A program made the position numbers and the translations under genes. Source: Candidatus Woesebacteria bacterium GW2011_GWA1_39_21 (GTDB lineage Bacteria > Patescibacteriota > Microgenomatia > UBA8517). From it: a stretch of 64,000 nt of DNA. Under the pieces are notes generated by a model. It saw only the letters and a list, made by a program, of their open reading frames with translations. It was not told where the DNA came from and ran no database searches. Below are positions 1 through 64,000 of the stretch, piece by piece (positions within the stretch are counted from its first letter, which is position 1; every line of letters begins with the position of its first letter). Where the stretch lies: assembly GCA_000993685.1 (NCBI GenBank), contig LBWP01000004.1:4055-68054 (forward strand), read 5' to 3'.

Positions 1-930
1 ATCAGATTAATCACTGACATTTCACCAAAAGGTATTGAGCAAACAACCGGTGGAGGTACACTCTCAATTCTTGTCGTTGACTCCGACTTACAACCAGTAA
101 ACCAAGCCGACGTAACAATTACAAGCACGGGAACAACCCCGCTTATCAATTTATCAATAAAAACCGCAGATAACGGAAGAGTACTTTTACCTGGCGCTCC
201 ACCATGTAACAACGCATGTTATTCCATCACAATCTCAAAAGACGGATACTCAAGTGAACGAACATACTCAACTGCAGAAGTTGCGAACCCAGATAAACCA
301 AACTTGTCGATTATCAGAGGCCAGTTGACTGAAGCCACCTTTTTCATCGACAAAGTTGGACAGATGATGATTACCTCGTACGCCGATAACGACGGTGTTT
401 TTGAAATACTTCCAAATACAACTTTTACCCTAATTGGGCAAAAGACAATCGGAACAGACGACGATGACAACCCCGTAATCAAATATCAACAAACCTTTAC
501 AACCGGTGATGATGGAAAGAAAACAATCCCCGACTTAGAATGGGACAAGTATCAACTAATAATCGATTCGGGTGTCGGTGATATTTCCGGTGTAAATCCA
601 TTTGAACCAATTGACCTCCCACCGGCAAGTGAGCAAAATGTAGACTTTTCGGTAGGAGACGACACACAAAACAGTATTCTTGTGACATTCATTAACGCCT
701 CAGAGACTCCTATCGCGTCGGTGTCAGCAAAAATTTTCGACGATCTGGAATTTGAAGCAACAGCTTCGAGCGGTTTAACAGAAAATCCAAATTTTGGACA
801 AGTGTTTTTTGACAACCTGTCAAGAAAAATCTACAACTTCCAAGCCACAGCGTCAGGTTATTCTGTATATTCTGGAACCATGGATGTTTATAACTACAAA
901 CAGATTAATGTAACCATGAATCCAATATGA
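1..930 (+). CDS. Large secreted Thr/Asp-rich protein, 5'-truncated at the window edge (only the C-terminal part is present). Likely a pilus-associated or adhesin-like protein.
   Basis: Frame 1 is open from base 1 through the stop at 930; the ORF track only reports it from an internal Met at 304. The translation (…TITSTGTTPLINLSIKTADNGRVLLPGAPPCNNACYSITISKDGYSSERTY…) looks like a repetitive beta-sandwich protein. It lies immediately upstream of pilin genes and its stop overlaps the next start (ATGA at 927). Confidence 0.55.
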   Translation: MRLITDISPKGIEQTTGGGTLSILVVDSDLQPVNQADVTITSTGTTPLINLSIKTADNGRVLLPGAPPCNNACYSITISKDGYSSERTYSTAEVANPDKPNLSIIRGQLTEATFFIDKVGQMMITSYADNDGVFEILPNTTFTLIGQKTIGTDDDDNPVIKYQQTFTTGDDGKKTIPDLEWDKYQLIIDSGVGDISGVNPFEPIDLPPASEQNVDFSVGDDTQNSILVTFINASETPIASVSAKIFDDLEFEATASSGLTENPNFGQVFFDNLSRKIYNFQATASGYSVYSGTMDVYNYKQINVTMNPI

Positions 931-1541
931 AAAATTATAAACAAACACAAGGCGTAACTATTATTGAGCTTCTTATCGCCATCGCAATTACCAGTATCAT
1001 TGGACTGGGAATTGTTGCTCTACAATACATCCTCGGGCAAAACCAGATCGCCATCACAACCAGCTACAAATCTATTGAGGATGCTAATTATGCTTCGAGT
1101 ATGATCTCAAAAGAATTGAGAAGGGCAAGTCAATCTGAAACAGGTTCCTACCTCCTGTCAAACGCGAGTGACCAAAATATTGTTTTTTATTCCGACTACG
1201 ACCTAGACGGGCGAATTGAAAGAGTCCAGTACCAATTGGTTGGAACTACTCTAACCAAAACAATTACCAAGCCAACTGGCACACCGGTAACATATTCGAC
1301 CGACACGACAAACACAACGATTAGTGACATAATAAGAAATGGAAGCGATCCATTGTTTTATTATTACAACGAAAACTATCCGACCGACACGGAGAATAAT
1401 CCTTTACCCGCAAACCAGCGATTGTCGGACACAAGGTCGATAGGAATTCATTTGAAAGTAAACACAAACGCCAACGATAATACAAAAGATTATGTTGTCG
1501 ATTCTTTTATAAATATCAGGATGCTTAAGGATAATTTATAA
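927..1541 (+). CDS. Type IV pilin or pseudopilin with a prepilin-type N-terminal cleavage/methylation domain.
   Basis: The N-terminus KQTQGVTIIELLIAIAITSIIGLGIV matches the class III signal (G|F/V-T-L/I-I-E-L-L-I) followed by a hydrophobic helix. The gene is in a cluster with pilB and pilC. Confidence 0.8.
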   Translation: MKNYKQTQGVTIIELLIAIAITSIIGLGIVALQYILGQNQIAITTSYKSIEDANYASSMISKELRRASQSETGSYLLSNASDQNIVFYSDYDLDGRIERVQYQLVGTTLTKTITKPTGTPVTYSTDTTNTTISDIIRNGSDPLFYYYNENYPTDTENNPLPANQRLSDTRSIGIHLKVNTNANDNTKDYVVDSFINIRMLKDNL

Positions 1542-1565
1542 ACAATCTCCAAGTATTTAACACTT

Positions 1566-2987
1566 ATGAACATGGGGGAAAATATAATAAAAAAAACCGG
1601 TTCTGCCACTCCATTAATTTTAATGATTGCCACGTCTTTTATATTCATTATCTATGGACTCCTTTTCGTTTTGGGAATACAAATGGACAACTCCAACAGA
1701 CAAACAGCTTCAGAAAAAGCATTAAACATTGCTGAAGCTGGAATTAATTACTATAAATGGCATTTGGCTCATGACCCCGAGGATTTCAAAGATGGAACAG
1801 ACAACGATGGTCCATACATTCATGAATACAAAGATCCGCAAGGCGACACCGTCGGATCCTACAGCTTGATGGTCACCCCTCCGCAAAATGGGTCAACAAT
1901 CGTCACGATTGAATCCACCGGATGGACAAAGGAGTATCCAAAAGTCAAAAGAACGATCAAGGCACAATATGGTATACCATCGTTAGCCGAATTTTCCTTT
2001 GTCTCAAACGCAAGTACTTGGTACGGTGCCGGAATAACCGTAAACGGAAAAATTCATTCAAATAACGGCATCCGCATGGATGGAACAAATACTTCTCTTG
2101 TGACAAGTGCCCAGGAGACCTATATGTGTGGAAGTGAAACAGGATGCTCTCCACCAACTCAAAAACCCGGTGTTTGGGGATCCGGCGGCGACAGTGGTTT
2201 ATGGCAATTCCCAATTCCGATTATTGACTTTGACAGCATCGCTGTTAATTTTGACGCAATGCGAACCGCAGCTGTTGACACTGGGCTTTATTTGGACGAT
2301 TCAAACGCTTCCGGGTACCATCTGATTTTCAACAGTACCGGAACGGTTACTATAAATAAAGTCTTGTCCACATCAAATATACGGGGCTACAGCGTTCCCG
2401 GGCAGGGTTTGGGTGCACTTGGTTTGGGGGGTTGTAGAGATACAAACCAGGTAATCAATAGCGAAACTCTCGTTGGAACATACAACATCAACGAAACTCC
2501 GATAATTTTCGCTGAAGACGATCTTTGGGTGGAGGGAACATTAAGAGGAAGAATTACCGTTACTGCAGTAAGGTTTCCACTTACATCCAGCAATGCTGTT
2601 ATTTGGATTCCAAACAACATCACCTACACTACATACGACGGAAGCGACATTTTAGGACTTGTTGCACAAAACAATATTTACTTCGCAAAAAATATTCCTG
2701 ACTATTTTCAGGTAGATGCAATACTAATTGCCCAAAAAGGAAATGCCATGAGACACTATTACTATCAAGGTTGTGGGGGAACTCAAAACGCGGTTAGACA
2801 GAAACTAACCATCAACGGATCGCTCATTTCATATTACAAGTCATATTGGAACTTCGGTTCAGCACCGGATTCAGGATTTCGCGAAAGGGTCATTAACTTT
2901 GACAACAACTCTTTATACAACCCGCCACCATATTTTCCCACCTCCGGAGAATATGAATTCATTTCCTGGAGCGAGGAAAAAAATTAA
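1566..2987 (+). CDS. Large (473 aa) pilin-like or minor-pilin or tip-adhesin candidate with a degenerate prepilin-like N-terminal hydrophobic segment.
   Basis: The N-terminal KKTGSATPLILMIATSFIFIIYGLLFVLG resembles a degenerate prepilin signal plus TM helix. The rest is Gly/Thr/Asn-rich (beta-rich). It sits directly downstream of the pilin gene, in the same orientation. Confidence 0.5.
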   Translation: MNMGENIIKKTGSATPLILMIATSFIFIIYGLLFVLGIQMDNSNRQTASEKALNIAEAGINYYKWHLAHDPEDFKDGTDNDGPYIHEYKDPQGDTVGSYSLMVTPPQNGSTIVTIESTGWTKEYPKVKRTIKAQYGIPSLAEFSFVSNASTWYGAGITVNGKIHSNNGIRMDGTNTSLVTSAQETYMCGSETGCSPPTQKPGVWGSGGDSGLWQFPIPIIDFDSIAVNFDAMRTAAVDTGLYLDDSNASGYHLIFNSTGTVTINKVLSTSNIRGYSVPGQGLGALGLGGCRDTNQVINSETLVGTYNINETPIIFAEDDLWVEGTLRGRITVTAVRFPLTSSNAVIWIPNNITYTTYDGSDILGLVAQNNIYFAKNIPDYFQVDAILIAQKGNAMRHYYYQGCGGTQNAVRQKLTINGSLISYYKSYWNFGSAPDSGFRERVINFDNNSLYNPPPYFPTSGEYEFISWSEEKN

Positions 2988-2997
2988 ATAATCGAGA

Positions 2998-3705
2998 CTA
3001 CGGCACCGGAGTGGGAGTCGTGTTAACGGTGCAAAATGTGTTTGAAATAATTGCCCTATTTTTGACAATACTACTGCTCCAAGTGTCACAATCGGCCTTA
3101 ACCGGAGCATAGTTTGTATTAGTATTGTACACAGAGTATGGTGTCGGCGTCGGAGTTACGATAGACGCCACCGTCGGGGTTGAGGTTGGAAAATCTACAA
3201 CACCACTAAATTCGTCATCACCACCGTCTTCATCATCGTCCCCATTTCCAAATAAATCAGAAACATTAATATCAGAGTATTTGATAAGGATTGGTTCGAC
3301 TATATCAGCCACCTCGCCGTCATTTGAATCGACACAAACCGTTACCGATTTACCATCAAGATACATAAAAACCTTATACCCGCAGTCTCCGCCACTAACT
3401 TTGTGGGTCAAATAATTCCTGGCTTTTTGTTCCATCAACGAAAAAAAAGAATTGATTTGCGAGGCGTCCCAGTATTCACTGTAAACTTTATCTTTGGAAC
3501 GATATTCTACCAAACCATTTTGATTGATCGTAATTATTTCTTCCCCCTTAACGATCTGAATTTGGTCTTCGGAAATCTGGGTCGTGCTCTTTTTGTTTCT
3601 TCCGAATACCAAGGAAACTACAACTATTGATAACAATAAACCAATCAGAACAAGTCCAATGTGTGTAGGATTGCTGAAAAATTTTCGCCAATTTATCTTT
3701 TGCAT
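2998..3705 (-). CDS. Hypothetical membrane-anchored protein with an N-terminal TM helix, an acidic Asp/Gly-rich stretch and a Thr/Pro-rich tail.
   Basis: ORF with TM helix LVLIGLLLSIVVVSLVF, then GNGDDDEDGGDDEF and TPTPTP segments. It lies immediately downstream of pilC on the same strand, so it is probably in the same operon. Confidence 0.55.
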   Translation of the reverse strand: MQKINWRKFFSNPTHIGLVLIGLLLSIVVVSLVFGRNKKSTTQISEDQIQIVKGEEIITINQNGLVEYRSKDKVYSEYWDASQINSFFSLMEQKARNYLTHKVSGGDCGYKVFMYLDGKSVTVCVDSNDGEVADIVEPILIKYSDINVSDLFGNGDDDEDGGDDEFSGVVDFPTSTPTVASIVTPTPTPYSVYNTNTNYAPVKADCDTWSSSIVKNRAIISNTFCTVNTTPTPVP

Positions 3706-3723
3706 CGGTTAAATTTACACTCA

Positions 3724-4932
3724 CTAAAACTGATTCATTCCACCAACGAGAGAGTAGATCGGAGTAATCATAATAATTACCATCGCCCCAACGGCGATAC
3801 CGATTACAAGCATTAATAGAGGCTCCAAAAGTGACGTCAACTTCTTTAGGTTATAGTCAACTTCCCGTTCGTAAAATTCAGCCATCTCTTCCAAAACCGA
3901 CTCTAAACTTCCACTTTTCTCCCCAGCTTTTATTGTTTGAACAACGGTTGAGGGAAAGACTTTCTTGCCGGACATTATTATTTCAGATAGTTGTTTTCCC
4001 TGCGCAATTCCAGCACTGAATTGTTTTGCTTGTTTACGGAGCGCCGGCTGACGCAAGACGTTTGAACAGACCTCAAGACAAACCATAATCGGCACACCAC
4101 TTGCAAGGAGCGTCGAAAGTGTTCGGGAAAAACGTGCAACATCAATTTGGATCACAATACCCTTAATTGCAGGGAGCCCCATAAAAAAATCAAAAATTGC
4201 ATCTCGGGTTTTTTGAATATTAAAAAGCATAAACACAATGAAGGCAAAGGCAAAGACGCCCACTAAAACTTCAGTTGTATATTTACCAACAAATTCCCCA
4301 ACACTCAAAACGAACTTTGTCGCAGGTGGTAATTTGACATTTAATTGAAAAAACACAGTCGCCAACTTCGGAAGTACAAAAACAAGCATCACTACAAAAT
4401 TGGCAATCATTGCGCCAACAATCACAATAGGATACATCATCGCACCCTTAACCTTTTGAATCAACTCATAAGTTAGAATTAATTGTTTTGCCATATAATC
4501 GAAAGATTTGTCCATCGTTCCCGATTCTTCACCAGCTTTGATCATTGTCAAAAATACCGGGTCAAAATCCCGTTTATATTTTGATAAAACAGAGGACATT
4601 GTTTTTCCTTTCCTCACCTCAAATGAAACATCCATCAGAACCTTCTTTAACTTACGGCTTTTTGCCTCGTCCTTTAAAATGTCAATCGCTTCAGGCAATG
4701 GTAAACCAGCACGGAGCATAGTTGCCAAAAATCTACAAAAGGCGGCCTTGTCGGAAATTGATATCGAACCACTCAATATCCCTCCAATGTTCTGATCAAC
4801 TTTTTTAATCGTTAAAATTTTATACCCATCTGAAACCAAAGTTGCAGCCGCGTCCTTTATACTTGGGGCTTGAATTAAATCTTCGACCACCTTACCTTTT
4901 TGATCCTTTACTTTATATGAATATAGCGTCAT
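3724..4932 (-). CDS. pilC: Type IV pilus assembly inner-membrane platform protein PilC (GspF/T2SS-F family).
   Basis: 402 aa with two GspF-type repeats and three TM segments. It sits 6 bp downstream of pilB. Confidence 0.88.
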   Translation of the reverse strand: MTLYSYKVKDQKGKVVEDLIQAPSIKDAAATLVSDGYKILTIKKVDQNIGGILSGSISISDKAAFCRFLATMLRAGLPLPEAIDILKDEAKSRKLKKVLMDVSFEVRKGKTMSSVLSKYKRDFDPVFLTMIKAGEESGTMDKSFDYMAKQLILTYELIQKVKGAMMYPIVIVGAMIANFVVMLVFVLPKLATVFFQLNVKLPPATKFVLSVGEFVGKYTTEVLVGVFAFAFIVFMLFNIQKTRDAIFDFFMGLPAIKGIVIQIDVARFSRTLSTLLASGVPIMVCLEVCSNVLRQPALRKQAKQFSAGIAQGKQLSEIIMSGKKVFPSTVVQTIKAGEKSGSLESVLEEMAEFYEREVDYNLKKLTSLLEPLLMLVIGIAVGAMVIIMITPIYSLVGGMNQF

Positions 4933-4938
4933 AGGCTC

Positions 4939-6639
4939 TTACTCTTCGTTTGCAACTCTGAAAACTTCCTCTATGGTTGTCAAACCGGCCGCAATCTTGT
5001 CCATTCCGTCTCGCATCATAGTAATCATTCCTTCACTCACGGCCTCCTTAAAGAGCTGCTCTGTGGTTGGCTTCTGCACGATAATCTGCCTTAATTTTTC
5101 AGTTATTGGCATAATCTCGTAAATTCCAACTCTTCCTAAGTAACCTTTATGATTACAATCATTACAACCCTTACCTTTGTAAAACTTGAGCTTATCGTAA
5201 CCATCACCGAGTTCCTTTGAAATCTTTTTCACAATACTTTCATCTGGTGTGTATTTTGTTATACAAGAAGGACAAATCTTTCGCACCAGCCGTTGTGCAA
5301 CAACCACATTCAAAGTTGAAGCCAGTAAAAACGCTGCTGCACCCATATCCAAAAGCCTTGGGACTGCGCCTGCTGCGGTATTTGTGTGAAGCGTTGATAA
5401 AACCAAATGTCCGGTGAGGGCTGCATGGATAGCAATTTCTGCTGTTTCTTCGTCACGGATTTCTCCAACCATAATATTATCAGGGTCATGCCGCATCAAC
5501 GCGCGCAGACCGGCTGCAAAGGTTAAGCCTGTTTTTGAGTTCACTTGGATCTGGGTTACCCTGTTCATTCCGTATTCGATAGGGTCTTCAATCGTACACA
5601 TCTTTACCTCAGCGGTATTTAGAATATTCATGATCGAATAAAGTGTGGTTGTCTTACCCGATCCGGTTGGTCCCGTCACCAAAATCATTCCATGTGGTTT
5701 CATACAATTCTCTCGCAAAATCATAAGACCGTGTCCGGTGATACCCAACTCTTCCAAACTTAACGGGCGATTTGTCTCACGAAGAATTCTCATGACAACA
5801 TTCTCACCATAAAATCCTGGAATTATGGAGATTCTTAAAGCGATTGCTTCGTCGTCAACATTAAACTTATGCCTACCGTCTTGGGGTATACGATGTTCAT
5901 CAATCTTTAAATTAGACAAAATCTTAATTCTGGCGACGAGCGCTTCCTCAATTCCTTTTTGAAACTTGAACATATCACGAAGCACTCCGTCGATTCTAAA
6001 ACGGATAACCACACTCTCGGCTTGAGATTCAATGTGAATATCAGAAGCACGAAGTGCAACGGCGTATTCGGAGATTGTATTTAAAATCTTTACGACAGGT
6101 ACATCCTCAGCCGCTTTTTCTAAACTTTCGCCTGGCGCAACTTTCTTGACATTCTCAGAAATAATTTTTTCGAAATCACTTTTCAGATTTTTCTTGTATT
6201 GTCCAAGAGCTTTCGAAATATCCTCACTTCTGGCAAAATATGGTTCGATTTCACACCCGGTCTGCCGTTTGACAAATTCAATTGCCTCAAAATCCTCCGG
6301 ATTCTCCATCGCCAACTTAATCTTTTTGTCTTTGGCCTCAAACGGAATCATCCGATACGTTCTAGCAAGTTTTTCCGGAATGAGATTCAAAATTTCGGTC
6401 GAAATGAAAAGCCGTCTGACATCAGCGTATGGAATATTTAAATATTCCGAGATTATTTTTCCAAGCGCATCCTCGCTAATCAGACCCCTAAAGATCAAAA
6501 CATCAGACACATCTCTACCTTGGTCTTGGGAGGACTTAAGTGCATCATCAAAGTCGGGTTCTTTTACATACCCTGACCCAACCAGTATTTTCTTGAGTTT
6601 TTCAGGAGATATCAACATGGGCAAGCGACACTTTTCCAA
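4939..6639 (-). CDS. pilB: Type IV pilus assembly ATPase PilB (GspE family secretion ATPase).
   Basis: Walker A GPTGSGKTTTL, Asp box, His box, a tetra-Cys motif (CPSC…CNDC) and an N-terminal GSPII_E_N-like domain. The true start may be the internal Met at about 6618. Confidence 0.9.
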   Translation of the reverse strand: MEKCRLPMLISPEKLKKILVGSGYVKEPDFDDALKSSQDQGRDVSDVLIFRGLISEDALGKIISEYLNIPYADVRRLFISTEILNLIPEKLARTYRMIPFEAKDKKIKLAMENPEDFEAIEFVKRQTGCEIEPYFARSEDISKALGQYKKNLKSDFEKIISENVKKVAPGESLEKAAEDVPVVKILNTISEYAVALRASDIHIESQAESVVIRFRIDGVLRDMFKFQKGIEEALVARIKILSNLKIDEHRIPQDGRHKFNVDDEAIALRISIIPGFYGENVVMRILRETNRPLSLEELGITGHGLMILRENCMKPHGMILVTGPTGSGKTTTLYSIMNILNTAEVKMCTIEDPIEYGMNRVTQIQVNSKTGLTFAAGLRALMRHDPDNIMVGEIRDEETAEIAIHAALTGHLVLSTLHTNTAAGAVPRLLDMGAAAFLLASTLNVVVAQRLVRKICPSCITKYTPDESIVKKISKELGDGYDKLKFYKGKGCNDCNHKGYLGRVGIYEIMPITEKLRQIIVQKPTTEQLFKEAVSEGMITMMRDGMDKIAAGLTTIEEVFRVANEE

Positions 6640-6862
6640 CTAGCTGTGTGGACTAAGAGGTTAAGTGTATATTTTTATTATATTATAAAAATCACACTTC
6701 AAAATTACTAATTTTAATTGTAACCATTTGCTTGCAGATTTTTCTTTCCAGGCTTACCTTAAACAAGGTTCTTATCCAGAAGTATGATTGGAATATCTGT
6801 TATAGGTTAAAGTATCTCCCTAAGTTGTTTCTAATGGAGCTTTTGTTAAATATCAGCCTCTT

Positions 6863-6896
6863 AAAAAATTAAAACCCACACTTCGTATGGGTTTTA
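6863..6896 (-). terminator. Rho-independent terminator at the 3' end of rnpB.
   Basis: On the minus strand the sequence reads AAAACCCATACGAAGTGTGGGTTTT followed by AATTTTTT: a 6-7 bp GC-containing stem with a U-run, immediately after the RNase P RNA P1 3' strand. Confidence 0.6.
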
Positions 6897-6897
6897 A

Positions 6898-7441
6898 TTT
6901 GCCTTGGAGGAGAGTAAGCCAGATTCTGTTTCCCCCAATTAAATCGGGGTTAGCAATCATCTGTCTATCTTAAAAATACCCTTGCGAATATTTTCAAGAT
7001 ACCTTGTTTGATAACACAAAGTAATCAACAAGATTGCCCTCAATCTTCGAGACTCGGAAAAGCAAACCTGTATCGTCTCGTTCGGAGGTTGCAGCGGGTG
7101 GGATTGTCGCGTTTCACCCCGCACCTTTCTTTTAAAAAAGTTTGGACTCGTCTCTGTGACTCTCTGAAAATGTTAATTCACCTTCAGCCCCGATTAGATC
7201 GGGGACCAGATGTTCTCAAGTACCAGAAGGTACTCAATATCATTCGGAGGTTACCCTCCGACCCCTTGCTTTTTGCTGTCTGGACTTTCCTCCCCGCCAC
7301 TTTACTTGTCAAGGCTATCGTTTTTCCACCCCAGAAAGGCGAAACGCCTCAAATGGCGTTGAGCAGTTTTCGGCTTCCTTTTCTGGATTCTCAAAAGTCT
7401 TTACCGGTAAAGAGGCGGGGCGATTGCCCTTCCTCCAAAGC
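6898..7441 (-). ncRNA. rnpB: RNase P RNA (bacterial type A-like) of about 540 nt, with an expanded P3 region.
   Basis: Minus-strand reading contains GGCGGGGAGGAAAGTCCAGACAGC (P2 3' strand plus the conserved P4 GGAAAGUCC, + coordinates 7288-7296). It also contains GGAGGGTAACCTCCGAA (P8/P9-like), AAAGGTGCGGGGTGAAAC (the GGUGAAA / P10-12 region) and ACAGAATCTGGCTTAC (the conserved P4 3' strand ACAGAAxCCGGCUUA, + 6914-6929). P1 is formed by TTGGAGGAAGGGC at the 5' end pairing with CTCTCCTCCAAGGC at the 3' end, and P2 by GCCCCGCC pairing with GGCGGGG. The region is locally GC-rich in an AT-rich genome. The overlapping 154-aa Arg-rich ORF (7008-7472) is an artefact. Confidence 0.82.
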
Positions 7442-7485
7442 AAGAATATTATACCATAAAAAGGATGAGTGAATACTATAAGATA

Positions 7486-8523
7486 TCACATTGGGGAACT
7501 CTTGTCTTTGTAGTTTTTACTCAAAATGCACTCCCTAATTACAACCTGTATACCCAAAACTACAGGGATGGCGATTATTGCGCCTGCTACTCCGTGGATT
7601 CGAAATCCGACACTCAAAGCAACCAGCGTAACCACAGGATCCAGGCCAACAGATTTTCTCATAATGTTGGGGACAATAATGTAATTTTCTAAATGCTGAA
7701 CAAGAAATGCTAATGCCGCAACGCCCACTCCGACAAAAAACGATTGACCGAATCCGATAATAACAGCAGGTACGGCAGCGACAAAAGGACCAACCATAGG
7801 AACAATTTCCAGTAAACCTGCTAAAATTGCCAAGGGCAACGCATAAGGAACTCTCAAAATCTCAAGTCCAACAAAATTCAACAGACCCACAATCAACATT
7901 AATAAAAGCTCACCTTTAGCCCAATTCCCAATATTGTTCTCAATTTTGCCAATAAGGTCGATCACCTTTTCCGCACGGATGTTACCAAGCCAAGTTCTAA
8001 TTGATCGGTCGATCTTCTCGCGCGACAAAAGCATATAAAAAGACAGAATTAAAACCATCACCACATTCAAAACATTCGAAGAAACGGAGATTGCTGTTTT
8101 TGCCAACTGGCTTGGCAGTTGACCAAGCTGTACCAAAAACTGCTGCAAAATCTGATCTTTAAAACCTGATGGGAGTGTAATTTTATTTATGTAATCGGGG
8201 ATGTTGGTTACAAAATTACCTGTTTCGTAAACCAAAGCCGGGGCAAGAATGTATATTGAAAAAGAAACGACACTTAAAAAGACAAAGTAAACAATTATTA
8301 CACCTAAAGTTCGTGGTACTTTTCGCCTTTCAAATTTCGCAATGTATGGTTCAAATGATGCAATAATCACAAAGGCTACCAGCAGTTGAAAAAGAATATC
8401 TCTTATGTAATATAAAAACCAAATACCCAGTAAAACAGAGACAAAAATTAAAACCGATTTGTACGTTACTTCAAATTTCTCATTCATTTTTAATTTAAGA
8501 CTCTCAAGTATTTTCTTAACCAA
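7486..8523 (-). CDS. AI-2E family transporter (PerM/UPF0118-like permease).
   Basis: 345 aa, polytopic, with the overall AI-2E/PF01594 layout (about 8 TM segments and a conserved central loop). Confidence 0.8.
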   Translation of the reverse strand: MVKKILESLKLKMNEKFEVTYKSVLIFVSVLLGIWFLYYIRDILFQLLVAFVIIASFEPYIAKFERRKVPRTLGVIIVYFVFLSVVSFSIYILAPALVYETGNFVTNIPDYINKITLPSGFKDQILQQFLVQLGQLPSQLAKTAISVSSNVLNVVMVLILSFYMLLSREKIDRSIRTWLGNIRAEKVIDLIGKIENNIGNWAKGELLLMLIVGLLNFVGLEILRVPYALPLAILAGLLEIVPMVGPFVAAVPAVIIGFGQSFFVGVGVAALAFLVQHLENYIIVPNIMRKSVGLDPVVTLVALSVGFRIHGVAGAIIAIPVVLGIQVVIRECILSKNYKDKSSPM

Positions 8524-8552
8524 GACCGTTCTTTACAATACTTGCAGTTCTC

Positions 8553-9554
8553 TTACTCTTCATGGTACCAACTTTGCACTCTTTTTTCCAGATCATCAAT
8601 CCAACGGGGAGAGGTGATATCAAACCAACAAATTCTTTTATCTTTTTTAAACCAGGTAAGTTGTCTTTTTACATATTTTCGCTCTTCCAAAATCCACTTC
8701 CGGATAAATTCTTCGCGGGTAGATTTTCCATTATTATAATCCCGAAACTGGAGATACCCCATCGCCTGCATCGATTTATAACGCCAGTCGACCCCACTTT
8801 TGATAAGCCGCAAAACCTCTTTTTCAAAACCGTCTTCAATTCTCTTATTTACTCGCCTGCTTACCCTTTCGTCCAAAGCTGATTTTTCAGCGAAGAGTCC
8901 GACGATAAGCAATTTGTCGTAATCAAGTACTTTCTGCATAGAAGATGAGTTTCTTCGGAGCCAGTCCGGATTAATTCTTTTGTACTCCGCAATTTCTATC
9001 GCGCGAATTAATCGACGCGGGTTTTTGATATCCGATTCATTAAGACGACTTATGAATTTTGCATCTGACTTTTCCAGAATTCGACGCAAACCTCCAACAT
9101 CAACGCCGTTTAACTTTTTCCTTAACAACAAATTTGGTGGAATTATCAAACTTGAAACGCCGTCCAAAAGCGCACTAATATAAAAGCCACTTCCTCCGGT
9201 AATTATCGAAAGCCTTTCTCTTTCCCAAATGTTGTTGACCACAAACGAGGCAAACGTCACGTAATCAGAGACATTAAAATCATCCTTCGGTTTGGCTAAA
9301 TCATAACCCCAAACTTTCACGCCCCTAATTTGATAATAGCCGTTTAACGAATTTCGAAATCCTTTTAGCGACTTCACGATTTTTAACTTTGCACCACTTA
9401 CCAGATCCTTTCCCGTTCCAATGTCCATTCCTTTGTACACCTGACGTGAATCGGCGGACACAATTTCTCCATGGTATTTCTTTGCAAGTCTTAGGGAAAG
9501 ATCTGTTTTACCGGAAGCGGTTGGTCCAACAATAATCAGAAGCTTCTTTAACAT
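8553..9554 (-). CDS. miaA: tRNA dimethylallyltransferase (tRNA isopentenyltransferase).
   Basis: P-loop GPTASGKT at the N-terminus, ADSRQVYKGMDIGTGK matching MiaA ADSMQVYRGMDIGTAK, and the C-terminal QLTWFK motif. Confidence 0.9.
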   Translation of the reverse strand: MLKKLLIIVGPTASGKTDLSLRLAKKYHGEIVSADSRQVYKGMDIGTGKDLVSGAKLKIVKSLKGFRNSLNGYYQIRGVKVWGYDLAKPKDDFNVSDYVTFASFVVNNIWERERLSIITGGSGFYISALLDGVSSLIIPPNLLLRKKLNGVDVGGLRRILEKSDAKFISRLNESDIKNPRRLIRAIEIAEYKRINPDWLRRNSSSMQKVLDYDKLLIVGLFAEKSALDERVSRRVNKRIEDGFEKEVLRLIKSGVDWRYKSMQAMGYLQFRDYNNGKSTREEFIRKWILEERKYVKRQLTWFKKDKRICWFDITSPRWIDDLEKRVQSWYHEE

Positions 9555-9596
9555 GCCTTAGTATAACGCAATTACAGTATACGGCTGGATAAAAGA

Positions 9597-9875
9597 CTAT
9601 CGGCTAATTTGCTTTCTCAGTTCAGTCCCGGGAGTGAATTTCGGAAGACGGTGGCGTTTTATCGTTACGAGTTTTTCGGATTTGGGAATTTTAACAGTTT
9701 TTCCTTCTACCCAGCCAACTTTAAAAACCCCAAAACCCGAAAGAACAATCCGTTTTTCACCCTTGGAAAGAGCTCGTCCAATTTCATCAAGAAAAACATC
9801 AATCGCTTCCCGAGCAGCCTTGGTGGTCATGTGCGCTTTTCTGGCAACGAGTTCCGTAATTTCTCTCTTTGTCAT
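9597..9875 (-). CDS. hup: HU/IHF family nucleoid DNA-binding protein.
   Basis: 92 aa; a HU-like arm RIVLSGFGVFKVGWVEGKTVKIP…, with the expected size and charge. Confidence 0.88.
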   Translation of the reverse strand: MTKREITELVARKAHMTTKAAREAIDVFLDEIGRALSKGEKRIVLSGFGVFKVGWVEGKTVKIPKSEKLVTIKRHRLPKFTPGTELRKQISR

Positions 9876-9904
9876 AAATTTTGTCTACAAAAAAATAATG
9901 TCTT

Positions 9905-10064
9905 AAATAAACAACCCATACCTCTTGGACATGAGCTTTCTCGCCTAATAGGCTTAAAGAGTCCTTCGACTGTACTCAGGATGATTGACATGGCGAACCA
10001 TTTGTTCACTGCTTCGCTTCAGCACAGGGCTGACAGCCCTGAGTTTTCGCGAAGTTTGAATAAA
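9905..10064 (+). repeat. Intergenic modular repeat, copy A (about 160 bp).
   Basis: Shares the 5' module AAATAAACAACC…TTCTCGCC, the internal module GAACCATTTGTTCACTGCTTCGCTTCA, a hairpin (CAGGGCTG/CAGCCCTG) and the 3' module GAGTTTTCGCGAAGTTTGAATAAAG with copies at 14044-14188(-), 15492-15636, 29381-29498 and 50084-50212. Confidence 0.8.
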
Positions 10065-10170
10065 GTCCCTATTATCAAAAGACAATAGAAGGATAGCTGA
10101 AAGCCAAAATAAAGTCAAGAATACGGGATAAACTTAATGTAGATTAAAGTAAGAGGTCAGAAAATCCGCT

Positions 10171-11400
10171 TTACTTTGCACTTGTTGTCTCGATAACTCT
10201 CGATTCGCGAATAACGGTCACTTTGATCTGACCAACATACTCCGCTTCCTTTTCAAGTTTTCTGGCAATGTCGTGCGCCAGAATTGTCAATTTATCGTCG
10301 TCAACCTCGTCAGGTTTAACAACAACTCGAACGTCACGTCCGGCCTGAAACGCATAGACGGCTTCAACTCCGGCAAAACCCCTGGCAATGTCTTCAATTT
10401 TATTCATCCGCACAACGTAATCATCGTGCGGTTCATACCTTGCACCCGGCCGCGAACCTGAAATCGCATCGGCAATCCAGACAATCGCTGATTCAACGGA
10501 AGAAAATGGCTTTTCCTCATGGTGTTCGGCAACACAAGCGATTACCTCTTTCGGAAGACCGTATTTTTTGAGTGTTGTTACTCCGACCTGAACATGCGTT
10601 CCTTCTTCACTGGTTACAACTTTACCAATATCGTGGAGAAGACACCCAAGTCTTATAATATCAACGTTTGCGCCAATTTCGTTCGCGACTGCGATACCGA
10701 TTTTTGTTTCCTCTATTGTGTGAATTCCAAGGTTTTGTCCGTACGAAGTTCTGAATTTGAATCTCCCAATAAGTTTAATTAGATCGATGGGTAAGTTGTA
10801 AACACCACATTCTTCGGTTATCTTTCTTCCTTCGGAAAGAAGTACGTCTTCCATCTGGGCTTTTGTTTGTTTGATGACTTCCTCAATTCTTGAAGGTTGT
10901 ATCCGTGTATCACGAATAAGTGTCTCCAACGATCTTTTGGCAATTTCGCGCCTGACAGCATCAAAAGAAGAAAGTCTGATTTCATTTGTTTCGTCAATTT
11001 CAATTTCAACACCGGCCTCTTTTTCGAAAGTCCTGATATTTCTTCCGCCTGCGCCGATGATCCTTCCTTTCACATCTTCATTTGGAACAGCAACCGAAGA
11101 CAAGCTATACTCGGCTGTATACGAAGTCGCGCCGTGTTTCATCGCATCAACCAGGATTTCCCTAGCCTTTTCACCTGCCTCAATTTTAATCCGTTCTTCT
11201 GCCGAACGGATCTTTTTCGCGATCTCTTCAGATAAATCTTTCTGGACTTCAGCAAGAAGCATTTTCTTTGCTTCGTCAACAGACAATCTGGCAGCTTTTG
11301 CAAGTTTGGCAGTTAGCTCCTTTTCTTTTTTGTCCAAATCTTCCATTTTCTTGTTCAAAACGGAATCCGATTTATAACCCGAATTGTTATTTAAAACCAT
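10171..11400 (-). CDS. rny: Ribonuclease Y (KH plus HD domain endoribonuclease); no obvious N-terminal TM anchor.
   Basis: N-terminal coiled-coil, a KH domain (IGAGGRNIRTFEKEAGVEIEI) and an HD domain (LLHDIGKV…HHE). This domain order is diagnostic of RNase Y. Confidence 0.85.
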   Translation of the reverse strand: MVLNNNSGYKSDSVLNKKMEDLDKKEKELTAKLAKAARLSVDEAKKMLLAEVQKDLSEEIAKKIRSAEERIKIEAGEKAREILVDAMKHGATSYTAEYSLSSVAVPNEDVKGRIIGAGGRNIRTFEKEAGVEIEIDETNEIRLSSFDAVRREIAKRSLETLIRDTRIQPSRIEEVIKQTKAQMEDVLLSEGRKITEECGVYNLPIDLIKLIGRFKFRTSYGQNLGIHTIEETKIGIAVANEIGANVDIIRLGCLLHDIGKVVTSEEGTHVQVGVTTLKKYGLPKEVIACVAEHHEEKPFSSVESAIVWIADAISGSRPGARYEPHDDYVVRMNKIEDIARGFAGVEAVYAFQAGRDVRVVVKPDEVDDDKLTILAHDIARKLEKEAEYVGQIKVTVIRESRVIETTSAK

Positions 11401-11629
11401 AATTTATGAAGAACACGAAGATATAACCTTCATTGAAGGTCCAGAAAAGAAAAATCCAGCGCGGTATTTCTTACCATATCCGTATTCTTTGTGTATATTT
11501 TATATGCTTATAGGTAGTTGGTCAATTAGAGGATTGTTATTATTTATTTTTACTTTATCAAATTATTAAAAAGCAAAAACGGATTGCTTAATAATTTATA
11601 TAGGCTTCCTGTTTTTCAACAAGATATTC

Positions 11630-12262
11630 TTAATTTTCCGTCATTAAGTGCCGCGCCCCATCTACCGCTTTTCTGATTATGTCCCAACTAAAGCCCTTTC
11701 TCGCCAAAAACATACAAGCCTTCTGGTGCGCAATCTTTTTTGGAAATTTTGCCCATTTATAAATATTTTTATCAAGTAACTTTTTTGCTGATCCCACTTC
11801 ATCTAAACCACTTTCTTGTAAAATCTGGTTAACGATATTGTTTTCAATTCCTTTAATTTTTAGCTCTGAAACCAATTCCCTTTTGGATTTGAATTTGAAT
11901 TGTATTCGCTGATCCACCCACCACTTGGCAAATTTCTCATCATCCAAAAGCTCCAGTTTTCGAAGTTTTTCCGAAAGAGTGTTTGTAAAGGACTCGTCTA
12001 CTTTTTTTCTTTTCAGCCAGTCGTTAATTTCCTTTTCGCTTCTGGGGCGAAGCGATGCAAAAAGTAAAAGTCGATCAAAAACTTTTTGAAATTCAGCTTT
12101 TTTTGTAATTTCAATTATTCTTTCTTCAGAAAGTTCCTGTTCTACTTTCAGTCCAAACTTTACGAAATTTTCCAGGTCAATTCCAAATCCAAATTTTCCG
12201 TCAAGATAAATGTTAACTCGACTTTTTTGCTTTTGCGGTTTAATAATTACTGTCATCATTTT
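11630..12262 (-). CDS. recX: RecX-like recombination regulator.
   Basis: About 210 aa of three-helix repeats, located downstream of recA on the same strand. Start chosen at MMTVIIKP (the ORF track extends it to 12301). Confidence 0.65.
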   Translation of the reverse strand, partial: KMMTVIIKPQKQKSRVNIYLDGKFGFGIDLENFVKFGLKVEQELSEERIIEITKKAEFQKVFDRLLLFASLRPRSEKEINDWLKRKKVDESFTNTLSEKLRKLELLDDEKFAKWWVDQRIQFKFKSKRELVSELKIKGIENNIVNQILQESGLDEVGSAKKLLDKNIYKWAKFPKKIAHQKACMFLARKGFSWDIIRKAVDGARHLMTEN

Positions 12263-12489
12263 CGGATCTGGATTGGGAAGACAAAAATGTCCAACCTTCA
12301 AGAGCCAAGGAAGGAAAACCGTTATGCCCCAATTATGGTCTTATTGGGTTATGTGCTGAACTCACTGGAATTGAGCCTGAAAAATTTGATAAACAGAAGC
12401 AGTTTTGCGGACTCAGAAAAAACCTCACTCTGGGGAAACAAACCGGTTGGCCAAAAGTTGCTTGTTGGGAGATACAAAAAGATCTAAGT

Positions 12490-12945
12490 ATGAAGTTGGC
12501 AATCGCACAAAAACCGGCTGATAAAATTGAACCAGAGTCTTCTATTCGAAGAGAATTAAACTCAAATAAATCATTAGCCGAGATATCAAAGTCTTTGGAA
12601 AAATACAACCAGGAGAAGAGCAAAGTTGAAGAGAGGGAAAATATATTAAATCGTTTCAGAGAAGTAATATTTAACAATTGTTACGTGCACACAGGAGACG
12701 ACGCTGAGAGGAATCCCCATATAAAAACAGTCTCGAAAGCTGATGATTTAAGTACATACAAAGTGTTGGGTCAAGTACAAACATTTGTTAGTGCACTATC
12801 AGAAATTACAGGGCGGGTTTATGATCCTAACCCCAAAGAGATATTTTTAAATGAAGTAGCCCAACCGGCACATAACTGCAAACAATGTCCCCACATGGTG
12901 GATTATGAATCTTGGCAAAACCGAGGTTCGCTTACACAGTTTTAA
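12490..12945 (+). CDS. Hypothetical protein (151 aa, Lys/Glu-rich, CxxC near the C-terminus), encoded on the opposite strand between recA and recX.
   Basis: Its composition (K/E/I-rich) matches genuine proteins of this genome, whereas the overlapping minus-strand ORF 12333-12677 is F/S/L-rich and antisense-like. It fills an otherwise 650-bp gap. No recognisable family. Confidence 0.4.
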   Translation: MKLAIAQKPADKIEPESSIRRELNSNKSLAEISKSLEKYNQEKSKVEERENILNRFREVIFNNCYVHTGDDAERNPHIKTVSKADDLSTYKVLGQVQTFVSALSEITGRVYDPNPKEIFLNEVAQPAHNCKQCPHMVDYESWQNRGSLTQF

Positions 12946-12956
12946 AATCACAATAT

Positions 12957-13997
12957 TTATTCCTCAGTTTCTTCCCCAATTTCCTTTGGTATCTTTTTAC
13001 CTGAAGCAACTAACTCGCGAATCTTTTTTTCAATCTCGTCATAAAGTTTTTTATCCTCTTTTAAAAGCAGTTTTGCACCTTCTTTTCCCTTCTTTTCTAA
13101 AATTCCCAGTTCCGTTGCAACATCCAAAAGTCCACCGGTTTTAGAAATACCTTCATCATTCATGATGTCAAATTCAGCAACCCGAAGTGGCGGGGCGACT
13201 TTATTTTTGACAACACGCGCCCGATGACGCGAGCCGATAACCACATCTCCGTCTTTCAAAACTTCAATTCTTCTAACATCAATTCTCACTGAAGCGTAAA
13301 ACTTCAGTGCCAAGCCACCGGGTGTCGTTTCAGGATTGCCAAACATCACGCCGATTTTTTGTCTCAGCTGGTTTGTAAAAATCAGGATTGTTTTGCTTTT
13401 AGAAATTGCACCGGTTAGTTTTCGCAACGCCTGGCTCATCAACCGCGCCTGAAGTCCCATCACCGCATCTCCCATTTCACCCTCGAGTTCAGCCCTTGGA
13501 ACAAGTGCTGCAACAGAATCGATAACAATCACATCCAAAGCTCCGGATCTGATAAGTGTTTCCGCTATCTCTAACGCTTGCTCACCCGTATCAGGTTGAG
13601 AAAGAAGAAGATCGTCTAGATTTACACCTATCGTTTCAGCCCTCTCGGGATCCAACGCATGTTCAGCATCAATAAAAGCACATTGTCCGCCCATTTTTTG
13701 CGCTTCGGCAATAACATGCAAAGCCAAGGTTGTTTTCCCTGACGCTTCGGGGCCGTAGATTTCAATAATTCTACCGCGTGGAAGACCACCAACTCCAAGA
13801 GCAAGATCCAAAGCAATCGAACCTGTTGGTACTACATTTACCCTAAACTTTTCCTCCACCTTTTCGCCAAGACGCATAATCGCACCCTTACCGTACTGTT
13901 TCTCAATTTGATCCATTGCAAGACGTATCGCGGTTAATTTTGCGGAGGAATTTTCCTGTGGTACCGGCGTTTCAACCGGTTTACTTTTCTTAGACAT
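12957..13997 (-). CDS. recA: Recombinase RecA.
   Basis: Near-canonical RecA: [21 protein letters not shown], and the L1/L2 loops. Confidence 0.97.
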
Positions 13998-14043
13998 TAT
14001 AAGGTATGTTTACCATAAAAAATTCCTAATAACAACAAGAATT

Positions 14044-14188
14044 TTATTCAAACTTTGCCAAAACTGTGAACTTCGAGTTTTCGGATATCTCTGACTAGGA
14101 GAGAAGCGAATCAGTGAACAGACCCGCCTCGCCGGCTGGCAGGCTCTTCGCAGAAAACCGATGGTTAAGAAACCTCGGTTGTTTATTT
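14044..14188 (-). repeat. Intergenic modular repeat, copy E (minus orientation, about 145 bp).
   Basis: The reverse complement reads AAATAAACAACCGAGGTTTCTTAACCATCGGTTTTCTGCGAAGAGCCTGCCAGCCGGCGAGGCGGGTCTGTTCACTGATTCGCTTC…GTTTTGGCAAAGTTTGAATAAAAT, which is near-identical to copy C (50084-50212). The mltG stop codon lies inside its AATAAAC 5' end. Confidence 0.8.
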
Positions 14189-15193
14189 ATTAAGGTATTT
14201 TCTGACGTTTGCGGCGTGTTCCTCCGCGGTTTTTGCATAATGGATGGTTCCGTCCGGGGAATGAATGTAAAACCAGTAGTCAGACACTTGAGGGTCAAGT
14301 GCAGCTTGGAGTGACTCCAAACCGGGATTGCAAATCGGAGCCAACGGGAGACCTTTATACTTATAAGTATTATAAGGTGAGTCTACATCAAGGTCTTGTA
14401 GTGTAAGAACTGGCCACCAGTTAATATCTTTCTGCTTTTGCAACTTCAGACTTACATTTGCAACAGCATATTGAACACTCGCGTCAACTTGTAATGGCCA
14501 ACCGTTTTCGATTCTTTTCCATAGTATCCCGGAAACTATTGGTTTTTCAGAAGTTGTTTTTGTCTCCCTTTCTAATATCGAAGCCATTGTCACAATTTCA
14601 CCTTTAGTAAATTTGCTGTCGGCATATTTTTTTACAAGCGACTCATACTTATCATCAAAAGTCGATCTTAATCTTTCGAAAACGAGTTTTGCCGTTGCTT
14701 CTTTCGGAAAGAGGTATGTATCAGGAAATAAATACCCTTCTGATGTTTTTGCCAAATCCAAAAATTGCTCTTTAAAAACGATTGTCTCTTCAGAATTCAT
14801 CGGCAGAGATTCTGTAATTCTTAAAACAATTTCCTCCTTACGAAGACCCTCGGGAATAATCACCCAAAACTCTTTTGGGCCTTTCCCAAGTACACTTACT
14901 ATTTCAGAAACACTCATTGAAGGTGACAGTTCAAATTCACCCGCATTGATACTTTTTGTTTTATTTAATAATGTTACATAAATTTTAAAAACCAGTTGAT
15001 TTCTGATTAATCTGTTGTTATATAGAAACGAACCAATTTCACTAGCAGCCGTCCCTTTTGGAACAACAAAGGTTACCTTCTCTTCTGAATTTGAAACTGG
15101 GGTAAGTTCTTTTTTAAACCAGTAGTAAAAGGAGGACGCGGAAAAGATAACGACTATTAAAATGAGAACAAAAATAAAATAAATCCTTTTCAT
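14183..15193 (-). CDS. mltG: Endolytic murein transglycosylase MltG (YceG family).
   Basis: N-terminal TM anchor and the YceG signature region SPYNTYKYKGLPLAPICNPGLESLQAAL. Confidence 0.85.
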   Translation of the reverse strand: MKRIYFIFVLILIVVIFSASSFYYWFKKELTPVSNSEEKVTFVVPKGTAASEIGSFLYNNRLIRNQLVFKIYVTLLNKTKSINAGEFELSPSMSVSEIVSVLGKGPKEFWVIIPEGLRKEEIVLRITESLPMNSEETIVFKEQFLDLAKTSEGYLFPDTYLFPKEATAKLVFERLRSTFDDKYESLVKKYADSKFTKGEIVTMASILERETKTTSEKPIVSGILWKRIENGWPLQVDASVQYAVANVSLKLQKQKDINWWPVLTLQDLDVDSPYNTYKYKGLPLAPICNPGLESLQAALDPQVSDYWFYIHSPDGTIHYAKTAEEHAANVRKYLNK

Positions 15194-15248
15194 TCCACAT
15201 TAACAAGATGTAGTTTCATTTTTGCCCTCAATTACCAAACGCCTTTGG

Positions 15249-15449
15249 TTACACCTCTTCCAAAAGAGCTCTGCGGTAATTTTCGTCTTTGGGGTTATAA
15301 ATAAAGATCCTTCCGCAAGAGCAGGTTACTTTCTCCATGCCATCACCGTGTTTTACTTTTTTCGCGATATTTAACGGCTTTCCGCAACCAACACACCTGC
15401 CTTGCGAAAGTAGCCAGGCCTGGATTGGAGCGATTACATTCTTTAGCAT
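15249..15449 (-). CDS. Small zinc-ribbon protein (CxxC…CxC).
   Basis: 66 aa with CVGCGK…CSCGR. Small ORF with weak support. Confidence 0.4.
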   Translation of the reverse strand: MLKNVIAPIQAWLLSQGRCVGCGKPLNIAKKVKHGDGMEKVTCSCGRIFIYNPKDENYRRALLEEV

Positions 15450-15491
15450 AATTATATTTTAATTATAACACAAAGATAAGCTTGTGCTGTC

Positions 15492-15636
15492 AAATAAACT
15501 ACCTAAGGGCTAAGAGTCCTCGGAATTCTCGCCCTTTGGTCTCAACAAGTCCTTCAGTTTTTACTTAAGATGGTGAACTAACCCGAACCATTTGATCACT
15601 CCTTCCTTTCATCCGTGGACTAAGAGTCCACGGTTT
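15492..15636 (+). repeat. Intergenic modular repeat, copy D (about 145 bp).
   Basis: AAATAAACTACCTAAGGGCTAAGAGTCCTCGGAATTCTCGCCC…GAACCATTTGATCACTCCTTCCTTTCATCCGTGGACTAAGAGTCCACGGTTTTGGCGAAG. It contains a perfect 9-bp hairpin CCGTGGACT/AGTCCACGG and overlaps the last codons and stop of ruvX. Confidence 0.8.
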
Positions 15637-16000
15637 TGGCGAAGATAATTGCCGCAGAGTAGGCATCTTCCATCTCTTTTCGTTTTTTCCTTTTGATTCC
15701 AGCGCCAATTGACAACTCCTGCGCATCCTGAGTTGACAATGATTCATCTTGAAAGACGATCTGGCAACTTAACTTCCTGCCTAACTTTACAACAAACCCC
15801 TTTGTCTCTTTGGCCATTTCCCCATCCGATAACCCAAAAACCACTGTTGCCACTGACTGTTCTTCTGCGGCTTGTTTCACTTTTTCCAATCCATCGACTT
15901 CGTCGTCATACCTGATAACCTTCCACGGTTCTGAAATCACACCGTCTGAAACAGCTAAACCTATTTTTTTTCTTCCATAATCAATCCCTAAAAATTTCAT
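15620..16000 (-). CDS. ruvX: Putative pre-16S rRNA nuclease / Holliday-junction-resolvase-like YqgF (RuvX).
   Basis: GIDYGRKKIGLAVSD at the N-terminus (RNase H-like fold, YqgF family). The C-terminal codons (…FAKTVDS*) are encoded within repeat copy D. Confidence 0.85.
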   Translation of the reverse strand: MKFLGIDYGRKKIGLAVSDGVISEPWKVIRYDDEVDGLEKVKQAAEEQSVATVVFGLSDGEMAKETKGFVVKLGRKLSCQIVFQDESLSTQDAQELSIGAGIKRKKRKEMEDAYSAAIIFAKTVDS

Positions 16001-16659
16001 ATTTTTACAATCTTCGCTCTAACCACAAGTCTTCTAGGATTAAGCGGGTGTCCAGGTGGAACACAAGTCACCAAACTTAAAAAGGAATCGTCATACCGCT
16101 GATCTAAAATATTTAAGTTGTCAGGATTAACTTCGAACATTTCGCTTACCAGATATTTATACATAACACTTCCACTATTTACAACAATCTCGTCACCAGT
16201 TTTTAATTTGGGAATTGTCGAAAAGATAGTCAGGTAGTCTTTTGGGTTAAAAAATATCGGCAAAACCGAGTGGCCAAAAATCACCGTGTTTCCAATCTGC
16301 CCCGGACGCGCAGTTCCCGGATATTGAATTAAGCTTTTTGACAAATCTTCCCCACCAACATAGACTTGCGCATTTGTTATCTTCAGACGAGGAATCGACA
16401 ATCTGTATTCGTTACTATCAGAATCACCTTGTCCTAAATCATACTCTGAAGACCAATTTCCCAGTTCCTTATAGTCCTTAAGCGACTGCATTAAAATACT
16501 TTTGTGTTCTTGCTCGGTAATTGGACTGACCAGACGGGGAAACCTTTTTCTTGAAACGTATTCGTACTGGATGATCGGGTATACAGAAAGAATAATTACA
16601 AGTACCCCAAAAAATGCAAGAATCAACGCAAGCATTCTTAAGGGAGCTTTTCTTGCCAT
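15997..16659 (-). CDS. Sortase family transpeptidase.
   Basis: N-terminal TM anchor, catalytic His in VIFGHS, the TLxTC-like SLVTCVPPG with catalytic Cys, and a downstream Arg (RRLVVRA). Confidence 0.75.
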   Translation of the reverse strand: MARKAPLRMLALILAFFGVLVIILSVYPIIQYEYVSRKRFPRLVSPITEQEHKSILMQSLKDYKELGNWSSEYDLGQGDSDSNEYRLSIPRLKITNAQVYVGGEDLSKSLIQYPGTARPGQIGNTVIFGHSVLPIFFNPKDYLTIFSTIPKLKTGDEIVVNSGSVMYKYLVSEMFEVNPDNLNILDQRYDDSFLSLVTCVPPGHPLNPRRLVVRAKIVKI

Positions 16660-16665
16660 AAGGAA

Positions 16666-18930
16666 TTACTTATCCGCGCTAACAGAAATTTCTATGTTTC
16701 CTGGCACTCTAGGAAGTGTTCCAAGTCTCCCCGGGAGGTTGATGTTTAAGAACTTGATGACAACTCTTTCATAGCCTGGGACATTATTTTTCAAATACTC
16801 CTCAGCTGTATTTGGGAATTTTCCAGTGATGTTTTTTCTGATCTTATCGATATCAACTTGAGGTAAGAGATTCGCGCTTACAATAAGCTTTAAGTTGTAA
16901 ACACTATCTTCCTTAGTTTGATAAGTGAAGTCTGATTCAATTTGATTATTTTTCAAACTGTATCCTGTCGGAACCCTTTGCGATAAGTATTTTAGTCCGA
17001 GTTTTTCAATATCGTTTTTATTGACAGTTACACCATCTGCCTTCAACTCCAAACTAAGCGATAAAGTGGTTCCTTCGTCGCCAACTTTCTTGTCAAATTC
17101 TTTATTGGTGAGAGAATAGGTGATTGAGTCAGCAATCAAGACCTGGCTGTCGGGTATTTTACCGCTTAATTTTTCCTTTAAATTGCTTTGTATTTCACTT
17201 TGTAAATCGTCAAACAGTTTCTTCTGATCGGCCTCAGAAACCGCATTGACCTCACGGCTTGTTCCACCCGAAAAGGCAGATTCGTTGGTCGCCTCCATAT
17301 CAGCATTGGAATAGTTGGCAACCGTAAAGGTTGAACCGGCCGCAAGATTGTATTGCGCACCAATTTCCTTAGCAGTTACCTTTGCTTTGGTAACACCTCG
17401 TGTCAAAACGCTCCCACTAGCAACGTTAATCTCTTCATCCAAAGAAAAATTCAGACTTCCCGGCCCTTTGATTAAAGTGTCTTTATCTAACTTGAGCGAA
17501 CTTCCTGAACGGTATATTGTTACTTCACCACTAGCCTTGTCTCCAACAACTTTCGTTCCAGTCGTTGAAACACTTTTGTCTTCCGACAATGATTCGTCAA
17601 CCACACCACCTGCAAGAAGCAGATCATCAAAATCTGATGAGCTTGCACTGCTATCAACCCTGATTTCAACATCCTCCTGAATATTTTTAGGTGAGACATA
17701 AATAGACACCTCCGCTTTCGGGAAAAACCACCAAAAAACAAACAGTCCTACTGTTACTAAAAATAAAATCAAAAATCCAACAATTAAAGGTTTCGGAGTT
17801 GGCAATCGCATTGTGACACTCGATTCCGAAATATTTTCGCTGTGGCGTTGAAATCTCTTGAAGAAAGAAAAAAGATTTGAAATCCTACCAAGTTTGTCCG
17901 TAAAAGTTTTTTTCTGGGGGGATGCAGGCATTTGTGCTTCTTCTTGTGGAGCATTTTTCTGCTCCACAAACTTACTAGCAATCGCAACTTCGTTGCCTAA
18001 GGCATCCTCCTTGTTTACAGTAAAACCAAAGTCTTCTGGAGAAATATCGCTGTCGGGTTCTGTCAAATTTGATGTTTCATGCCGAATAGTATCATTTGAC
18101 TGGGCATCAAGTTTGTCATCCGCAGCTACATTTTCCATTCCAGGTTCCACTGGCAAATCGGAAGAGGTGTCGATTTGCTCAACGTTCCCCATTTCGGCAC
18201 CACCCGCAAGGCAAACCGCATGGACTTTCTTGTCAGACGGAACAATTTCAATTTTTGGAGTGTGAAGAAATTTTATATCTTTATAATTTTCCCAATCAGC
18301 CTTAATCAACTCCTGCCTGATTTCATCTAATTCACCTTCTTTCGAATTGTAGAGTATAATTCTCGAAGGATATGCCTCGTCCGATTTAAAGCGGGACAGC
18401 CCTTCAGAAACATCTTCGACAACCGAAACGCTTCGCGCAATTTGCGACACACCAACCAATTTCCCCAATCTGAAAATTGACAATTCTAAATTATCTTGAA
18501 AAACTCCCAAAAAGACGGCGTTTACCAGACCACCTTCCTCCGCTTTAAAATAATTACAAAGCGCCTCGGACATCACCACAAAACCAACGGGTTCAAGGGA
18601 TAATTCGGAACAGACTCTTTTTATTTTTGACAGATATTCCGCTTTAATCTCTCCATCTTCCACCCAAGAAGAGACTACGCCAAAAACAGTTTTAGAAGGG
18701 GGATCGATTTCTTCAGGAAAATTCTGTACAACTGAAGAACAACTTGCATCGCATGCTGAAACAAGCTCATCGTCAAGATGCCATGAAGATGAAGGACTAA
18801 CAGAGATTACCTGGACTTTGTTTTCAGTCAATTTCCAAATACCTGCCGAAACCCATTCAGGCTCAATTGCCAAAGACCAAAAATACCTTTCTTCTTCCTT
18901 CCTTTTGGGCAGTACGCTTTTTAAATCCAT
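16666..18930 (-). CDS. Large membrane protein (754 aa): a cytoplasmic N-terminal domain of about 380 aa (possibly an actin-like PilM/FtsA-type fold), a single TM, then a roughly 350-aa extracytoplasmic Ser/Thr-rich domain.
   Basis: Central TM LIVGFLILFLVTVGLFVFWWFF. N-terminal segments (LAIEPEWVSAGIWKLTENKVQVISVSP; …KVHAVCLAGGAEMG) loosely resemble PilM/FtsA phosphate motifs. The 4-bp overlap with the sortase gene suggests co-transcription. Confidence 0.6.
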   Translation of the reverse strand: MDLKSVLPKRKEEERYFWSLAIEPEWVSAGIWKLTENKVQVISVSPSSSWHLDDELVSACDASCSSVVQNFPEEIDPPSKTVFGVVSSWVEDGEIKAEYLSKIKRVCSELSLEPVGFVVMSEALCNYFKAEEGGLVNAVFLGVFQDNLELSIFRLGKLVGVSQIARSVSVVEDVSEGLSRFKSDEAYPSRIILYNSKEGELDEIRQELIKADWENYKDIKFLHTPKIEIVPSDKKVHAVCLAGGAEMGNVEQIDTSSDLPVEPGMENVAADDKLDAQSNDTIRHETSNLTEPDSDISPEDFGFTVNKEDALGNEVAIASKFVEQKNAPQEEAQMPASPQKKTFTDKLGRISNLFSFFKRFQRHSENISESSVTMRLPTPKPLIVGFLILFLVTVGLFVFWWFFPKAEVSIYVSPKNIQEDVEIRVDSSASSSDFDDLLLAGGVVDESLSEDKSVSTTGTKVVGDKASGEVTIYRSGSSLKLDKDTLIKGPGSLNFSLDEEINVASGSVLTRGVTKAKVTAKEIGAQYNLAAGSTFTVANYSNADMEATNESAFSGGTSREVNAVSEADQKKLFDDLQSEIQSNLKEKLSGKIPDSQVLIADSITYSLTNKEFDKKVGDEGTTLSLSLELKADGVTVNKNDIEKLGLKYLSQRVPTGYSLKNNQIESDFTYQTKEDSVYNLKLIVSANLLPQVDIDKIRKNITGKFPNTAEEYLKNNVPGYERVVIKFLNINLPGRLGTLPRVPGNIEISVSADK

Positions 18931-18997
18931 ACACTACAAAAAACCAAAACCGTCAAAAGATTTTGTATGTGTTTCTACACTGTTGGAAGCTTGCTTG

Positions 18998-20953
18998 TCA
19001 ATTATTCTTCAAAACCAGATAAATTCTCAACAAACCAGCGCCAATTTTTTCCTGCTTCTCTATCTTAACACGGCCGATCTTACCCGTGTTGGCAACATGG
19101 GGACCTCCACAAAATTCCCTACTGAAAGCCTCATTCAGATTCTCACCAAGATAATAAACTTTGACGGTATCTGCGTATTTTTCATTGAAAGCGTGAATCG
19201 CTCCCGTCTTTAGAGCCTCCTCTTTGGGAAGAACTTCAAAGTTTACAGGTAGTTTTTCTGAAATAACTTTGTTTACCATGTCTTCAACTTCTTTCAGCTG
19301 CTCATCGGTTAGTTTCTCCGGATTGGGAAAGTCAAACCTCGACCTATCTTTTGTAATATTTTGTCCTTTTTGCACAACGTGCTCTCCCAAAATTTTTCGA
19401 AGCGATGCTAAAAGAAGATGTGTTGCAGTATGAAGTCTAACCACCTCGGGTGAATGGTCAGCGAGCCCTCCCTTAAATACACCAGCGGATAGTTTTCTGG
19501 ACAGATCTTGATGACGTTTAAAAGCTTCATCAAATTTATTTTTATCCAGAATTTTACCCTTCTCTGAAAAAATTTCTTGAGTTACTTCATATGGGAATCC
19601 ATAAGATTGATAAAGATCGAAGGCGTTTAATTCATTAAGTTGATCACCCTTGTAATCCTTAATAATTTTCAGCCCCTTTTGTAAAGTAACTCCAAATTTA
19701 TCCCTTTCTTCCTTTATCACCTTCAGAATCAGATCTCTTTTCGAACTCAAATCTAAGTAGGAATCCTTATAAGTTTCAATAACTGCATCGGCGATTTCAA
19801 TGTAACTTAAATCCCCTATTGTGGAAGTTACATCTCCTTTCAACTTTTGCATCTTAACCATTGATCTTCTCAATAACCTTCGTAGTAAGTAACCTTGCAT
19901 TTTATTCGACGGAAATACTCCTTCCGATATTAAAAATACAGAAGCCTTCATATGATCTGCAATAATTCTCATTAGCTCCATAAAACCATATTTTTCTTTA
20001 CCAGCATATTCTTCACCCGTGGTTTTTTCCACTGCTTCGATTACCTTGTTATACAAATCTGTTCTAAAAACATCAGGGGTCTTTTCTGTTGCTGCCGTTG
20101 TCCTTTCAAGACCTCCTCCAAAGTCAACATTTTTGTTTGGCAACTCTTCAAACGTGTCTTCACCTACTTTTTGAAACTGCATAAAAACAGAATTGCCAAT
20201 TTCCAAAAATCTCCCGCAATCGCAGTTTGGATGACACGGTTCATCTTTCCATTCAGATTTTTCATGAAATTTATATTTTTCACCAAAATCATAAAATACT
20301 TCAGAATCCGGTCCCCCAATCTCACCTACTGGCATTTGAGAAGGAGTCCCAGTTCGACTCCACCAATTTTTTTCAGCACCATAATAAAATATTCTTCCAT
20401 TTTTAATATCAGGTTTTTTGTTTCCAATGTTGGCCGTTTTTGCGTCGATACCTTTATCTCTAAAGAGACCTGACCAAATACTCATCGACTCAACATCAGG
20501 TCCAAGCGACTGGGTTACTTTTCCACTAACTCTAACGTGTTCGTCACCAGCAAAAACAGAAATATAAAGATTATTTGGATCAAGTCCTAAACCTTCTTTG
20601 TCGTCCGTTAAAAATTCAAAAAACCAGGAAATCTGTTCTTTTTTAAAATAATCTCCCAAACTCCAATTGCCAAGCATTTCAAAAAACGTCGTATGGCGGT
20701 TGTCTCCGACTTCTTCGATGTCACCGAGTCTTATTGAAGGTTGTGAATCAACTAATCTTTTTACAACTTTGCCCCCCTCATCTTTATATGACTCACCCAT
20801 CAAGTAAGGAACCAACGGCTGCATTCCTGAAGATGTAAACAGGGTTGTTGGGTCGTCTTCCAAAACTAAAGGCGCTGGAGAAATTTCGGTATGCTTTCTC
20901 AGAGAAGCTTTAAAAAAATTTATATACTTTTGTCGAACCTCGCTTGCCTTCAT
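18998..20953 (-). CDS. alaS: Alanine--tRNA ligase, short form (catalytic, tRNA-binding and editing domains; no C-Ala domain).
   Basis: N-terminal TTLFTSSGMQ (the class II AlaRS motif region), editing-domain HxxxH (HTATHLL) and CGGPHV zinc motif. 651 aa, against about 870 aa for the canonical enzyme. Confidence 0.85.
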   Translation of the reverse strand: MKASEVRQKYINFFKASLRKHTEISPAPLVLEDDPTTLFTSSGMQPLVPYLMGESYKDEGGKVVKRLVDSQPSIRLGDIEEVGDNRHTTFFEMLGNWSLGDYFKKEQISWFFEFLTDDKEGLGLDPNNLYISVFAGDEHVRVSGKVTQSLGPDVESMSIWSGLFRDKGIDAKTANIGNKKPDIKNGRIFYYGAEKNWWSRTGTPSQMPVGEIGGPDSEVFYDFGEKYKFHEKSEWKDEPCHPNCDCGRFLEIGNSVFMQFQKVGEDTFEELPNKNVDFGGGLERTTAATEKTPDVFRTDLYNKVIEAVEKTTGEEYAGKEKYGFMELMRIIADHMKASVFLISEGVFPSNKMQGYLLRRLLRRSMVKMQKLKGDVTSTIGDLSYIEIADAVIETYKDSYLDLSSKRDLILKVIKEERDKFGVTLQKGLKIIKDYKGDQLNELNAFDLYQSYGFPYEVTQEIFSEKGKILDKNKFDEAFKRHQDLSRKLSAGVFKGGLADHSPEVVRLHTATHLLLASLRKILGEHVVQKGQNITKDRSRFDFPNPEKLTDEQLKEVEDMVNKVISEKLPVNFEVLPKEEALKTGAIHAFNEKYADTVKVYYLGENLNEAFSREFCGGPHVANTGKIGRVKIEKQEKIGAGLLRIYLVLKNN

Positions 20954-21070
20954 GAACTTAAATTATAGCCTCATTTTCCCTTTGAATCTACACTAATACG
21001 CCACGTGTTTAAAAGCGGTATAAAATAATAACTTAGACAAACAACGAAGTACAAACTAGCACAATGAGTC

Positions 21071-21286
21071 TTACTTCTTCCCCTTTTTAAAAAGCTCTAA
21101 AATTCCTGATAATTTTTCGGTTCGAATAAGGCCGCCGCCCAAGATTGAGTCGTCCAGAATCGTATTCACTTTCTTAACTCCTTTTCGCAAGTCAAGAAAT
21201 AAAAGAAGAACCTGTATGCCAACGGCGATAAGAAGTAAAGTCAAAACAATTACAACGATGATTAATAACGTTTGAATTCCTTGCAT
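21071..21286 (-). CDS. Small hypothetical membrane protein (one TM).
   Basis: MQGIQTLLIIVVIVLTLLLIAVGIQVLLLF…; start chosen at the internal Met. Weak support. Confidence 0.35.
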   Translation of the reverse strand: MQGIQTLLIIVVIVLTLLLIAVGIQVLLLFLDLRKGVKKVNTILDDSILGGGLIRTEKLSGILELFKKGKK

Positions 21287-21360
21287 ATTAATAATTTCCC
21301 GTTTAATTAAGCAACCTGATAAATTCAAGAAACGGTATCTAAAAAGCTTTTAAACAAACT

Positions 21361-21993
21361 TCACTCATCTTTAAGAAAAATATTTCTCACAACTTCAGTT
21401 TCTTTCCCGTACCTCGACCTCGCAACAAATATAATTTGCTTTGTATCTTGCCCCACTTCTATCTTATCAAAAAATTCCCCTGCTTCCGAAACCAAAATCT
21501 TTTGGTTATTAACACTTAAAGTAGCATCAGAATCTGTTTCACCAGAAATAAATATTTCTCCAACCTTCACAGGTTGGTTGTCTGTCGGTTGTTTAACAAT
21601 TAGCTTCGGTGGAGAAATATATTGCAAATACTGATAAAGTAGATATCCCAAAAACGCCAGCACGACCAATATAGTTGAAACTATAGCAACTATCCGTGGG
21701 CTGAGGGTAGACTTCAACTTCAAATCCGGTTTTGGGTTAATGAGGATTTTTTTTCTATCGAATGGATAGTCACGTCGAAGATGTGCAATAGCTATGTTTT
21801 CAGGTATTTCAAGTGTTTGTGCGATTGTTTTTATAAATCCAGAAACTACTGGATACTCCGGTAAGTTTCCCCACTGTCCGGTTTCAATCGAAACGATAAA
21901 TTGTTTTTTTATTTTTGTCTCTTTCTCCATTTGAGAAAGAGTGAACTTCCGCTTCAGTCTTTCTCCCTTTAAAAACTCTCCAATTTTTCTCAT
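21361..21993 (-). CDS. RodZ-like cytoskeleton-associated protein (N-terminal HTH, single TM, C-terminal periplasmic domain).
   Basis: XRE-type HTH (FTLSQMEKETKIKKQFIVSIE), then SGFIKTIAQTL (compare RodZ RGYIRSYARLV), a TM helix and a DUF4115-like C-terminus. It lies downstream of ftsK. Confidence 0.5.
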   Translation of the reverse strand: MRKIGEFLKGERLKRKFTLSQMEKETKIKKQFIVSIETGQWGNLPEYPVVSGFIKTIAQTLEIPENIAIAHLRRDYPFDRKKILINPKPDLKLKSTLSPRIVAIVSTILVVLAFLGYLLYQYLQYISPPKLIVKQPTDNQPVKVGEIFISGETDSDATLSVNNQKILVSEAGEFFDKIEVGQDTKQIIFVARSRYGKETEVVRNIFLKDE

Positions 21994-22115
21994 GAGTTGT
22001 TATTGTAAATACTTTTTACCTATCTTTAGCCAAGTTTAGTAGCCAAATATTTTGTTAAAACCCACAACTACTTGACCAAGTAATAACAGTTATTAAAAAT
22101 TTTCTACGAAGCTCG

Positions 22116-24263
22116 TCAAACCGGCGATCCTTCTTCTTTTTTCGTAAAGATCTCCTCCGGGCTTCTAATCAAAACTTCTCTACCCTTTGAAGTATTATCC
22201 GTTGCTGGCGCGATTACACCTGCACTTTCAAGTTGGTCCATAATTCTCGCCGCCCTGGCGTAACCAACAGATAGCCTTCTTTGTAACATCGACGCCGAGG
22301 CTTTATCAAATTGGCACACCAACTCAACAGCTTTCTCGAAATGTTCATCAACGTCACCTTCGAGACCGGCAATTGCCATTACATTGTCCTTCGCGGTTGA
22401 GGTAACCTCTTCTGTGTACTGGGGAACAACTCCTTGATTTTTAACAAATGAGACCAATGAGTTAATGTCCCTATCTGAAACAAATGCTCCTTGAATTCTC
22501 ATTGGTTTCGCCTGTTCTGGAGGCAAATATAACATGTCTCCCCTTCCTAACAGTTTTTCTGCACCTTGGGTGTCCAAAATTACCCTCGAATCAACTTGAG
22601 AAGAAACGGCAAAAGAAATTCGACATGGAATATTCGCTTTGATTAGTCCGGTGATAATATTCACACTCGGCCGCTGGGTTGCTAAAACCATGTGAATTCC
22701 GGTTGCGCGGCTCATCTGGGCAATTCTGGTAATCGTATCTTCAACTTCAACCGGCGAAAGAAGCATAATATCTGCCAACTCATCGATCAAAAGGACAATG
22801 TATGGCATCGCCTGAAATCCTGACATTTCGTTGTATGCGTCAATGTTTCTCGCCCCCGCTTCAGCGAAAAGCTTATAACGGCGGTCCATTTCATTCATTA
22901 GCCATTTAAGTGCTGCCACCACTTTGTTTGGTTCGATAATTACAGGAGAGAGCAAGTGGGGAATGTCGTTATAGTTTGTCATCTCGACTCGCTTGGGATC
23001 TACTAAAATCAACTTGAGCTCTGAAGGCGAAGCCCTAAAAAGGAGTGTCGATAAGAATGCATTGATACAAATAGACTTTCCAGAACCCGTCTGTCCTGCA
23101 ATCAACACATGCGGCATCCTCGAAAGGTCAGCAACAATCGGCTTTCCGGATACGTCCAGACCCAAAGAAACAGCCAGTTTACTTTTGTGACTCTTCATTA
23201 CGTCGGATTCCAGCATCTTCCGTAGAGGTACAAATTCGGGAGTAATATTAGGAAGTTCAATCCCCACAAGCGACCTTCCAGGAATTGGGGCCTCAATTCT
23301 AATCGTCCCAGTTGGGGCCGCCAAGGCAAGTGCTAAATCTCTTTCCAAAGCAGTAATTTTTGAAAGTTTCGTTCCAAGTGCCACTTCCAAAGCATATTGT
23401 GTAACCGCAGGGCCAAGATTGACCTCAACGACGCGTGCAGCGATACCGAAAGATTCCAAAGTTTGTTCAATAGTTGCGGCGTTATTTTTAATATCGCCGC
23501 GATTTGCTTTGCCCCCACCACCGTCGGTAAAAACCGATACCGGTGGATATCTCCAAACCCTCTCTTCACCAGGGCTGTTTGTAATTGTTTTTTGCATTGC
23601 CGGCTGCGGATCAAAAATGTCGGTCTTTCCAGAAACGTTTTTTGGCTGATTGATAGAAAGATCAACATCAGAGCCAAAGGCAGGTTTGTCACCAGAAACT
23701 TTTAAGTCTAGTTTTTGACCGCCTTTAAACACTCCCCCCAACAGCGGTTTTTTTCCCGACATTTTACCTCTTACACCATATTTCCTAAAAGCCTCCCTTA
23801 AAAACATATAAACCTGGTCGATCGAGGTGTTAAAAAGAATTACCAGCCCAACAAAACTTGTTCCAAAAAGGACGATAAAAGCGCCTGCGTCAGTAATCAA
23901 AGAAGATATTCCTCTCCAACCATTCATCCCAACCTTTCCCGCTTTCGTTAAAAAAACAACCGAGATGAAGAAAAGCAAAAATCCTACAACAACATTGGGT
24001 TGACTTAAGGGGATCCGCAGTCGGGAAACCAAAAGCCCGAAAGAAATTAGCAAAAACGGGAGAAAAATCGCACCCCAAGAAAAAAGACCTGTTAGAAGCT
24101 CGTTTATTTTATAAAGAATTACCCCGTTCCTCGTAAACGAGACTAAAATTAGTCCAGCCAGGACATAAAATGTAATTTGTGCAATCGAATATAACGTCGC
24201 CGGTTTAAGCTTTAACTTAAACGCTTTTTTTGATTTTGTCTTGTGATGTCTCCTTTTACTCAT
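22116..24263 (-). CDS. ftsK: DNA translocase FtsK/SpoIIIE.
   Basis: N-terminal TM helices, the motor domain with Walker A GQTGSGKS and Walker B LIDELAD, and a C-terminal winged-helix gamma domain (…SMLQRRLSVGYARAARIMDQLE…). Confidence 0.92.
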   Translation of the reverse strand: MSKRRHHKTKSKKAFKLKLKPATLYSIAQITFYVLAGLILVSFTRNGVILYKINELLTGLFSWGAIFLPFLLISFGLLVSRLRIPLSQPNVVVGFLLFFISVVFLTKAGKVGMNGWRGISSLITDAGAFIVLFGTSFVGLVILFNTSIDQVYMFLREAFRKYGVRGKMSGKKPLLGGVFKGGQKLDLKVSGDKPAFGSDVDLSINQPKNVSGKTDIFDPQPAMQKTITNSPGEERVWRYPPVSVFTDGGGGKANRGDIKNNAATIEQTLESFGIAARVVEVNLGPAVTQYALEVALGTKLSKITALERDLALALAAPTGTIRIEAPIPGRSLVGIELPNITPEFVPLRKMLESDVMKSHKSKLAVSLGLDVSGKPIVADLSRMPHVLIAGQTGSGKSICINAFLSTLLFRASPSELKLILVDPKRVEMTNYNDIPHLLSPVIIEPNKVVAALKWLMNEMDRRYKLFAEAGARNIDAYNEMSGFQAMPYIVLLIDELADIMLLSPVEVEDTITRIAQMSRATGIHMVLATQRPSVNIITGLIKANIPCRISFAVSSQVDSRVILDTQGAEKLLGRGDMLYLPPEQAKPMRIQGAFVSDRDINSLVSFVKNQGVVPQYTEEVTSTAKDNVMAIAGLEGDVDEHFEKAVELVCQFDKASASMLQRRLSVGYARAARIMDQLESAGVIAPATDNTSKGREVLIRSPEEIFTKKEEGSPV

Positions 24264-24321
24264 ACTTTCATTATACCTAAAACGACCAGCTTTAAAAATA
24301 GAAAAACCAATCTATGAATAA

Positions 24322-24744
24322 TTATGGGGTAGAAAGCTTCTGCTTTAAGCTTTGGTATAAAGATTCGTGTTGAGCCTGAACTTCATTGACACTTTTAACA
24401 AAAGAGTTGTAATTTTCTTCAATTTTCTTTCCTGACTCTACTTCTTCTTTATCCAGTTGTTCATCGCCACTTTTCTGAATTTCTTCGGCGTCTTTAAGAA
24501 ACTCCTCCTGCAAAACCAGAAGTTTTTGATAATATTCATTCTTCATTTTCTGATATGTTTCAGGGTCCGTTTGTTTCACTACAAATTCCAAATTGTCTTC
24601 AAACTTTTTTATTTCTTCGTAGACTGAAACCAATTTTGTCACACTCTCGTCGCTTGATTTTTCAACAAACTCTAACGCCTGCTTATCGCTTAATGGTACT
24701 TTCATTATTTTGATCAGTTGTATTAAACGTTTTTTATTGTCCAT
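24322..24744 (-). CDS. Hypothetical coiled-coil protein (140 aa, Glu/Lys-rich).
   Basis: Continuous heptad-like charged sequence with no TM. It sits in a probable operon between the 719-aa coiled-coil protein and ftsK. Confidence 0.55.
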   Translation of the reverse strand: MDNKKRLIQLIKIMKVPLSDKQALEFVEKSSDESVTKLVSVYEEIKKFEDNLEFVVKQTDPETYQKMKNEYYQKLLVLQEEFLKDAEEIQKSGDEQLDKEEVESGKKIEENYNSFVKSVNEVQAQHESLYQSLKQKLSTP

Positions 24745-24763
24745 TATTTAAAATTCTTGTATA

Positions 24764-26923
24764 TCAACTATTTAATATCGTCCGAATTCCCTGAATATTA
24801 CTTTTTAACACCGCGAGTTGACCTTGAATCGCACTATAATCTTCAATATTGCCTTTACTATTCATAGATTCAAAAAGTACATTAATGATAGATTTATAAG
24901 TACCAAAAGCGTGATCTTTTTCTGGTGTTATTTTATTTTGTTCTCGTAAATTTTCGATTTCGCCGCTTACTGAATCGTACTCCTGCCTAAGTGTTTCTGC
25001 TTGACGTAAAAGTTCCTCTTCCACCTTTTCTCTTTTGATCTGATCAGTAGTTACAGTCTCCTCCTTATTACCTTGCTCTGAAACCTGTCTTGCTTTTGAG
25101 GGTAGGTTGACAATAGTAGCTTCGGAAACAGAGCCATTCTCTTTCGGATTTTTATCTTCTCTGACTCCCACTACTTCCGGATTTTGTACTTCATCTTTTA
25201 ATACTGCCTCTGGATTTTTTACTGCTGGTTCTTGCACTTTTCCAATCAGATTTAGACGTTTCTCTAAATCCTCTTGAAACACTCTAAATAAAGGATTGTC
25301 TTTGTTTGTCTCTCTGATTTCCTCAATTTTTGCTTTCAAATTTTCAGCCGACACCACCTCGATATCTGCCACTCGTGCTTCAACTTCCGCTTTCATATCT
25401 CTTCCCGTTATTTCAGCGGCCACACCAGTTACCCCAACTATCGCTTTCGCTCCTAATTCTTTCCTCTTTGTATACAAAATCACCTTACTTTCCTGCCAAT
25501 GGATATTGGTCTCATGAATCGCTTCAAACAGGACTGATTCTGCACTAAAAATTGCGCTTTTAGTTTCTGCGTTTATCCGAAGTGTTTTATCTCTTACACT
25601 GCTGGCAAAGTCGGAGATATTTTCTTTTGCCGATCTGGTATGATCCCTAGCCTCCGAAAAAAAAGCCTCATCAATATCTTTTAACACTTCCACAGAATAA
25701 TCCTTTCCTGACTTTAGACCGTAATCAATTTTATCAACAGAGTCGGTAACACCCTTTTTTAATTTTTCTCCCAACAAAGACCCGTGAGAGTTCAACCATT
25801 CTTTTCCAACATTAAATAGATTACCGAGTGCCCTACCCCTATCCTCACCTTTGACAAAGCTATCTAATACTTCATCCCAAGTTTTTCCCCACCCTGATTT
25901 TGCCTCGTCCAATCTTTGTTCGGCCAGAGAAACATTAGCTTGAGTAATCAAAGCTTTTCTCTCTAATTGAAGTTCGTTGATCTGCGAAACCATCTGACAA
26001 ACATCCCACGGTTCAGAATTTAAGTTCTTTTCCAATTTCTGTCTTAAATTGGAAATTCTTTGATCAACCTCCGCGATGGGTTTAAAGGTATCATTTTTCC
26101 TTTTCTCACCCATTCTACCCATCAAATCTTTTTTATCTTGATCATCAGAAAATCCATCTTTGTATCTATCAGCACTTGCATTGATCAAACCTGCTTGTTC
26201 GTCTTCACTAAGCTGGTTAAATTTCCTGAGATTAACTGACTCTGTAACATTTTCTTTAAATTGAATATCTTCTCTTAATTGCTCACCTAAATCTTCTCTA
26301 CCAATTGACGCGGAGCCTCTCTCAACAACATGAAGCAGTTTTTTAGATAGTCCCTCAACCTTATACGAAGCATTTCTGATTTCGGCTCGCGAAAGTTCCT
26401 CTCGATTCGTCTTTTTACCTAAATCCTCTTTCGCACCATGAAGCTCAACCAAAGATCCCACGTAACTATCGATAAATTTATCGGCGAGTTTTTCGGCAAG
26501 TCCTGAATAATCCTGAGTAATTTTTTCTCTTAACAAATGTTGTCTTTCTTCAGAAGAATTTCCGGATGAAATTTCTTTCGGTTCAATTTCATATCTTTTC
26601 ATCCCCAATCGCTTATATAAAACATCCATTGATACAACAGCTTTGTTTGCCTCTGAAGGATTGTTTATATTTTCAACAGAATTTCCTGCATTTATATATA
26701 AAATCGAGATGTCACCAACATTGGGGTCTTTCAGAGAACCCAGGTATGCATCGTACAATTTCTTCCCCACTGCATCTTCTCCGCTTTTTATTTTGTCTAC
26801 CGCTTCTTTTTTTAAATTATTAAAACGCTCCTCCTCTTGTCTTCTTTCAGCTCCATTTTCCCTTTTCTGTCCTGATACATTTAAACCCGGCTGTACTTGT
26901 GAAGTTTCTGATAAAGGTTCCAT
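24764..26923 (-). CDS. Large hypothetical coiled-coil protein (719 aa, highly charged Glu/Lys/Asp-rich, no TM).
   Basis: Long ORF with a strongly repetitive charged composition (…EELLRQAETLRQEYDSVSGEIENLREQNK…). No recognisable catalytic motif. Confidence 0.65.
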   Translation of the reverse strand: MEPLSETSQVQPGLNVSGQKRENGAERRQEEERFNNLKKEAVDKIKSGEDAVGKKLYDAYLGSLKDPNVGDISILYINAGNSVENINNPSEANKAVVSMDVLYKRLGMKRYEIEPKEISSGNSSEERQHLLREKITQDYSGLAEKLADKFIDSYVGSLVELHGAKEDLGKKTNREELSRAEIRNASYKVEGLSKKLLHVVERGSASIGREDLGEQLREDIQFKENVTESVNLRKFNQLSEDEQAGLINASADRYKDGFSDDQDKKDLMGRMGEKRKNDTFKPIAEVDQRISNLRQKLEKNLNSEPWDVCQMVSQINELQLERKALITQANVSLAEQRLDEAKSGWGKTWDEVLDSFVKGEDRGRALGNLFNVGKEWLNSHGSLLGEKLKKGVTDSVDKIDYGLKSGKDYSVEVLKDIDEAFFSEARDHTRSAKENISDFASSVRDKTLRINAETKSAIFSAESVLFEAIHETNIHWQESKVILYTKRKELGAKAIVGVTGVAAEITGRDMKAEVEARVADIEVVSAENLKAKIEEIRETNKDNPLFRVFQEDLEKRLNLIGKVQEPAVKNPEAVLKDEVQNPEVVGVREDKNPKENGSVSEATIVNLPSKARQVSEQGNKEETVTTDQIKREKVEEELLRQAETLRQEYDSVSGEIENLREQNKITPEKDHAFGTYKSIINVLFESMNSKGNIEDYSAIQGQLAVLKSNIQGIRTILNS

Positions 26924-27026
26924 GGTTTATATTTATCTACTATCATATTAATATAAAATGCATCTGAAGGCGAGAACACTGCTCAGTAACTCACAACCGC
27001 TTCATTTCCAAACAACTAAATAATTT

Positions 27027-28673
27027 TTAAACCTCGACGATTAGGGGAAGAATCATCGGGCGACGCCCCGTTTTTTGAAAGAAGAATTTCTCCAAATAAT
27101 CTTTGGCAACTTTTTGCGCTACTTTTTTATCAACTTTGCCGTTTTTTTCAATCTGACGACTTAATCTTCTTTTCGCATTCTCTAAAAGCGGCTGTTCTAT
27201 CTTCTCAAAAACAAAGCCCCTACTGATAATTTCGGGTTCTCCTTTTAATTTATGATCGCTGCCAATTTTAATTAAAACTGCAGCAAAACCCTCGCTGCCC
27301 AAAATTGTACGGTCGCCAAGTACTACTTTACCAATATCGCCAATTCCCAGTCCATGAACCAGCACTTCTTTTGTGCCAATTCTATCTCCCTGCCTTGCTG
27401 AGCCATTCTGAAAATTTACATTGTCTCCCGGTTTTAAGATAAAAACCTTACTATCATCCCCACTGGTTCTGGCAACTAATTTCTTATAAGCATGCATAAA
27501 ACGAATCGACCCGCCAATCGGAATAAAATACTTCGGTTTCACTAAGTTAAACATGGCAACAATATCTTCCTGACTACCATGTCCTGACACATACAAATCT
27601 TCGTTCAAATCGTAATAATGTACGTCTACTCCTTTATCAATCAGTTTATCAATCACATAATCCTCGCTTTCTTTTGAATAAGGAGGAGCCGGATCTGCCG
27701 AAAAAATCAACATGTCACCCTGGGCAACTTCTAACTTCTCATGTTTACCTTCTGCAATTCTGTAAAGCGAACTTCCTACTTGCCCATAACAACCTGAAAC
27801 AATGTAGGTAATTTTATTTCTTTGGTAGTCATAAGATTCGTCAATACTTATTACAAGATTCTTATCATACTGAATATATCCCAGTAAATGCGCTGACTCG
27901 ACCTTCTTCTGAATCGACCTGCCGACAAAAACTACTTTTCTCCCCAGGCGCGAGGAAACATTTACCATTTGCTGAAATCTCCCAATGTTTGACGAAATCG
28001 CGGTCATTAGAAGCGCTTCTTTAGCCTCCTTAGCAACGTTATAGATGTTGTCTTCAAGATAAAGCTCTCCTTTAGTATACCCAGGTTTATTTGCCCCCAA
28101 ACAGTCCGACGCCAAACACAATACCTCGCGATCTGCAAGCTGTTTAATCTTAGCCGCATCAATTCCCCTTCCGCCAACCGGATTTTCATCCATTTTATGC
28201 TCAGGAACATGGAAAAATCTCCCTTCAGGTGTGTCGATTGCAAAACCGCACGAATCGGGGACAGAATGTGTAATCCTAAAAGGATGAAAAACAAAAGCTC
28301 CAACTTCAAACTGACTACTGTCGGGATCAAAAGTATTAATCTTTACACCTTCTACACCATATTCATTGAATTTATCTTTCAGAAATTCAGCCACAAGCGG
28401 TGCCGCCCAAACAGGAACGGAAACACTTCTTAGCAAAAAGGGCAAAGCTCCAATATGATCCTCATGCCCCTGGGAAACAACAACCCCTACAAGTTTCTCC
28501 TTATTTTTAACGATGTAAGAAAAGTCGGGTATCACCAGATCAACACCCGGCATTTCAAGATCAGGAAAACCAACCCCGCAGTCGACAACAACCATCTTTC
28601 CCTCCGATTCATAAACATAGAGGTTTTCCGTGACGCTCACTGTTCCAGACAAAGCAATAAACTTTAATGACAT
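27027..28673 (-). CDS. rnj: Ribonuclease J (metallo-beta-lactamase / beta-CASP family).
   Basis: HxHxDH motif VVSQGHEDHIGALP, a beta-CASP region and an RNase J C-terminal domain; 548 aa. Confidence 0.85.
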   Translation of the reverse strand: MSLKFIALSGTVSVTENLYVYESEGKMVVVDCGVGFPDLEMPGVDLVIPDFSYIVKNKEKLVGVVVSQGHEDHIGALPFLLRSVSVPVWAAPLVAEFLKDKFNEYGVEGVKINTFDPDSSQFEVGAFVFHPFRITHSVPDSCGFAIDTPEGRFFHVPEHKMDENPVGGRGIDAAKIKQLADREVLCLASDCLGANKPGYTKGELYLEDNIYNVAKEAKEALLMTAISSNIGRFQQMVNVSSRLGRKVVFVGRSIQKKVESAHLLGYIQYDKNLVISIDESYDYQRNKITYIVSGCYGQVGSSLYRIAEGKHEKLEVAQGDMLIFSADPAPPYSKESEDYVIDKLIDKGVDVHYYDLNEDLYVSGHGSQEDIVAMFNLVKPKYFIPIGGSIRFMHAYKKLVARTSGDDSKVFILKPGDNVNFQNGSARQGDRIGTKEVLVHGLGIGDIGKVVLGDRTILGSEGFAAVLIKIGSDHKLKGEPEIISRGFVFEKIEQPLLENAKRRLSRQIEKNGKVDKKVAQKVAKDYLEKFFFQKTGRRPMILPLIVEV

Positions 28674-28701
28674 ATTTTTACTAAAACAATAGAAAAAACT
28701 T

Positions 28702-29343
28702 TCAAATTAGATGCATTTGTTCAATCTCATCCTTAACTTTAGTTTTGTCGGTTTCAACTTCGATATTACTACTATCGGCCTTTTCTAATATAGCAGGTAA
28801 TTTTTCAAAATCCATCGTAAACTTCAATTTAACTTCGCCACTGCGCAGTGCCGCTGCAGGATGATACATTGGCACGACAATCTTACTTTTACCTTTCCAG
28901 TCAACCACTCTTTCCTTTCCGTGCACACTGGAAATAAAAACACCCGGAATGAACTTCGCCATCGAAAATCTCCCTAAAGTTACAATTACTTTCGGATCGA
29001 TAATATCAATCATTTCGTCTAAATATCTTTGGAAAGCTTTTATTTCAAAATCGGTTGGGTCTCTATTTTCCGGAGGACGGAAATGAACAACATTGGTGAT
29101 AAAAATGTCTTTTCTCTGAAGACCAATCCTAGTGAGAAGTTGGTTGAGAAACGCTCCAGCATTCCCAACAAAAGGAATCCCCTTGACATCTTCCCAGTAT
29201 CCAGGGCCTTCACCGATAAAAAGTAGCTCCGAATCTGGATTTCCATCACCAAAGACAAGCTGCGTTGCCCCCTCACGTAAAGGAAGGGTATCATCCTTTT
29301 CCATTTTTGCTTTCAGTTCATCTAGAAGTTTTTGTTTATCCAT
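28702..29343 (-). CDS. Uracil-DNA glycosylase, family 4 type.
   Basis: GEGPGYWEDVKGIPFVGNAGAFLNQLL matches the family-4 UDG motif GE(A/G)PG…E…G.PFVG.AG. Start chosen at MDKQKLL, because the track start at 29382 would run into repeat copy B. Confidence 0.8.
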   Translation of the reverse strand: MDKQKLLDELKAKMEKDDTLPLREGATQLVFGDGNPDSELLFIGEGPGYWEDVKGIPFVGNAGAFLNQLLTRIGLQRKDIFITNVVHFRPPENRDPTDFEIKAFQRYLDEMIDIIDPKVIVTLGRFSMAKFIPGVFISSVHGKERVVDWKGKSKIVVPMYHPAAALRSGEVKLKFTMDFEKLPAILEKADSSNIEVETDKTKVKDEIEQMHLI

Positions 29344-29380
29344 AAGGACTCGAATTTGTAACTTAATACTCCAACTACTC

Positions 29381-29498
29381 AATAAACTACCGAGGGCTAA
29401 AAGCCCTTGGTATTCTCGCCCCTCAGGCTCAACAAGTTTATTCGCTGCTTCGCTTCATCCGTGGACTGAGACCACGGTTTTCGCGAAGTTTGAATAGA
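29381..29498 (+). repeat. Intergenic modular repeat, copy B (about 118 bp; short form lacking the central module).
   Basis: AATAAACTACCGAGGGCTAAAAGCCCTTGGTATTCTCGCCCCTCAGGCTCAACAAGT…GCTGCTTCGCTTCATCCGTGGACTGAGACCACGGTTTTCGCGAAGTTTGAATAGA. It starts immediately after the stop codon of the Lon-like ORF (29501). Confidence 0.8.
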
Positions 29499-29500
29499 CA

Positions 29501-30556
29501 TCACCTGGGCAAGTATTCTTTAATATTTTCGGGGCTTAGATCGAATTTCTGGTTTTTTCCCTCAACCATCAGTCTCGCAATCTTTCGTACAATACCTTTA
29601 ATCGTACGTTCCAAGGTTCTAGTACCAGCATCAAAACCCAATGGTCTGACGATTTGTGGCCAAACATCCTCGGAAATACTAATTCCACCTTCCGGTATTC
29701 CTGATTCATTCAAAATTTTAGGCAACATGTAATCTCGGCCAATTGTAATTTTCTCCCGGTCAGAATACGAAGGCATGGAAATTGGTTCCAACCTGTCAAG
29801 TACAGCAGTTGCAATATGATGGGTATTATTCGCTGTAGCTACAAATAAGACTTCAGAAAGGTCAAAAGGGAAATCAACGTAATGATCAGTGAACGCGTGG
29901 TTTTGCTCGGGATCCAGAAGCTCGACTAACACACCCATAATTGACGCTCTACCAGCTTCAGTGACCCTGTCGACTTCGTCTAGGAGTACGACCGGATTTT
30001 TAGCTTTCGCTGCTCTAAGAGCTTTTATGATTTTACCAGGTTCGGCTTCAGCTTGAACTCTCGACTGTCCTCTCAAATCAAAGGGGCTTTCCATACCACC
30101 AAACGGTATCCTGACAAATTTACGGTTCAGAGCTTCGGCAATTGAGATGGCGATCGTTGTTTTTCCAGTACCAACCAAACCAACAAAACAAAGGGCGGGT
30201 GCTCTCATCATTTCTTTTGCTTCGCCTTTTTCTTGCTTAAGTTTCATCACAGAAATGTATTCTAAAATCCGATCTTTAATTTCCCCAAGACCGAAATGAT
30301 TCTTGTCTAAGATACTCTTCGCATGCTCAAGATCAAGGTTATCTTGAGTCCTTTCATACCACGGCAGTGCAGTTATCCACTCTAGATACTTTGAAATACG
30401 GTCAAGTTCCGGCAAAAAAGACGACGAGGCTACAAGATTTTTCAACTGTTCCAGCCTTACAAGAATTCTCTCTTTGAGACCCTCTGGAATTTGAGCGTTT
30501 TCTAGTTTTTGCTTTAAGAGTTTCAGTTGTTCTTCAGAAGATTCATACTGAGCCAT
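29501..30556 (-). CDS. Lon-family AAA+ ATPase core only: it has the helical linker and AAA+ module but lacks both the N-terminal LON substrate domain and the C-terminal Ser-Lys protease domain.
   Basis: The protein aligns along its whole length with the central region of Lon. Matches include ILDKNHFGLGEIKDRILEYISV (Lon ILDTDHYGLERVKDRILEYLAV), Walker A GLVGTGKTT, Walker B VVLLDEVD, sensor-1 FVATANN, VELLDPEQNHAFTDHYVDFPFDLSEV and LDRLEPISMPSYSDREK. It ends exactly at the AAA+/protease boundary, and repeat copy B follows immediately. Confidence 0.8.
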   Translation of the reverse strand: MAQYESSEEQLKLLKQKLENAQIPEGLKERILVRLEQLKNLVASSSFLPELDRISKYLEWITALPWYERTQDNLDLEHAKSILDKNHFGLGEIKDRILEYISVMKLKQEKGEAKEMMRAPALCFVGLVGTGKTTIAISIAEALNRKFVRIPFGGMESPFDLRGQSRVQAEAEPGKIIKALRAAKAKNPVVLLDEVDRVTEAGRASIMGVLVELLDPEQNHAFTDHYVDFPFDLSEVLFVATANNTHHIATAVLDRLEPISMPSYSDREKITIGRDYMLPKILNESGIPEGGISISEDVWPQIVRPLGFDAGTRTLERTIKGIVRKIARLMVEGKNQKFDLSPENIKEYLPR

Positions 30557-30622
30557 ACTGATTTATAATACACGAAATAGTCATATATTAAAACCTTGTT
30601 GGAGGCTAACCGGAAGAACAAA

Positions 30623-32893
30623 TTACCTTTCGTACTTGCCTTTAACTTGATCTAACAGTCTGCTAGTTGGGAAATGGGGCCCACCACCGCCTCCGGACGA
30701 TCTAGAAAATCTGTTTCCACCTCTTCTATCACCACGATCGAAAGGTTTTTTATATCCTCCAGAATAGTTTCCACCTCTTGACCCCCCCGTCCTTCCACCG
30801 CCAGTATTTTTAGGCTTGTCGTGATCAAGAAGCATTGATAGATTGATTCTTCCCAGTTCATCAACTTCTTTGACTCTGACTTTGACATCCTGTCCTATTT
30901 TTACAACATCCGAAGGGTTTCCAACAAAATCATCACTCATATCAGAAACGTGGACCATACCTTCTTTACCAGGTAGGATCTCAATAAAAGCACCAAACGG
31001 CTGGATTCGCCTTACGACTCCATCGTAAATTTCCCCAGCAACCAGCTCACGGAACATGCTTTCAATTTCGCTGACTGCCTTTTCGACATCCTCAGAATTT
31101 ATAGCCGATATGAAAATGTTACCGTCATCATCAACGTCGACTTGCGCTCCGGTTCGAGAAATAATTCCTTTAATTATCTTTCCTCCAGGACCAATAAGCT
31201 CTCCAATTTTTGATTGCTCAATCTTAATGATTTTGATCTTCGGGGCGTATTTCGAAACACTCGATCTCGGAGCCGAAATGGCTTTTTTCATAACCTCCAA
31301 AATTGTCATTCTCGCTTCGCGTGCTTGCTTAAAAGCAGTTTCTAAAATATTTACAGTCAAGCTTAAGGTTTTAACATCAAGTTGAAGGGCGGTAATGCCT
31401 TTTTCTGTTCCCGCAACTTTAAAGTCCATGTCGCCATTACCATCCTCAATACCGACAATGTCCGTCAAAATTGCAAATTCTTTCTCTGACTCGACAATAA
31501 CCCCCATTGCAATTCCTGCAACTGGAGCTTTAATTGGAACCCCCGCATCCATTAAAGAAAGGGTCGATCCGCAAGTTGATGCCATAGACGTTGATCCATT
31601 TGATGATAGAACTTCTGTTACAACTCTTATCGCATAAGGAAACTTATCCTCTGATGGAATAACTGGGAGAAGTGCGCGTTCCGCCAAAGCTCCGTGGCCA
31701 ATTTCTCTGCGTGAGGGGCTTCCAATTCTTCCCGTCTCCCCAGTAGAATATGGTGGCATGGAGTAATGGTGCATGTAACGTTTTGTTTCTTCACCTTCGG
31801 CAGTCTCAATTGTCTGCCCGAGTGAAGGTTCACCTAAAGTGGCAATTGAAAGAGCTTGCGTTTGTCCACGTTGAAAAATCGCGGAACCGTGCGTTCTAGG
31901 AAGAACCGATACTTCCGCTGAAAGAGCACGAAGTTCGTTATGTTTTCTACCATCTGCCCTTTTACCAGAAAGAATCAATTTTCTTACTTCTGCTTTAAAG
32001 AGATTTTCAAAAACAGCTGCTGCAGTTTCCTTTTCGGTAGCATCTTCAAAGTTGTCTACAATAGCGTTTTTAACTTCATTAAAAATTTCGTATCCCGCCT
32101 CTTTCGTAGCCATTTTTGATACCAGATCTTTAATCTGCCCCTCTGCAAGTTTTTTAACCTTCTTGACTAATCCTTCATCAATCTTTTCTTTTTCAAAAAC
32201 TTCCTTCTTGGTTCCTACCTTTCCAACAAATTTATTTATTTGCATGACAATTTGTTTACACTCACCGTGTGCTAGATTTAGTGCCTCTACCATCTCGCCT
32301 TCGGGAATTTCTTTACCACCGGCTTCAACCATAACAACTGCCTTTTCAGTCGCCGAGACAACTAAATCCAGATCTGATTTTTCCAAATCAGACATAATAG
32401 GGTCAACAACAAGCTTTCCGTCAACCCTTCCAATCTTCACCACTCCAACCGGACCCATCCACGGAATTGATGAAATTGCTAAAACAGATGATGCAGCAAT
32501 TGCTGCAGTGATATCAACAGAATTTTCTAAATCGACGGATAGTAACGTAATAACCAGCTGAACTTCGTGACCAGTATATTCCTTGGGAAAAAGAGGTCGA
32601 ATTGATCGGTCTATCAAACGACTTGTGAGAATCTCATCATCAGATGGTCTTCCCTCTCTTTTGACCCAACGGCTTCCCTTTATTCTTCCACCAGCATAGA
32701 GCCTTTCTTGATAGTCAACGAAGAGGGGAAAATAATCCAGATGTTGTTTCATTGGAGCGGAAACGACAGTTGCCAAAACAACCGTTTCACCGCAAGAAGC
32801 CATAACGGCTGCCGTTGCTTGCTCTGCAATGTTTCCTGTGGTCAGGGTGAACTTTCTCCCAGATACTTCAAAACTATGTTCAATTTTTTTCAT
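30623..32893 (-). CDS. pnp: Polyribonucleotide nucleotidyltransferase (PNPase) with a Gly/Arg-rich C-terminal tail.
   Basis: Two RNase PH domains, a KH domain (KIGELIGPGGKII), an S1 domain and a C-terminal GGGRTGGSRGG… tail. Downstream of rpsO. Confidence 0.95.
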   Translation of the reverse strand: MKKIEHSFEVSGRKFTLTTGNIAEQATAAVMASCGETVVLATVVSAPMKQHLDYFPLFVDYQERLYAGGRIKGSRWVKREGRPSDDEILTSRLIDRSIRPLFPKEYTGHEVQLVITLLSVDLENSVDITAAIAASSVLAISSIPWMGPVGVVKIGRVDGKLVVDPIMSDLEKSDLDLVVSATEKAVVMVEAGGKEIPEGEMVEALNLAHGECKQIVMQINKFVGKVGTKKEVFEKEKIDEGLVKKVKKLAEGQIKDLVSKMATKEAGYEIFNEVKNAIVDNFEDATEKETAAAVFENLFKAEVRKLILSGKRADGRKHNELRALSAEVSVLPRTHGSAIFQRGQTQALSIATLGEPSLGQTIETAEGEETKRYMHHYSMPPYSTGETGRIGSPSRREIGHGALAERALLPVIPSEDKFPYAIRVVTEVLSSNGSTSMASTCGSTLSLMDAGVPIKAPVAGIAMGVIVESEKEFAILTDIVGIEDGNGDMDFKVAGTEKGITALQLDVKTLSLTVNILETAFKQAREARMTILEVMKKAISAPRSSVSKYAPKIKIIKIEQSKIGELIGPGGKIIKGIISRTGAQVDVDDDGNIFISAINSEDVEKAVSEIESMFRELVAGEIYDGVVRRIQPFGAFIEILPGKEGMVHVSDMSDDFVGNPSDVVKIGQDVKVRVKEVDELGRINLSMLLDHDKPKNTGGGRTGGSRGGNYSGGYKKPFDRGDRRGGNRFSRSSGGGGGPHFPTSRLLDQVKGKYER

Positions 32894-32934
32894 TAATGAA
32901 GCTAAAAGCTTTTTGCCTAAAGCGTATTGTTTTT

Positions 32935-33204
32935 TTACTTTTCCAATTTCAGTTGACCAATGAGGTCTTTATACCTATCTTCACTGTGTTTCTTCAAATA
33001 ATTTAAAAGTCTTCTTCTTTTCGCAACCATCGACAAAAGCCCGCGCCGTGAATGATTGTCTTTCTTATGTTCCTTTAAATGATCTGCAAGTCGATTAATT
33101 TTGTTCGTTAGAAGTGCAATCTGTACTTCAGGAGAACCCGTATCACCTTTCTCTCTTGCAAACCTTTTGATAATACCCTGTTTTTCGTCGCTTGATAGTG
33201 CCAT
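32935..33204 (-). CDS. rpsO: 30S ribosomal protein S15.
   Basis: [35 protein letters not shown] is the canonical S15 signature; 89 aa. Confidence 0.95.
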
Positions 33205-33346
33205 AACCGTATTAGCTTAAGTAAATCTGCAATTTCCAAAAACAGATAAACCTAGCTGTACTTGGAAGGTATGATAACACATTAAAACATCTTTCACAAC
33301 TAATATCCTAACTCAAATAAACTTACGTTCATTCTCCCAATTTCAA

Positions 33347-34327
33347 TCATCCCAAAGAAGTTCCTCTGTAGACTTTCGGTTGAAGCCATTCATCGGGAGG
33401 GTTTTCAACTACTTCTGCCTCATCTTCTTCTTTTTTTTCTTCCGGTTTTGGAACAGGAATTGATTCTTTTTTTACCACTTCAGAAGTTTGGGTAAAATCA
33501 GCAAAATCAGTCGCTTCAACCCGCTGCGGTTTGACTACAGATTCATCAAGATATTTATTAGGAGTATCTTGAGGAATCGCCCCTTGTGGAAACTTTGTTT
33601 TATCAACACCTTCTCCCGCCAGTCTTCTTCCACCCATTCTGATTAGTGACGCCGTTACCTCAAACGTATCAGCCGTAACCATTTCTGATCGATAATTTTT
33701 CGTTGCATGTTCAATACCCATCAAAAGATTCGTTGCTGTTTCGGAGTCGATGGGCAGTTGAGCTTCATTCATTAAAAAGAAGGTTAATTCAGAAGCGGAC
33801 GCCATCGGTTGTGCGAAAGTGAAAACGACACGTGACGGATCAATTACCAACGGTTGAGTTCCAATATGATACATTTTTGTTGGCTCAAGTCCTTTAGTCG
33901 ACAGCTGGGGAAAATCTGCATCAGTTGCTCCTCCAAAAAGTATTACTGTGTCAGCATTCACTCCCTCATAGCTGATTTTCACTTGACCTTCGTGGGGTGG
34001 ATTTACACCGGATTTAGGAATAACAGTCAATTTGAATTTATTTTCGACAATATCGTAACTAACCCTTTCTATTCCGTTGGCGTCATAATTATCAAACCCT
34101 ATCACCATATTCTTATTTCCCGCAGAGTTGGAAATTTTATCGACAGAAATCAGGCGATTAAAAGAAACTGTCATCGGAGAAACTGAAACGATCTGTGTTG
34201 GTTTTGAATCTCCAAGAGAAATGTAAAGAGCCAATGCAGATGCAACCTGATCCAAATTAGGATTGTTGGGAAGAAAAATAAGCACTGAACCTGCGTTTTC
34301 AATAACCGATTTAAAAGAATTTTCCAT
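33347..34327 (-). CDS. NrnA-like DHH/DHHA1-fold protein with substituted catalytic motifs (likely non-catalytic), plus an acidic Glu/Lys-rich C-terminal tail.
   Basis: The NrnA layout is recognisable. VLIFLPNNPNLDQVASALALYISL corresponds to motif I/II (VIxxHxxPDGDAxGSxxAL), but the His/Asp residues are replaced. LLMGIEHATKNY corresponds to AGIxxDTGxF. MGGRRLAGEG corresponds to the DHHA1 GGGHxxAxG, with GGGH replaced by GGRR. It sits between infB and rpsO, where rbfA and a DHH gene occur in other bacteria. Confidence 0.4.
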   Translation of the reverse strand: MENSFKSVIENAGSVLIFLPNNPNLDQVASALALYISLGDSKPTQIVSVSPMTVSFNRLISVDKISNSAGNKNMVIGFDNYDANGIERVSYDIVENKFKLTVIPKSGVNPPHEGQVKISYEGVNADTVILFGGATDADFPQLSTKGLEPTKMYHIGTQPLVIDPSRVVFTFAQPMASASELTFFLMNEAQLPIDSETATNLLMGIEHATKNYRSEMVTADTFEVTASLIRMGGRRLAGEGVDKTKFPQGAIPQDTPNKYLDESVVKPQRVEATDFADFTQTSEVVKKESIPVPKPEEKKEEDEAEVVENPPDEWLQPKVYRGTSLG

Positions 34328-34421
34328 ATCTTATGTTAACTTATAATATTTTGATTGAGTGGAAACTTTGCGTACTATTGGGCAGAGGAAAACACGATAT
34401 TTTTTGTAAAGACTAATCTAG

Positions 34422-35828
34422 CTACAAACTTACCGATACTAACATATCTCCTATAGTGAAATCAAGTTGAGGCTTGAGTATTATACCGAATTCCTCACCT
34501 TGCTTAACCTCGGTAATATCTTTTTTTTCTTTGCGAAGCGAAGCAATTTTGGCACTTGCTAAAGTCTCGCCATTTCTTTCAAGTTTCAAATTATCCTCTT
34601 TTCCGATTCTTCCTTTTAACATTTTACAGCCCGCAACCTTGCGGTTCTCATAGGGGAATGATGCGATAATTTCCGCCCTGCCCATTTCCTTCTCGATTCC
34701 CTGCTTTAGGACTTCATCAATCCGCTCAAAAAACTTGTAAATAATATTAAATTCTTCTATTTCCACTCCTTCAGTTGCCGCAAGCCTGGCGATGTTCGTG
34801 GGTACTTTTACTTCAAACGCAAAAATTCGACAATCAGACGCTGATTTTGCAGCAAAAACGTCAGCTTCGATTACATCACCAACTCCCGAAGCTATTACAC
34901 CTACGGGTGACGGAAGATTTGATAAAAGTGCCTCAAGACTGCCGGAAGTTTGGGCCTTAACAACAATATTTAATTTGACAAGATTTGCATCTGTCGGTGT
35001 GGCTGTCTCTTTAGTGGAACTCGTTTTATGTTTATCCAACAATTCATCTTTTAAGCCAGTAATCTTGGCTCCTATAGGGGGCATTTTTTCAAATCCTAAA
35101 ACCAAAGCCGGCTCACCGGGAAGTACTTCTCTTATCGGTCTATTGAAAGAATTGAAAAGTCCCCTGACTTTACTGACTTCACCATCAATTAGTATTTTTT
35201 CTCCAACTTCTAATTTTCCATTTCTAACGATCACTGAGGCCATGCTTCCTCGTTTATCTCTTCGGGTTTCCACAACAAAAGCATCTAAATCTGCCTCAGA
35301 ATCCGCCTTTATTTCGCCCATGTCAGAAAGCAAAACTATCATCTCCATCAATGGTTCAAGGCCTTCGTTTTTCTTTGCGGAGACCTTGATAAGTGGCGTA
35401 TTTCCGCCACTGCCTTCAAATAAAATACCCTCCTTCTCCAGCTGGGTAATGACTGTGTCTGGGTCAGAACTAGGAAGATCTGTTTTTGTAACACATACCA
35501 ATAACGGCAGTTTTTCAGCAACAATAATTTCGAGAGCTTCTTTCGTTTGCGGTTTGACCCCGTCGTCTGCAGCCACGATTAATACAGCGATGTCACATAC
35601 CTGTGCACCGCGCGAGCGCATTTGTTTAAATGCAGCATGGCCCGGTGTGTCGATAAAAGTAATCCCTCTCCCCTCTTTGGTCGTTACCACTGAAGCGCCA
35701 ATACTTTGGGTAATTCCACCAGCTTCCCTTGTTGCAACATTAGTCTTTCGAAGAGCGTCTAAGAGAGTTGTCTTTCCATGGTCTACATGACCCAAAATAG
35801 TAACAATCGGAGATCTTGGTTCCAACAT
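34422..35828 (-). CDS. infB: Translation initiation factor IF-2, short form (starts at the G domain; no N-terminal region).
   Basis: PIVTILGHVDHGKTTLLDALR G1 motif at residue about 10, DTPGH, NKxD-type (VTKTD) and the C-terminal beta-barrel domains. 468 aa. Located downstream of nusA. Confidence 0.9.
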   Translation of the reverse strand: MLEPRSPIVTILGHVDHGKTTLLDALRKTNVATREAGGITQSIGASVVTTKEGRGITFIDTPGHAAFKQMRSRGAQVCDIAVLIVAADDGVKPQTKEALEIIVAEKLPLLVCVTKTDLPSSDPDTVITQLEKEGILFEGSGGNTPLIKVSAKKNEGLEPLMEMIVLLSDMGEIKADSEADLDAFVVETRRDKRGSMASVIVRNGKLEVGEKILIDGEVSKVRGLFNSFNRPIREVLPGEPALVLGFEKMPPIGAKITGLKDELLDKHKTSSTKETATPTDANLVKLNIVVKAQTSGSLEALLSNLPSPVGVIASGVGDVIEADVFAAKSASDCRIFAFEVKVPTNIARLAATEGVEIEEFNIIYKFFERIDEVLKQGIEKEMGRAEIIASFPYENRKVAGCKMLKGRIGKEDNLKLERNGETLASAKIASLRKEKKDITEVKQGEEFGIILKPQLDFTIGDMLVSVSL

Positions 35829-35864
35829 AATTTACGTCCTTTCTAAAAATTAACCTTCCCATGG

Positions 35865-37178
35865 TCAAGATTTGGCTGCTGTCGTATCTTCCACGGCACC
35901 TTGTTTATTTATTTCAATCTCGTCTTCGGATTCCTGATTTTCAGACGAAACGTCGTGTTTTAGCTCTTCCGCAACTACTGCCTTTTCTTCAATGGGCTGT
36001 AAATCCTCTAAATGAGCTACCTTCTCATTTTCAACGTCTGTTTTATCCGCCTGATCACTTATTTTTTCTTGAGCTTTATCACTTTCAGTTACTTCCAACT
36101 TTTTTTCTTCTTTTTCAGTCCCAGCTTCTTTGACTTCAGCTTCTTTTATGACAGCTTCTACTTTCTTACTCTCCTCTGATTGTTGAATGTCAATCTTCCA
36201 ATCAGTAAGTTTTGAGGCCAGTCTTGCGTTTTGACCATCCCGCCCGATTGCTAAAGAAAGCTGATCTGCCTTTGCTTCAACAACTGCTGCTTTTTCCTTT
36301 TTCTTCAGCTTGACCGTTAAACCTTCCGCTGGTGAAAGGGCGGCTTTGATATATTCAGCCGTATCATCGCTATACATTACAATATCAACTCTCTCCCCAC
36401 CAAGTTCGTTTGTAACCGACTGCACTCTTACTCCTCTGTGGCCAACACAGGAACCGACGGGGTCAACACCAGATTGACCCGAAGCAACGGCGATTTTAGT
36501 TCTTATCCCCGGCTCTCGTGCAACACCTTTGACAATGACGCTACCTGAAGGAATTTCTGGGACCTCCCTTTCAAATAACTTCTGGACAAAGGAAGGGTCC
36601 GCCCGAGACAAAATTATCTGTTTACCCCTTGGAGTTTCAACAATATCTTTCAGCAGAAAAGTCATCCTTTGGCTTAGGTCTAACCTTTCATTTGGAACAC
36701 GTTCAGATACCGGCATAATACCTTCCGTCTTTCCTAAATCAACTCTGACATCGGCGCCTTCAAAACGAAGTATCATTCCATTGACTATTGAACCAACTCT
36801 TTCCGTGTATTCGCCCATAATCGCTCCTTTTTCCGCCTCTCTTATCTTTTGGTGTATAACTTGTTTTGCAGTCTGTGCAGCAATTCTTCCAAAACCTGGA
36901 GGTGTAACATCTTTTTTCTCAACTCCACTCAAGTCAACATTCCCATCTTCATCAGGTTCAATGTGATCCCAGGAAAAGATTTTTGCCTCTCCGTTCACGG
37001 GATTTAGATTTACATCAAAGTCAAACATATCTGCATCCTCTCCACGATCTTTGGCATCCTTTTTATAAGCAGCAATAATTGCCTGCTTTATAGTATCCAA
37101 AATAACTTCGGGGTCTAAACCCCTCTCCATTGCAATCGCTTTAATCGCTTGCGCAAATTCTGTTCTTGGTGTCTGCAT
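35865..37178 (-). CDS. nusA: Transcription termination/antitermination factor NusA with an acidic C-terminal extension.
   Basis: N-terminal domain, S1 domain, two KH domains (…GRDGQNARLASKLTDWKIDI), then an approximately 90-aa Glu/Lys-rich tail. Confidence 0.9.
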   Translation of the reverse strand: MQTPRTEFAQAIKAIAMERGLDPEVILDTIKQAIIAAYKKDAKDRGEDADMFDFDVNLNPVNGEAKIFSWDHIEPDEDGNVDLSGVEKKDVTPPGFGRIAAQTAKQVIHQKIREAEKGAIMGEYTERVGSIVNGMILRFEGADVRVDLGKTEGIMPVSERVPNERLDLSQRMTFLLKDIVETPRGKQIILSRADPSFVQKLFEREVPEIPSGSVIVKGVAREPGIRTKIAVASGQSGVDPVGSCVGHRGVRVQSVTNELGGERVDIVMYSDDTAEYIKAALSPAEGLTVKLKKKEKAAVVEAKADQLSLAIGRDGQNARLASKLTDWKIDIQQSEESKKVEAVIKEAEVKEAGTEKEEKKLEVTESDKAQEKISDQADKTDVENEKVAHLEDLQPIEEKAVVAEELKHDVSSENQESEDEIEINKQGAVEDTTAAKS

Positions 37179-37283
37179 AATTAGAGTAAAAGAGTAAAAG
37201 GGTGAAAGAGTAAAAAAGAAGAAATTAAGTAGTTTAAAAAACTTACTTACACTCTTCTACTCTCCCGCTCTTATACTCTGTAT

Positions 37284-37314
37284 TAAAAAAAACGGTGGGT
37301 ATCGCTCCCACCAA
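37284..37314 (-). terminator. Rho-independent terminator downstream of dnaJ.
   Basis: The minus strand reads GGTGGGAGCGATACCCACC followed by GTTTTTTTT: a 6-bp GC-rich stem plus a U8 run, 48 bp after the dnaJ stop. Confidence 0.7.
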
Positions 37315-37361
37315 ATCTAAACCTTTGACCACTCGTAGTTTACTAAAGAAGGGCAAATAAG

Positions 37362-38252
37362 TCAAAGGCCTTCACGCTTCAACCCGTTTACCAAATCTCT
37401 TTGTTCGCGTGTGAGGTGGTCTGGAGTTTGAATCAGAAGACGGACATATTCGTCACCCTTCGCACGTGATTGGATTGAGGCAATACCTTTGCCCCGCAGC
37501 CTGACAACCGTACCAGATTGTGTTCCTGGGCGGATCTTAATTTTGACGGACCCGTCGAGAGTTGGAACCTCAATTGTGCCCCCCAGAATGGCCGTTGAGA
37601 AGGAAATCTCCATTTTGATGTAAATATCGGAAGCTTCTCTTTCAAAAAGCTCATGCGGTCTTATGTTGATTGAGAGTATAAAATCATCAAACCTGATTCT
37701 TTGTCCTTCATCGACTCCTGCCGGAATCTTGATTTTCCGTCTTTTTCCTTCGACTGTCACTTCCTTTTCAACTCCGTTTACAGCTTCCATAAAATCAATC
37801 GCGATACTGTATCTTTGAATTTGTTTACGAGTTTGTCTAAAAGGGTTGCCACCACCAAAAAAGCTTTCAAAAATATCAAACGGGTCGCTAAAGTCGTAAC
37901 CGGCGAATGGCGATCCGTCCCCACCGGAGGTTGAATAGGTATATGTAAAAGGACCCCACTGACCACCCTGTCCAGCAAATGGACTCCCACCACCAGCTCT
38001 TCCAAAACCACCACCGGGTTCAAACGCCTGATGTCCGAAACGGTCATATGCCGACTTTTTTTGCGGATCAGAAAGAACTTGATAAGCTTCATTTATTTCC
38101 TTAAAACGTTTCTCGGCAGCTTCTTTATCGTCCTTGTGTCGATCAGGATGCCATTCAAGCGCTTGCTTACGATAAGCTCTTTTTAGCTCATCGGCCGAAG
38201 CGCTTTTAGTAACTCCCAAAATGTCGTAGTAGTCAGATTTTCCGTTTGCCAT
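37362..38252 (-). CDS. dnaJ: DnaJ-class co-chaperone without the Cys-rich zinc-finger domain (CbpA/type II-like).
   Basis: J domain with HPD (YYDILGV…HPDRH), a Gly/Phe-rich region and C-terminal substrate-binding domains, but no CxxCxGxG repeats. 296 aa. Confidence 0.85.
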   Translation of the reverse strand: MANGKSDYYDILGVTKSASADELKRAYRKQALEWHPDRHKDDKEAAEKRFKEINEAYQVLSDPQKKSAYDRFGHQAFEPGGGFGRAGGGSPFAGQGGQWGPFTYTYSTSGGDGSPFAGYDFSDPFDIFESFFGGGNPFRQTRKQIQRYSIAIDFMEAVNGVEKEVTVEGKRRKIKIPAGVDEGQRIRFDDFILSINIRPHELFEREASDIYIKMEISFSTAILGGTIEVPTLDGSVKIKIRPGTQSGTVVRLRGKGIASIQSRAKGDEYVRLLIQTPDHLTREQRDLVNGLKREGL

Positions 38253-38296
38253 AGGATAAATGATAATCGAATTATCTCTTTTCTTAAAGCACTATT

Positions 38297-38323
38297 TTAG
38301 CACTCATCGGTTAATAATGCTAA
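38297..38323 (-). promoter_or_regulatory. CIRCE-like HrcA operator upstream of dnaJ.
   Basis: In the dnaJ orientation: TTAGCATTA-TTAACCGAT-GAGTGCTAA, against the consensus TTAGCACTC-N9-GAGTGCTAA (right arm 9/9, left arm 7/9, exact 9-nt spacer). It sits 45-70 bp upstream of the dnaJ start codon. Confidence 0.6.
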
Positions 38324-38589
38324 ACGTAAGTTATCCTTAAACACAGATACCACCCGCAGCGTATTAATATAAATCAGAATGTAATACCTGCAAACCAACA
38401 TAAACCACCACGGCTTGAAAGCCGTGATATTTTGTCGCCTGCGTTTAACTGCTTTAATCGCAAAAATTTGCTACAACCACGGCATAAATGCCGTGGTTTT
38501 AAGCAAAGTGACAATAAAAAAACGGGCAAAATGATGGATAAAACGTAACGAACGCCAGCACTGTGAGTAAAATCATTTCAAAAATCCTA

Positions 38590-38618
38590 TTGACAATTAT
38601 TAGTTAAATATTTATATT
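38590..38618 (+). promoter_or_regulatory. Candidate sigma-70-type promoter for the LexA-DBD fusion gene.
   Basis: TTGACA (38590-38595), a 17-nt spacer, then TATATT (38613-38618), 22 bp before the ATG at 38641. A small AT palindrome TAATA-N9-TATTA lies between the -10 and the start. The AT-rich context weakens the call. Confidence 0.35.
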
Positions 38619-38640
38619 TTATTAATATTCCATTAGTATT

Positions 38641-39726
38641 ATGTTAGTAAATTTAACACCAAAACAAAAGAAAATATATGAATTCATCAAAAAATTTTAT
38701 GACGAAAAAGGTTATTCTCCAACACTAAAGGAAATTTCTAAAAAATTTAAAACAACCACAACAACAGTCCACCAATTTGTAAAGGCGCTCGAAAAGAAGG
38801 AGTTCTTACACAAAACCAAAGGAAGTGTCCGAAATATCATTCCCATATCACAAAACCCAGCGGCCAGAAACGTTGTATCTAGACAACTCAGCATAGGAAT
38901 AATCGGGTACGGAATGGTTGGGCAAGCTGTCGCTTACGGATTTTCCAATGACAACATTTTCGTGTATGACAAATTCAAAGATTCGCTGGCCTTAACGGAA
39001 GTGTGTACAAAAAGCGATTACATTTTTATCTGCCTACCCACACCGATAAAAGAAGATGAGTCGGGAATAGACCTTTCAATAATCGATGGAAATATAAAAA
39101 AAATTACTAAATTCACAAACAGTACCGACAAGATAATTATTATCAAGTCAACAATCGTACCTGGAACAACAGAGAATTATATCAAGAAATACCCAAAATC
39201 ACTTTTTTGTTTCAATCCCGAATTTTTAACAGAACGCGCATTTTTACAGGATTTCATAAACTCCGATAGAATAATAATCGGGGCCGATAATTCACTCGTC
39301 TTCCGAAAAGTTTCTTCGATTTATCAATCAATCATGCCAAACACTCCAATCTTCCAAACAGATCCAACAAGTGCGGAAATGGTCAAGTACATGGCAAATT
39401 GCTTCCTGGCAACAAAAGTTATCTTTGCCAATGAAATGTATGACATCTGCCAAAGATTAAATATCAATTATGAGGAAGTTAAAAAAATGGTTGTTGCAGA
39501 TAAAAGAATCGGAGCGTCACATCTGGATGTTACATCACTTCGCGGTTTCGGACAAAAGTGCTTTCCGAAAGACTTATTGGCTTTAAAGGGTTTAGCAAAA
39601 AAAATGAAGGTTGACACAACTCTTTTGGATTCGGTTTGGAGTAAAAACTTAAAGATCAGAAAGATTCACGATTGGGAAGAGATCCCCTTCGCCGTTGGTA
39701 AGCCTTCGTTCGGAAATAAAAATTAA
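38641..39726 (+). CDS. Fusion protein: a LexA-type winged-helix DNA-binding domain (residues about 1-75) joined to a nucleotide-sugar (UDP-glucose/GDP-mannose) dehydrogenase-like NAD-binding and partial central domain, with no UDP-sugar-binding C-terminal domain. Putative transcriptional regulator.
   Basis: The N-terminus LTPKQKKIYEFIKKFYDEKGYSPTLKEISKKFKTTTTTVHQFVKALEKKEFLHKTKGSVRNI aligns with the E. coli LexA DBD ([63 protein letters not shown]). The C-terminal part has a Rossmann GxGxxG (IGIIGYGMVGQ), CFNPEFLTERAFLQDFINSDRIIIGAD (the UDPG/MGDP-DH motif xNPEFLREGxAxxDxxxPDRIxxG) and FLATKVIFANEMYDIC…GFGQKCFPKDLLAL (compare GYGGSCFPKD with the catalytic Cys). The protein ends about 70 aa after the Cys, and there is no S24 peptidase domain. 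Confidence 0.8.
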   Translation: MLVNLTPKQKKIYEFIKKFYDEKGYSPTLKEISKKFKTTTTTVHQFVKALEKKEFLHKTKGSVRNIIPISQNPAARNVVSRQLSIGIIGYGMVGQAVAYGFSNDNIFVYDKFKDSLALTEVCTKSDYIFICLPTPIKEDESGIDLSIIDGNIKKITKFTNSTDKIIIIKSTIVPGTTENYIKKYPKSLFCFNPEFLTERAFLQDFINSDRIIIGADNSLVFRKVSSIYQSIMPNTPIFQTDPTSAEMVKYMANCFLATKVIFANEMYDICQRLNINYEEVKKMVVADKRIGASHLDVTSLRGFGQKCFPKDLLALKGLAKKMKVDTTLLDSVWSKNLKIRKIHDWEEIPFAVGKPSFGNKN

Positions 39727-39984
39727 CACATGTTACTTGTTACACAAGCACTGTCTCACTTATACAATACTGGTTTAATTAAAGAGGTTAACCAAATATC
39801 TTTAATATTCTTCTTGCTAGACGCTCATGCAACTTTAACAAATAACTGGGGTATTTTTGTAAAAGTTGATGGTATGAAATTTTCCCTTCTACCCACTCGG
39901 TAACCGACCTAAAAAAGACGACTTGTTAATTATCAACTGCACAAACCTCAGATTTTGGAGTTCCCACAAAAGTATTTTCTAGTG

Positions 39985-41919
39985 TCATTCTACAACTTCC
40001 CCCTCTTCCACTTTATCTCCTTTTCCTTTTGGAGATTTTTTCTCTTCCCCATCACCTTCCGTTTTCTTCTCGTCCGTCTCCGCTTCGTTCTGACTTTTGA
40101 CTTTTGAGTTTTGAGTTTGATTTCCGTACATTGCTTGACCAATCTGACTTAAAGTGTCAGATAAATCCTTCGACGCAGCTTCGACTTCTTCCTTACTTGC
40201 ATCTTCTTTGGCCAAGACGTCTTTAACTGCTTTGATTTTCTCTTCAACTTTCGTTTTGACATCCGCCGGAGCCTTATCTCCCGCATCTTTAAGAGCTTTC
40301 TCGGCTGCGTTAACCATTGAGTCAGCTTGGTTTCTCGCAGTAATTTTCTCTGCCTTTTTTCGATCTTCCTCTTTGTGATGCTCAGCCTCCTCTTGCATCC
40401 TTTTAACTTCGTCATCGGAAAGCCCCACAGCTCCGGAGATAGTGATATTTTGTGTCTTACCGGTTGCCTTATCTTTGGCAGTAACCTTCAAAATGCCGCT
40501 AGCATCAAGGTCAAAGACAACCTCAATTTGCGGGACACCGCGTGGGGAAGGTGGTATTCCATCGAGGACAAAGCGGCCGAGATTTTTATTATCTGCGCTC
40601 ATTGGTCGCTCACCCTGGGTAACATTTATTTCAACTTGGGTTTGATTGTCAGCGGCCGTAGAAAAGACTTCTGTTTTTGATGTCGGAATTGTAGTGTTTC
40701 TCGGAATCATCGGAGTTGCAACTCCACCTAATGTTTCTATTGCCAAAGTTAGAGGTGTAACATCCAAAAGCAAAATATCTTTGACCTCACCGCCCAAGAC
40801 TCCAGCTTGAATTGCAGCACCGACGGCAACAACCTCATCGGGATTTACCGACTGGTTTGGCGTCTTTCCAAACAAATTTTTGACTACTTCAACAACCTTA
40901 GGCATTCTCGTCATTCCACCAACCATAATCACTTCGTCAATATCATGCGCATCAAGCTTTGAATCCTTAAGACACTCCTCAACAGGCTTGATCGTTTTTT
41001 GAATCAGATCGTCAACCAAACTCTCGAGTTTGCTACGTGTTAACTTCATTGTCAGATGGACCGGCTGACCGTCCTTCTGAGTAATATAGGGTTGGTTGAT
41101 CTCGACCTCCATACTGGCGGAAAGTTCAATTTTTGCTTTTTCCGCCGCATCTCTAACTCTCTGAAGTGCTTGTTTATCTGCCCGCAAATCAATTGCATTA
41201 TCTTTCTTAAATTCGTCACAGATGTAGTCTACAAGCTGTTCGTCAAAATCATCTCCACCTAAATGAGTATCCCCATTGGTCGCCTTGACTTCAAAAACAC
41301 CATCACCAAGTTCGAGAATTGAAATATCGAAGGTTCCGCCACCTAAATCATAAACAGCAATCTTCTCTGATTTTTTCTTATCAAGGCCATATGCTAAAGC
41401 CGCGGCTGTTGGTTCGTTGATAATTCGCTCAACTTTAAAGCCTGCTATTTCACCCGCCTGTTTTGTCGCCTGGCGCTGCGAATCATCAAAATATGCGGGG
41501 ACGGTGATTACTGCCTGATCCACACTCTCGCCAAGATAGCTTTCGGCATCTTTTTTCAGCTTCATTAAAATTCTTGCGGAAATCTCCTGAGGTGTATATG
41601 ACTTTCCTTCAACTTCAACGTCTGCCCCGCCGTCTTTCCCCGAAACAATCGTGTAAGGCACCATTTTTTTCGTTCTTTCAACTTCCTTATCGTCAACTCT
41701 TCGTCCCATCAACCTCTTTATCGAGTAAACTGTATTTTTAGGATTTAAGATAACTTGTCTTTTTGCAACATCGCCAACTAGATTTTTGACAGGTTCAACC
41801 ACGGACGGGGTGATGTTTCTCCCAGTATCAACCGCCGGTATGACTTTCGGGCGTCCACCCTCTATCACCGCTACACACGAATTTGTTGTTCCTAAATCTA
41901 TTCCAACTATTTTTCCCAT
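39985..41919 (-). CDS. dnaK: Chaperone DnaK (Hsp70).
   Basis: [23 protein letters not shown], and an acidic C-terminal tail; 644 aa. Confidence 0.97.
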
Positions 41920-41926
41920 ATTTTTA

Positions 41927-42460
41927 TTATCTTTTTGCCTTATAAACTTTTACTTTTGCGTGTCTGATTATTAATTTTCCCTCGTTCAAACTGTCTTCAC
42001 CTTTGTACTTCCAACCTGATAAGACAACCTCAGCAATCTTTCCATCCTGGTCTTGTTCACTTATCTCAACTATCTCAACTGCCTCATTCTCGTTGTTGTC
42101 AAAAGTATTGCCAACCTCAGGAACAATTTCTTCCAGACCTTCTTCCGTAAAAACTCTTTTAAACTCTCCAATTGCGATGGCCAATCCAGAATTGTTCAGA
42201 TGTTTTTGCGCCGACTCAAAATTATCTAATATCGGAAGCATTGTGGTCAAGATCCTTTGAGACGAGAACTTAATCCACAAATCCTTTTCCGCGTCTGTTC
42301 TTTTGCGCAAATTATCATAATCTGCCAAAACTCTTGCCAACTGATTTTTTAAAAGTTCGACTTCCGGATTTTGACTTCCTTTTTTCGCTTCTTTAACTTT
42401 ACTTCCTCCGGACGGGTCATTACTGGTGTGTTTTTTAATCCTAAAACTGGACTTATCCAT
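41927..42460 (-). CDS. grpE: Nucleotide exchange factor GrpE.
   Basis: 177 aa, coiled-coil N-terminus, GrpE C-terminal beta domain, between hrcA and dnaK. Confidence 0.85.
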
Positions 42461-42467
42461 TTTATCG

Positions 42468-43199
42468 CTATCTAGTTGCCTCTTCTATCAAACTGCCAAA
42501 ATATTTAAGAATAGGCACAACTCGAGAATAACTCAATCTAGCAGGTCCGACAACCCCCAATGCACCCTTCCTTCCATAAATATTGAAATGTGTCGAGACA
42601 ATACCAACTGGTCCGAGGTTGGGCCACGATAGCTCTTCGCCAAACATCACGTCAAGAATCGACGCGGGATCCATTCGATGAAATAAAAGATCGTTAATCC
42701 TATCTACTTGGTCAATCATCGAGAAAAGACTCTCGCAAACCAGCATGTCGGAAAACTCCGGATTAGAAAAAATGTTTGCGTACCCTGCATGCCAAATCTT
42801 GCCATAAGTATCAACGGCAGCAACAGAAAGATTTCCCGTTTGCTGCGCCAGCGCGTGGGTGGCCCCATCCATAATTCTGTCAATATCTCCCTTTCCTTTG
42901 TCCACATCTTCCCTCGCTTTAACCTCATCAGCCAAACTCATCTGCTTTTCTACCATTAGTTGATCAACATAAAGTTTCATAGCCTTTGGCGTGGGGACCC
43001 TCCCGGATGAGGTGTGAATTTGCTTTAAGAAACCCTTTTTAATAAGCTCAGCCATCTCATTTCTGATTGTGGCAGGTGAAATTCCAAGGTTAAACTTTTT
43101 GTCCAACGTTTCCGAGCCAACCGGTTCAGCAGTCTCGATATATTCATCGATGAGAAGTTTTAAAATTTGAATTTGTCTTGCAGATAATGAATCGGTCAT
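42468..43199 (-). CDS. hrcA: Heat-inducible transcription repressor HrcA (short form).
   Basis: LSARQIQILKLLIDEYIETAEPVGSETL matches the HrcA N-terminal wHTH. It is the first gene of hrcA-grpE-dnaK. Start chosen at MTDSL (the track start is 43250). Confidence 0.8.
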   Translation of the reverse strand: MTDSLSARQIQILKLLIDEYIETAEPVGSETLDKKFNLGISPATIRNEMAELIKKGFLKQIHTSSGRVPTPKAMKLYVDQLMVEKQMSLADEVKAREDVDKGKGDIDRIMDGATHALAQQTGNLSVAAVDTYGKIWHAGYANIFSNPEFSDMLVCESLFSMIDQVDRINDLLFHRMDPASILDVMFGEELSWPNLGPVGIVSTHFNIYGRKGALGVVGPARLSYSRVVPILKYFGSLIEEATR

Positions 43200-43264
43200 A
43201 TTCTCGTTGCTTCGCCCACTTGTTACAAGCAATTTTATCCTTGCTACCAAGTGAAGTCGAAAGG

Positions 43265-43291
43265 TTAGCAGAATACTAACACGAGTGCTAA
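43265..43291 (-). promoter_or_regulatory. CIRCE HrcA operator upstream of hrcA.
   Basis: TTAGCAGAA-TACTAACAC-GAGTGCTAA (left arm 6/9, right arm 9/9, exact 9-nt spacer). On the minus strand it is preceded by TTGACA 6 nt upstream (candidate -35), and it lies about 65 bp upstream of the hrcA start. Confidence 0.6.
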
Positions 43292-43367
43292 TTGCTTGTC
43301 AATAGCATTTCTACACTTCGATCAACTCACAACACAAGTATAAATTTAGTGAAAACCTAAAAAATAA

Positions 43368-45095
43368 TCAGTCAGTGGTTTCAGCCGGAGTTGGAATAAC
43401 ATTCTCTGTTTCCTTTTGTGGAATGGAGCTAAACTGTCTTTTGATAAAGGTACGTTTCAATAGATTTAAAAACACCCCCAGTTCTTCAGACTTTAAAATA
43501 GCGGCAACAATAAAATAGGTAAAAAGACCGATTACACTAACAACAAATGTAAGAATTAATAAGTTACTTGTATATCGCGTATCCAAAACAAATTTTTCAA
43601 AAGGCAGGTTTTTTGTTGCTTCAATCTGGGTAAGAAAAGAAAGCCGCTTAACCCAAACACTTCGATCAAAAAATTTAAGGATTAAAAACATTACTGCACC
43701 CGCAGAGACGGCCGCTACAAGAGATTTTACAAACGGTTTAAGCAGAATAGTATATTTCAATCTAAGATATCTTTTGTTTAAAAGACAAAAAAGGACCGAG
43801 CATTGAAAAACACTTCCAACAGTAAAGGCCAAGGCAAGACCCCAAACTTCAAATTTCAAAACTCTGATCAGGACAAAATCCATGACAACAACAGCGATGA
43901 TTGTTAATATCGAAATAGAAACTGGCGTCTTAGTGTCGTTTTGGGCATAAAAAGCCCTCGATAAAAGCGAGATGGCCGCCTGAAAAACTACACCGGATGC
44001 AAATGTAGAAAGTACATACCCGGTTTGTATCGTTGCGGCCCATGAGAAAATCTCCGTTCCGTAGACAAGCCTAACCACCGGAACACGGAGAATAATCAGA
44101 AAGACGGATGCTGGAAGGGCTAAAAATATCAATTGGTTCAGCGAGGAAAGAAGTGTTTTATTAAATTTCTCCCGATCGTCGACGTCCCGTGACAAAGTCG
44201 GAAGCGCCGCTTTTGCAATTGATGTTCCAAAAAGTCCCACCGGAAGAAGCTGAAGCGTGTTTCCGAAAGTGTAGTACGCGTACGACGCTTTACTTAAAAA
44301 CGAAGAAAAGAAAAGCTCCACAACTTTGGAAATTTGCAAAAAACCAACCTCCAAAAGCCGTGGGAGTGCAAGCTTCCCTATCGTTCTTACATCCTCGTCG
44401 ATCTTGATGCGTGGTTTGAATCTAAACCCTGATTTAATCGCAACCGGAAGTTGTATTAAAAAATGTGATGATGCGCCGATAATAACTCCCAATGTCGGCC
44501 CCATTAGTTGCATGTCTTTGGAAAAAACGACCGTTCCGATAATTATTCCGAGGTTATAAAAAAGGGGGGCTAAGGAAGGAATTAAAAATCTTCGCAACGA
44601 TTCCAAGACACCAGTTAACACGTAACTCATGACAAAAAAACCTTGGGCGGCAAACAGCCAACGTGCAATACCGGCAATCTTTTCCCTATCGGCCAGGGAA
44701 TAACCAGGCGCAAATACTCCATATATTTCCTTCGCGAAGATACTCATAAATATAGCGAAGACGGCAAATGCAAGTATCCCGATATTCAAAACCGACGACG
44801 CAATTCCCCAGGCATGTCCATTACCTTTTTTTATCGACTTTGAAAAGACAGGGATAAACGCAGAAGAAAAGGTCCCAAACACCAACACTTCAAAGATCAA
44901 ATCGGGAAGACGGAAAGCGGCAAAAAACAGCGAAAGGTCGTCAGGTGTAAAAAAATGAGCCAATGTCCTTTGCCGAACCAAGCCCAGCACCCTCGAAGCG
45001 ATAATCATAAACATAATTAACGTCGCGGCTGAAAGAACCGAACCTTGTGGTTCGAGAATAATTTTTCTACCTTTCTCGATTATTTTTTTAAACAT
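43368..45095 (-). CDS. murJ: Lipid II flippase MurJ (MviN) with a C-terminal extension.
   Basis: N-terminal …ATLIMFMIIASRVLGLVRQRTLAHFF matches the MurJ start; about 14 TM segments. Start chosen at MFKKII. Confidence 0.85.
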   Translation of the reverse strand: MFKKIIEKGRKIILEPQGSVLSAATLIMFMIIASRVLGLVRQRTLAHFFTPDDLSLFFAAFRLPDLIFEVLVFGTFSSAFIPVFSKSIKKGNGHAWGIASSVLNIGILAFAVFAIFMSIFAKEIYGVFAPGYSLADREKIAGIARWLFAAQGFFVMSYVLTGVLESLRRFLIPSLAPLFYNLGIIIGTVVFSKDMQLMGPTLGVIIGASSHFLIQLPVAIKSGFRFKPRIKIDEDVRTIGKLALPRLLEVGFLQISKVVELFFSSFLSKASYAYYTFGNTLQLLPVGLFGTSIAKAALPTLSRDVDDREKFNKTLLSSLNQLIFLALPASVFLIILRVPVVRLVYGTEIFSWAATIQTGYVLSTFASGVVFQAAISLLSRAFYAQNDTKTPVSISILTIIAVVVMDFVLIRVLKFEVWGLALAFTVGSVFQCSVLFCLLNKRYLRLKYTILLKPFVKSLVAAVSAGAVMFLILKFFDRSVWVKRLSFLTQIEATKNLPFEKFVLDTRYTSNLLILTFVVSVIGLFTYFIVAAILKSEELGVFLNLLKRTFIKRQFSSIPQKETENVIPTPAETTD

Positions 45096-45274
45096 AACTT
45101 CAGTTGACCTAAAACAAATTCGTTTAACAGACCAAACACCCACTTTGCAGTAAAACCATAATTGATATTAGCGCTCGATTAGATTATACTCACGAGTTAG
45201 CGATTAGTGTAGCGTAATTGACAACTGGTAACTAACTTTAGTTGTCCGTTGGCTACTTCCAAACATAATAAATT

Positions 45275-45556
45275 ATGCCCGTTACAAAAACTGCAAAAAG
45301 AGCTCTTAGAAGTTCCAAAAAAAAACTTGAGGTTAACAAACTGATGAAAGCGAGGTTGGAAATTGCTATTCGTGTTGCAAAAAAGTCTAAAACTAAAACG
45401 AAAGTTATTGATGCGATTTCGCTTGTCGACAAAGCCAGAAAAAAGCACCTCATTCATAAAAATAAAGCTTCTCGCATTAAAAGCTCGTTAGCAAGACATC
45501 TGCCAAAAGAGAGAAAGCAAAAGGCGGTAAAAGCTTCTAAAAAAACGAAAAAGTAA
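45275..45556 (+). CDS. rpsT: 30S ribosomal protein S20.
   Basis: Basic, 93 aa; …KKHLIHKNKASRIKSSLARHL matches the S20 signature (G)LIHKNKAAR.KS.LA. Confidence 0.85.
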   Translation: MPVTKTAKRALRSSKKKLEVNKLMKARLEIAIRVAKKSKTKTKVIDAISLVDKARKKHLIHKNKASRIKSSLARHLPKERKQKAVKASKKTKK

Positions 45557-45652
45557 TCTTCTTAAAGGGACCCCTTTGTGTTATATTGAAAATCAGAGTA
45601 AAAAGGCGAAAAGAAAAGATTCTTATTCCTTTCACCTTTCGCTATTCTTTTC

Positions 45653-46216
45653 ATGCCTGCTGCAAAAAAAAAGAGTAAATCAAAACTGATCAACCTTGTT
45701 CCCGAGGAAGGCTTCGCTTCAACCACCTCGGGGAGAATTCTTTTGTGGACATTGTCAACCTTCAGAGTAATTTTAATTATCACAGAACTGGTCGTAATCG
45801 GGGCTTTTATCTCCCGTTTCTGGCTTGATGCAAAAAACACCGACCTTACGGAACAAGTAAATGAGGTAAAAAACACCATCGTCTCACTAGAACCTTTCGA
45901 AGAAAATTTTAAAGATGTACAGAACCGACTTCAAATTTTCGATTCCTACATCCAAAATAAAGACAAAATAAATTCAAGCCTAAAGACTGTCGTTTCTTAC
46001 AAACCCCAAGGCGTCAGCTTCCAAGAAATCAATGCCGGCCTTGACCAAATCTCAATTAACGCAACCGCCGTCAGCGAAATTCAGATTCAGCAATACTACG
46101 TTAACTTGAAGGCAAGCAATAAATTTGAAAATATAAGATTAAGCAACATCAGCATCAACAAAGAAAACTCGAGTCTAAATTTTGCTTTGACAGCTGATGT
46201 AAAAACAGAAATATGA
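45653..46216 (+). CDS. pilN: Type IV pilus assembly protein PilN-like (bitopic).
   Basis: N-terminal KLINLVPEE (the INLLP motif), a single TM, then a periplasmic coiled-coil plus ferredoxin-like region. It overlaps the next gene by 4 bp. Confidence 0.6.
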   Translation: MPAAKKKSKSKLINLVPEEGFASTTSGRILLWTLSTFRVILIITELVVIGAFISRFWLDAKNTDLTEQVNEVKNTIVSLEPFEENFKDVQNRLQIFDSYIQNKDKINSSLKTVVSYKPQGVSFQEINAGLDQISINATAVSEIQIQQYYVNLKASNKFENIRLSNISINKENSSLNFALTADVKTEI

Positions 46217-46839
46217 GCACGACATTTCGGGACAGGTACTTGAGAAGCAAATATATTGTTCAGAAAACCATCCATGATTATAGCGAAAAGCCCGCGCTTA
46301 GGGCGTACTTGGAGATTTTCTTAACTCTAATTACCGTCTCGCTTTTCGGAATTTTTGCAATCAGGCCGACGTTGATTACAATCGGAAGGCTACTCCAAGA
46401 AATCAAGGCCAAAGAAAGTACTCTGACCGTCATGAATGATAAAGTTTCCGACTTATTGGTCGCGAAAGATCTTTACAATCGGGAGGAAGACAAAATCAAT
46501 CTGATTGATGAAGCGGTTCCTAAATCACCAAAACCAGATAATCTGGCATTACAAATTGAAGAGCTAACCAAAAAAGATGGTGTTTTGATAAACAATTTAA
46601 CAATTGAGGACACACTTGTTCTGGGTCAAGGATCAGATCCCAACGACAATGGTTTGAACTTCAATCTAGGTGTTACGGGTAACTACTTCGATTTAATAAA
46701 ATTCGCAGAGCACCTTGAGACAATGCGTAGACCAATCAATTTTGACAACCTAACCATCACTTCAAATCAAAGTCCGGACGGTAACTCTTTATTTATGACG
46801 TTTGAAAACTTGTCTACACCATATTCATTACAACAATGA
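46213..46839 (+). CDS. pilO: Type IV pilus assembly protein PilO-like (bitopic).
   Basis: Single TM (LEIFLTLITVSLFGIFAI) followed by a periplasmic domain; operon position after pilN. Confidence 0.5.
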   Translation: MSTTFRDRYLRSKYIVQKTIHDYSEKPALRAYLEIFLTLITVSLFGIFAIRPTLITIGRLLQEIKAKESTLTVMNDKVSDLLVAKDLYNREEDKINLIDEAVPKSPKPDNLALQIEELTKKDGVLINNLTIEDTLVLGQGSDPNDNGLNFNLGVTGNYFDLIKFAEHLETMRRPINFDNLTITSNQSPDGNSLFMTFENLSTPYSLQQ

Positions 46840-47120
46840 GAAAGCAAAAAACACCAGCGCTAGTCAATCTTGCAATATATACAACCATAACCGTTTTCTT
46901 ATGGATATTTTTTGATGTTTACCGATCGCTTAAAAAGGCCCCTGTTTTGAATATTGATTCGAAAATTCTCGAACCCATTGACCCCAACCTCGACACAAAC
47001 CTTCTTCAGGAAATTGAAAGTGCCACATTCTTTGACCAATCGTCACCACAAATTTCTCCTCCGTTAAATGACGAAAATAACGCTGAAGTCGCAACAGAAA
47101 GTAGTGAAGTTAATCAGTAA
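46836..47120 (+). CDS. Small hypothetical single-TM protein (pilus-cluster associated).
   Basis: 94 aa, TM LVNLAIYTTITVFLWIFF, acidic C-terminus. Translationally coupled (ATGA) to the pilO-like gene. Confidence 0.45.
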   Translation: MRKQKTPALVNLAIYTTITVFLWIFFDVYRSLKKAPVLNIDSKILEPIDPNLDTNLLQEIESATFFDQSSPQISPPLNDENNAEVATESSEVNQ

Positions 47121-47126
47121 ACGTTT

Positions 47127-47981
47127 ATGAAACCACCCAGATACCAAAAAATACCAACGCTTGTGGGTATTTTTATCCTGTTAATCGGAGTTGCGTCTGG
47201 AGTTATCATGTTAAACGCAAAACAAATTTTCAAACTGGGGGCCAAAGCGGACACAACTCCAAAAAACATTATCTTCTCCAATATTGAAGATAACAGCTTT
47301 ACTTTAAGTTTTGTCACATCGACTGATTGCCGATCGTCAATTAGAATTGCCGAGGATCAGTACTTTTTAAAACCTGTCGCGGTCGATAAACAAGACATAA
47401 AAACGGGTACGCACTACTTCAATATCGAAAACCTGTCAGCGGAAAAAGACTATTACTTGGTTATAAATATCGATGGAACCGATTATTTTACCGACAACCC
47501 TAAAATAATCAAGACCGGGAAAAAGATTAGCCCAAAGAACGAAGGAGAAATCGTCTATGGAAAGGTATATTCAAAATCAGGTCAAGAGCAAGGTGGCGCC
47601 ATTGTTTATGTGCAAAGCGGAAATAATAGTATTATCTCGACAAAAACCTCAGAAAACGGGGATTTTATTCTAAATATTTCAAACGCAAGAACAACAGATT
47701 TAGCATCATACTCAATAATCGACGAACACAAAACAACCATCCAATTTCTTGTTCAGTACGGGAACCTCATCTCTTCTGTTTCATCGTATACTCAAAACGC
47801 ACGACCACTTCCGCCAATTATTCTAGGTAGCAACCTTGATGCAAGAAACTCGTCGGCTCCAATAACTAACATCGAAATACCTACGCCGAGCGTTTACGGT
47901 GCAACTTTTTCAAACTACGACTATCCCTTTCCAATAAAAAACATCTTTAAAGAAAGGGGGTCGGTTTTATCAAATGAATGA
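47127..47981 (+). CDS. Secreted or membrane-anchored beta-sandwich protein (carboxypeptidase-regulatory-like / Ig-like fold).
   Basis: N-terminal signal anchor (IPTLVGIFILLIGVASGVIML) and Thr/Ser/Asn-rich beta-strand-patterned sequence. Confidence 0.5.
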   Translation: MKPPRYQKIPTLVGIFILLIGVASGVIMLNAKQIFKLGAKADTTPKNIIFSNIEDNSFTLSFVTSTDCRSSIRIAEDQYFLKPVAVDKQDIKTGTHYFNIENLSAEKDYYLVINIDGTDYFTDNPKIIKTGKKISPKNEGEIVYGKVYSKSGQEQGGAIVYVQSGNNSIISTKTSENGDFILNISNARTTDLASYSIIDEHKTTIQFLVQYGNLISSVSSYTQNARPLPPIILGSNLDARNSSAPITNIEIPTPSVYGATFSNYDYPFPIKNIFKERGSVLSNE

Positions 47982-48414
47982 ATCAGCAAACAAAAATTCT
48001 ACTCCGGGTGCAAGTCGAATACTTTTAATCTTTGCGCTTTTGATTTTAGTCGGCGTCGGCGGATATTCATTGTACAAAATCTTCCTGGATGAAACCGTCG
48101 AGGTGGGTGAAAACATTTCTCAACTTCCCCCAACTACCGCCATTGAAACTGTCCAACCAAGCCCGAGTATTTTAATGACAGTAACACCCGAACTGACGGT
48201 AACCGCCAGCCCTCTACCAACCAATATTCCAACAGCAACCGTAACACCTAAACCCTTAAGTACGGCAAATCCCACTCAACCATTAGTATCGCCAACACGT
48301 GCGGTAACACCAACTAGTACACCAGTCCCTCTACCCGTTTCGGGAAATTCATTTCCGACAATTTTTGTCCTGGCGCTTGGAATCGTCCTGATTATCCCCA
48401 TCCTGGTTTTTTAA
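47974..48414 (+). CDS. Membrane protein with an N-terminal TM, a Thr/Pro-rich linker and a C-terminal LPVSG-plus-hydrophobic segment.
   Basis: ILLIFALLILVGVGGYSL…(T/P-rich)…PVPLPVSGNSFPTIFVLALGIVLIIPILVF*. The C-terminus resembles a sortase-type sorting signal (LPxxG followed by a TM) but lacks the basic tail. Confidence 0.45.
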   Translation: MNESANKNSTPGASRILLIFALLILVGVGGYSLYKIFLDETVEVGENISQLPPTTAIETVQPSPSILMTVTPELTVTASPLPTNIPTATVTPKPLSTANPTQPLVSPTRAVTPTSTPVPLPVSGNSFPTIFVLALGIVLIIPILVF

Positions 48415-48438
48415 CGATTACTGCTATAATTTAGCCTA

Positions 48439-50088
48439 ATGGGAACTAAAAAGTGGACTCTGTTGGTTTTAGTTTTGTCATTAATTATCGGATCGTATCT
48501 TCGCTTTTACAAACTCGATTGGGGAGAGGGTTACTATTTTCATCCCGACGAGTACCACATCGTCGGTGCTGTACACCATCTAATTAGCAATGGTCTTTTT
48601 TCAAACCCACAGCTTTTTTCGTACGGATCACTCACTGTATACCTAATCTACTTCGCATACCAAATTCTCTCCCATTTTCTAGCCACTCCAAATATTTTTA
48701 TTATCGGAAGGAGCCTCTCCGCACTTTTTTCAACATTGACACTAATCATCATCTTCGCAATCTCTAAAAAAAATTTTCCAAAAAACAAATATCTACCGGT
48801 TTTTGTAGTTCTTGTATCTGCATTTGTTCCCGGAATGATTCAACAAGCCCACTATCTAACTCCAGAAACGTTTATCACTTTTTGGATTACCCTTTCAACC
48901 TACTTTTTTATTGTCTATTTTGAAAAACAAAAATTAATCAATCTGATCTTGTCCGCGTTGTCATTGGGGCTTGCGGGAGGAACAAAAATTTCAGCTTTTG
49001 CGGTGTTGCCGTTTTTTCTGACTACAATCTTTTTTTACAAATTAAAAAAGGAAATTATTTTTTCCCGGTTGCAACGCGTACTACTTTTCCTCACAACCGC
49101 TTTTGTACTTTTTTTCAGCGTTTTTCCATACAGTATCCTTGACTACACGGACTTTAGAAGTACAACAAGATACGAAAGTTCACTCGCTACGGGGGCAACA
49201 AAAGTGTTTTATACCAGAGCATTCGAAGGCTCGATCCCTTTTCTTTTTCAGATAACTAAAATCTACCCCTACACGGTCGGAGTAGTGTGCTTAGGCTTTT
49301 CTATTTTTGGAGCGATAATCACCGCAATAAAGGTAATTAAAAACACTGGCGCAAAAAGAATTAAATACCTAATTCTCGCTGGCGTTTTTTTTTCTTATTT
49401 TCTTTTCAATGGTCTCCTCTTCACGAAATGGACGCGCTTTATTCATCCGACAATCCCATTTGTGATAATTTTCGCGTTTTTATTAATCGACTACGTCACA
49501 GAAAAAATTAAAAACCCTGTCAGAAAAATTGTATCTGCAGCTCTTGTCTTTGTATTAGTTGGGGCAACAATTATTTCAGGTTCAATGTATTTTACAATCT
49601 ACCAGCGCAGCGACGTTAGGATTCAGGCAACCAACTGGGCAGCAACACACTTGGAGAAAAATAGTTACATCCTCACAGAAACTGGTAACACATTGGAGGT
49701 TCCCCTCAAGGGACAATACAATATTATCCCCTTCGATTTTTACAATGTGGACACCAGGCCACAATTATATGAAAAGCTATTAGAAAGTATTTCTAAAAGC
49801 GACTACTTCATCATTCAAAGCAGAAGAATTTACCTTAACCACAAAAATAAAAATGAATACCCTGTGGCCGTTAACTTCTACAAAAGTCTTTTTTCCGGAC
49901 AGCTTGGTTTTACGGAAATACAAAGTTTCGAATCATTTCCGCAATTAACTGTTGGTAAATTTAAATATACAATTAATGATGAAAAGTCCGAAGAAACATG
50001 GACTGTATTCGATCATCCGGTTTTAAAAATCTTTAAAAAAACTAAGGGATTTTCAATCAACCATTATGACCAAATCCTTAGACAATAA
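48439..50088 (+). CDS. GT-C superfamily polytopic membrane glycosyltransferase (PMT/ArnT-like, family 39/83-like).
   Basis: 549 aa, 10 or more TM segments. The first extracytoplasmic loop reads YLRFYKLDWGEGYYFHPDEYH (the DE motif of GT-C enzymes). Paralogous to the next gene. Its stop codon lies inside repeat copy C. Confidence 0.55.
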   Translation: MGTKKWTLLVLVLSLIIGSYLRFYKLDWGEGYYFHPDEYHIVGAVHHLISNGLFSNPQLFSYGSLTVYLIYFAYQILSHFLATPNIFIIGRSLSALFSTLTLIIIFAISKKNFPKNKYLPVFVVLVSAFVPGMIQQAHYLTPETFITFWITLSTYFFIVYFEKQKLINLILSALSLGLAGGTKISAFAVLPFFLTTIFFYKLKKEIIFSRLQRVLLFLTTAFVLFFSVFPYSILDYTDFRSTTRYESSLATGATKVFYTRAFEGSIPFLFQITKIYPYTVGVVCLGFSIFGAIITAIKVIKNTGAKRIKYLILAGVFFSYFLFNGLLFTKWTRFIHPTIPFVIIFAFLLIDYVTEKIKNPVRKIVSAALVFVLVGATIISGSMYFTIYQRSDVRIQATNWAATHLEKNSYILTETGNTLEVPLKGQYNIIPFDFYNVDTRPQLYEKLLESISKSDYFIIQSRRIYLNHKNKNEYPVAVNFYKSLFSGQLGFTEIQSFESFPQLTVGKFKYTINDEKSEETWTVFDHPVLKIFKKTKGFSINHYDQILRQ

Positions 50089-50212
50089 ACAACCGAGGGT
50101 TAAGAACCCTCGGTTTTCTGCAAAGAGCCTGCCAGCCGGCAAGGTAGGTTTGTTCACCGCTTCGCTTCAGAACATGGCCAAGAGCACTGAGTTTTCGCAA
50201 AGTTTGAATAAA
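50084..50212 (+). repeat. Intergenic modular repeat, copy C (about 129 bp).
   Basis: AATAAACAACCGAGGGTTAAGAACCCTCGGTTTTCTGC (a perfect 9-bp hairpin plus T-run, terminator-like), then AAAGAGCCTGCCAGCCGGCAAGGTAGGTTTGTTCACCGCTTCGCTTCAGAACATGGCCAAGAGCACTGAGTTTTCGCAAAGTTTGAATAAA. It contains the likely ATG start of the downstream paralog. Confidence 0.8.
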
Positions 50213-51922
50213 TTTCTATTTTTAGGAATCTTACTTTTTGCCTTCACCCTACGCGTGTATGGCATTAATTGGGATCAAAATCAACACCTCCATCCGGACG
50301 AAAGATTTTTAACGATGACCACAGAAAAAATGCTTTGGCCCAAGACGCTCGCCGAGTACTTAAGTCCGTCCATTTCAAAATTAAATCCGTACAATATTGA
50401 TGCCGGGTTTTTTGTTTACGGAACGCTCCCAACAACTTCGGTGAAATACTTTTCGGCTTATAAACTTTTCGGAAATTATCAATATAACAATATAACCCTT
50501 ACAGGAAGATTGATATCTGCCATTCTTGACACGACAGTTGTAATTTTAATTTGTCTTATCACAACTGCCATTTTTAACAACAAAGCTCTTAGCTTACTTT
50601 CATCTTTTGTTTATTCAATATCAGTTTTACCAATCCAGCTTTCACACTTTTTTGCTGTTGATACATTCTTGAACTTTTTTTTAATTTTGTCTTTTTATTT
50701 TCTAATCAGATTAACCAGTAAAAATAGGTGGGTGAATGTAATTTTACTGGGATTGTCATTCGGAGCAGCACTCGCATGCAAAATTTCGGCACTCTACTTT
50801 TTCCCAATAATTTGTTTAGGCTTTTTGTTGTTCTACCTGAAAACCAAAAGACTGGTTCGTGTTTGCGGGTATTTTTTACTTGCCGTATTCTCAATCATCA
50901 TCTCATTTCGCATCCTCGATCCACACACATTCACCGGCAATCTTTTTCCACCCAAAGTCAGTCCGCAATTTGTTCAAAATATCAAAGAATTACAAAGTAT
51001 TGCATCGGATAATTCTTTTTATCCCCCAGCAATCCAGTGGCTGAAAACAACTCCTTTGCTGTTCCCATTAAAAAACATCGTCATCTGGGGGCTTGGTTTA
51101 CCGCTGGGGATTTTATTTATAGTTTCAATTGCGTCTGAAATTTATCGACTCAAATCTTTCTACAAACTCAAGCCGGTTGAAAACATTCGTAACATTTTAA
51201 ACGGCCTAACAACAAACGACTTTGGCCGCACTTTAATCCTGATCTGGATACTTTTCCTTCTTGTATCTCAAGGTTTTCAATTTACTCCAAGCATGCGTTA
51301 TTTTTTACCAATTTATCCATTCATGGCAATTTTCGTAGCTAAATTCTCCGTGGAAAAAATATTTCCTGTATTTAAAAATCACATCCTACTTTTTACGACA
51401 TACTTTTTACTTTTGTTAATCTGGCCTTTGTCGTTTTTATCAATCTACACCCGATCTCACTCCCGCATTTCGGCATCCGAGTGGATTTATCAAAACATTC
51501 CTGCAGGTACAGTGCTTTCCTGCGACCTTTGGGATGACTGCCTGCCACTGCCCTTAGACCAAACAAAAAAACCACAACAATATCAGACTGTAACAATGCA
51601 GCCATTTGCAGTCGACAGCCAACAAAAAATTTCTGATTTCGTAAATGGATTAAAACAAATTGACTATCTTGTTCTTTCCTCAAATCGGGCTTGGGACTCA
51701 ATTCCTAAGTTGCCTGAAAAGTATCCATTTATGGCAAAATTCTATGACGATCTTTTCTCAGGCAAACTTGAATTTGAAAAAGTTGCAGAAATCACCTCCT
51801 ACCCCACAATACCAGTATTAAATATTTCCATCCCCGACCAACCGTCTGAGGAAGCGTTTACTGTTTATGACCATCCTAAAATTCTGATTTTTAAAAAAGT
51901 ATCTAAATCTTTCGAAGAGTAA
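50174..51922 (+). CDS. GT-C superfamily polytopic membrane glycosyltransferase, paralog of the 48439-50088 gene.
   Basis: N-terminus …FLFLGILLFAFTLRVYGINWDQNQHLHPDERF (the same LR.Y.(L/I)(D/N)W…HPDE loop) and about 14 TM segments. The track start (50066) reads through repeat copy C. The first in-frame ATG before the TM helix is 50174, which is inside the repeat's variable hairpin module. Confidence 0.55.
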   Translation: MAKSTEFSQSLNKFLFLGILLFAFTLRVYGINWDQNQHLHPDERFLTMTTEKMLWPKTLAEYLSPSISKLNPYNIDAGFFVYGTLPTTSVKYFSAYKLFGNYQYNNITLTGRLISAILDTTVVILICLITTAIFNNKALSLLSSFVYSISVLPIQLSHFFAVDTFLNFFLILSFYFLIRLTSKNRWVNVILLGLSFGAALACKISALYFFPIICLGFLLFYLKTKRLVRVCGYFLLAVFSIIISFRILDPHTFTGNLFPPKVSPQFVQNIKELQSIASDNSFYPPAIQWLKTTPLLFPLKNIVIWGLGLPLGILFIVSIASEIYRLKSFYKLKPVENIRNILNGLTTNDFGRTLILIWILFLLVSQGFQFTPSMRYFLPIYPFMAIFVAKFSVEKIFPVFKNHILLFTTYFLLLLIWPLSFLSIYTRSHSRISASEWIYQNIPAGTVLSCDLWDDCLPLPLDQTKKPQQYQTVTMQPFAVDSQQKISDFVNGLKQIDYLVLSSNRAWDSIPKLPEKYPFMAKFYDDLFSGKLEFEKVAEITSYPTIPVLNISIPDQPSEEAFTVYDHPKILIFKKVSKSFEE

Positions 51923-52664
51923 AAAAAACCGCCGCAGAATTATCTTGATCCGTAACTGCTTTTTTGCAAAATCTCAAAAGATACTTTTCCAGCAGTGAAA
52001 ACCCGCCCGGAAATAAAACCCATCTGTCAAACAGCCTCTTGCTAATTAACGAATCAACAGATAAATAGTGTGACAACTCAAGTAAGTGCGAATCATTTTT
52101 TCCCAGATAACCAATCTGCTCAACTACCTCAAAACCTGCTTCTTTGAAGGCTTTTTTCCAACCATCTACCGATAATAAATTTGGATGTTTTTGGATTTTT
52201 TTCAACCATTGTGCGTATCTTTTTCCAAGAAATTTTGCTCCAATAAGATAGCTCTCCCACATATCGGTCATTACACTCACATAGAATTTTCCACCTTTTT
52301 TCATCACTCTACTGATTTCATTTAAACTCAGATTAAGGTTATCAACGTGTTCCATGACACAGTTTGAAAAAACTGTGGAAAATTCTTCGCCATTAAACGG
52401 TATGCTTACTCCGTCATACGTCAAAACCCGACGATAAACCCGCGATTCTTTCGCTTCATGTAAAACAGTCTTATCAACATCAATTCCCACATCAATTCTT
52501 GAATTACCAAAAAGAACTTTTGCAAAAAATCCGTCACCACAACCAAAATCTAAAATCGGCTTTTTAAACGGCAGACGCTTTTCAAACAACCCTAGCTCTC
52601 TTGGACGAATAAAAACATAAAAAAATGGCCTATTGTTAAGATAGCTTTTTAAAAATTTTTTCAT
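51903..52664 (-). CDS. Class I SAM-dependent methyltransferase.
   Basis: Motif I ILDFGCGDGFF, motif II/post-I VGIDVD, and VMEHV; Methyltransf_11-like. Confidence 0.75.
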   Translation of the reverse strand: MKKFLKSYLNNRPFFYVFIRPRELGLFEKRLPFKKPILDFGCGDGFFAKVLFGNSRIDVGIDVDKTVLHEAKESRVYRRVLTYDGVSIPFNGEEFSTVFSNCVMEHVDNLNLSLNEISRVMKKGGKFYVSVMTDMWESYLIGAKFLGKRYAQWLKKIQKHPNLLSVDGWKKAFKEAGFEVVEQIGYLGKNDSHLLELSHYLSVDSLISKRLFDRWVLFPGGFSLLEKYLLRFCKKAVTDQDNSAAVFFTLRKI

Positions 52665-53763
52665 ACGCGGCGATTGTATCATCCGGATTAAAAATCCGAT
52701 TTATCTTTTTGTAAAAATCTTGATATTTGTTGCTACCTTTTATAACTTCTACAATTACATCCGCAAGCTTTATCGAGTCTTTTATCGGGGTAATCTCACC
52801 CATTCCACCAAGTCTTATCGGAACTCTAACTCCAGGTAAATCCGAGGCAACGACAGGACAGCCGGAAAGCATCGCCTCAACTTGGACAAAGCCAAATGAT
52901 TCCAACTTCTCCGTAGAAGGGAGAACTAAAACATCTATCGACTTGTAAAACATTGCCATCTGTTTCGCATCAAGCGCTCCCAAAAAAGAAATTTTCCCCC
53001 GAAATTTACTTATTAGTTTTTCCAAATCTTTCTGAAAACCCCCGCCAACAACTTCCTTTCCCGGCCCCGCTAAAAAGATTTTAAAATTATTTCCTAATTT
53101 TCTTTCAAGAGACGGTATTGCCCCAAAAAGATATTCGATTCCTTTCTCCCGGGCAATCCGCCCAGCAAAACCGATTTTATATTTAATGCTGGAAGGAATT
53201 CCTTTCAATTTTTGTGGAGACGTTTCAAATTTTACTGGCGGTAAGACGAACTGCAATTTATTTTCAAAACGCAGCAGGTAATTTGAATGATCCGCATAAT
53301 CCTTCGTATAGACAACAATTGTGTCGGCTAAGTAACCAATAAGTAAAAGGCTGAAATAAGTTGCCACTTCCGTAATTCGATTTATAAAACCAGGCCAGTT
53401 TGATAAATCGCAATGGTGTGTCACAACAACTTTTTTACCGAGCAGTTTTGCAACCAACGCGAGCAGAAAACCTTCAAACTGTGGTATGTGTATATTAACG
53501 ATGTCGTTTTTCAAGCTCTCCAAAAATGCTGCAAAAAGATAAGTTGGCATGATTGGTCCCCGTCCGAAAACAATCGGTGTCCAGAGCCTTTTAATAAAAA
53601 CTCCGTTTATCGCCTCGGTTCGCGGAAGTTCATTTTTGTAACGTGAGGCCAAAACGGTAACTTGGTGTCCTTTTTTAACCAGCTCTTCAGCAAGATTTTT
53701 GGCGTAGACTGTTAACCCGCTGATGTTGGGCGTGTAATAACTTAATGAAATTAAGATTTTCAT
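52636..53763 (-). CDS. Glycosyltransferase family 4 (GT-B, retaining; RfaG-like).
   Basis: C-terminal EX7E region …PSTEKLESFGFVQVEAMLSGCPVVASDLPG…, the N-terminal GT4 donor/acceptor fold pattern, and KILISLSYYTPNISG at the start. Confidence 0.85.
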   Translation of the reverse strand: MKILISLSYYTPNISGLTVYAKNLAEELVKKGHQVTVLASRYKNELPRTEAINGVFIKRLWTPIVFGRGPIMPTYLFAAFLESLKNDIVNIHIPQFEGFLLALVAKLLGKKVVVTHHCDLSNWPGFINRITEVATYFSLLLIGYLADTIVVYTKDYADHSNYLLRFENKLQFVLPPVKFETSPQKLKGIPSSIKYKIGFAGRIAREKGIEYLFGAIPSLERKLGNNFKIFLAGPGKEVVGGGFQKDLEKLISKFRGKISFLGALDAKQMAMFYKSIDVLVLPSTEKLESFGFVQVEAMLSGCPVVASDLPGVRVPIRLGGMGEITPIKDSIKLADVIVEVIKGSNKYQDFYKKINRIFNPDDTIAAYEKIFKKLS

Positions 53764-54275
53764 CGGTTTGAAAAATGCTGATGTTGATCAGAAACATAAA
53801 CCAAATCGACGTTTTTAACTTTGGACTTCAAATAATCCAGAAGCGGTTTGTCGTCATCGATAAAAACATCCAGTTTCAACCTTGTAATCATTTTTTCTTT
53901 ATACAGGTGCGGCTGTTCGTTATGCAAATTTATAAAAATTTTTTTAAAAAACTTCCTCGTTTTGTAAAATCTAAACCATTCTCTTGTTCGCTTGTTCAAA
54001 AATTGGTAGCGCGACGAAACAACAAAAAGTTCGTATTTGTTGCTCTTGTAAAGCTCCTCAATTAGTCTAATATTTTCTCTTATTGGCGGTCGCATTAGTG
54101 GATGGTGACTCGCAATCCTAATCATTATTTCCATCTCGCTTTTGGGGTAGCGATATAGAAGTTCGTGGTCAATCCTTTTTCGGACCAGTTTTTCCAAAAG
54201 CACTTGGGGAACAAAAAACGGTTTACCTATTACCACTCCGTCAAGGTCAAAACCAATCCTGATTCTTTTTTGCAT
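53760..54275 (-). CDS. HAD-superfamily hydrolase-like protein (small).
   Basis: Motif I FDLDGVV near the N-terminus and motif IV-like FIDDD. 171 aa; 4-bp overlap with the GT4 gene. Confidence 0.5.
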   Translation of the reverse strand: MQKRIRIGFDLDGVVIGKPFFVPQVLLEKLVRKRIDHELLYRYPKSEMEIMIRIASHHPLMRPPIRENIRLIEELYKSNKYELFVVSSRYQFLNKRTREWFRFYKTRKFFKKIFINLHNEQPHLYKEKMITRLKLDVFIDDDKPLLDYLKSKVKNVDLVYVSDQHQHFSNR

Positions 54276-54427
54276 TTTATATTCTCTGTATACTCCTCTT
54301 GCTCGAGTTTATTACTCTCGCAAGAGATTATATACTCACAATTCTCGTTTGCTTAATGCAAACTCGATTTTTTTGAGTATAAAATACAATACCAGATGTA
54401 ACAATTCAATTACACTGGAAAAACAGT

Positions 54428-56461
54428 ATGTTTATTAACGATCTTCCGAACATTCTAAAGTGGTGGGGTTATCTTTTTATCATTGGAGTGACTTTTTTCC
54501 CTTTAACATGGTTTGTTTTTAAAAAATTTTTCGGGGTCGGATACACGCTTTCAAAAACTTTGGGAATAATTCTTCTGTCCTATACAACGTTTCTTTTCGC
54601 AACGCTTCACATCGCAAAATTTTCGGCATTCAACATCCTCCTCTACCTGGTTGTTTTTCTTGCACTAAACTTATACATCGCTTTCAGAAACAAGCAGCCG
54701 TTCTTAAGCGATATGAAAAAAAATCTTTTACGAATAGTTCTCCAGGAATTCATTTTTGCCTTTGGACTTTTTCTCTGGTCATTTGTTCGAGCACACCAAC
54801 CGGAAATTAGAGGCTTGGAAAAATTTATGGACTTTGGATTTGTCAACTCCGCTCTAGGATCGGATTATCTGCCACCACACGACATGTGGGCGGCGGGTTA
54901 TACAATCAACTACTATTGGTTCGGACATTTCGTTACGGCGCTTCTTGCCAAACTGACAAATATACCATCCGAAATTACATACAATTTAATGTTGGCAACA
55001 ATCATGGGACTGATTCTTTCTTCAGCCGTCGTAATTACCTCAACGCTTTTTGAACACATTTCAAAAAATATTAGAGGTCGATACGTCTTTTTGGCGGGAA
55101 TTATCTCTGCATTAATTTTAGTTTTTGCTGGTAATTTCCACACACCTTTTTATATTTTAAAAAACGGCGTTGATAATTATTGGTATCCCGATGCCACGAG
55201 ATTTATTGGCTATAATCCAGAAACAAATGATAAAACGATACACGAATTTCCAATGTATTCGTTTGTCGTTGCCGACCTACATGGACATCTCTTAAATCTT
55301 CCCTTTGTCCTTCTGTTTCTGGCTTTCGCGTTCAAACTTGTGTCGGATAAAGAAAAGAACTCCTTTAAAATCAAAAATCTTATACTCCCGGGTGTGCTTT
55401 TAGGAATAATGTTTATGACTTCAACTTGGGATTTTGGCAATTACCTGTTAACACTCGGTTTTGTTTTGTTGTACTCATCTGTAAAAGATAATCATTACCG
55501 ATTAGTCAACGTCTTTGTGGAAGTAGCAAAAATATTGATTATTACCATTTCAATCGGTGTGGCGACGGCTCTGCCTTTTATAACCCATTTTGAATCGATA
55601 GCTCAGGGAATTAATTTCGTTCATGGCCACTCACCTTTGTGGCAACTTGCAATCCTCTGGGGTTTTCCCGCTGTGCTAACAGTCGTCTTTGCAAACATTT
55701 TAAAAAAGCTTGGAAAAAAACTAACAACATCCGATCTCTTTGTACTTTCACTTCTGACTTCCTCTTGGGTTTTGATCCTTTTGCCCGAGATTATTTACGT
55801 CAAAGATATTTATGCAGCAACGCACTATCGGGCCAACACAATGTTTAAGTTAACTTATCAAGCTTTTGTGATGAGTTACTTAGCTGGAGGATATATCATA
55901 GTCAGACAAATCGCACTGGAAAAATATGCCTATATTAGACGTTTTTTAACAATTTTTTGGATGGTAATTTTATATTCGATCCTCTCATATGCACAGATCT
56001 CAACAAATTCGTATTACGGACGTCTCAAAACTTATCTCGGTCTGGATGGAATAAAATGGTTACAAAACCAATATCCCGATCAGTATCAGATTGTTTACTG
56101 GCTTAAGAAAAACGCAGAAAAAAACAGTGTCATCCTCGAAGCTCCGGGGGACTCTTACACCGACTACAACGCCATTTCCGCTTACACCGGAATACCAACC
56201 GTTTCAGGATGGTTTGTTCATGAATGGCTCTGGAGAGGAACGCCAGATTTTCCACAACAAAGAGTTACCGATATTACCAATATCTATCTAACACCCGATG
56301 CAAAGCTCGCAAAAGAACTTCTCAACAAGTATCAGGTAAACTATATCATCGTCGGAACTTTCGAAAGGCAAAAGTATCCGCTTCTGAACGAGGAAAAATT
56401 TACAAAAATCGCCTCGATTGCTTTTCAAACAGGCGTGACTACCGTATATAAGCTAAACTAA
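54428..56461 (+). CDS. DUF2298 / 'YYY'-domain polytopic membrane protein (glycosylation-associated).
   Basis: 677 aa, many TM segments; GLEKFMDFGFVNS (compare the GEKPMDFA motif), LPPHDMWAAG and TINYYWFGHF (the YYYFG motif) are characteristic of the DUF2298 family, which is often adjacent to GT-C genes. Confidence 0.55.
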   Translation: MFINDLPNILKWWGYLFIIGVTFFPLTWFVFKKFFGVGYTLSKTLGIILLSYTTFLFATLHIAKFSAFNILLYLVVFLALNLYIAFRNKQPFLSDMKKNLLRIVLQEFIFAFGLFLWSFVRAHQPEIRGLEKFMDFGFVNSALGSDYLPPHDMWAAGYTINYYWFGHFVTALLAKLTNIPSEITYNLMLATIMGLILSSAVVITSTLFEHISKNIRGRYVFLAGIISALILVFAGNFHTPFYILKNGVDNYWYPDATRFIGYNPETNDKTIHEFPMYSFVVADLHGHLLNLPFVLLFLAFAFKLVSDKEKNSFKIKNLILPGVLLGIMFMTSTWDFGNYLLTLGFVLLYSSVKDNHYRLVNVFVEVAKILIITISIGVATALPFITHFESIAQGINFVHGHSPLWQLAILWGFPAVLTVVFANILKKLGKKLTTSDLFVLSLLTSSWVLILLPEIIYVKDIYAATHYRANTMFKLTYQAFVMSYLAGGYIIVRQIALEKYAYIRRFLTIFWMVILYSILSYAQISTNSYYGRLKTYLGLDGIKWLQNQYPDQYQIVYWLKKNAEKNSVILEAPGDSYTDYNAISAYTGIPTVSGWFVHEWLWRGTPDFPQQRVTDITNIYLTPDAKLAKELLNKYQVNYIIVGTFERQKYPLLNEEKFTKIASIAFQTGVTTVYKLN

Positions 56462-56493
56462 AAGCTCGATTGTACTAGCAGTTAAGTTGCAAA

Positions 56494-58428
56494 ATGGAAA
56501 AAATTCTTAAAGGTTTAAACGACAAGCAGAAGGAAGCAGTGACGTTTACTGGTAATTCACTTCTTGTTCTTGCAGGGGCAGGAAGCGGAAAAACTAAAGT
56601 CTTAACACACCGCGCAGCTTTTATCGTTTCGCAAAAACTCGCAGAACCGCAAAATCTTCTTCTTTTAACCTTCACTAATAAAGCCGCCAGCGAGATGAAA
56701 CAGAGAATTGGTAATTTGCTTATAACCCACAACTTGCAAGCGTCCTCTCAACCGTTCGCAGGAACTTTTCATTCTTTTTGCGCAAGACTGCTTAGGATTG
56801 ACGGGCAGCGCATTGGGATCCCCCGCAATTTTATAATCTACGACGACAATGACCAAAAGGATGTTGTCGGTCAAATCATTCGAGAGCTTGATTTGCCAAA
56901 AGAGTATTACAATGCCGGATCAATTTCTTCACAAATTTCAGAAGCAAAAACAATGATGCTAACACCTCTTGAATATGCGGAGGTCGTCACGGGTAGAAAT
57001 CAAGACAAGATTTTCCAGATATATGACCTATATGAAAAAGAGTTAAAAAAAGCTGGCGCTCTTGATTTTGACGACCTGCTTTTACGTGGTGTCAAGCTTC
57101 TCGACAGTGACAAGGAAATGCTTGATAAATGGCAAAACAAACTGACAAACATTTTTGTCGACGAGTGGCAGGACACAAATAAAATTCAATACAAACTAAC
57201 AAAACTTCTCGTGGGCGACAGAAAAAATTTAACAGCTGTTGGTGATGCATCGCAAAGTGTTTACTCCTGGCGTGGGGCGGATTATAGAAATATTACCTAT
57301 CTGATGAGGGATTATCCAACAATAAAAGTTGTCAACTTGGAACAAAACTATCGCTCGACACAGACAATTCTTGATGCTGCAAATAGTGTTATCAAAAGGA
57401 ATACCTCACATCCCATTTTGTCACTTTGGACAAACAAAATGGGCGGAGACAAAATTAGGCTTTATCATGCCCGCAACGAACTTGATGAGGCTGATTTCGT
57501 CGTCCAACAGATAGATAAGTTGATTACACAAGGATACGAGTTTAAAAACATCTGCCTCTTGTACCGAACCAATGCCCAATCACGTGTTTTGGAAGAAGCG
57601 CTTCTTCACAATTCAATCCCCTATGTTCTAGTTGGCGGCGTTCGGTTCTACGAACGGAAAGAGGTCAAAGATGTCCTGGCATACTTGAGGCTTTTTGCCA
57701 ACCCAAAAGACCGGGTCTCAAGAAAGCGTCTTGAGAAACTGGGTGCTAGACGACTTGAAAAGTTTGAGGCGTTGGCGAACGAATTACAGGCTGGATCCAA
57801 AAAAGACAAAAAAATACTTGACCAACTTACAACCTTGGAAATTTTGGATGCAATTCTTCAAAAAGTAGACTACCTGTCCAAATATAAAATTGAGAGCGAA
57901 GAGAATCTGGCGCGTTTGGAGAATATCAAAGAGCTGCGATCTGTTGCTATGGAATTTCCAAACCTCTATGAATTTCTAGAAAACGTTGCGCTGATCGAAG
58001 CCGAACAGCTTGACACCGGAAAAATTCGTCGACGGACCGCTGAACAAGAGAATAAAAACGCTGTCACGCTTATGACTCTGCATGCCGCAAAAGGACTTGA
58101 GTTTAACGTCGTTTTTATTGTCGGTATGGAAGAAGGGCTTTTTCCACATTCGCGCTCCCTATTTGATTTAACTCAGCTCGAAGAAGAAAGGCGCCTTTGT
58201 TATGTTGGCATCACCAGAACTAAAGACATTTTATACCTAACCTACGCAGGAAAAAGACTTTTCTTCGGACAAAAATCGTCAAACCCACCTTCACGATTTA
58301 TTATCGACATCCCCGAGGAATTGCTGACTGATGTTGGAGATAGGCTTGGTCATAATCTCCAAAGCGACAATAATTTTAGTTTTGACGATATTGACAAAAT
58401 TGATAACGACGACGATTTAAATTTTTAA
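56494..58428 (+). CDS. pcrA: ATP-dependent DNA helicase PcrA/UvrD (SF1A).
   Basis: Motif I AGAGSGKT, motif II VDEWQDTN, motif III GDASQSVYSWRGA, motif IV YRS, motif V TLHAAKGLEF and motif VI VGITRTK. Confidence 0.92.
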   Translation: MEKILKGLNDKQKEAVTFTGNSLLVLAGAGSGKTKVLTHRAAFIVSQKLAEPQNLLLLTFTNKAASEMKQRIGNLLITHNLQASSQPFAGTFHSFCARLLRIDGQRIGIPRNFIIYDDNDQKDVVGQIIRELDLPKEYYNAGSISSQISEAKTMMLTPLEYAEVVTGRNQDKIFQIYDLYEKELKKAGALDFDDLLLRGVKLLDSDKEMLDKWQNKLTNIFVDEWQDTNKIQYKLTKLLVGDRKNLTAVGDASQSVYSWRGADYRNITYLMRDYPTIKVVNLEQNYRSTQTILDAANSVIKRNTSHPILSLWTNKMGGDKIRLYHARNELDEADFVVQQIDKLITQGYEFKNICLLYRTNAQSRVLEEALLHNSIPYVLVGGVRFYERKEVKDVLAYLRLFANPKDRVSRKRLEKLGARRLEKFEALANELQAGSKKDKKILDQLTTLEILDAILQKVDYLSKYKIESEENLARLENIKELRSVAMEFPNLYEFLENVALIEAEQLDTGKIRRRTAEQENKNAVTLMTLHAAKGLEFNVVFIVGMEEGLFPHSRSLFDLTQLEEERRLCYVGITRTKDILYLTYAGKRLFFGQKSSNPPSRFIIDIPEELLTDVGDRLGHNLQSDNNFSFDDIDKIDNDDDLNF

Positions 58429-58549
58429 TCGATAGATACTCTTTCTCATCACCGTGACTTTAGTTAGCTATGTAGTTTAATAATTTTGAGTTTCAGGTTT
58501 GACCTTTGAATTATAAGTTTTGAATTCTCCTTTGTTGTATCATATAAGC

Positions 58550-59614
58550 ATGAGCTTCAGACTAGCTACAAATTCCGAAAAAGAGCAATTCGATAAAATG
58601 GCCGTTCACCCACTGCAAACCTGGGAATGGGGAGAATTCAGACGCAAAGCGGGTAACGATATTATTAGATTCGTCAACGCTCACAAAAAAAACCTTATTG
58701 ATTCCTACACTCTAATCATTCATAAACTACCTTTTGGCAAATACAAAATCGGAACACTTATCAAATGTCCACACCCAACAAGAGAACTTTTCCCTTTCCT
58801 AAAAAAAATTGCCATCGAGAATAATTTAATTTTTATCAAACTGGAACCAAACGTTATTATTGATCCAAAATTCAAAGGTCAAAATTCAAAATTACAATTA
58901 AAAAATAAAAATGAGTGGACGAGCTGGCTTCAAAATTACGGTTGCGTTAGAGGGAAAACCCTCTTTACCCCAACCTCCTTCTGGATCGACCTGACAAAAT
59001 CCGAGTCAGATCTTTTAAAATCCTTTTCATCAAAGACGCGCTATAACATCCGCCTTGCTGAAAAACACGGCGTAAAAGTGACAGAGGACAATTCTTCAGA
59101 AGCTTTTGAGAAATATTTACAACTGACTTTTGAGACAGCGCATCGGCAAGGCTTTTATGCACATACACAAAAGTATCACAAGCTAATGTGGAAATATTTA
59201 AACTTACAACCCACAACTTACAACCTACAGCCCGTTGCCCACTTATTAACTGCAAAATATGAAGGCGAGATTATAACTACATGGATTTTATTTGTCTGGA
59301 AAGATTTTCTCTACTATCCATACGGCGCATCATCTGATAAACACAAAAATGTTATGGCAAATAACTTGGTTATGTGGGAGGCAATCAAACTCGGTAAGAA
59401 AATGGGGCTCACCACTTTTGATCTTTGGGGCAGGGAAGAGGGTAAAGGTTTCACCAAATTCAAAGAAGGCTATAATCCCCAAGTTGTGGAATTTTTGGGA
59501 AGTTGGGATTTTATTGTCAACAAACCACTCTATTATTGTTACCGTATAGTGGAATATTTAAGATGGAAAATCCTAAAATTACCAGCTTGGATAAAACACA
59601 AACTATCAAAATGA
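58550..59614 (+). CDS. FemAB-family aminoacyl-tRNA-dependent peptidoglycan bridge-formation protein (FemX/MurM-like).
   Basis: HPLQTWEWGEF near the N-terminus and the C-terminal YGASSDKHKNVMANNLVMWEAIKLGKKMGLTTFDLWG match the FemAB GNAT-like domains. Start chosen at the second Met. Confidence 0.65.
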   Translation: MSFRLATNSEKEQFDKMAVHPLQTWEWGEFRRKAGNDIIRFVNAHKKNLIDSYTLIIHKLPFGKYKIGTLIKCPHPTRELFPFLKKIAIENNLIFIKLEPNVIIDPKFKGQNSKLQLKNKNEWTSWLQNYGCVRGKTLFTPTSFWIDLTKSESDLLKSFSSKTRYNIRLAEKHGVKVTEDNSSEAFEKYLQLTFETAHRQGFYAHTQKYHKLMWKYLNLQPTTYNLQPVAHLLTAKYEGEIITTWILFVWKDFLYYPYGASSDKHKNVMANNLVMWEAIKLGKKMGLTTFDLWGREEGKGFTKFKEGYNPQVVEFLGSWDFIVNKPLYYCYRIVEYLRWKILKLPAWIKHKLSK

Positions 59615-59889
59615 ACATCTATTTACTCACACTTTCTCTCGGCGTTATCCTGGGGTTTATTACAGGAAAAATGTGGTCGAATACGTTCTATAAACTCCAA
59701 AAAATGATAACCCATAAAACATTTTTGAAAAATTATCATATTCACCATAGTCTTGGTGGGTTAATTATTTCATTATTAGCTGTCATAATTTTAAATAACT
59801 GGTTGGAAACAATTATTGTTGGATTGGGCATTGGCATGTTAATTGAACATACGATTTCCAACGGATTTGTATTTCTAACAAAAAAATAG
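59611..59889 (+). CDS. Small hypothetical membrane protein (2-3 TM).
   Basis: ATGA overlap with the FemAB-like gene stop; MNIYLLTLSLGVILGFITG… and …GGLIISLLAVIILNNWLETIIVGLGIGMLI. Confidence 0.45.
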   Translation: MNIYLLTLSLGVILGFITGKMWSNTFYKLQKMITHKTFLKNYHIHHSLGGLIISLLAVIILNNWLETIIVGLGIGMLIEHTISNGFVFLTKK

Positions 59890-59890
59890 T

Positions 59891-60154
59891 ATGAAAGTTA
59901 TTGAAAAGAAAACTTGGCCGGAACTTTTTGAAAAAGTAAAAAACCATCAGAAAAATTTTGATGTCCGACTCGCCGATTTTAAATGCCAACCGGGAGATGT
60001 TTTAGTTTTAAAAGAATGGGATCCAAAGGTTGAAAGTTACACAGGAAGAGTTATCAAAAGAAAGGTGAAATTTGTTATCAATACCAAAGAATTAGAAAAG
60101 TTCTGGAAAAAATCTGAAATTAAAAAAAATGGATTTCAAGTAATGGGATTTTAA
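59891..60154 (+). CDS. ASCH/PUA-like small domain protein (DUF3850-like).
   Basis: 87 aa; KTWPELFEKVKNHQKNFDVRLADFKCQPGDVLVLKEWDP…YTGR fits the small ASCH-like (DUF3850) pattern. Confidence 0.45.
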   Translation: MKVIEKKTWPELFEKVKNHQKNFDVRLADFKCQPGDVLVLKEWDPKVESYTGRVIKRKVKFVINTKELEKFWKKSEIKKNGFQVMGF

Positions 60155-60163
60155 ATTAAATCT

Positions 60164-60748
60164 ATGGACAACACGTTTACAGAATCTGAGATAACCCCAG
60201 AGGGTTACCTAAAGCTTAAGGTTGACAAAATTAAAGGTTCAGGCTTGGCTACTAGTATAAAGGACGAATGTCTGTCATCTGAAGAATTATTACCATCTGA
60301 CAAAAATGGATTGGTAATTGCTTCGGGAAACTCAACAGAAAAATGGCGGGGAAAAGGATGGAAGACGTTAGATATCGACCGGAGTAATTACCCCGATTTC
60401 CCAATTGACATCAGACACATGGACGAGCAAATTAAACCTGATTCTTTTGATTATATCCTCCTCGATGGGTTACCAATGAATAAAAATGGAGGGGTCGAAC
60501 TTGAGACAGTAATACAGCAAACAAGAAACGCTTTAAAAAATGGTGGAAAACTTTTTTTCCAAACTTCCATAGACGACGAGGGTTATTCTCGCCTACCAAC
60601 TGAAAATGAAATAAGTCAGACTTTAATAAAAAATGGATTTGGGTTTGAAGGTTCAAAATCTGGACCAATACAGATATTAGACCAAAACGGCACACCTGTT
60701 GAAACGTATCGTTCTGCTCAATTTTTTGCCGAAAAGCTAGTTCGATAA
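60164..60748 (+). CDS. Hypothetical protein, possibly a degenerate Rossmann / methyltransferase-like fold.
   Basis: 194 aa; a weak motif I-like GLVIASGNS, with …LDIDRSNYPDF…DYILLDG… following. No firm family assignment. Confidence 0.4.
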   Translation: MDNTFTESEITPEGYLKLKVDKIKGSGLATSIKDECLSSEELLPSDKNGLVIASGNSTEKWRGKGWKTLDIDRSNYPDFPIDIRHMDEQIKPDSFDYILLDGLPMNKNGGVELETVIQQTRNALKNGGKLFFQTSIDDEGYSRLPTENEISQTLIKNGFGFEGSKSGPIQILDQNGTPVETYRSAQFFAEKLVR

Positions 60749-60801
60749 AAATCTGTTTTAAGTATGCAAAAAGTAAATTTTTATCATTCCTCCAAGGCAA
60801 C

Positions 60802-61503
60802 ATGAACTACAGCAAAATAATCAAAAAGTTAAAATCCCTCAAAAACCAGAAAAATATTGATGGGATGGCAAGATTTGGCATTAATCCTAAAAATACTCTC
60901 GGAATTTCAATTTATGATTTGAGGAAAATTGCAAAAGAGATCGGAAAGGATCCCTCCTTCGCCAAGGCTTCGATGGGCAGGCACGAACTCGCACTCAAAC
61001 TTTGGGATTCAGGAATTCATGAAGCAAAAATCTTGGCATCTTTTATCGACGAACCAGATAAAGTTACAGATGCACAGTTGGAAAAGTGGGTTTTGGATTT
61101 CGACTCGTGGGATGTGGTTGACCAAGTTTCAGAGCTTATTGCCCACACACCGTTTGTTGCTAAAAAGATTTTTGAATGGTCAGAACGGAGCGAAGAATTT
61201 GTCAAACGTTCCGCATTTTCTTTAATTGCCGAAGTTTCTTGGTGGGACAAGAAAATAACCGATAAAGAAATTGAGAAATTTTTTCCTGTTATTAAAAAGG
61301 CTGCAACCGATGAGCGAAATTTTGTAAAAAAAGCTGTTAACTGGGCACTACGGAATATCGGAAAAAGAAATAAAAAATTAAACAAGAAAGCAATTAAGGT
61401 GGCGAAAGAGATAGATAAAATTGATGACAAAACCTCCAAGTGGATTGCAAAAGATGCTTTGAGGGAGCTCACTTCCGACAAAATCCAAGCAAGAATCAAG
61501 TAA
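60802..61503 (+). CDS. DNA alkylation repair protein (AlkD/AlkC-like HEAT-repeat glycosylase family).
   Basis: …MARFGINPKNTLGISIYDLRKIAKEIG… and the helical-repeat organisation match the DNA_alkylation (PF08713) family; 233 aa. Confidence 0.7.
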   Translation: MNYSKIIKKLKSLKNQKNIDGMARFGINPKNTLGISIYDLRKIAKEIGKDPSFAKASMGRHELALKLWDSGIHEAKILASFIDEPDKVTDAQLEKWVLDFDSWDVVDQVSELIAHTPFVAKKIFEWSERSEEFVKRSAFSLIAEVSWWDKKITDKEIEKFFPVIKKAATDERNFVKKAVNWALRNIGKRNKKLNKKAIKVAKEIDKIDDKTSKWIAKDALRELTSDKIQARIK

Positions 61504-61518
61504 GTTATTACAAGCAAA

Positions 61519-61995
61519 CTAACTCTTACTCAACAGCTTTCTGATCTTTTCCTTGTTTTTTTCAATCAGTTCTTTCTGTTCTGGAAAAAACATCGGGGGA
61601 AGCTTTTCTAAATCAAACCAACTAAGTTTCAAATCTTTTTCTCCTGGTTCTAACTTTTGTTGACCACTTACCTCTTTCGTCTCAAACAAAAAGTAGTGTG
61701 TTGTTTTCCATTTATCTTTTTCAAAAGTCAGTCTTTCTTTCACTCCCAATTTGCAAATCAACTTCAAATTGTGAAGTCCAGTTTCCTCCACAATTTCTCT
61801 TCTTGCAGTATCTTCAACACCTTCCCCTTTTTCTTGTGCTCCTTTCGGCAACATATAATCTTCGTGATAATCCGTCCCAATCAGGGCAATCATTAGTTTC
61901 CCATTATCCTTTCTGACAACAACCCCGCCTGCAGAAGTGGCAACAGGAAAATTCGGGTCTTTTGGCTTTTCGTACCAACTTTTGTCAATTTTCAT
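61519..61995 (-). CDS. NUDIX hydrolase.
   Basis: Nudix box GAQEKGEGVEDTARREIVEETGL (Gx5Ex7REUxEExGU). Start chosen at MKIDKSW to avoid overlap with the upstream gene (the track start is 62157). Confidence 0.75.
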   Translation of the reverse strand: MKIDKSWYEKPKDPNFPVATSAGGVVVRKDNGKLMIALIGTDYHEDYMLPKGAQEKGEGVEDTARREIVEETGLHNLKLICKLGVKERLTFEKDKWKTTHYFLFETKEVSGQQKLEPGEKDLKLSWFDLEKLPPMFFPEQKELIEKNKEKIRKLLSKS

Positions 61996-64000
61996 CAGTT
62001 TTGCAAAAAAGTTTATATTCGCAATTTTCACAAAGCATATTTCCCGAGCATTTAAACTCAGAACTTTCAATTTCTTCTCTTGCCTTAAATATCTCCTTTT
62101 TAGCTTCCTCCAACTGTTGAGCTGTTCTGACAGTGGAAATTTTTGTCTGCGTTTCAAAAAAATAAAAACTCAAGATAATATCTTCCGGTTTTTTATTAAA
62201 CGGCTTTTCCTTAATATTGGTAGCCGCAATTGCATAAAAAGCCAGCTGTCTTCCAATGTCAGCATTTTTTTCCATCTCTTTTTGCGTGGGTGGTTTTTCA
62301 GAAGTTTTATAGTCAATAAGCTCGATCTTGCCGTTTGGGAATGTATCAACCCTGTCAATTCTTCCGCCAATCTTTAACGGCCGTTCACCATCAGAAACCA
62401 ATGGAATTGTAAATGGCACTTCTGTTCCCTCAACCATATTTTTCGGGTTAAAGCTTTTTTTGTAATAACCTTTTAGATAGTTGGCTCCCCGCTGCTTATT
62501 TTTTTGTTCATGATTTTTACTTTGATATCCTTCGTCTATCCAGTTCTTCTCCAAAAGCTCCATCAAAAGTCTTTCAGACCGTTTGCCGCCCGAACCGACC
62601 AGGCGGTAAAAGTCGCGAAGGGCCGTATGAATTGATGTTCCGAAACTCTGCGCTGATGATGGGGGAGTCGGAAGTTTGTAAATATATTTTAATTTGTAGT
62701 GCAGGGGACAAATGCGAAACGTTTCGATCTGTGAATAAGAAAGGTAATCTATGTGAATTTGTTGTAAGTTACGGGTAGTCGGCTGCAGGTTGGGTAAAGT
62801 CGGCTGATAATCATTAAAACTTAATTGTTCACCTTTTTCTTCCGAAACTTCACTTTTTACCACGCCATCCCCCAATGTTTCAAAAATAAACGGTGACAAT
62901 TTTTTCTCACGTTTGCCTTCGCCGTAAAAGTTTGCTGCAGTTAAATAAAGTTTTTCTTTCGCACGGGTGACGCCAACATAAAAAAGCCGCCTTTCTTCCT
63001 CAAGGTGATAATCGCCTTTCGGCAAGGTTTCTTTAATCAGTTCATCCGGAATGGGAATTTGCTCACGTCTTTGTGTTGTTGGGAATCTCTGACTGACAAG
63101 ATTCACCAAAAAAACAATCGGAAACTCCAACCCTTTTGAGGAATGCACGGTTAAAATATTTACAGCGTTAATCTCTGTCCAATCTGAGTCTGCCGCCAGA
63201 GGAGACTCTCCTAACTCGCTTGCCAAGTCAATCCAATCAACAACCGCCCTCACACCGGCATCTTCGTGCTCGACTTCATAAGTCTTTAATTTATCAAAAA
63301 ACTTTGAAATATTTTTCGCCCGCCGTTCAGCAAGTGGGGTATCGGGGTTTAGAAGCTTTAAAATAAGACCTGTTTCGTTTAAGAAATTGTATAAAATCTG
63401 CCCGGCACTTTCTTTGTTAACAAGTCCCTGCTGATCCGAAATTACTTTGATTAATTTGTCAATTTTTTCTTTGGTCTCATCACTTAAAAAAATATCATCG
63501 ACTTTCTCGCAGGCTTCAAAAAGCGATAAGTTCTTCCACTTTGCATAGTTGGTAATTTTGATTAAATCACGGGCTTCAATTTCAAAATACTCCATGGACA
63601 GTAACCGATACATTGAAACCGAATCCTCAAAATCATATATCACTTTCAAAAAAGAAATTAAATCGACAATCTCTGGCTGCTTGAATAACCGACCAGGACC
63701 TAAAAACTGGTGTGGAATACCGTTTCGAACCAAGGCTCTGATGAACGGATCTGCGTGATTATTCGCCCGCACTAAAATTGCAAAATCTCTAAATTCGTGT
63801 CCACCGCCTTTTACAATTTCAGCTATTTTGTGGGAAACGGCTTCAGCCTCGTTTTCAACGCGGTCTTTATGAATAAGTTTAATTTCAGTATCTTTATACT
63901 TAACTTGCGAAACAAGTTTTTTGTCAATCTTTTCAATAACCTCAAGTCTGTCCGGATTATTAAATTGAATTAAGTTGTAAGCCTTATCCAAAATTTCCTG
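61985..64000 (-). CDS. Helicase-nuclease, 5'-truncated by the window end: a UvrD-like SF1 helicase C-terminal (2A/2B) region fused to a C-terminal RecB-family PD-(D/E)XK nuclease domain with an Fe-S (Cas4/AddB-type) cysteine cluster.
   Basis: Helicase motif V ILTVHSSKGLEFPIVFL and motif VI FYVGVTRAKEKLYL. The nuclease region has CPLHYKL…GGRIDRVD…ELIDYKTS (D…ExK) and the C-terminal C-x6-C-x2-C-x5-C (CSGNMLCENCEYKLFC). The ORF continues beyond base 64000. Confidence 0.8.
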   Translation of the reverse strand, partial: QEILDKAYNLIQFNNPDRLEVIEKIDKKLVSQVKYKDTEIKLIHKDRVENEAEAVSHKIAEIVKGGGHEFRDFAILVRANNHADPFIRALVRNGIPHQFLGPGRLFKQPEIVDLISFLKVIYDFEDSVSMYRLLSMEYFEIEARDLIKITNYAKWKNLSLFEACEKVDDIFLSDETKEKIDKLIKVISDQQGLVNKESAGQILYNFLNETGLILKLLNPDTPLAERRAKNISKFFDKLKTYEVEHEDAGVRAVVDWIDLASELGESPLAADSDWTEINAVNILTVHSSKGLEFPIVFLVNLVSQRFPTTQRREQIPIPDELIKETLPKGDYHLEEERRLFYVGVTRAKEKLYLTAANFYGEGKREKKLSPFIFETLGDGVVKSEVSEEKGEQLSFNDYQPTLPNLQPTTRNLQQIHIDYLSYSQIETFRICPLHYKLKYIYKLPTPPSSAQSFGTSIHTALRDFYRLVGSGGKRSERLLMELLEKNWIDEGYQSKNHEQKNKQRGANYLKGYYKKSFNPKNMVEGTEVPFTIPLVSDGERPLKIGGRIDRVDTFPNGKIELIDYKTSEKPPTQKEMEKNADIGRQLAFYAIAATNIKEKPFNKKPEDIILSFYFFETQTKISTVRTAQQLEEAKKEIFKAREEIESSEFKCSGNMLCENCEYKLFCKTDEN

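Follow-up and report, generated by a model that had tools for sequence, protein, structure and literature searches.

Does a reading frame that carries the central ATPase segment of Lon, and stops where the protease domain would begin, represent the remnant of a broken gene or a protein with a role of its own, and what could such a protein do without a protease? The question is raised by a gene on the reverse strand of the 64-kb window (the whole stretch of DNA that was analysed, 64,000 nucleotides), which has a GC content of 39.5% and a gene content of the candidate-phyla-radiation (CPR, or Patescibacteria) type. The initial annotation had offered two readings of the gene, either a paralog in decay that had been cut through an adjacent repeat element, or a stand-alone Lon-type unfoldase or regulator. 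The evidence set out below makes it nearly certain that the gene belongs to a functional, conserved family of non-proteolytic stand-alone ATPases. The gene and the parts of its product are as follows.

29501..30556, (−) strand: gene for a protease-less LonA-type AAA+ ATPase of 351 amino acids (ORF, Pfam, NCBIfam, structure-sequence search, homologs)
30371..30556, (−) strand: N-terminal three-helix bundle, residues 1-62 (AF2 helices and alignment with E. coli Lon)
29777..30286, (−) strand: nucleotide-binding (large alpha/beta) domain, residues 91-260 (Pfam AAA at 122-258; Foldseek)
29504..29776, (−) strand: alpha-helical lid (H) domain with sensor 2, residues 261-351 (Pfam Lon_lid at 284-336)

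The reading frame opens with an ATG and closes with a TGA at 29501-29503, and a protein search matched its product at 100% identity to 'Lon protease [Candidatus Woesebacteria bacterium GW2011_GWA1_39_21]'. That this product corresponds to the central segment of Lon (linker helices and AAA+ module), as had been proposed from inspection of the letters, was borne out by alignment. In a tblastn search of the window, E. coli Lon residues 241-579 aligned to 30556-29510, and the E. coli Lon AAA+ fragment of PDB 6N2I was fully covered, with query residues 6-349 matching chain residues 6-339. The absence of both outer domains was likewise upheld. Pfam detected AAA (PF00004) and Lon_lid (PF22667) only; neither Lon_C (PF05362), the S16 Ser-Lys protease domain, nor the LON N-domain (PF02190) was found in the 351-residue protein. 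Searching by tblastn with E. coli Lon residues 1-250 (N-domain) and 576-784 (protease) revealed no remnant of either domain in the 64-kb window, whether directly downstream of the gene or elsewhere. A weak match at 46378-46551 was rejected as a Lon remnant because it sits in a PilO gene. Read-through of the TGA at 29501-29503 would add only 20 codons, and an alternative genetic code was rejected, TGA closing 19 of 43 long ORFs.

Curated family models also place the protein outside the Lon proteases. TIGR00763 ('lon') matched it over profile positions 251-571 of 795 only, with a score of 342.8 bits that lies below the family cut-off of 608.05, and NF008053 scored 236.7 against a cut-off of 891; neither Pfam nor NCBIfam holds a model specific to a protease-less family. 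Lon proteases by definition hold both an ATPase and a protease domain (PMC9569914). Because the protein falls short of this two-domain definition and of the curated score cut-offs alike, the name 'Lon protease' is not deserved, and the current NCBI name for such proteins is 'AAA family ATPase'.

The solved structures most closely related to the protein are LonA proteases, including a B. subtilis Lon construct of which residues 8-338 were covered (E = 4.6e-76). An AlphaFold model of the protein (mean pLDDT 74.9, with confidence low precisely at the pore loops) comprises a nucleotide-binding domain of Rossmann-like fold, preceded by three N-terminal helices and followed by a lid of helices, and Foldseek compared it with LonA structures at TM-scores of 0.7-0.77. 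The three helices span residues 2-19, 25-39 and 47-62. Residues 1-62 align to E. coli Lon residues ~241 to 300 and correspond to helices alpha8-alpha10 of that protein, which make up the C-terminal portion of the HI(CC) domain in LonA (PMC6722904). At its other end the protein terminates in ...NIKEYLPR, which falls within the Lon motif joining the AAA+ module to the protease domain. The three-helix bundle, the AAA+ nucleotide-binding domain and the Lon-type lid are common to the window protein and to LonA (endopeptidase La; E. coli Lon, B. subtilis LonA, Meiothermus taiwanensis LonA, human LONP1), with 34-43% identity over the common region. Unlike LonA, the window protein lacks the LON N-domain, the long coiled-coil helix and the S16 Ser-Lys protease domain. 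A close counterpart has been obtained from E. coli: limited proteolysis of Lon leaves a stable fragment, residues 235-584, which in the crystal is arranged as an open hexameric ring (PMC6722904). Its domain boundaries (6N2I) are essentially identical to those of the window protein, and Foldseek compared the AlphaFold model with it at a TM-score of 0.76, normalised to target length. That fragment, however, is a laboratory product with canonical pore loops, whereas the window protein is the natural product of a conserved gene and has rebuilt loops.

The same short form was found throughout the relatives. A word-indexed protein search returned at least 120 homologs at 66-87% identity; those listed were core-only proteins of 311-360 residues, nearly all of 341-360, and the two shorter ones (311 and 341 residues) are probably partial. 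At the DNA level, one genome per species was scanned for a pattern diagnostic of the family (E-P-G, twelve codons, N-P-x-x-L-L-D-E), which yielded at least 120 loci. All 120 that were listed proved to be true homologs, with 39-72% identity over essentially the full query. Complete ORFs were present at 97 of the loci listed; they encode 340-472 residues, and every one stops 0-8 residues past the position of the query C-terminus. The variation in length is N-terminal, some members carrying low-complexity extensions. No Lon_C-like or LON-N-like sequence was detected by tblastn (E. coli Lon 1-250 and 576-784) in the flanks of the 120 loci listed.

The gene is under strong purifying selection: in comparisons with five orthologs, pS was 0.76-0.89 (saturated) and pN was 0.15-0.24. 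Such strong conservation, with pN far below pS, suggests an important role in very small gene sets. Decay of a paralog cut by the repeat is refuted by these pN values at saturated synonymous sites, and by a C-terminal end that is the same in at least 120 homologs and in 120 of 120 loci listed.

The short proteins also stand apart as a group. An exhaustive search among representatives of 50%-identity clusters showed them to be distinct from canonical Lons, and in a neighbour-joining tree of 218 Lon AAA+ modules, built without support values, the protease-less forms made up one clade of 54 tips that was separate from every protease-bearing Lon. Members were recorded in Woese-, Shapiro-, Levy-, Roizman-, Pace-, Ames-, Davies- and Collierbacteria, in the 'Microgenomates group', in Dojkabacteria and in WWE3, together with one in Nomurabacteria; identity is ~70% across Woesebacteria and 40-60% across classes. 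Some loci from one third-party assembly series are labelled 'uncultured Gammaproteobacteria', 'Pseudomonadales' or 'Saccharibacteria'; their neighbourhoods are of the CPR type and the labels are probably unreliable. The canonical Lons closest to the family (~43% identity) come from Clostridiales and Anaerolineales, not from CPR. A literature search returned no description of a protease-less Lon family, or of Lon in CPR. The family is thus apparently an undescribed case, conserved and derived in evolution from a very well-known machine. Many CPR proteins named 'Lon protease' or 'ATP-dependent Lon protease' in databases lack a protease domain; any reconstruction of proteolysis in minimal CPR genomes that counts them is therefore wrong.

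What remains of Lon in these proteins was examined residue by residue, in an alignment of 133 family members with 71 canonical Lons. The sites concerned lie at the following positions of the window.

30155..30181, (−) strand: Walker A, GLVGTGKTT (Lys132 = E. coli K362)
30035..30073, (−) strand: pore-loop 1, RGQSRVQAEAEPG (Gln168 at the site of the invariant Tyr, E. coli Y398 and MtaLonA Y397)
29969..29992, (−) strand: Walker B, VVLLDEVD (D193 and E194 = E. coli D423 and E424)
29930..29968, (−) strand: pore-loop 2 region, RVTEAGRASIMGV (canonical aromatic and 'GDP' motif replaced)
29786..29836, (−) strand: sensor 1 (TANN) and trans arginine finger (DRLE) (N243 = E. coli N473; R255 = E. coli R484)

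The Walker motifs, sensor 1 and the LLDPEQN...DHY...DLS block had all been named beforehand, and each was located in the 351-residue protein. Sensor 2 lies in DAGTRTLER, where R313 corresponds to E. coli R542. Together with Walker A and B, sensor 1, the arginine finger and the LDPEQN...DHY...DLS block, sensor 2 is a feature shared with LonA. K132, D193/E194, N243, R255 and R313 show at least 90% conservation, both in the family and in canonical Lon. The Walker A signature itself differs, being GL.GtGKTt in the family (GLVGTGKTT in the window protein) against GPPGvGKTS in canonical Lon (GPPGVGKTS in LonA). With all residues for ATP binding and hydrolysis retained, the protein is predicted to be an active AAA+ ATPase of the classic clade. 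The trans arginine finger is conserved as well, which argues for an oligomer with active sites between subunits. From this finger, and from the packing of the equivalent E. coli fragment, we infer that the protein would assemble into a hexameric ring.

The pore loops tell a different story, for the aromatics of LonA are not conserved there and an acidic E-x-E-P-G loop has appeared. Canonical pore-loop 1 reads D-E-A-E-I-R-G-H-R-R-T-Y-[VI]-G-[AS]-[ML]-P-G, and all 71 sequences have the Tyr, while the family reads L-R-G-x-S-[RK]-x-x-x-[ED]-[AS]-E-P-G. At the Tyr position the family has H, F, S, Q, Y, L, E, N, K or R, and the residue is aromatic in only 33 of 133 members. The Gly that follows has become Glu or Asp in 112 of 133 members, and position 402, a Leu or Met before the Pro in canonical Lon, is Glu in 131 of 133. 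In the window protein, Gln168 is flanked by the family-specific acidic E-A-E-P-G. Pore-loop 2 is altered in a similar fashion: the aromatic is replaced by A, G or S and the 'GDP' motif by small residues, and Gly201 of the window protein stands at the position of MtaLonA W431. Constraint on the paddle position has been lost in the family, and a conserved acidic motif lies next to that position. In M. taiwanensis LonA, Tyr397 and Trp431 contact the translocating substrate and both are needed for degradation (PMC8503904). Since these residues are the substrate contacts in that enzyme, the family has kept the engine and remade its polypeptide-gripping part. In some branches of the family a degree of threading may survive, about a quarter of the members having Phe or Tyr at the paddle. 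The rebuilding of the pore loops had not been remarked upon in the initial annotation.

These observations suggest the following model. The family would have descended from LonA by loss of the N-terminal substrate-binding domain and of the C-terminal Ser-Lys protease domain, leaving the three-helix bundle, the nucleotide-binding domain and the lid. The protein would assemble into a ring and hydrolyse ATP between its subunits. Having no protease domain it cannot be a protease, and no degradation would be carried out by the protein itself. The acidic axial loops (E-x-E-P-G) and the unconstrained paddle (Gln here) make threading of polypeptides in the manner of Lon improbable, and because the paddle position is unconstrained and the channel acidic, a general threading unfoldase is an unlikely description. 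More probably the protein would act on particular clients, whether as an ATP-dependent chaperone or remodeller or as a regulator that depends on nucleotide. Of the earlier proposal of a stand-alone unfoldase or regulator, the stand-alone ATPase is therefore retained, and 'unfoldase' has become doubtful with the finding that the pore aromatics are not conserved. The statement as a whole, that the gene encodes a ring ATPase using ATP to hold, remodel or regulate particular clients, we regard as somewhat better than an even prospect.

A bolder form of the model can be put forward only tentatively, as a possibility to which we would not commit ourselves. The protease-less protein would be the sole Lon homolog in Microgenomates-type CPR, Dojkabacteria and WWE3, and Lon would there have been turned into a new AAA+ machine that has conserved acidic E-x-E-P-G loops along its channel in place of aromatic paddles and works on specific (perhaps basic) clients without degrading them.

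The arrangement may be set beside that of LonC (e.g. of Meiothermus taiwanensis), which has similarly given up one of the two Lon activities. The protease is retained in LonC, whose AAA-like domain has no ATPase activity; the present family, with ATPase residues kept and no protease, is its mirror image. The LonC pattern of a retained protease with degenerate Walker motifs is not that of the window protein, in which the Walker motifs are intact and the protease is absent. The family represents a natural separation of the Lon ATPase from the protease, and could be a means of studying the Lon motor by itself, which has so far been addressed only with engineered or proteolytic fragments.

HslU and ClpX are single-ring AAA+ ATPases that have no protease domain of their own; they have aromatic pore loops and known peptidase partners, usually encoded alongside. 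Within this same AAA+ clade there is thus precedent for separate ATPase and peptidase subunits (HslU-HslV, ClpX-ClpP), and it is conceivable that the window protein is the ATPase subunit of a two-component protease whose peptidase (an S16 domain with a gene of its own, making a 'split Lon', or another peptidase) is encoded elsewhere. Like HslU and ClpX, the window ATPase is encoded without a protease domain; its ATP-hydrolysis residues are intact, and a quarter of the family keeps the aromatic pore-loop residue. In contrast with HslU and ClpX, no partner is encoded near the window gene and its pore loops are non-canonical: the window protein and most of the family are without the pore-loop Tyr and the pore-loop-2 aromatic that LonA needs for translocation. 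No conserved peptidase neighbour emerged from 105 analysable loci and no Lon_C-like sequence from the flanks, and an informal look brought to light no docking motif such as the IGF loop of ClpX. A two-component protease is consequently an unlikely explanation, and a non-proteolytic ATPase remains the preferred one.

The surroundings of the gene were compared across lineages. The neighbours in the window are these.

30623..32893, (−) strand: pnp (polynucleotide phosphorylase), conserved upstream neighbour
30557..30622, (−) strand: spacer of 66 nt from the pnp stop to the gene start, with no coding capacity for an N-domain
28702-29382, (−) strand: udg (family-4-type uracil-DNA glycosylase), conserved downstream neighbour
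27027-28673, (−) strand: rnj (RNase J), conserved downstream neighbour

The 66 bp between the gene start and pnp (30557-30622) had been pointed out at the outset, together with the deduction that the missing domains are not encoded adjacently, and the tblastn search of the window agrees with it. Downstream, the stop codon lies 118 nt from the TTG with which the longest udg ORF begins and 157 nt from the first ATG of that ORF; the corresponding gap to udg is 90-221 nt in syntenic relatives. The context is a housekeeping one (nusA-infB-rpsO-pnp...rnj-ftsK), and in relatives at 71-77% identity the genes are likewise arranged as nusA-infB-x-rpsO-pnp-[gene]-udg-rnj-(x)-ftsK.

This setting invites the idea that the protein cooperates in a nucleotide-dependent way with PNPase and RNase J, the RNA-decay enzymes of the flanking genes, and might for example remodel a degradosome-like assembly or RNA-protein substrates. 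The order rpsO-pnp-[gene]-(udg)-rnj-ftsK is kept in Woesebacteria relatives, and in several CPR lineages PNPase lies at most two genes upstream (25 of 62 loci) and RNase J at most three genes downstream (33 of 58 loci). The block may, however, be mere inherited synteny, and the gene is found in other lineages beside groES-groEL, pilM, a type-IV-secretion-like ATPase or unrelated genes. When neighbours were clustered over the 105 analysable loci, a large pnp/rnj/udg group was obtained together with a groES-groEL group, and unrelated genes surrounded the family elsewhere; in a Roizmanbacteria-like group the gene is divergent from groES-groEL, and Dojkabacteria have other neighbours. An acidic pore would moreover be poorly suited to RNA binding. 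We therefore consider a partnership with the RNA-decay enzymes distinctly improbable, and the neighbourhood as a whole does not indicate a consistent functional partner. Co-regulation with the heat-shock genes was rejected, there being no CIRCE element upstream of the gene in the window or at the groES-divergent loci. A role in a defence system (BrxL and others in PADLOC) was rejected too, the matches being generic AAA matches only (E ~1e-5).

The protein might alternatively act on Lon itself, as a paralog that enters into mixed assemblies with, or titrates, a full-length canonical Lon whose gene lies elsewhere, and so modulates that protease in the manner of a 'pseudo-protease' subunit. The protein has preserved the Lon AAA+ interfaces and the arginine finger, and tandem multi-AAA+ Lon proteins of other phyla indicate that extra AAA+ modules are workable with a Lon protease ring. 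Yet no canonical Lon was present in the CPR sequences sampled, which are the neighbourhoods of family genes only, and the nearest canonical Lons, at ~43% identity, belong to the Clostridiales and Anaerolineales. We give this explanation little credence beside that of a stand-alone ATPase with clients of its own.

The repeat element next to the gene remains to be accounted for. It is dispersed over the window in three long copies and two partial ones.

29381..29499, (+) strand: long copy of a dispersed ~120-nt two-hairpin intergenic repeat, filling the spacer to udg
50084-50213, (+) strand: long copy
14043-14187, (−) strand: long copy
10001-10064: partial copy
15493-15645: partial copy

All of these copies are intergenic, and they occur in either orientation relative to their neighbours. 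The copy at 29381-29499 had been described as beginning 2 bp past the stop codon of the gene, and its conserved end does lie 1-2 nt from 29501-29503. That a full-length lon was cut at the protease junction by way of this repeat, leaving a decaying pseudogene or an assembly artefact, has next to no chance of being correct despite this contact between repeat and stop codon, given that ORF length and C-terminus are the same in at least 200 relatives, that purifying selection is strong, that no protease remnants exist, that relatives have no repeat at the orthologous junction and that only 118 nt lie between the stop and the TTG of the longest udg ORF. A hidden Markov model of the repeat identified no copy in 128 related loci, syntenic orthologous junctions included. 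The contact is coincidental, since genomes that lack the element have the same C-terminus. The repeat is real and is unrelated to the architecture and history of the gene.

Rfam and tRNA scans of the window returned nothing, and the repeat family is not in Rfam. A metagenome scan with the 19-nt right arm of the repeat gave 96 loci, of which 70 contained the element, nearly full-length in 58; at none of them did it adjoin a Lon-core gene. In an alignment of 48 copies two hairpins are seen, and 11 of the 22 predicted pairs carry compensatory changes. A run of T follows each hairpin, and the hairpins are set between invariant sequence blocks. The repeat looks like a dispersed terminator-like or REP/MITE-like element.

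An intergenic element, about 105-165 nt in length, is dispersed over the window at the following positions:

29381-29499, + strand, copy of the intergenic element
50084-50213, + strand, copy of the intergenic element
14043-14187, - strand, copy of the intergenic element
10001-10064, + strand, copy of the intergenic element
15493-15645, + strand, copy of the intergenic element

The element contains two covarying hairpins with a T-run after each one, together with the invariant blocks AGTTTGTTCACTGCTTCGCTTCA and TTTTCGCGAAGTTTGAATAAA. It has no entry in Rfam, and nearly full-length versions were found on 58 metagenome contigs. It may represent a terminator-bearing REP/MITE-like repeat, or else an unknown small RNA.

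A CIRCE-like inverted repeat (TTAGCACTC-N9-AATGCTAA) lies at window positions 38297-38323, about 45 nt upstream of the ORF at 37362-38252 (- strand) and near a heat-shock gene:

39985-41919, - strand, dnaK

This arrangement suggests that the GW2011_GWA1_39_21 genome has an HrcA-type heat-shock regulon. A CIRCE-like site is absent from the gene for the Lon core, the protease-less LonA-type AAA+ ATPase of the window. Among relatives carrying members of the same conserved family, the gene is linked to a divergently oriented groES at loci L060, L012, L028, L043, L047, L074, L078, L090 and L107; in L060, their representative, the groES product carries a Cys-rich insertion (…GSDCCGDKCCDDEKGKC…).

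CPR-type family loci were also present in third-party MAG records (L011, L013, L016, L036 and about 45 others of the CAY*/CAZ* series) whose titles read 'uncultured Gammaproteobacteria', 'Pseudomonadales' or 'Saccharibacteria bacterium'. These records display the CPR-type traits of the gene order rpsO-pnp-Lon core-rnj, low GC and largest contigs of 0.5-0.65 Mb, and the organism names in their titles look unreliable. The MAG SRP329715_co1_384 contains two family members on two contigs (L038, L078) with differing neighbourhoods, one WWE3-like and the other groES-linked and Roizmanbacteria-like. Either the bin is mixed or the genome has two paralogs.

Homologs of other architecture were observed outside the window. 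Proteins P0121-P0138, P0153, P0158 and others, roughly 900-1700 aa in length, have Lon-type AAA+ modules in tandem, two or three per protein, ahead of a single Lon_C protease domain, and some of the extra modules have degenerate pore loops (e.g. RPDAAPG). Candidatus Dependentiae is named as the source of one, and others reside on contigs larger than 7 Mb. Within the family clade, P0173 (Candidatus Dojkabacteria, 548 aa) bears a C-terminal extension of 196 aa that matches no Pfam model and shows no detectable resemblance to the protease domain of Lon.

Two further ORFs were recorded in the window:

24764-26923, - strand, 719-aa ORF between rnj and ftsK, with many charged residues
16666-18930, - strand, 754-aa ORF, weakly Baseplate_J-like by its match

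The 719-aa product has no Pfam match, and neither does the 614-aa protein found at the equivalent position in the relative L004. The 754-aa ORF adjoins a sortase gene and alaS, and a similar ORF is likewise located beside alaS in the relatives L002 and L004.

Follow-up and report, generated by a model that had tools for sequence, protein, structure and literature searches.

Bacteria of the CPR/Patescibacteria have tiny genomes with few recognisable regulators, almost none of which has been characterised. The trigger enzymes BirA, PutA, and NadR are competent enzymes that carry a DNA-binding domain (DBD); they repress their own or pathway genes, with binding to DNA linked to their catalytic or ligand state. 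Rex combines a winged helix with an NAD(H)-binding Rossmann domain and acts as a dimeric repressor; it has no enzymatic activity, and its sites are palindromes. In the OmpR/PhoB-type pho box, units of ~7 conserved bp plus ~4 spacer bp are arranged head-to-tail each 11 bp and are read by winged helices on a symmetric dimerisation module. To our knowledge, all UGDHs characterised by structure or biochemistry depend on their UDP-binding domain. LexA of Verrucomicrobia binds a palindrome, not direct repeats. Alphaproteobacterial LexA binds 11-bp-phased direct repeats, GTTC-N7-GTTC (PMC4951493).

In the 64-kb stretch of DNA of an uncultivated CPR bacterium analysed here (the window), one gene encodes a LexA-type DBD joined to a shortened, apparently intact nucleotide-sugar dehydrogenase without the UDP-binding C-domain. 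The coding sequence (38641-39726, plus strand, as are all parts of the gene given below) starts with ATG, stops with TAA, and specifies 361 aa plus the stop. Residues 4-64 (38650-38832) form a LexA-type winged helix-turn-helix DBD, which was matched by PF01726 (LexA_DNA_bind; E = 2.5e-11, 43.6 bits vs. a gathering score of 23.7), by Thermotoga LexA 3k2z, the nearest relative of solved structure, in the PDB sequence search (4.9e-7), and by TIGR00498 (LexA) with 39.9 bits, below the cutoff of 110.95 and aligned over the N-terminal 70 positions only. In the AF2 model, this domain had a pLDDT of 75-93, with helices at residues 7-23, 29-36, and 40-52 and strands at residues 56-58 and 66-68. The recognition helix lies at residues ~40-52 (TTTVHQFVKALEK) and the wing at residues ~56-68. 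The DBD is followed by a variable, probably flexible linker (residues 65-83; 38833-38889) of low identity, with a pLDDT below 50 at residues 72-79.

The abbreviated NAD-binding Rossmann domain (residues 84-240; 38890-39360) matched PF03721 (UDPG_MGDP_dh_N) at residues 114-218 (E = 7.9e-21, 74.9 bits; profile positions 66-178 of 187). The match does not cover the canonical profile's first third, and ~35 residues are deleted after strand beta2. The domain carries GxGxxG at residues 89-94 (38905-38922), Asp110, KST (171), and NPEFLxE at residues 192-198, the family motif NPEFLTERAFLQDF beginning at residue 192. The UGDH central domain, responsible for dimerisation and catalysis (residues 241-336; 39361-39648), matched PF00984 (UDPG_MGDP_dh) at residues 244-336 (E = 2.9e-24, 85.4 bits) and includes Lys249, Asn253, and GFGQKCFPKD at residues 302-311 with Cys307 (codon 39559-39561) and D311. 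A family-specific C-terminal tail (residues 337-361; 39649-39723) replaces the start of the UDP-binding domain; its conserved motif, W333-x2-N336-x3-R340-x3-D344-W345-x3-P349-F350, begins with W333 and N336 still within the central-domain part. Catalytic roles were assigned to these residues from established UGDH enzymology, which we take to apply here.

Over the whole protein, TIGR03026 scored 182.1 bits, just below its cutoff of 189.8, with profile positions 69-296 of 413 aligned. The best UGDH in the PDB sequence search was 4a7p (1.3e-29); 4a7p, 3vtf, and 3gg2 aligned with the protein through the GGSCFPKD motif, and identity to solved UGDHs was 25-28% across ~300 aligned columns. The AF2 model was moderately confident overall (pLDDT 69.7), weak at the active-site loop (residues 282-308) and in the tail, and matched UGDH structures in Foldseek with E~1e-15. 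The Pfam search yielded no match to the UDP-binding C-domain (PF03720) or to Peptidase_S24, and Rex-family domains were absent from the list down to E = 1. In tblastn, similarity to full-length UGDHs ended at residue ~336. The space between the stop codon and that of the convergent dnaK (39727-39984, 258 nt) is too short to accommodate a C-domain, and no C-domain-like sequence was detected anywhere in the window. The initial annotation had thus correctly recognised the LexA-type head, the Rossmann and central domains, both quoted motifs (NPEFLTERAFLQDF and GFGQKCFPKD), and the absence of the S24 autoprotease and UDP-sugar-binding domains; minor corrections concern the Rossmann domain, which is abbreviated as described above, and the end of the protein, which lies 54 aa after the catalytic Cys and not ~70 aa.

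On balance, we hold it probable from sequence comparison that the product is a bifunctional enzyme-repressor ('trigger enzyme') that represses itself at repeats in its own promoter and is not a regulator of the SOS or heat-shock response. By sequence and comparison only, it shows the attributes of a trigger enzyme, i.e., an intact catalytic set, a DBD, and an array at its own promoter.

Orthologues of the enzyme half make up a large family of free-standing proteins of 260-300 aa, for which we defined in the present analysis a short-form (two-domain) UGDH-like group, 'short UGDH'. Like its members, the fusion protein has an enzyme unit of ~260-300 aa, an abbreviated Rossmann domain, no C-domain, and the W..NL..R...DW tail. 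Database searches yielded 754 clusters (at 50% identity) with E<1e-30, and most of the top 150 matches were 250-310 aa long. Short and canonical forms separate in a bimodal length distribution (241-330 aa vs. 412-497 aa). Among genome loci, 59 (L022-L080) lacked a complete DBD, most of them encoding standalone orthologues of 271-300 aa with 54-73% identity; two (L023 and L024) retained a partial N-terminal region. The tail motif was common to fusion, standalone, and distant short-form families. Elsewhere, the short form is naturally fused with NTP_transferase, NAD epimerase/dehydratase, GT2, or APS kinase. The commonest neighbour at 36 short-form metagenome loci was NAD epimerase/dehydratase (18/36), and GT2, UDP-GlcNAc 2-epimerase, DegT aminotransferase, and sugar C-methyltransferase were also found; an epimerase and short-UGDH pair occurred in a cyanophage. 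At CPR loci, an SDR epimerase neighbour was present in just 3 of 80. Fusion partners and neighbours of this kind suggest that the enzyme half belongs to nucleotide-sugar metabolism. Some short UGDH proteins contain inteins beside the active site.

A split enzyme, with the UDP-binding domain encoded separately, was considered and rejected: no such domain was found in the window, at 80 CPR loci (+-8 kb), or at 36 short-form metagenome loci, with the exception of one locus (L099) that had a C-domain match. As a positive control, the same search matched 38 metagenome loci, essentially those of canonical length. Since characterised UGDHs need the UDP-binding domain, it is uncertain whether the short form is active and on which substrate.

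A more far-reaching variant, which we offer tentatively as possible rather than likely, is a metabolite-gated transcription factor built on a distinct enzyme class. A ligand would shift the state of the short-UGDH core and so set the number of LexA-type heads on the array. NAD(H), a UDP-sugar substrate, or the product would alter the oligomeric or conformational state, and envelope-sugar or redox status would thereby be coupled to transcription. The accompanying 'mini-UGDH' class, widespread in CPR bacteria and T4-like cyanophages, would manage without a canonical UDP-binding domain, either by binding its substrate via the W..N...R...DW...PF tail or by using a non-nucleotide substrate.

It is unlikely, in our estimate, that the dehydrogenase part is non-catalytic and that binding of NAD(H) or a UDP-sugar to it merely switches DNA binding, possibly for a wider regulon. 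The combination of winged helix and Rossmann domain does resemble Rex in its logic, the UDP-binding domain required by every characterised UGDH is absent, the gene is monocistronic here and at most CPR loci and does not lie beside glycan genes in the window, and one locus (L016) has a candidate second site. Conservation argues against such a sensor. Across fusion and standalone sequences alike, G89, G91, G94, D110, E194, E198, K249, N253, C307, K310, and D311 were invariant (90/90) and T171 was conserved in 89/90; in the tail, W333, N336, D344, and W345 occurred in 90/90 and R340 in 89/90. The invariance of the NAD-binding and catalytic residues points to what is probably an active enzyme rather than a mere sensor. 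Mean pairwise identity was 69% in the Rossmann domain, 78% in the central domain, and 71% in the tail vs. 50% in the DBD. The linker was the least conserved region (25%), with no invariant residues across the fusion alignment and therefore no conserved Ala-Gly self-cleavage site. All fusions fell into one clade, inside which the DBD-truncated L021 and the DBD-less L022 are nested; these two lost the DBD yet kept the enzyme. This topology suggests that the DBD was gained a single time and lost secondarily in L021 and L022. Moreover, in the sequences scanned, the predicted operator was practically confined to the promoter of the fusion gene itself. The suggestion of a degenerate, Rex-like sensor remnant was consequently not supported.

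The array on which self-repression by the enzyme-repressor would depend lies at the start of the gene. A sigma-70-type promoter was identified at 38590-38618 (11/12 consensus matches, the best in the region), consisting of a -35 box TTGACA (38590-38595), a 17-nt spacer, and a -10 box TATATT (38613-38618). Transcription would start near 38625, giving a leader of ~16 nt, in which no Shine-Dalgarno sequence is present. A TTGACA box occurs at the equivalent position in nearly all fusion loci. Superimposed on the promoter is a putative operator array of five half-sites in 11-bp phase (38600-38649), recognised by repeat register, uniqueness, and comparative periodicity: TTAGTT (38600-05), TTTATA (38611-16), TTAATA (38622-27), TTAGTA (38633-38), and TTAGTA (38644-49). 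It spans the -35/-10 spacer, the -10 box, the predicted transcription start, the leader, and the start codon, the last half-site coinciding with codons 2-3 (Leu-Val). In fusion loci in general, aTTAGTAa is found as 3-5 direct repeats, one every 11 bp. The palindrome TAATA-N9-TATTA, pointed out earlier as a candidate operator, was not conserved in orthologous promoters; the conserved element is the 11-bp direct repeat of TTAGTA.

Allowing <=1 mismatch, TTAGTA-N5-TTAGTA occurred in the window at this promoter only (two overlapping matches, 0.2 expected). The two matches with two mismatches, at 28679 and 53329, were within chance (5.2 expected), and the one at 53329 was intragenic. With <=1 mismatch, 12/19 fusion loci carried the element at offset -19 relative to the ATG, compared with 0/61 standalone loci; away from this position, just two matches were found in 258 kb. 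In a motif-free autocorrelation of the upstream regions, 30 fusion loci showed peaks at lags 11 and 22 (0.435 and 0.407), and 58 standalone loci showed none (0.274 at lag 11). Array scores were 27.6 for fusion and 22.3 for standalone loci, out of 33 (p = 3.5e-14), a p-value that, like others of its kind, overstates independence, since fusion loci are related by descent and have more AT-rich upstream regions than standalone loci (76% vs. 69%). The scan for further targets covered ~320 kb from fusion-bearing genomes, and further targets are possible.

These comparisons suggest that the repeat array is the fusion protein's own operator. We regard it as quite improbable that the repeats are instead a promoter or leader feature or another factor's site, with the DBD acting elsewhere or not on DNA. 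In favour of such a reading, both the repeats and the leader in which they lie are AT-rich, the leader has no Shine-Dalgarno sequence, and one sub-clade (L017, L088-L090) has the repeats reversed in orientation or as inverted repeats, a departure from a uniform operator grammar. However, the repeats track the presence of the DBD in the counts and lag-11 values given above and vanish with it in L021 and L022. Furthermore, the half-site changes along with the recognition helix in three helix classes: T[IV]HQ[YF] or TIAQ pairs with T[TA]AGTA, TVN[TA][YH] (six loci) with TTAGAT/TTAGAC, and TIQQYT (L087) with AATGTAT, including in its codons 2-4.

Two further explanations start from the LexA-type head and from the genomic position, and both are at odds with an enzyme-repressor confined to its own promoter. 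According to the first, the protein is a substitute for LexA, an SOS repressor that controls recA and repair genes without self-cleavage in lineages without canonical LexA. Apart from the type of DBD, it could be argued here that no canonical lexA was found in the window, as the initial annotation had reported, or within 8 kb on either side of fusion loci, in contrast to 12 standalone loci with one nearby, and that DNA-repair genes are often neighbours in other lineages. In the clustering of neighbours, CPR loci were indeed surrounded mostly by housekeeping and DNA-repair genes; this neighbourhood probably reflects clade synteny rather than function. No TTAGTA array above chance, even with two mismatches allowed, was present upstream of recA (12957-13997, minus strand), where a search for SOS-box-like motifs had been proposed, or elsewhere in the window, and there was no sign of control over recA. 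Lacking the S24 domain and a cleavage site, and with a TIGR00498 score far from the LexA cutoff, the protein would not undergo RecA-triggered inactivation. A role as SOS repressor is therefore very improbable; the more general idea of a regulator working without RecA-stimulated cleavage is supported, its binding to DNA being predicted from sequence.

The second explanation, which we find scarcely credible, is a heat-shock co-regulator tied to the HrcA/CIRCE regulon through the control region shared with dnaJ. The gene lies between dnaJ (divergent) and dnaK (convergent), and a CIRCE-like element was confirmed upstream of dnaJ at 38297-38323 (two mismatches to the consensus, 0 expected by chance). 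The same gene order was found in L001, L002, L003, L021, and L087. In a comparison of synteny across 90 related loci, however, it was limited to these closest, Woesebacteria-type relatives, whereas in Collierbacteria and all other lineages the fusion gene occupies unrelated contexts; on this ground, a functional heat-shock link was rejected. In addition, the gene has its own strong promoter and operator (38590-38649), ~270 bp away from the CIRCE-like element, and no TTAGTA array was found upstream of dnaJ, dnaK, grpE, or hrcA. The association noted previously is thus one of position only. A structured RNA in the 388-bp intergenic region between dnaJ and the fusion gene was also considered and dismissed: two GC-rich hairpins are present, but they match no Rfam family and are unconserved in relatives.

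An assembly or gene-calling artefact joining two genes can be practically disregarded, as nothing was found in its favour and the same ORF of 355-361 aa recurs in >100 independent clusters and contigs. The fusion was contained in >100 protein clusters of Microgenomates-type Patescibacteria and, in complete form, at 19 genome loci. The best 120 homologues, from Woese-, Collier-, Pacebacteria and related MAGs, were all full or near-full matches (120/120) with 59-90% identity, the majority having the composition PF01726+PF03721+PF00984 and a length of 355-361 aa; a Shapirobacteria record (L017) also has the fusion. The uninterrupted ORF recurs in independent NCBI, JGI, ENA, and Logan assemblies, and its orthologues share the same end point, which speaks against both a frameshift and a truncation artefact; a downstream continuation was likewise not found in the 258-nt gap or the rest of the window. 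The architecture had been thought undescribed. It exists in databases in many copies, named either 'helix-turn-helix domain-containing protein' or 'nucleotide sugar dehydrogenase'; literature searches on the fusion, the short UGDH, and the CPR SOS response retrieved no characterisation of the fusion or the short form.

For the bifunctional enzyme-repressor, we propose the following course of events. The C-terminal 280 residues are a short-form dehydrogenase that most likely uses NAD+ to oxidise a substrate of nucleotide-sugar type. Within a single clade of Microgenomates-type Patescibacteria, a LexA-type winged helix would have been added to it in one event, attached through a flexible linker of ~18 aa. 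Oligomerisation would come from the central domain of the enzyme, as the S24 domain provides it in LexA, and the tethered DBDs would bind head-to-tail on the 3-5 aTTAGTAa repeats spaced 11 bp apart. Because the array overlies the -10 box, the transcription start, the leader, and the first codons, the bound protein is proposed to block RNA polymerase, which would result in negative autoregulation of the enzyme level. The strength of DNA binding may be modulated when NAD+/NADH, substrate, or product occupies the active site; such ligand control is plausible but hypothetical.

The fusion protein is thus a conserved candidate regulator with a sharply defined predicted operator and a built-in enzymatic read-out. 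If the proposal is true, the protein would provide the first example of a transcription factor based on a UGDH-family enzyme and, next to alphaproteobacterial LexA, a second and independent example of 11-bp direct repeats read by a LexA-type head. The large two-domain 'short UGDH' family of CPR bacteria and cyanophages challenges the textbook need for a UDP-binding domain. Annotation as 'LexA-like SOS repressor' or as 'heat-shock operon member', tempting as either may be, is corrected.

In comparison with solved and profiled UGDHs (TIGR03026; 4a7p, 3vtf, 3gg2, 1dli), the fusion protein has the same Rossmann GxGxxG, central helical domain, KST, NPEFLxE, K..N helix, and GGxCFPKD but lacks the UDP-binding C-domain and ~35 Rossmann residues and has instead the conserved 25-aa tail W..N...R...DW...PF. 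BirA, PutA, and NadR have other folds and chemistry, and for the fusion protein, self-regulation only is indicated, with ligand coupling hypothesised. With Rex, it has in common the logic of joining a winged helix to a Rossmann domain for NAD(H); it differs in not being homologous, in its strictly conserved catalytic residues, and in an operator that is a direct-repeat array. OmpR/PhoB-type regulators have the same operator geometry, by analogy only, since their DBD belongs to another family and the fusion protein has neither a receiver domain nor phosphorylation. From LexA, it is distinguished by the absence of the S24 autoprotease, the half-site TTAGTA, 3-5 tandem sites vs. one dyad, and the lack of a site at recA. 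It shares with LexA the N-terminal winged helix, the flexible linker, the oligomerising domain behind it, and probable autoregulation, and with alphaproteobacterial LexA the phased 11-bp direct-repeat operator (PMC4951493).

The fusion gene between dnaJ and dnaK was an uninterrupted plus-strand ORF (38641-39726) encoding 361 aa. A Pfam search identified three domains, all above curated thresholds: LexA_DNA_bind (residues 4-64, 43.6 bits), UDPG_MGDP_dh_N (residues 114-218, only profile positions 66-178 of 187 being covered), and the UDPG_MGDP_dh central domain (residues 244-336). The same search gave no match to Peptidase_S24 or UDPG_MGDP_dh_C. With NCBIfam, the protein matched positions 1-70 of the lexA model; TIGR03026, the model for nucleotide-sugar dehydrogenases, aligned over profile positions 69-296 of 413 and gave 182.1 bits, just below the 189.8 cutoff. 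Sequence matches in PDB included UDP-glucose dehydrogenases (UGDHs; 4a7p at 1.3e-29) and Thermotoga LexA (3k2z at 4.9e-7). AF2 modelled the winged helix and Rossmann fold confidently and residues 282-308 and 339-361 poorly (mean pLDDT 69.7); the model matched UGDH structures (Foldseek E~1e-15). These data agree with the initial annotation of a LexA-type DNA-binding domain (DBD) joined to NAD-binding and central dehydrogenase domains, without S24 and UDP-binding C-terminal domains. The proposed truncation after the catalytic Cys also held, the distance from Cys307 to the C-terminus being 54 residues rather than about 70. Downstream continuation as a full-length dehydrogenase was checked as well: the 258 nt separating the stop codon from the convergent dnaK stop are too short for a C-domain, and no UGDH C-domain-like sequence was found anywhere in the 64-kb window.

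The alternative of two separate genes joined by an assembly artefact was discarded, since the same fusion occurs in many independent assemblies. The best 120 database homologues, from Woesebacteria, Collierbacteria, Pacebacteria, and unclassified Patescibacteria, were 59-90% identical, and most had 355-361 aa and the same three Pfam domains. We regard a real, conserved fusion as practically certain. Many MAG records with a Patescibacteria-type gene and synteny (L001, L003, L005, L006, L010-L012, L016, and others) are titled "uncultured Gammaproteobacteria bacterium" or "uncultured Pseudomonadales bacterium"; this taxonomy looks wrong.

The two halves of the protein have different histories. 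Scanning a single genome for each species gave 80 loci, with the complete fusion in 19 and no complete DBD in 59 (L022-L080). The latter belonged to Daviesbacteria and others, including one Raymondbacteria and one contig labelled Woesearchaeota (L077); most encoded the enzyme unit alone (271-300 aa, 54-73% identity), and L023 and L024 retained a partial N-terminal region. On a neighbor-joining tree of the enzyme unit, every fusion protein fell within a single clade, in which L021, L022, and L023, with the DBD truncated or missing, were nested. This topology points to a single gain of the DBD by a short enzyme, followed by occasional loss. Mean pairwise identity among 55 fusion proteins was 50% for the DBD, 25% for the linker, 69% for the Rossmann domain, 78% for the central domain, and 71% for the tail. 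The short form, comprising Rossmann and central domains, is a large family: searching 1.8 billion representatives without a profile yielded 754 clusters at E<1e-30, with lengths of 250-310 aa for most among the 150 best matches. Lengths of the enzyme family in a metagenome sample were bimodal, with a clean split between 241-330 and 412-497 aa.

The enzyme half looks catalytically intact, judging by its residues. G89, G91, and G94 (GxGxxG) and D110, which by established UGDH enzymology bind NAD, were invariant in 90 of 90 fusion and standalone sequences, as were E194 and E198 (NPEFLxE), K249, N253, and C307, K310, and D311 (GFGxKCFPKD), catalytic by the same enzymology; T171 (KST), likewise catalytic, was kept in 89. 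A tail motif (W333, N336, R340, D344, W345, P349, F350) was preserved even in distant short forms. A split enzyme was ruled out by the absence of a C-domain gene within ±8 kb in the 80 CPR loci and in all but 1 of 36 short-form metagenome loci, canonical-length loci serving as positive controls. Functional associations of the short form point to nucleotide-sugar metabolism. Some members are naturally fused to sugar-phosphate nucleotidyltransferase, NAD epimerase/dehydratase, GT2 glycosyltransferase, or APS kinase, and its commonest immediate neighbor was an NAD-dependent epimerase/dehydratase (18 of 36 loci), followed by GT2, UDP-GlcNAc 2-epimerase, DegT aminotransferase, and sugar C-methyltransferase. 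In the T4-like cyanophage C48C1, a 319-aa short form (OQ984149.1, 36267-37226) lies directly downstream of a nucleotide-sugar epimerase, surrounded by DNA polymerase, primase, DNA methyltransferase, DNA repair, and DnaB genes; such pairs were also found on many low-GC marine metagenome contigs (L094-L120). Four members (P0134, P0231, P0249, P0252) carried inteins (Intein_splicing and LAGLIDADG) beside the catalytic Cys, at the central-domain end. On these grounds, the C-terminal 280 residues probably form a functional short-form dehydrogenase of the nucleotide-sugar (or a related) type, its activity and substrate being predicted.

The 160 nt preceding the fusion genes, once aligned, showed a repeated heptamer directly 5' of ATG. 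In 12 of the 19 fusion loci, a dimer TTAGTA-N5-TTAGTA (≤1 mismatch) was located at exactly -19 relative to the start codon; it was upstream of none of 61 other loci (L020-L080), all lacking a complete DBD, and just two further occurrences were detected across 258 kb of fusion-locus DNA. The window contained it only at 38622-38638 and 38633-38649 (0.2 expected by chance), within five in-register half-sites of 11 bp period: TTAGTT (38600), TTTATA (38611), TTAATA (38622), TTAGTA (38633), and TTAGTA (38644). The fifth coincides with codons 2-3, and other lineages keep this register as ATG-TTAGGT or ATG-TCAGTA. Codons 2-3 (TTA GTA, within 38641-38649; TTA GGT, TCA GTA, or, in L087, AAT GTA in orthologues) thereby double as a half-site, and the DNA motif thus appears to constrain the N-terminal residues of the protein. 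Overlapping the array is the region's best promoter (TTGACA-17-TATATT, 38590-38618, 11 of 12 matches), and a bound protein would therefore cover the -10 box, transcription start, and start codon.

A motif-free autocorrelation of region -70 to +10 peaked at lags 11 (0.435) and 22 (0.407) in 30 fusion loci, whereas 58 standalone loci gave a flat profile (lag 11: 0.274); the top-ranking lag was 11 in 17 of 30 vs. 2 of 58. The best three-unit array scored 27.6/33 vs. 22.3/33; the Mann-Whitney p=3.5e-14 is inflated because the loci share ancestry and the fusion upstream regions are richer in AT. The array was absent at DBD-truncated L021 and DBD-less L022. Half-sites varied along with three classes of recognition helix: T[IV]HQ[YF] and TIAQ with T[TA]AGTA, TVN[TA][YH] (six loci) with TTAGAT or TTAGAC, and TIQQYT (L087) with AATGTAT, including its own codons 2-4. 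A shorter-linker sub-clade (L017, L088-L090) had reversed or inverted repeats, so the operator grammar is not uniform. The array is likely an autoregulatory operator. The palindrome TAATA-N9-TATTA, initially suggested as operator, was a non-conserved by-product of two adjoining direct repeats. In a Collierbacteria genome (L016), an additional target may be marked by a second ATAGTA-N5-TTAGTA (14271-14287), which precedes a 79-aa ORF (14309-14548) by about 22 nt.

The heat-shock link suggested initially was not supported beyond gene position. CIRCE-like elements precede both dnaJ (38297-38323; two mismatches to TTAGCACTC-N9-GAGTGCTAA) and hrcA (43265-43291; three mismatches); thus, dnaJ has its own predicted HrcA operator after the insertion separated it from dnaK. 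Membership of the fusion gene in this regulon was not demonstrable: CIRCE is about 270 bp from its promoter, and only the closest relatives (L001-L003, L021, L087) have the dnaJ-fusion-dnaK order; in others, the gene lies among unrelated genes. The SOS implication was not upheld. A role as LexA is rejected, the protein lacking an S24 domain and a cleavage site, scoring far below the lexA family cutoff, and having no operator array at recA in the window. Canonical full-length lexA (~206 aa) occurs within 8 kb of the standalone gene, often divergently, in 12 of 61 loci (L025-L027, L029, L036, L037, L040, L048, L049, L051 [7046-7666, minus strand], and L058 among them), and a perfect palindrome ACAGAA-N4-TTCTGT lies between -35 and -10 of the L036 gene. 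This hints that the standalone form may be under SOS control, or at a source of the fused DBD. The otherwise AT-rich 388-bp dnaJ/fusion intergenic region has two GC-rich hairpins (38400-38495), CCACGGCTTGAAAGCCGTG (about 38408-38426) and CCACGGCATAAATGCCGTGG (about 38476-38495, followed by TTTT), which resemble terminators or a small RNA; they had no Rfam match (best psRNA14, E=0.14) and no conservation in related loci. Across the 64-kb window, no tRNA genes (ARAGORN) or Rfam families at gathering threshold were detected.

The central domain is the dimer interface in solved UGDHs. In the fusion protein, this domain of the short UGDH core would drive oligomerization, with one LexA-type head per subunit on a variable linker of ~18 aa. 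So tethered, the heads could bind adjoining 11-bp-spaced sites head-to-tail on one DNA face; three to five sites would call for cooperative binding by two or more dimers or by a higher oligomer. With its sites occupied, the promoter would be blocked, resulting in negative autoregulation. Since the linker places the Rossmann domain beside the dinucleotide-binding loop, DNA binding could, speculatively, be modulated by an occupying cofactor or substrate; we consider such ligand gating possible, if somewhat improbable.

In the literature searched, neither the fusion, its operator, nor the class of short UGDHs was described; both domains are already known, and public databases contain the sequences, generically named. 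The result is a clean hypothesis that can be tested in little-understood organisms, with the short UGDH as a side puzzle in enzymology. The protein is predicted to be an enzyme-repressor hybrid in which a LexA-type DBD has been given another effector domain; it does not represent a new principle of regulation. Alphaproteobacterial LexA, which binds GTTC-N7-GTTC, likewise reads direct repeats of 11 bp period with a LexA DBD (PMC4951493), as predicted for the operator described here.
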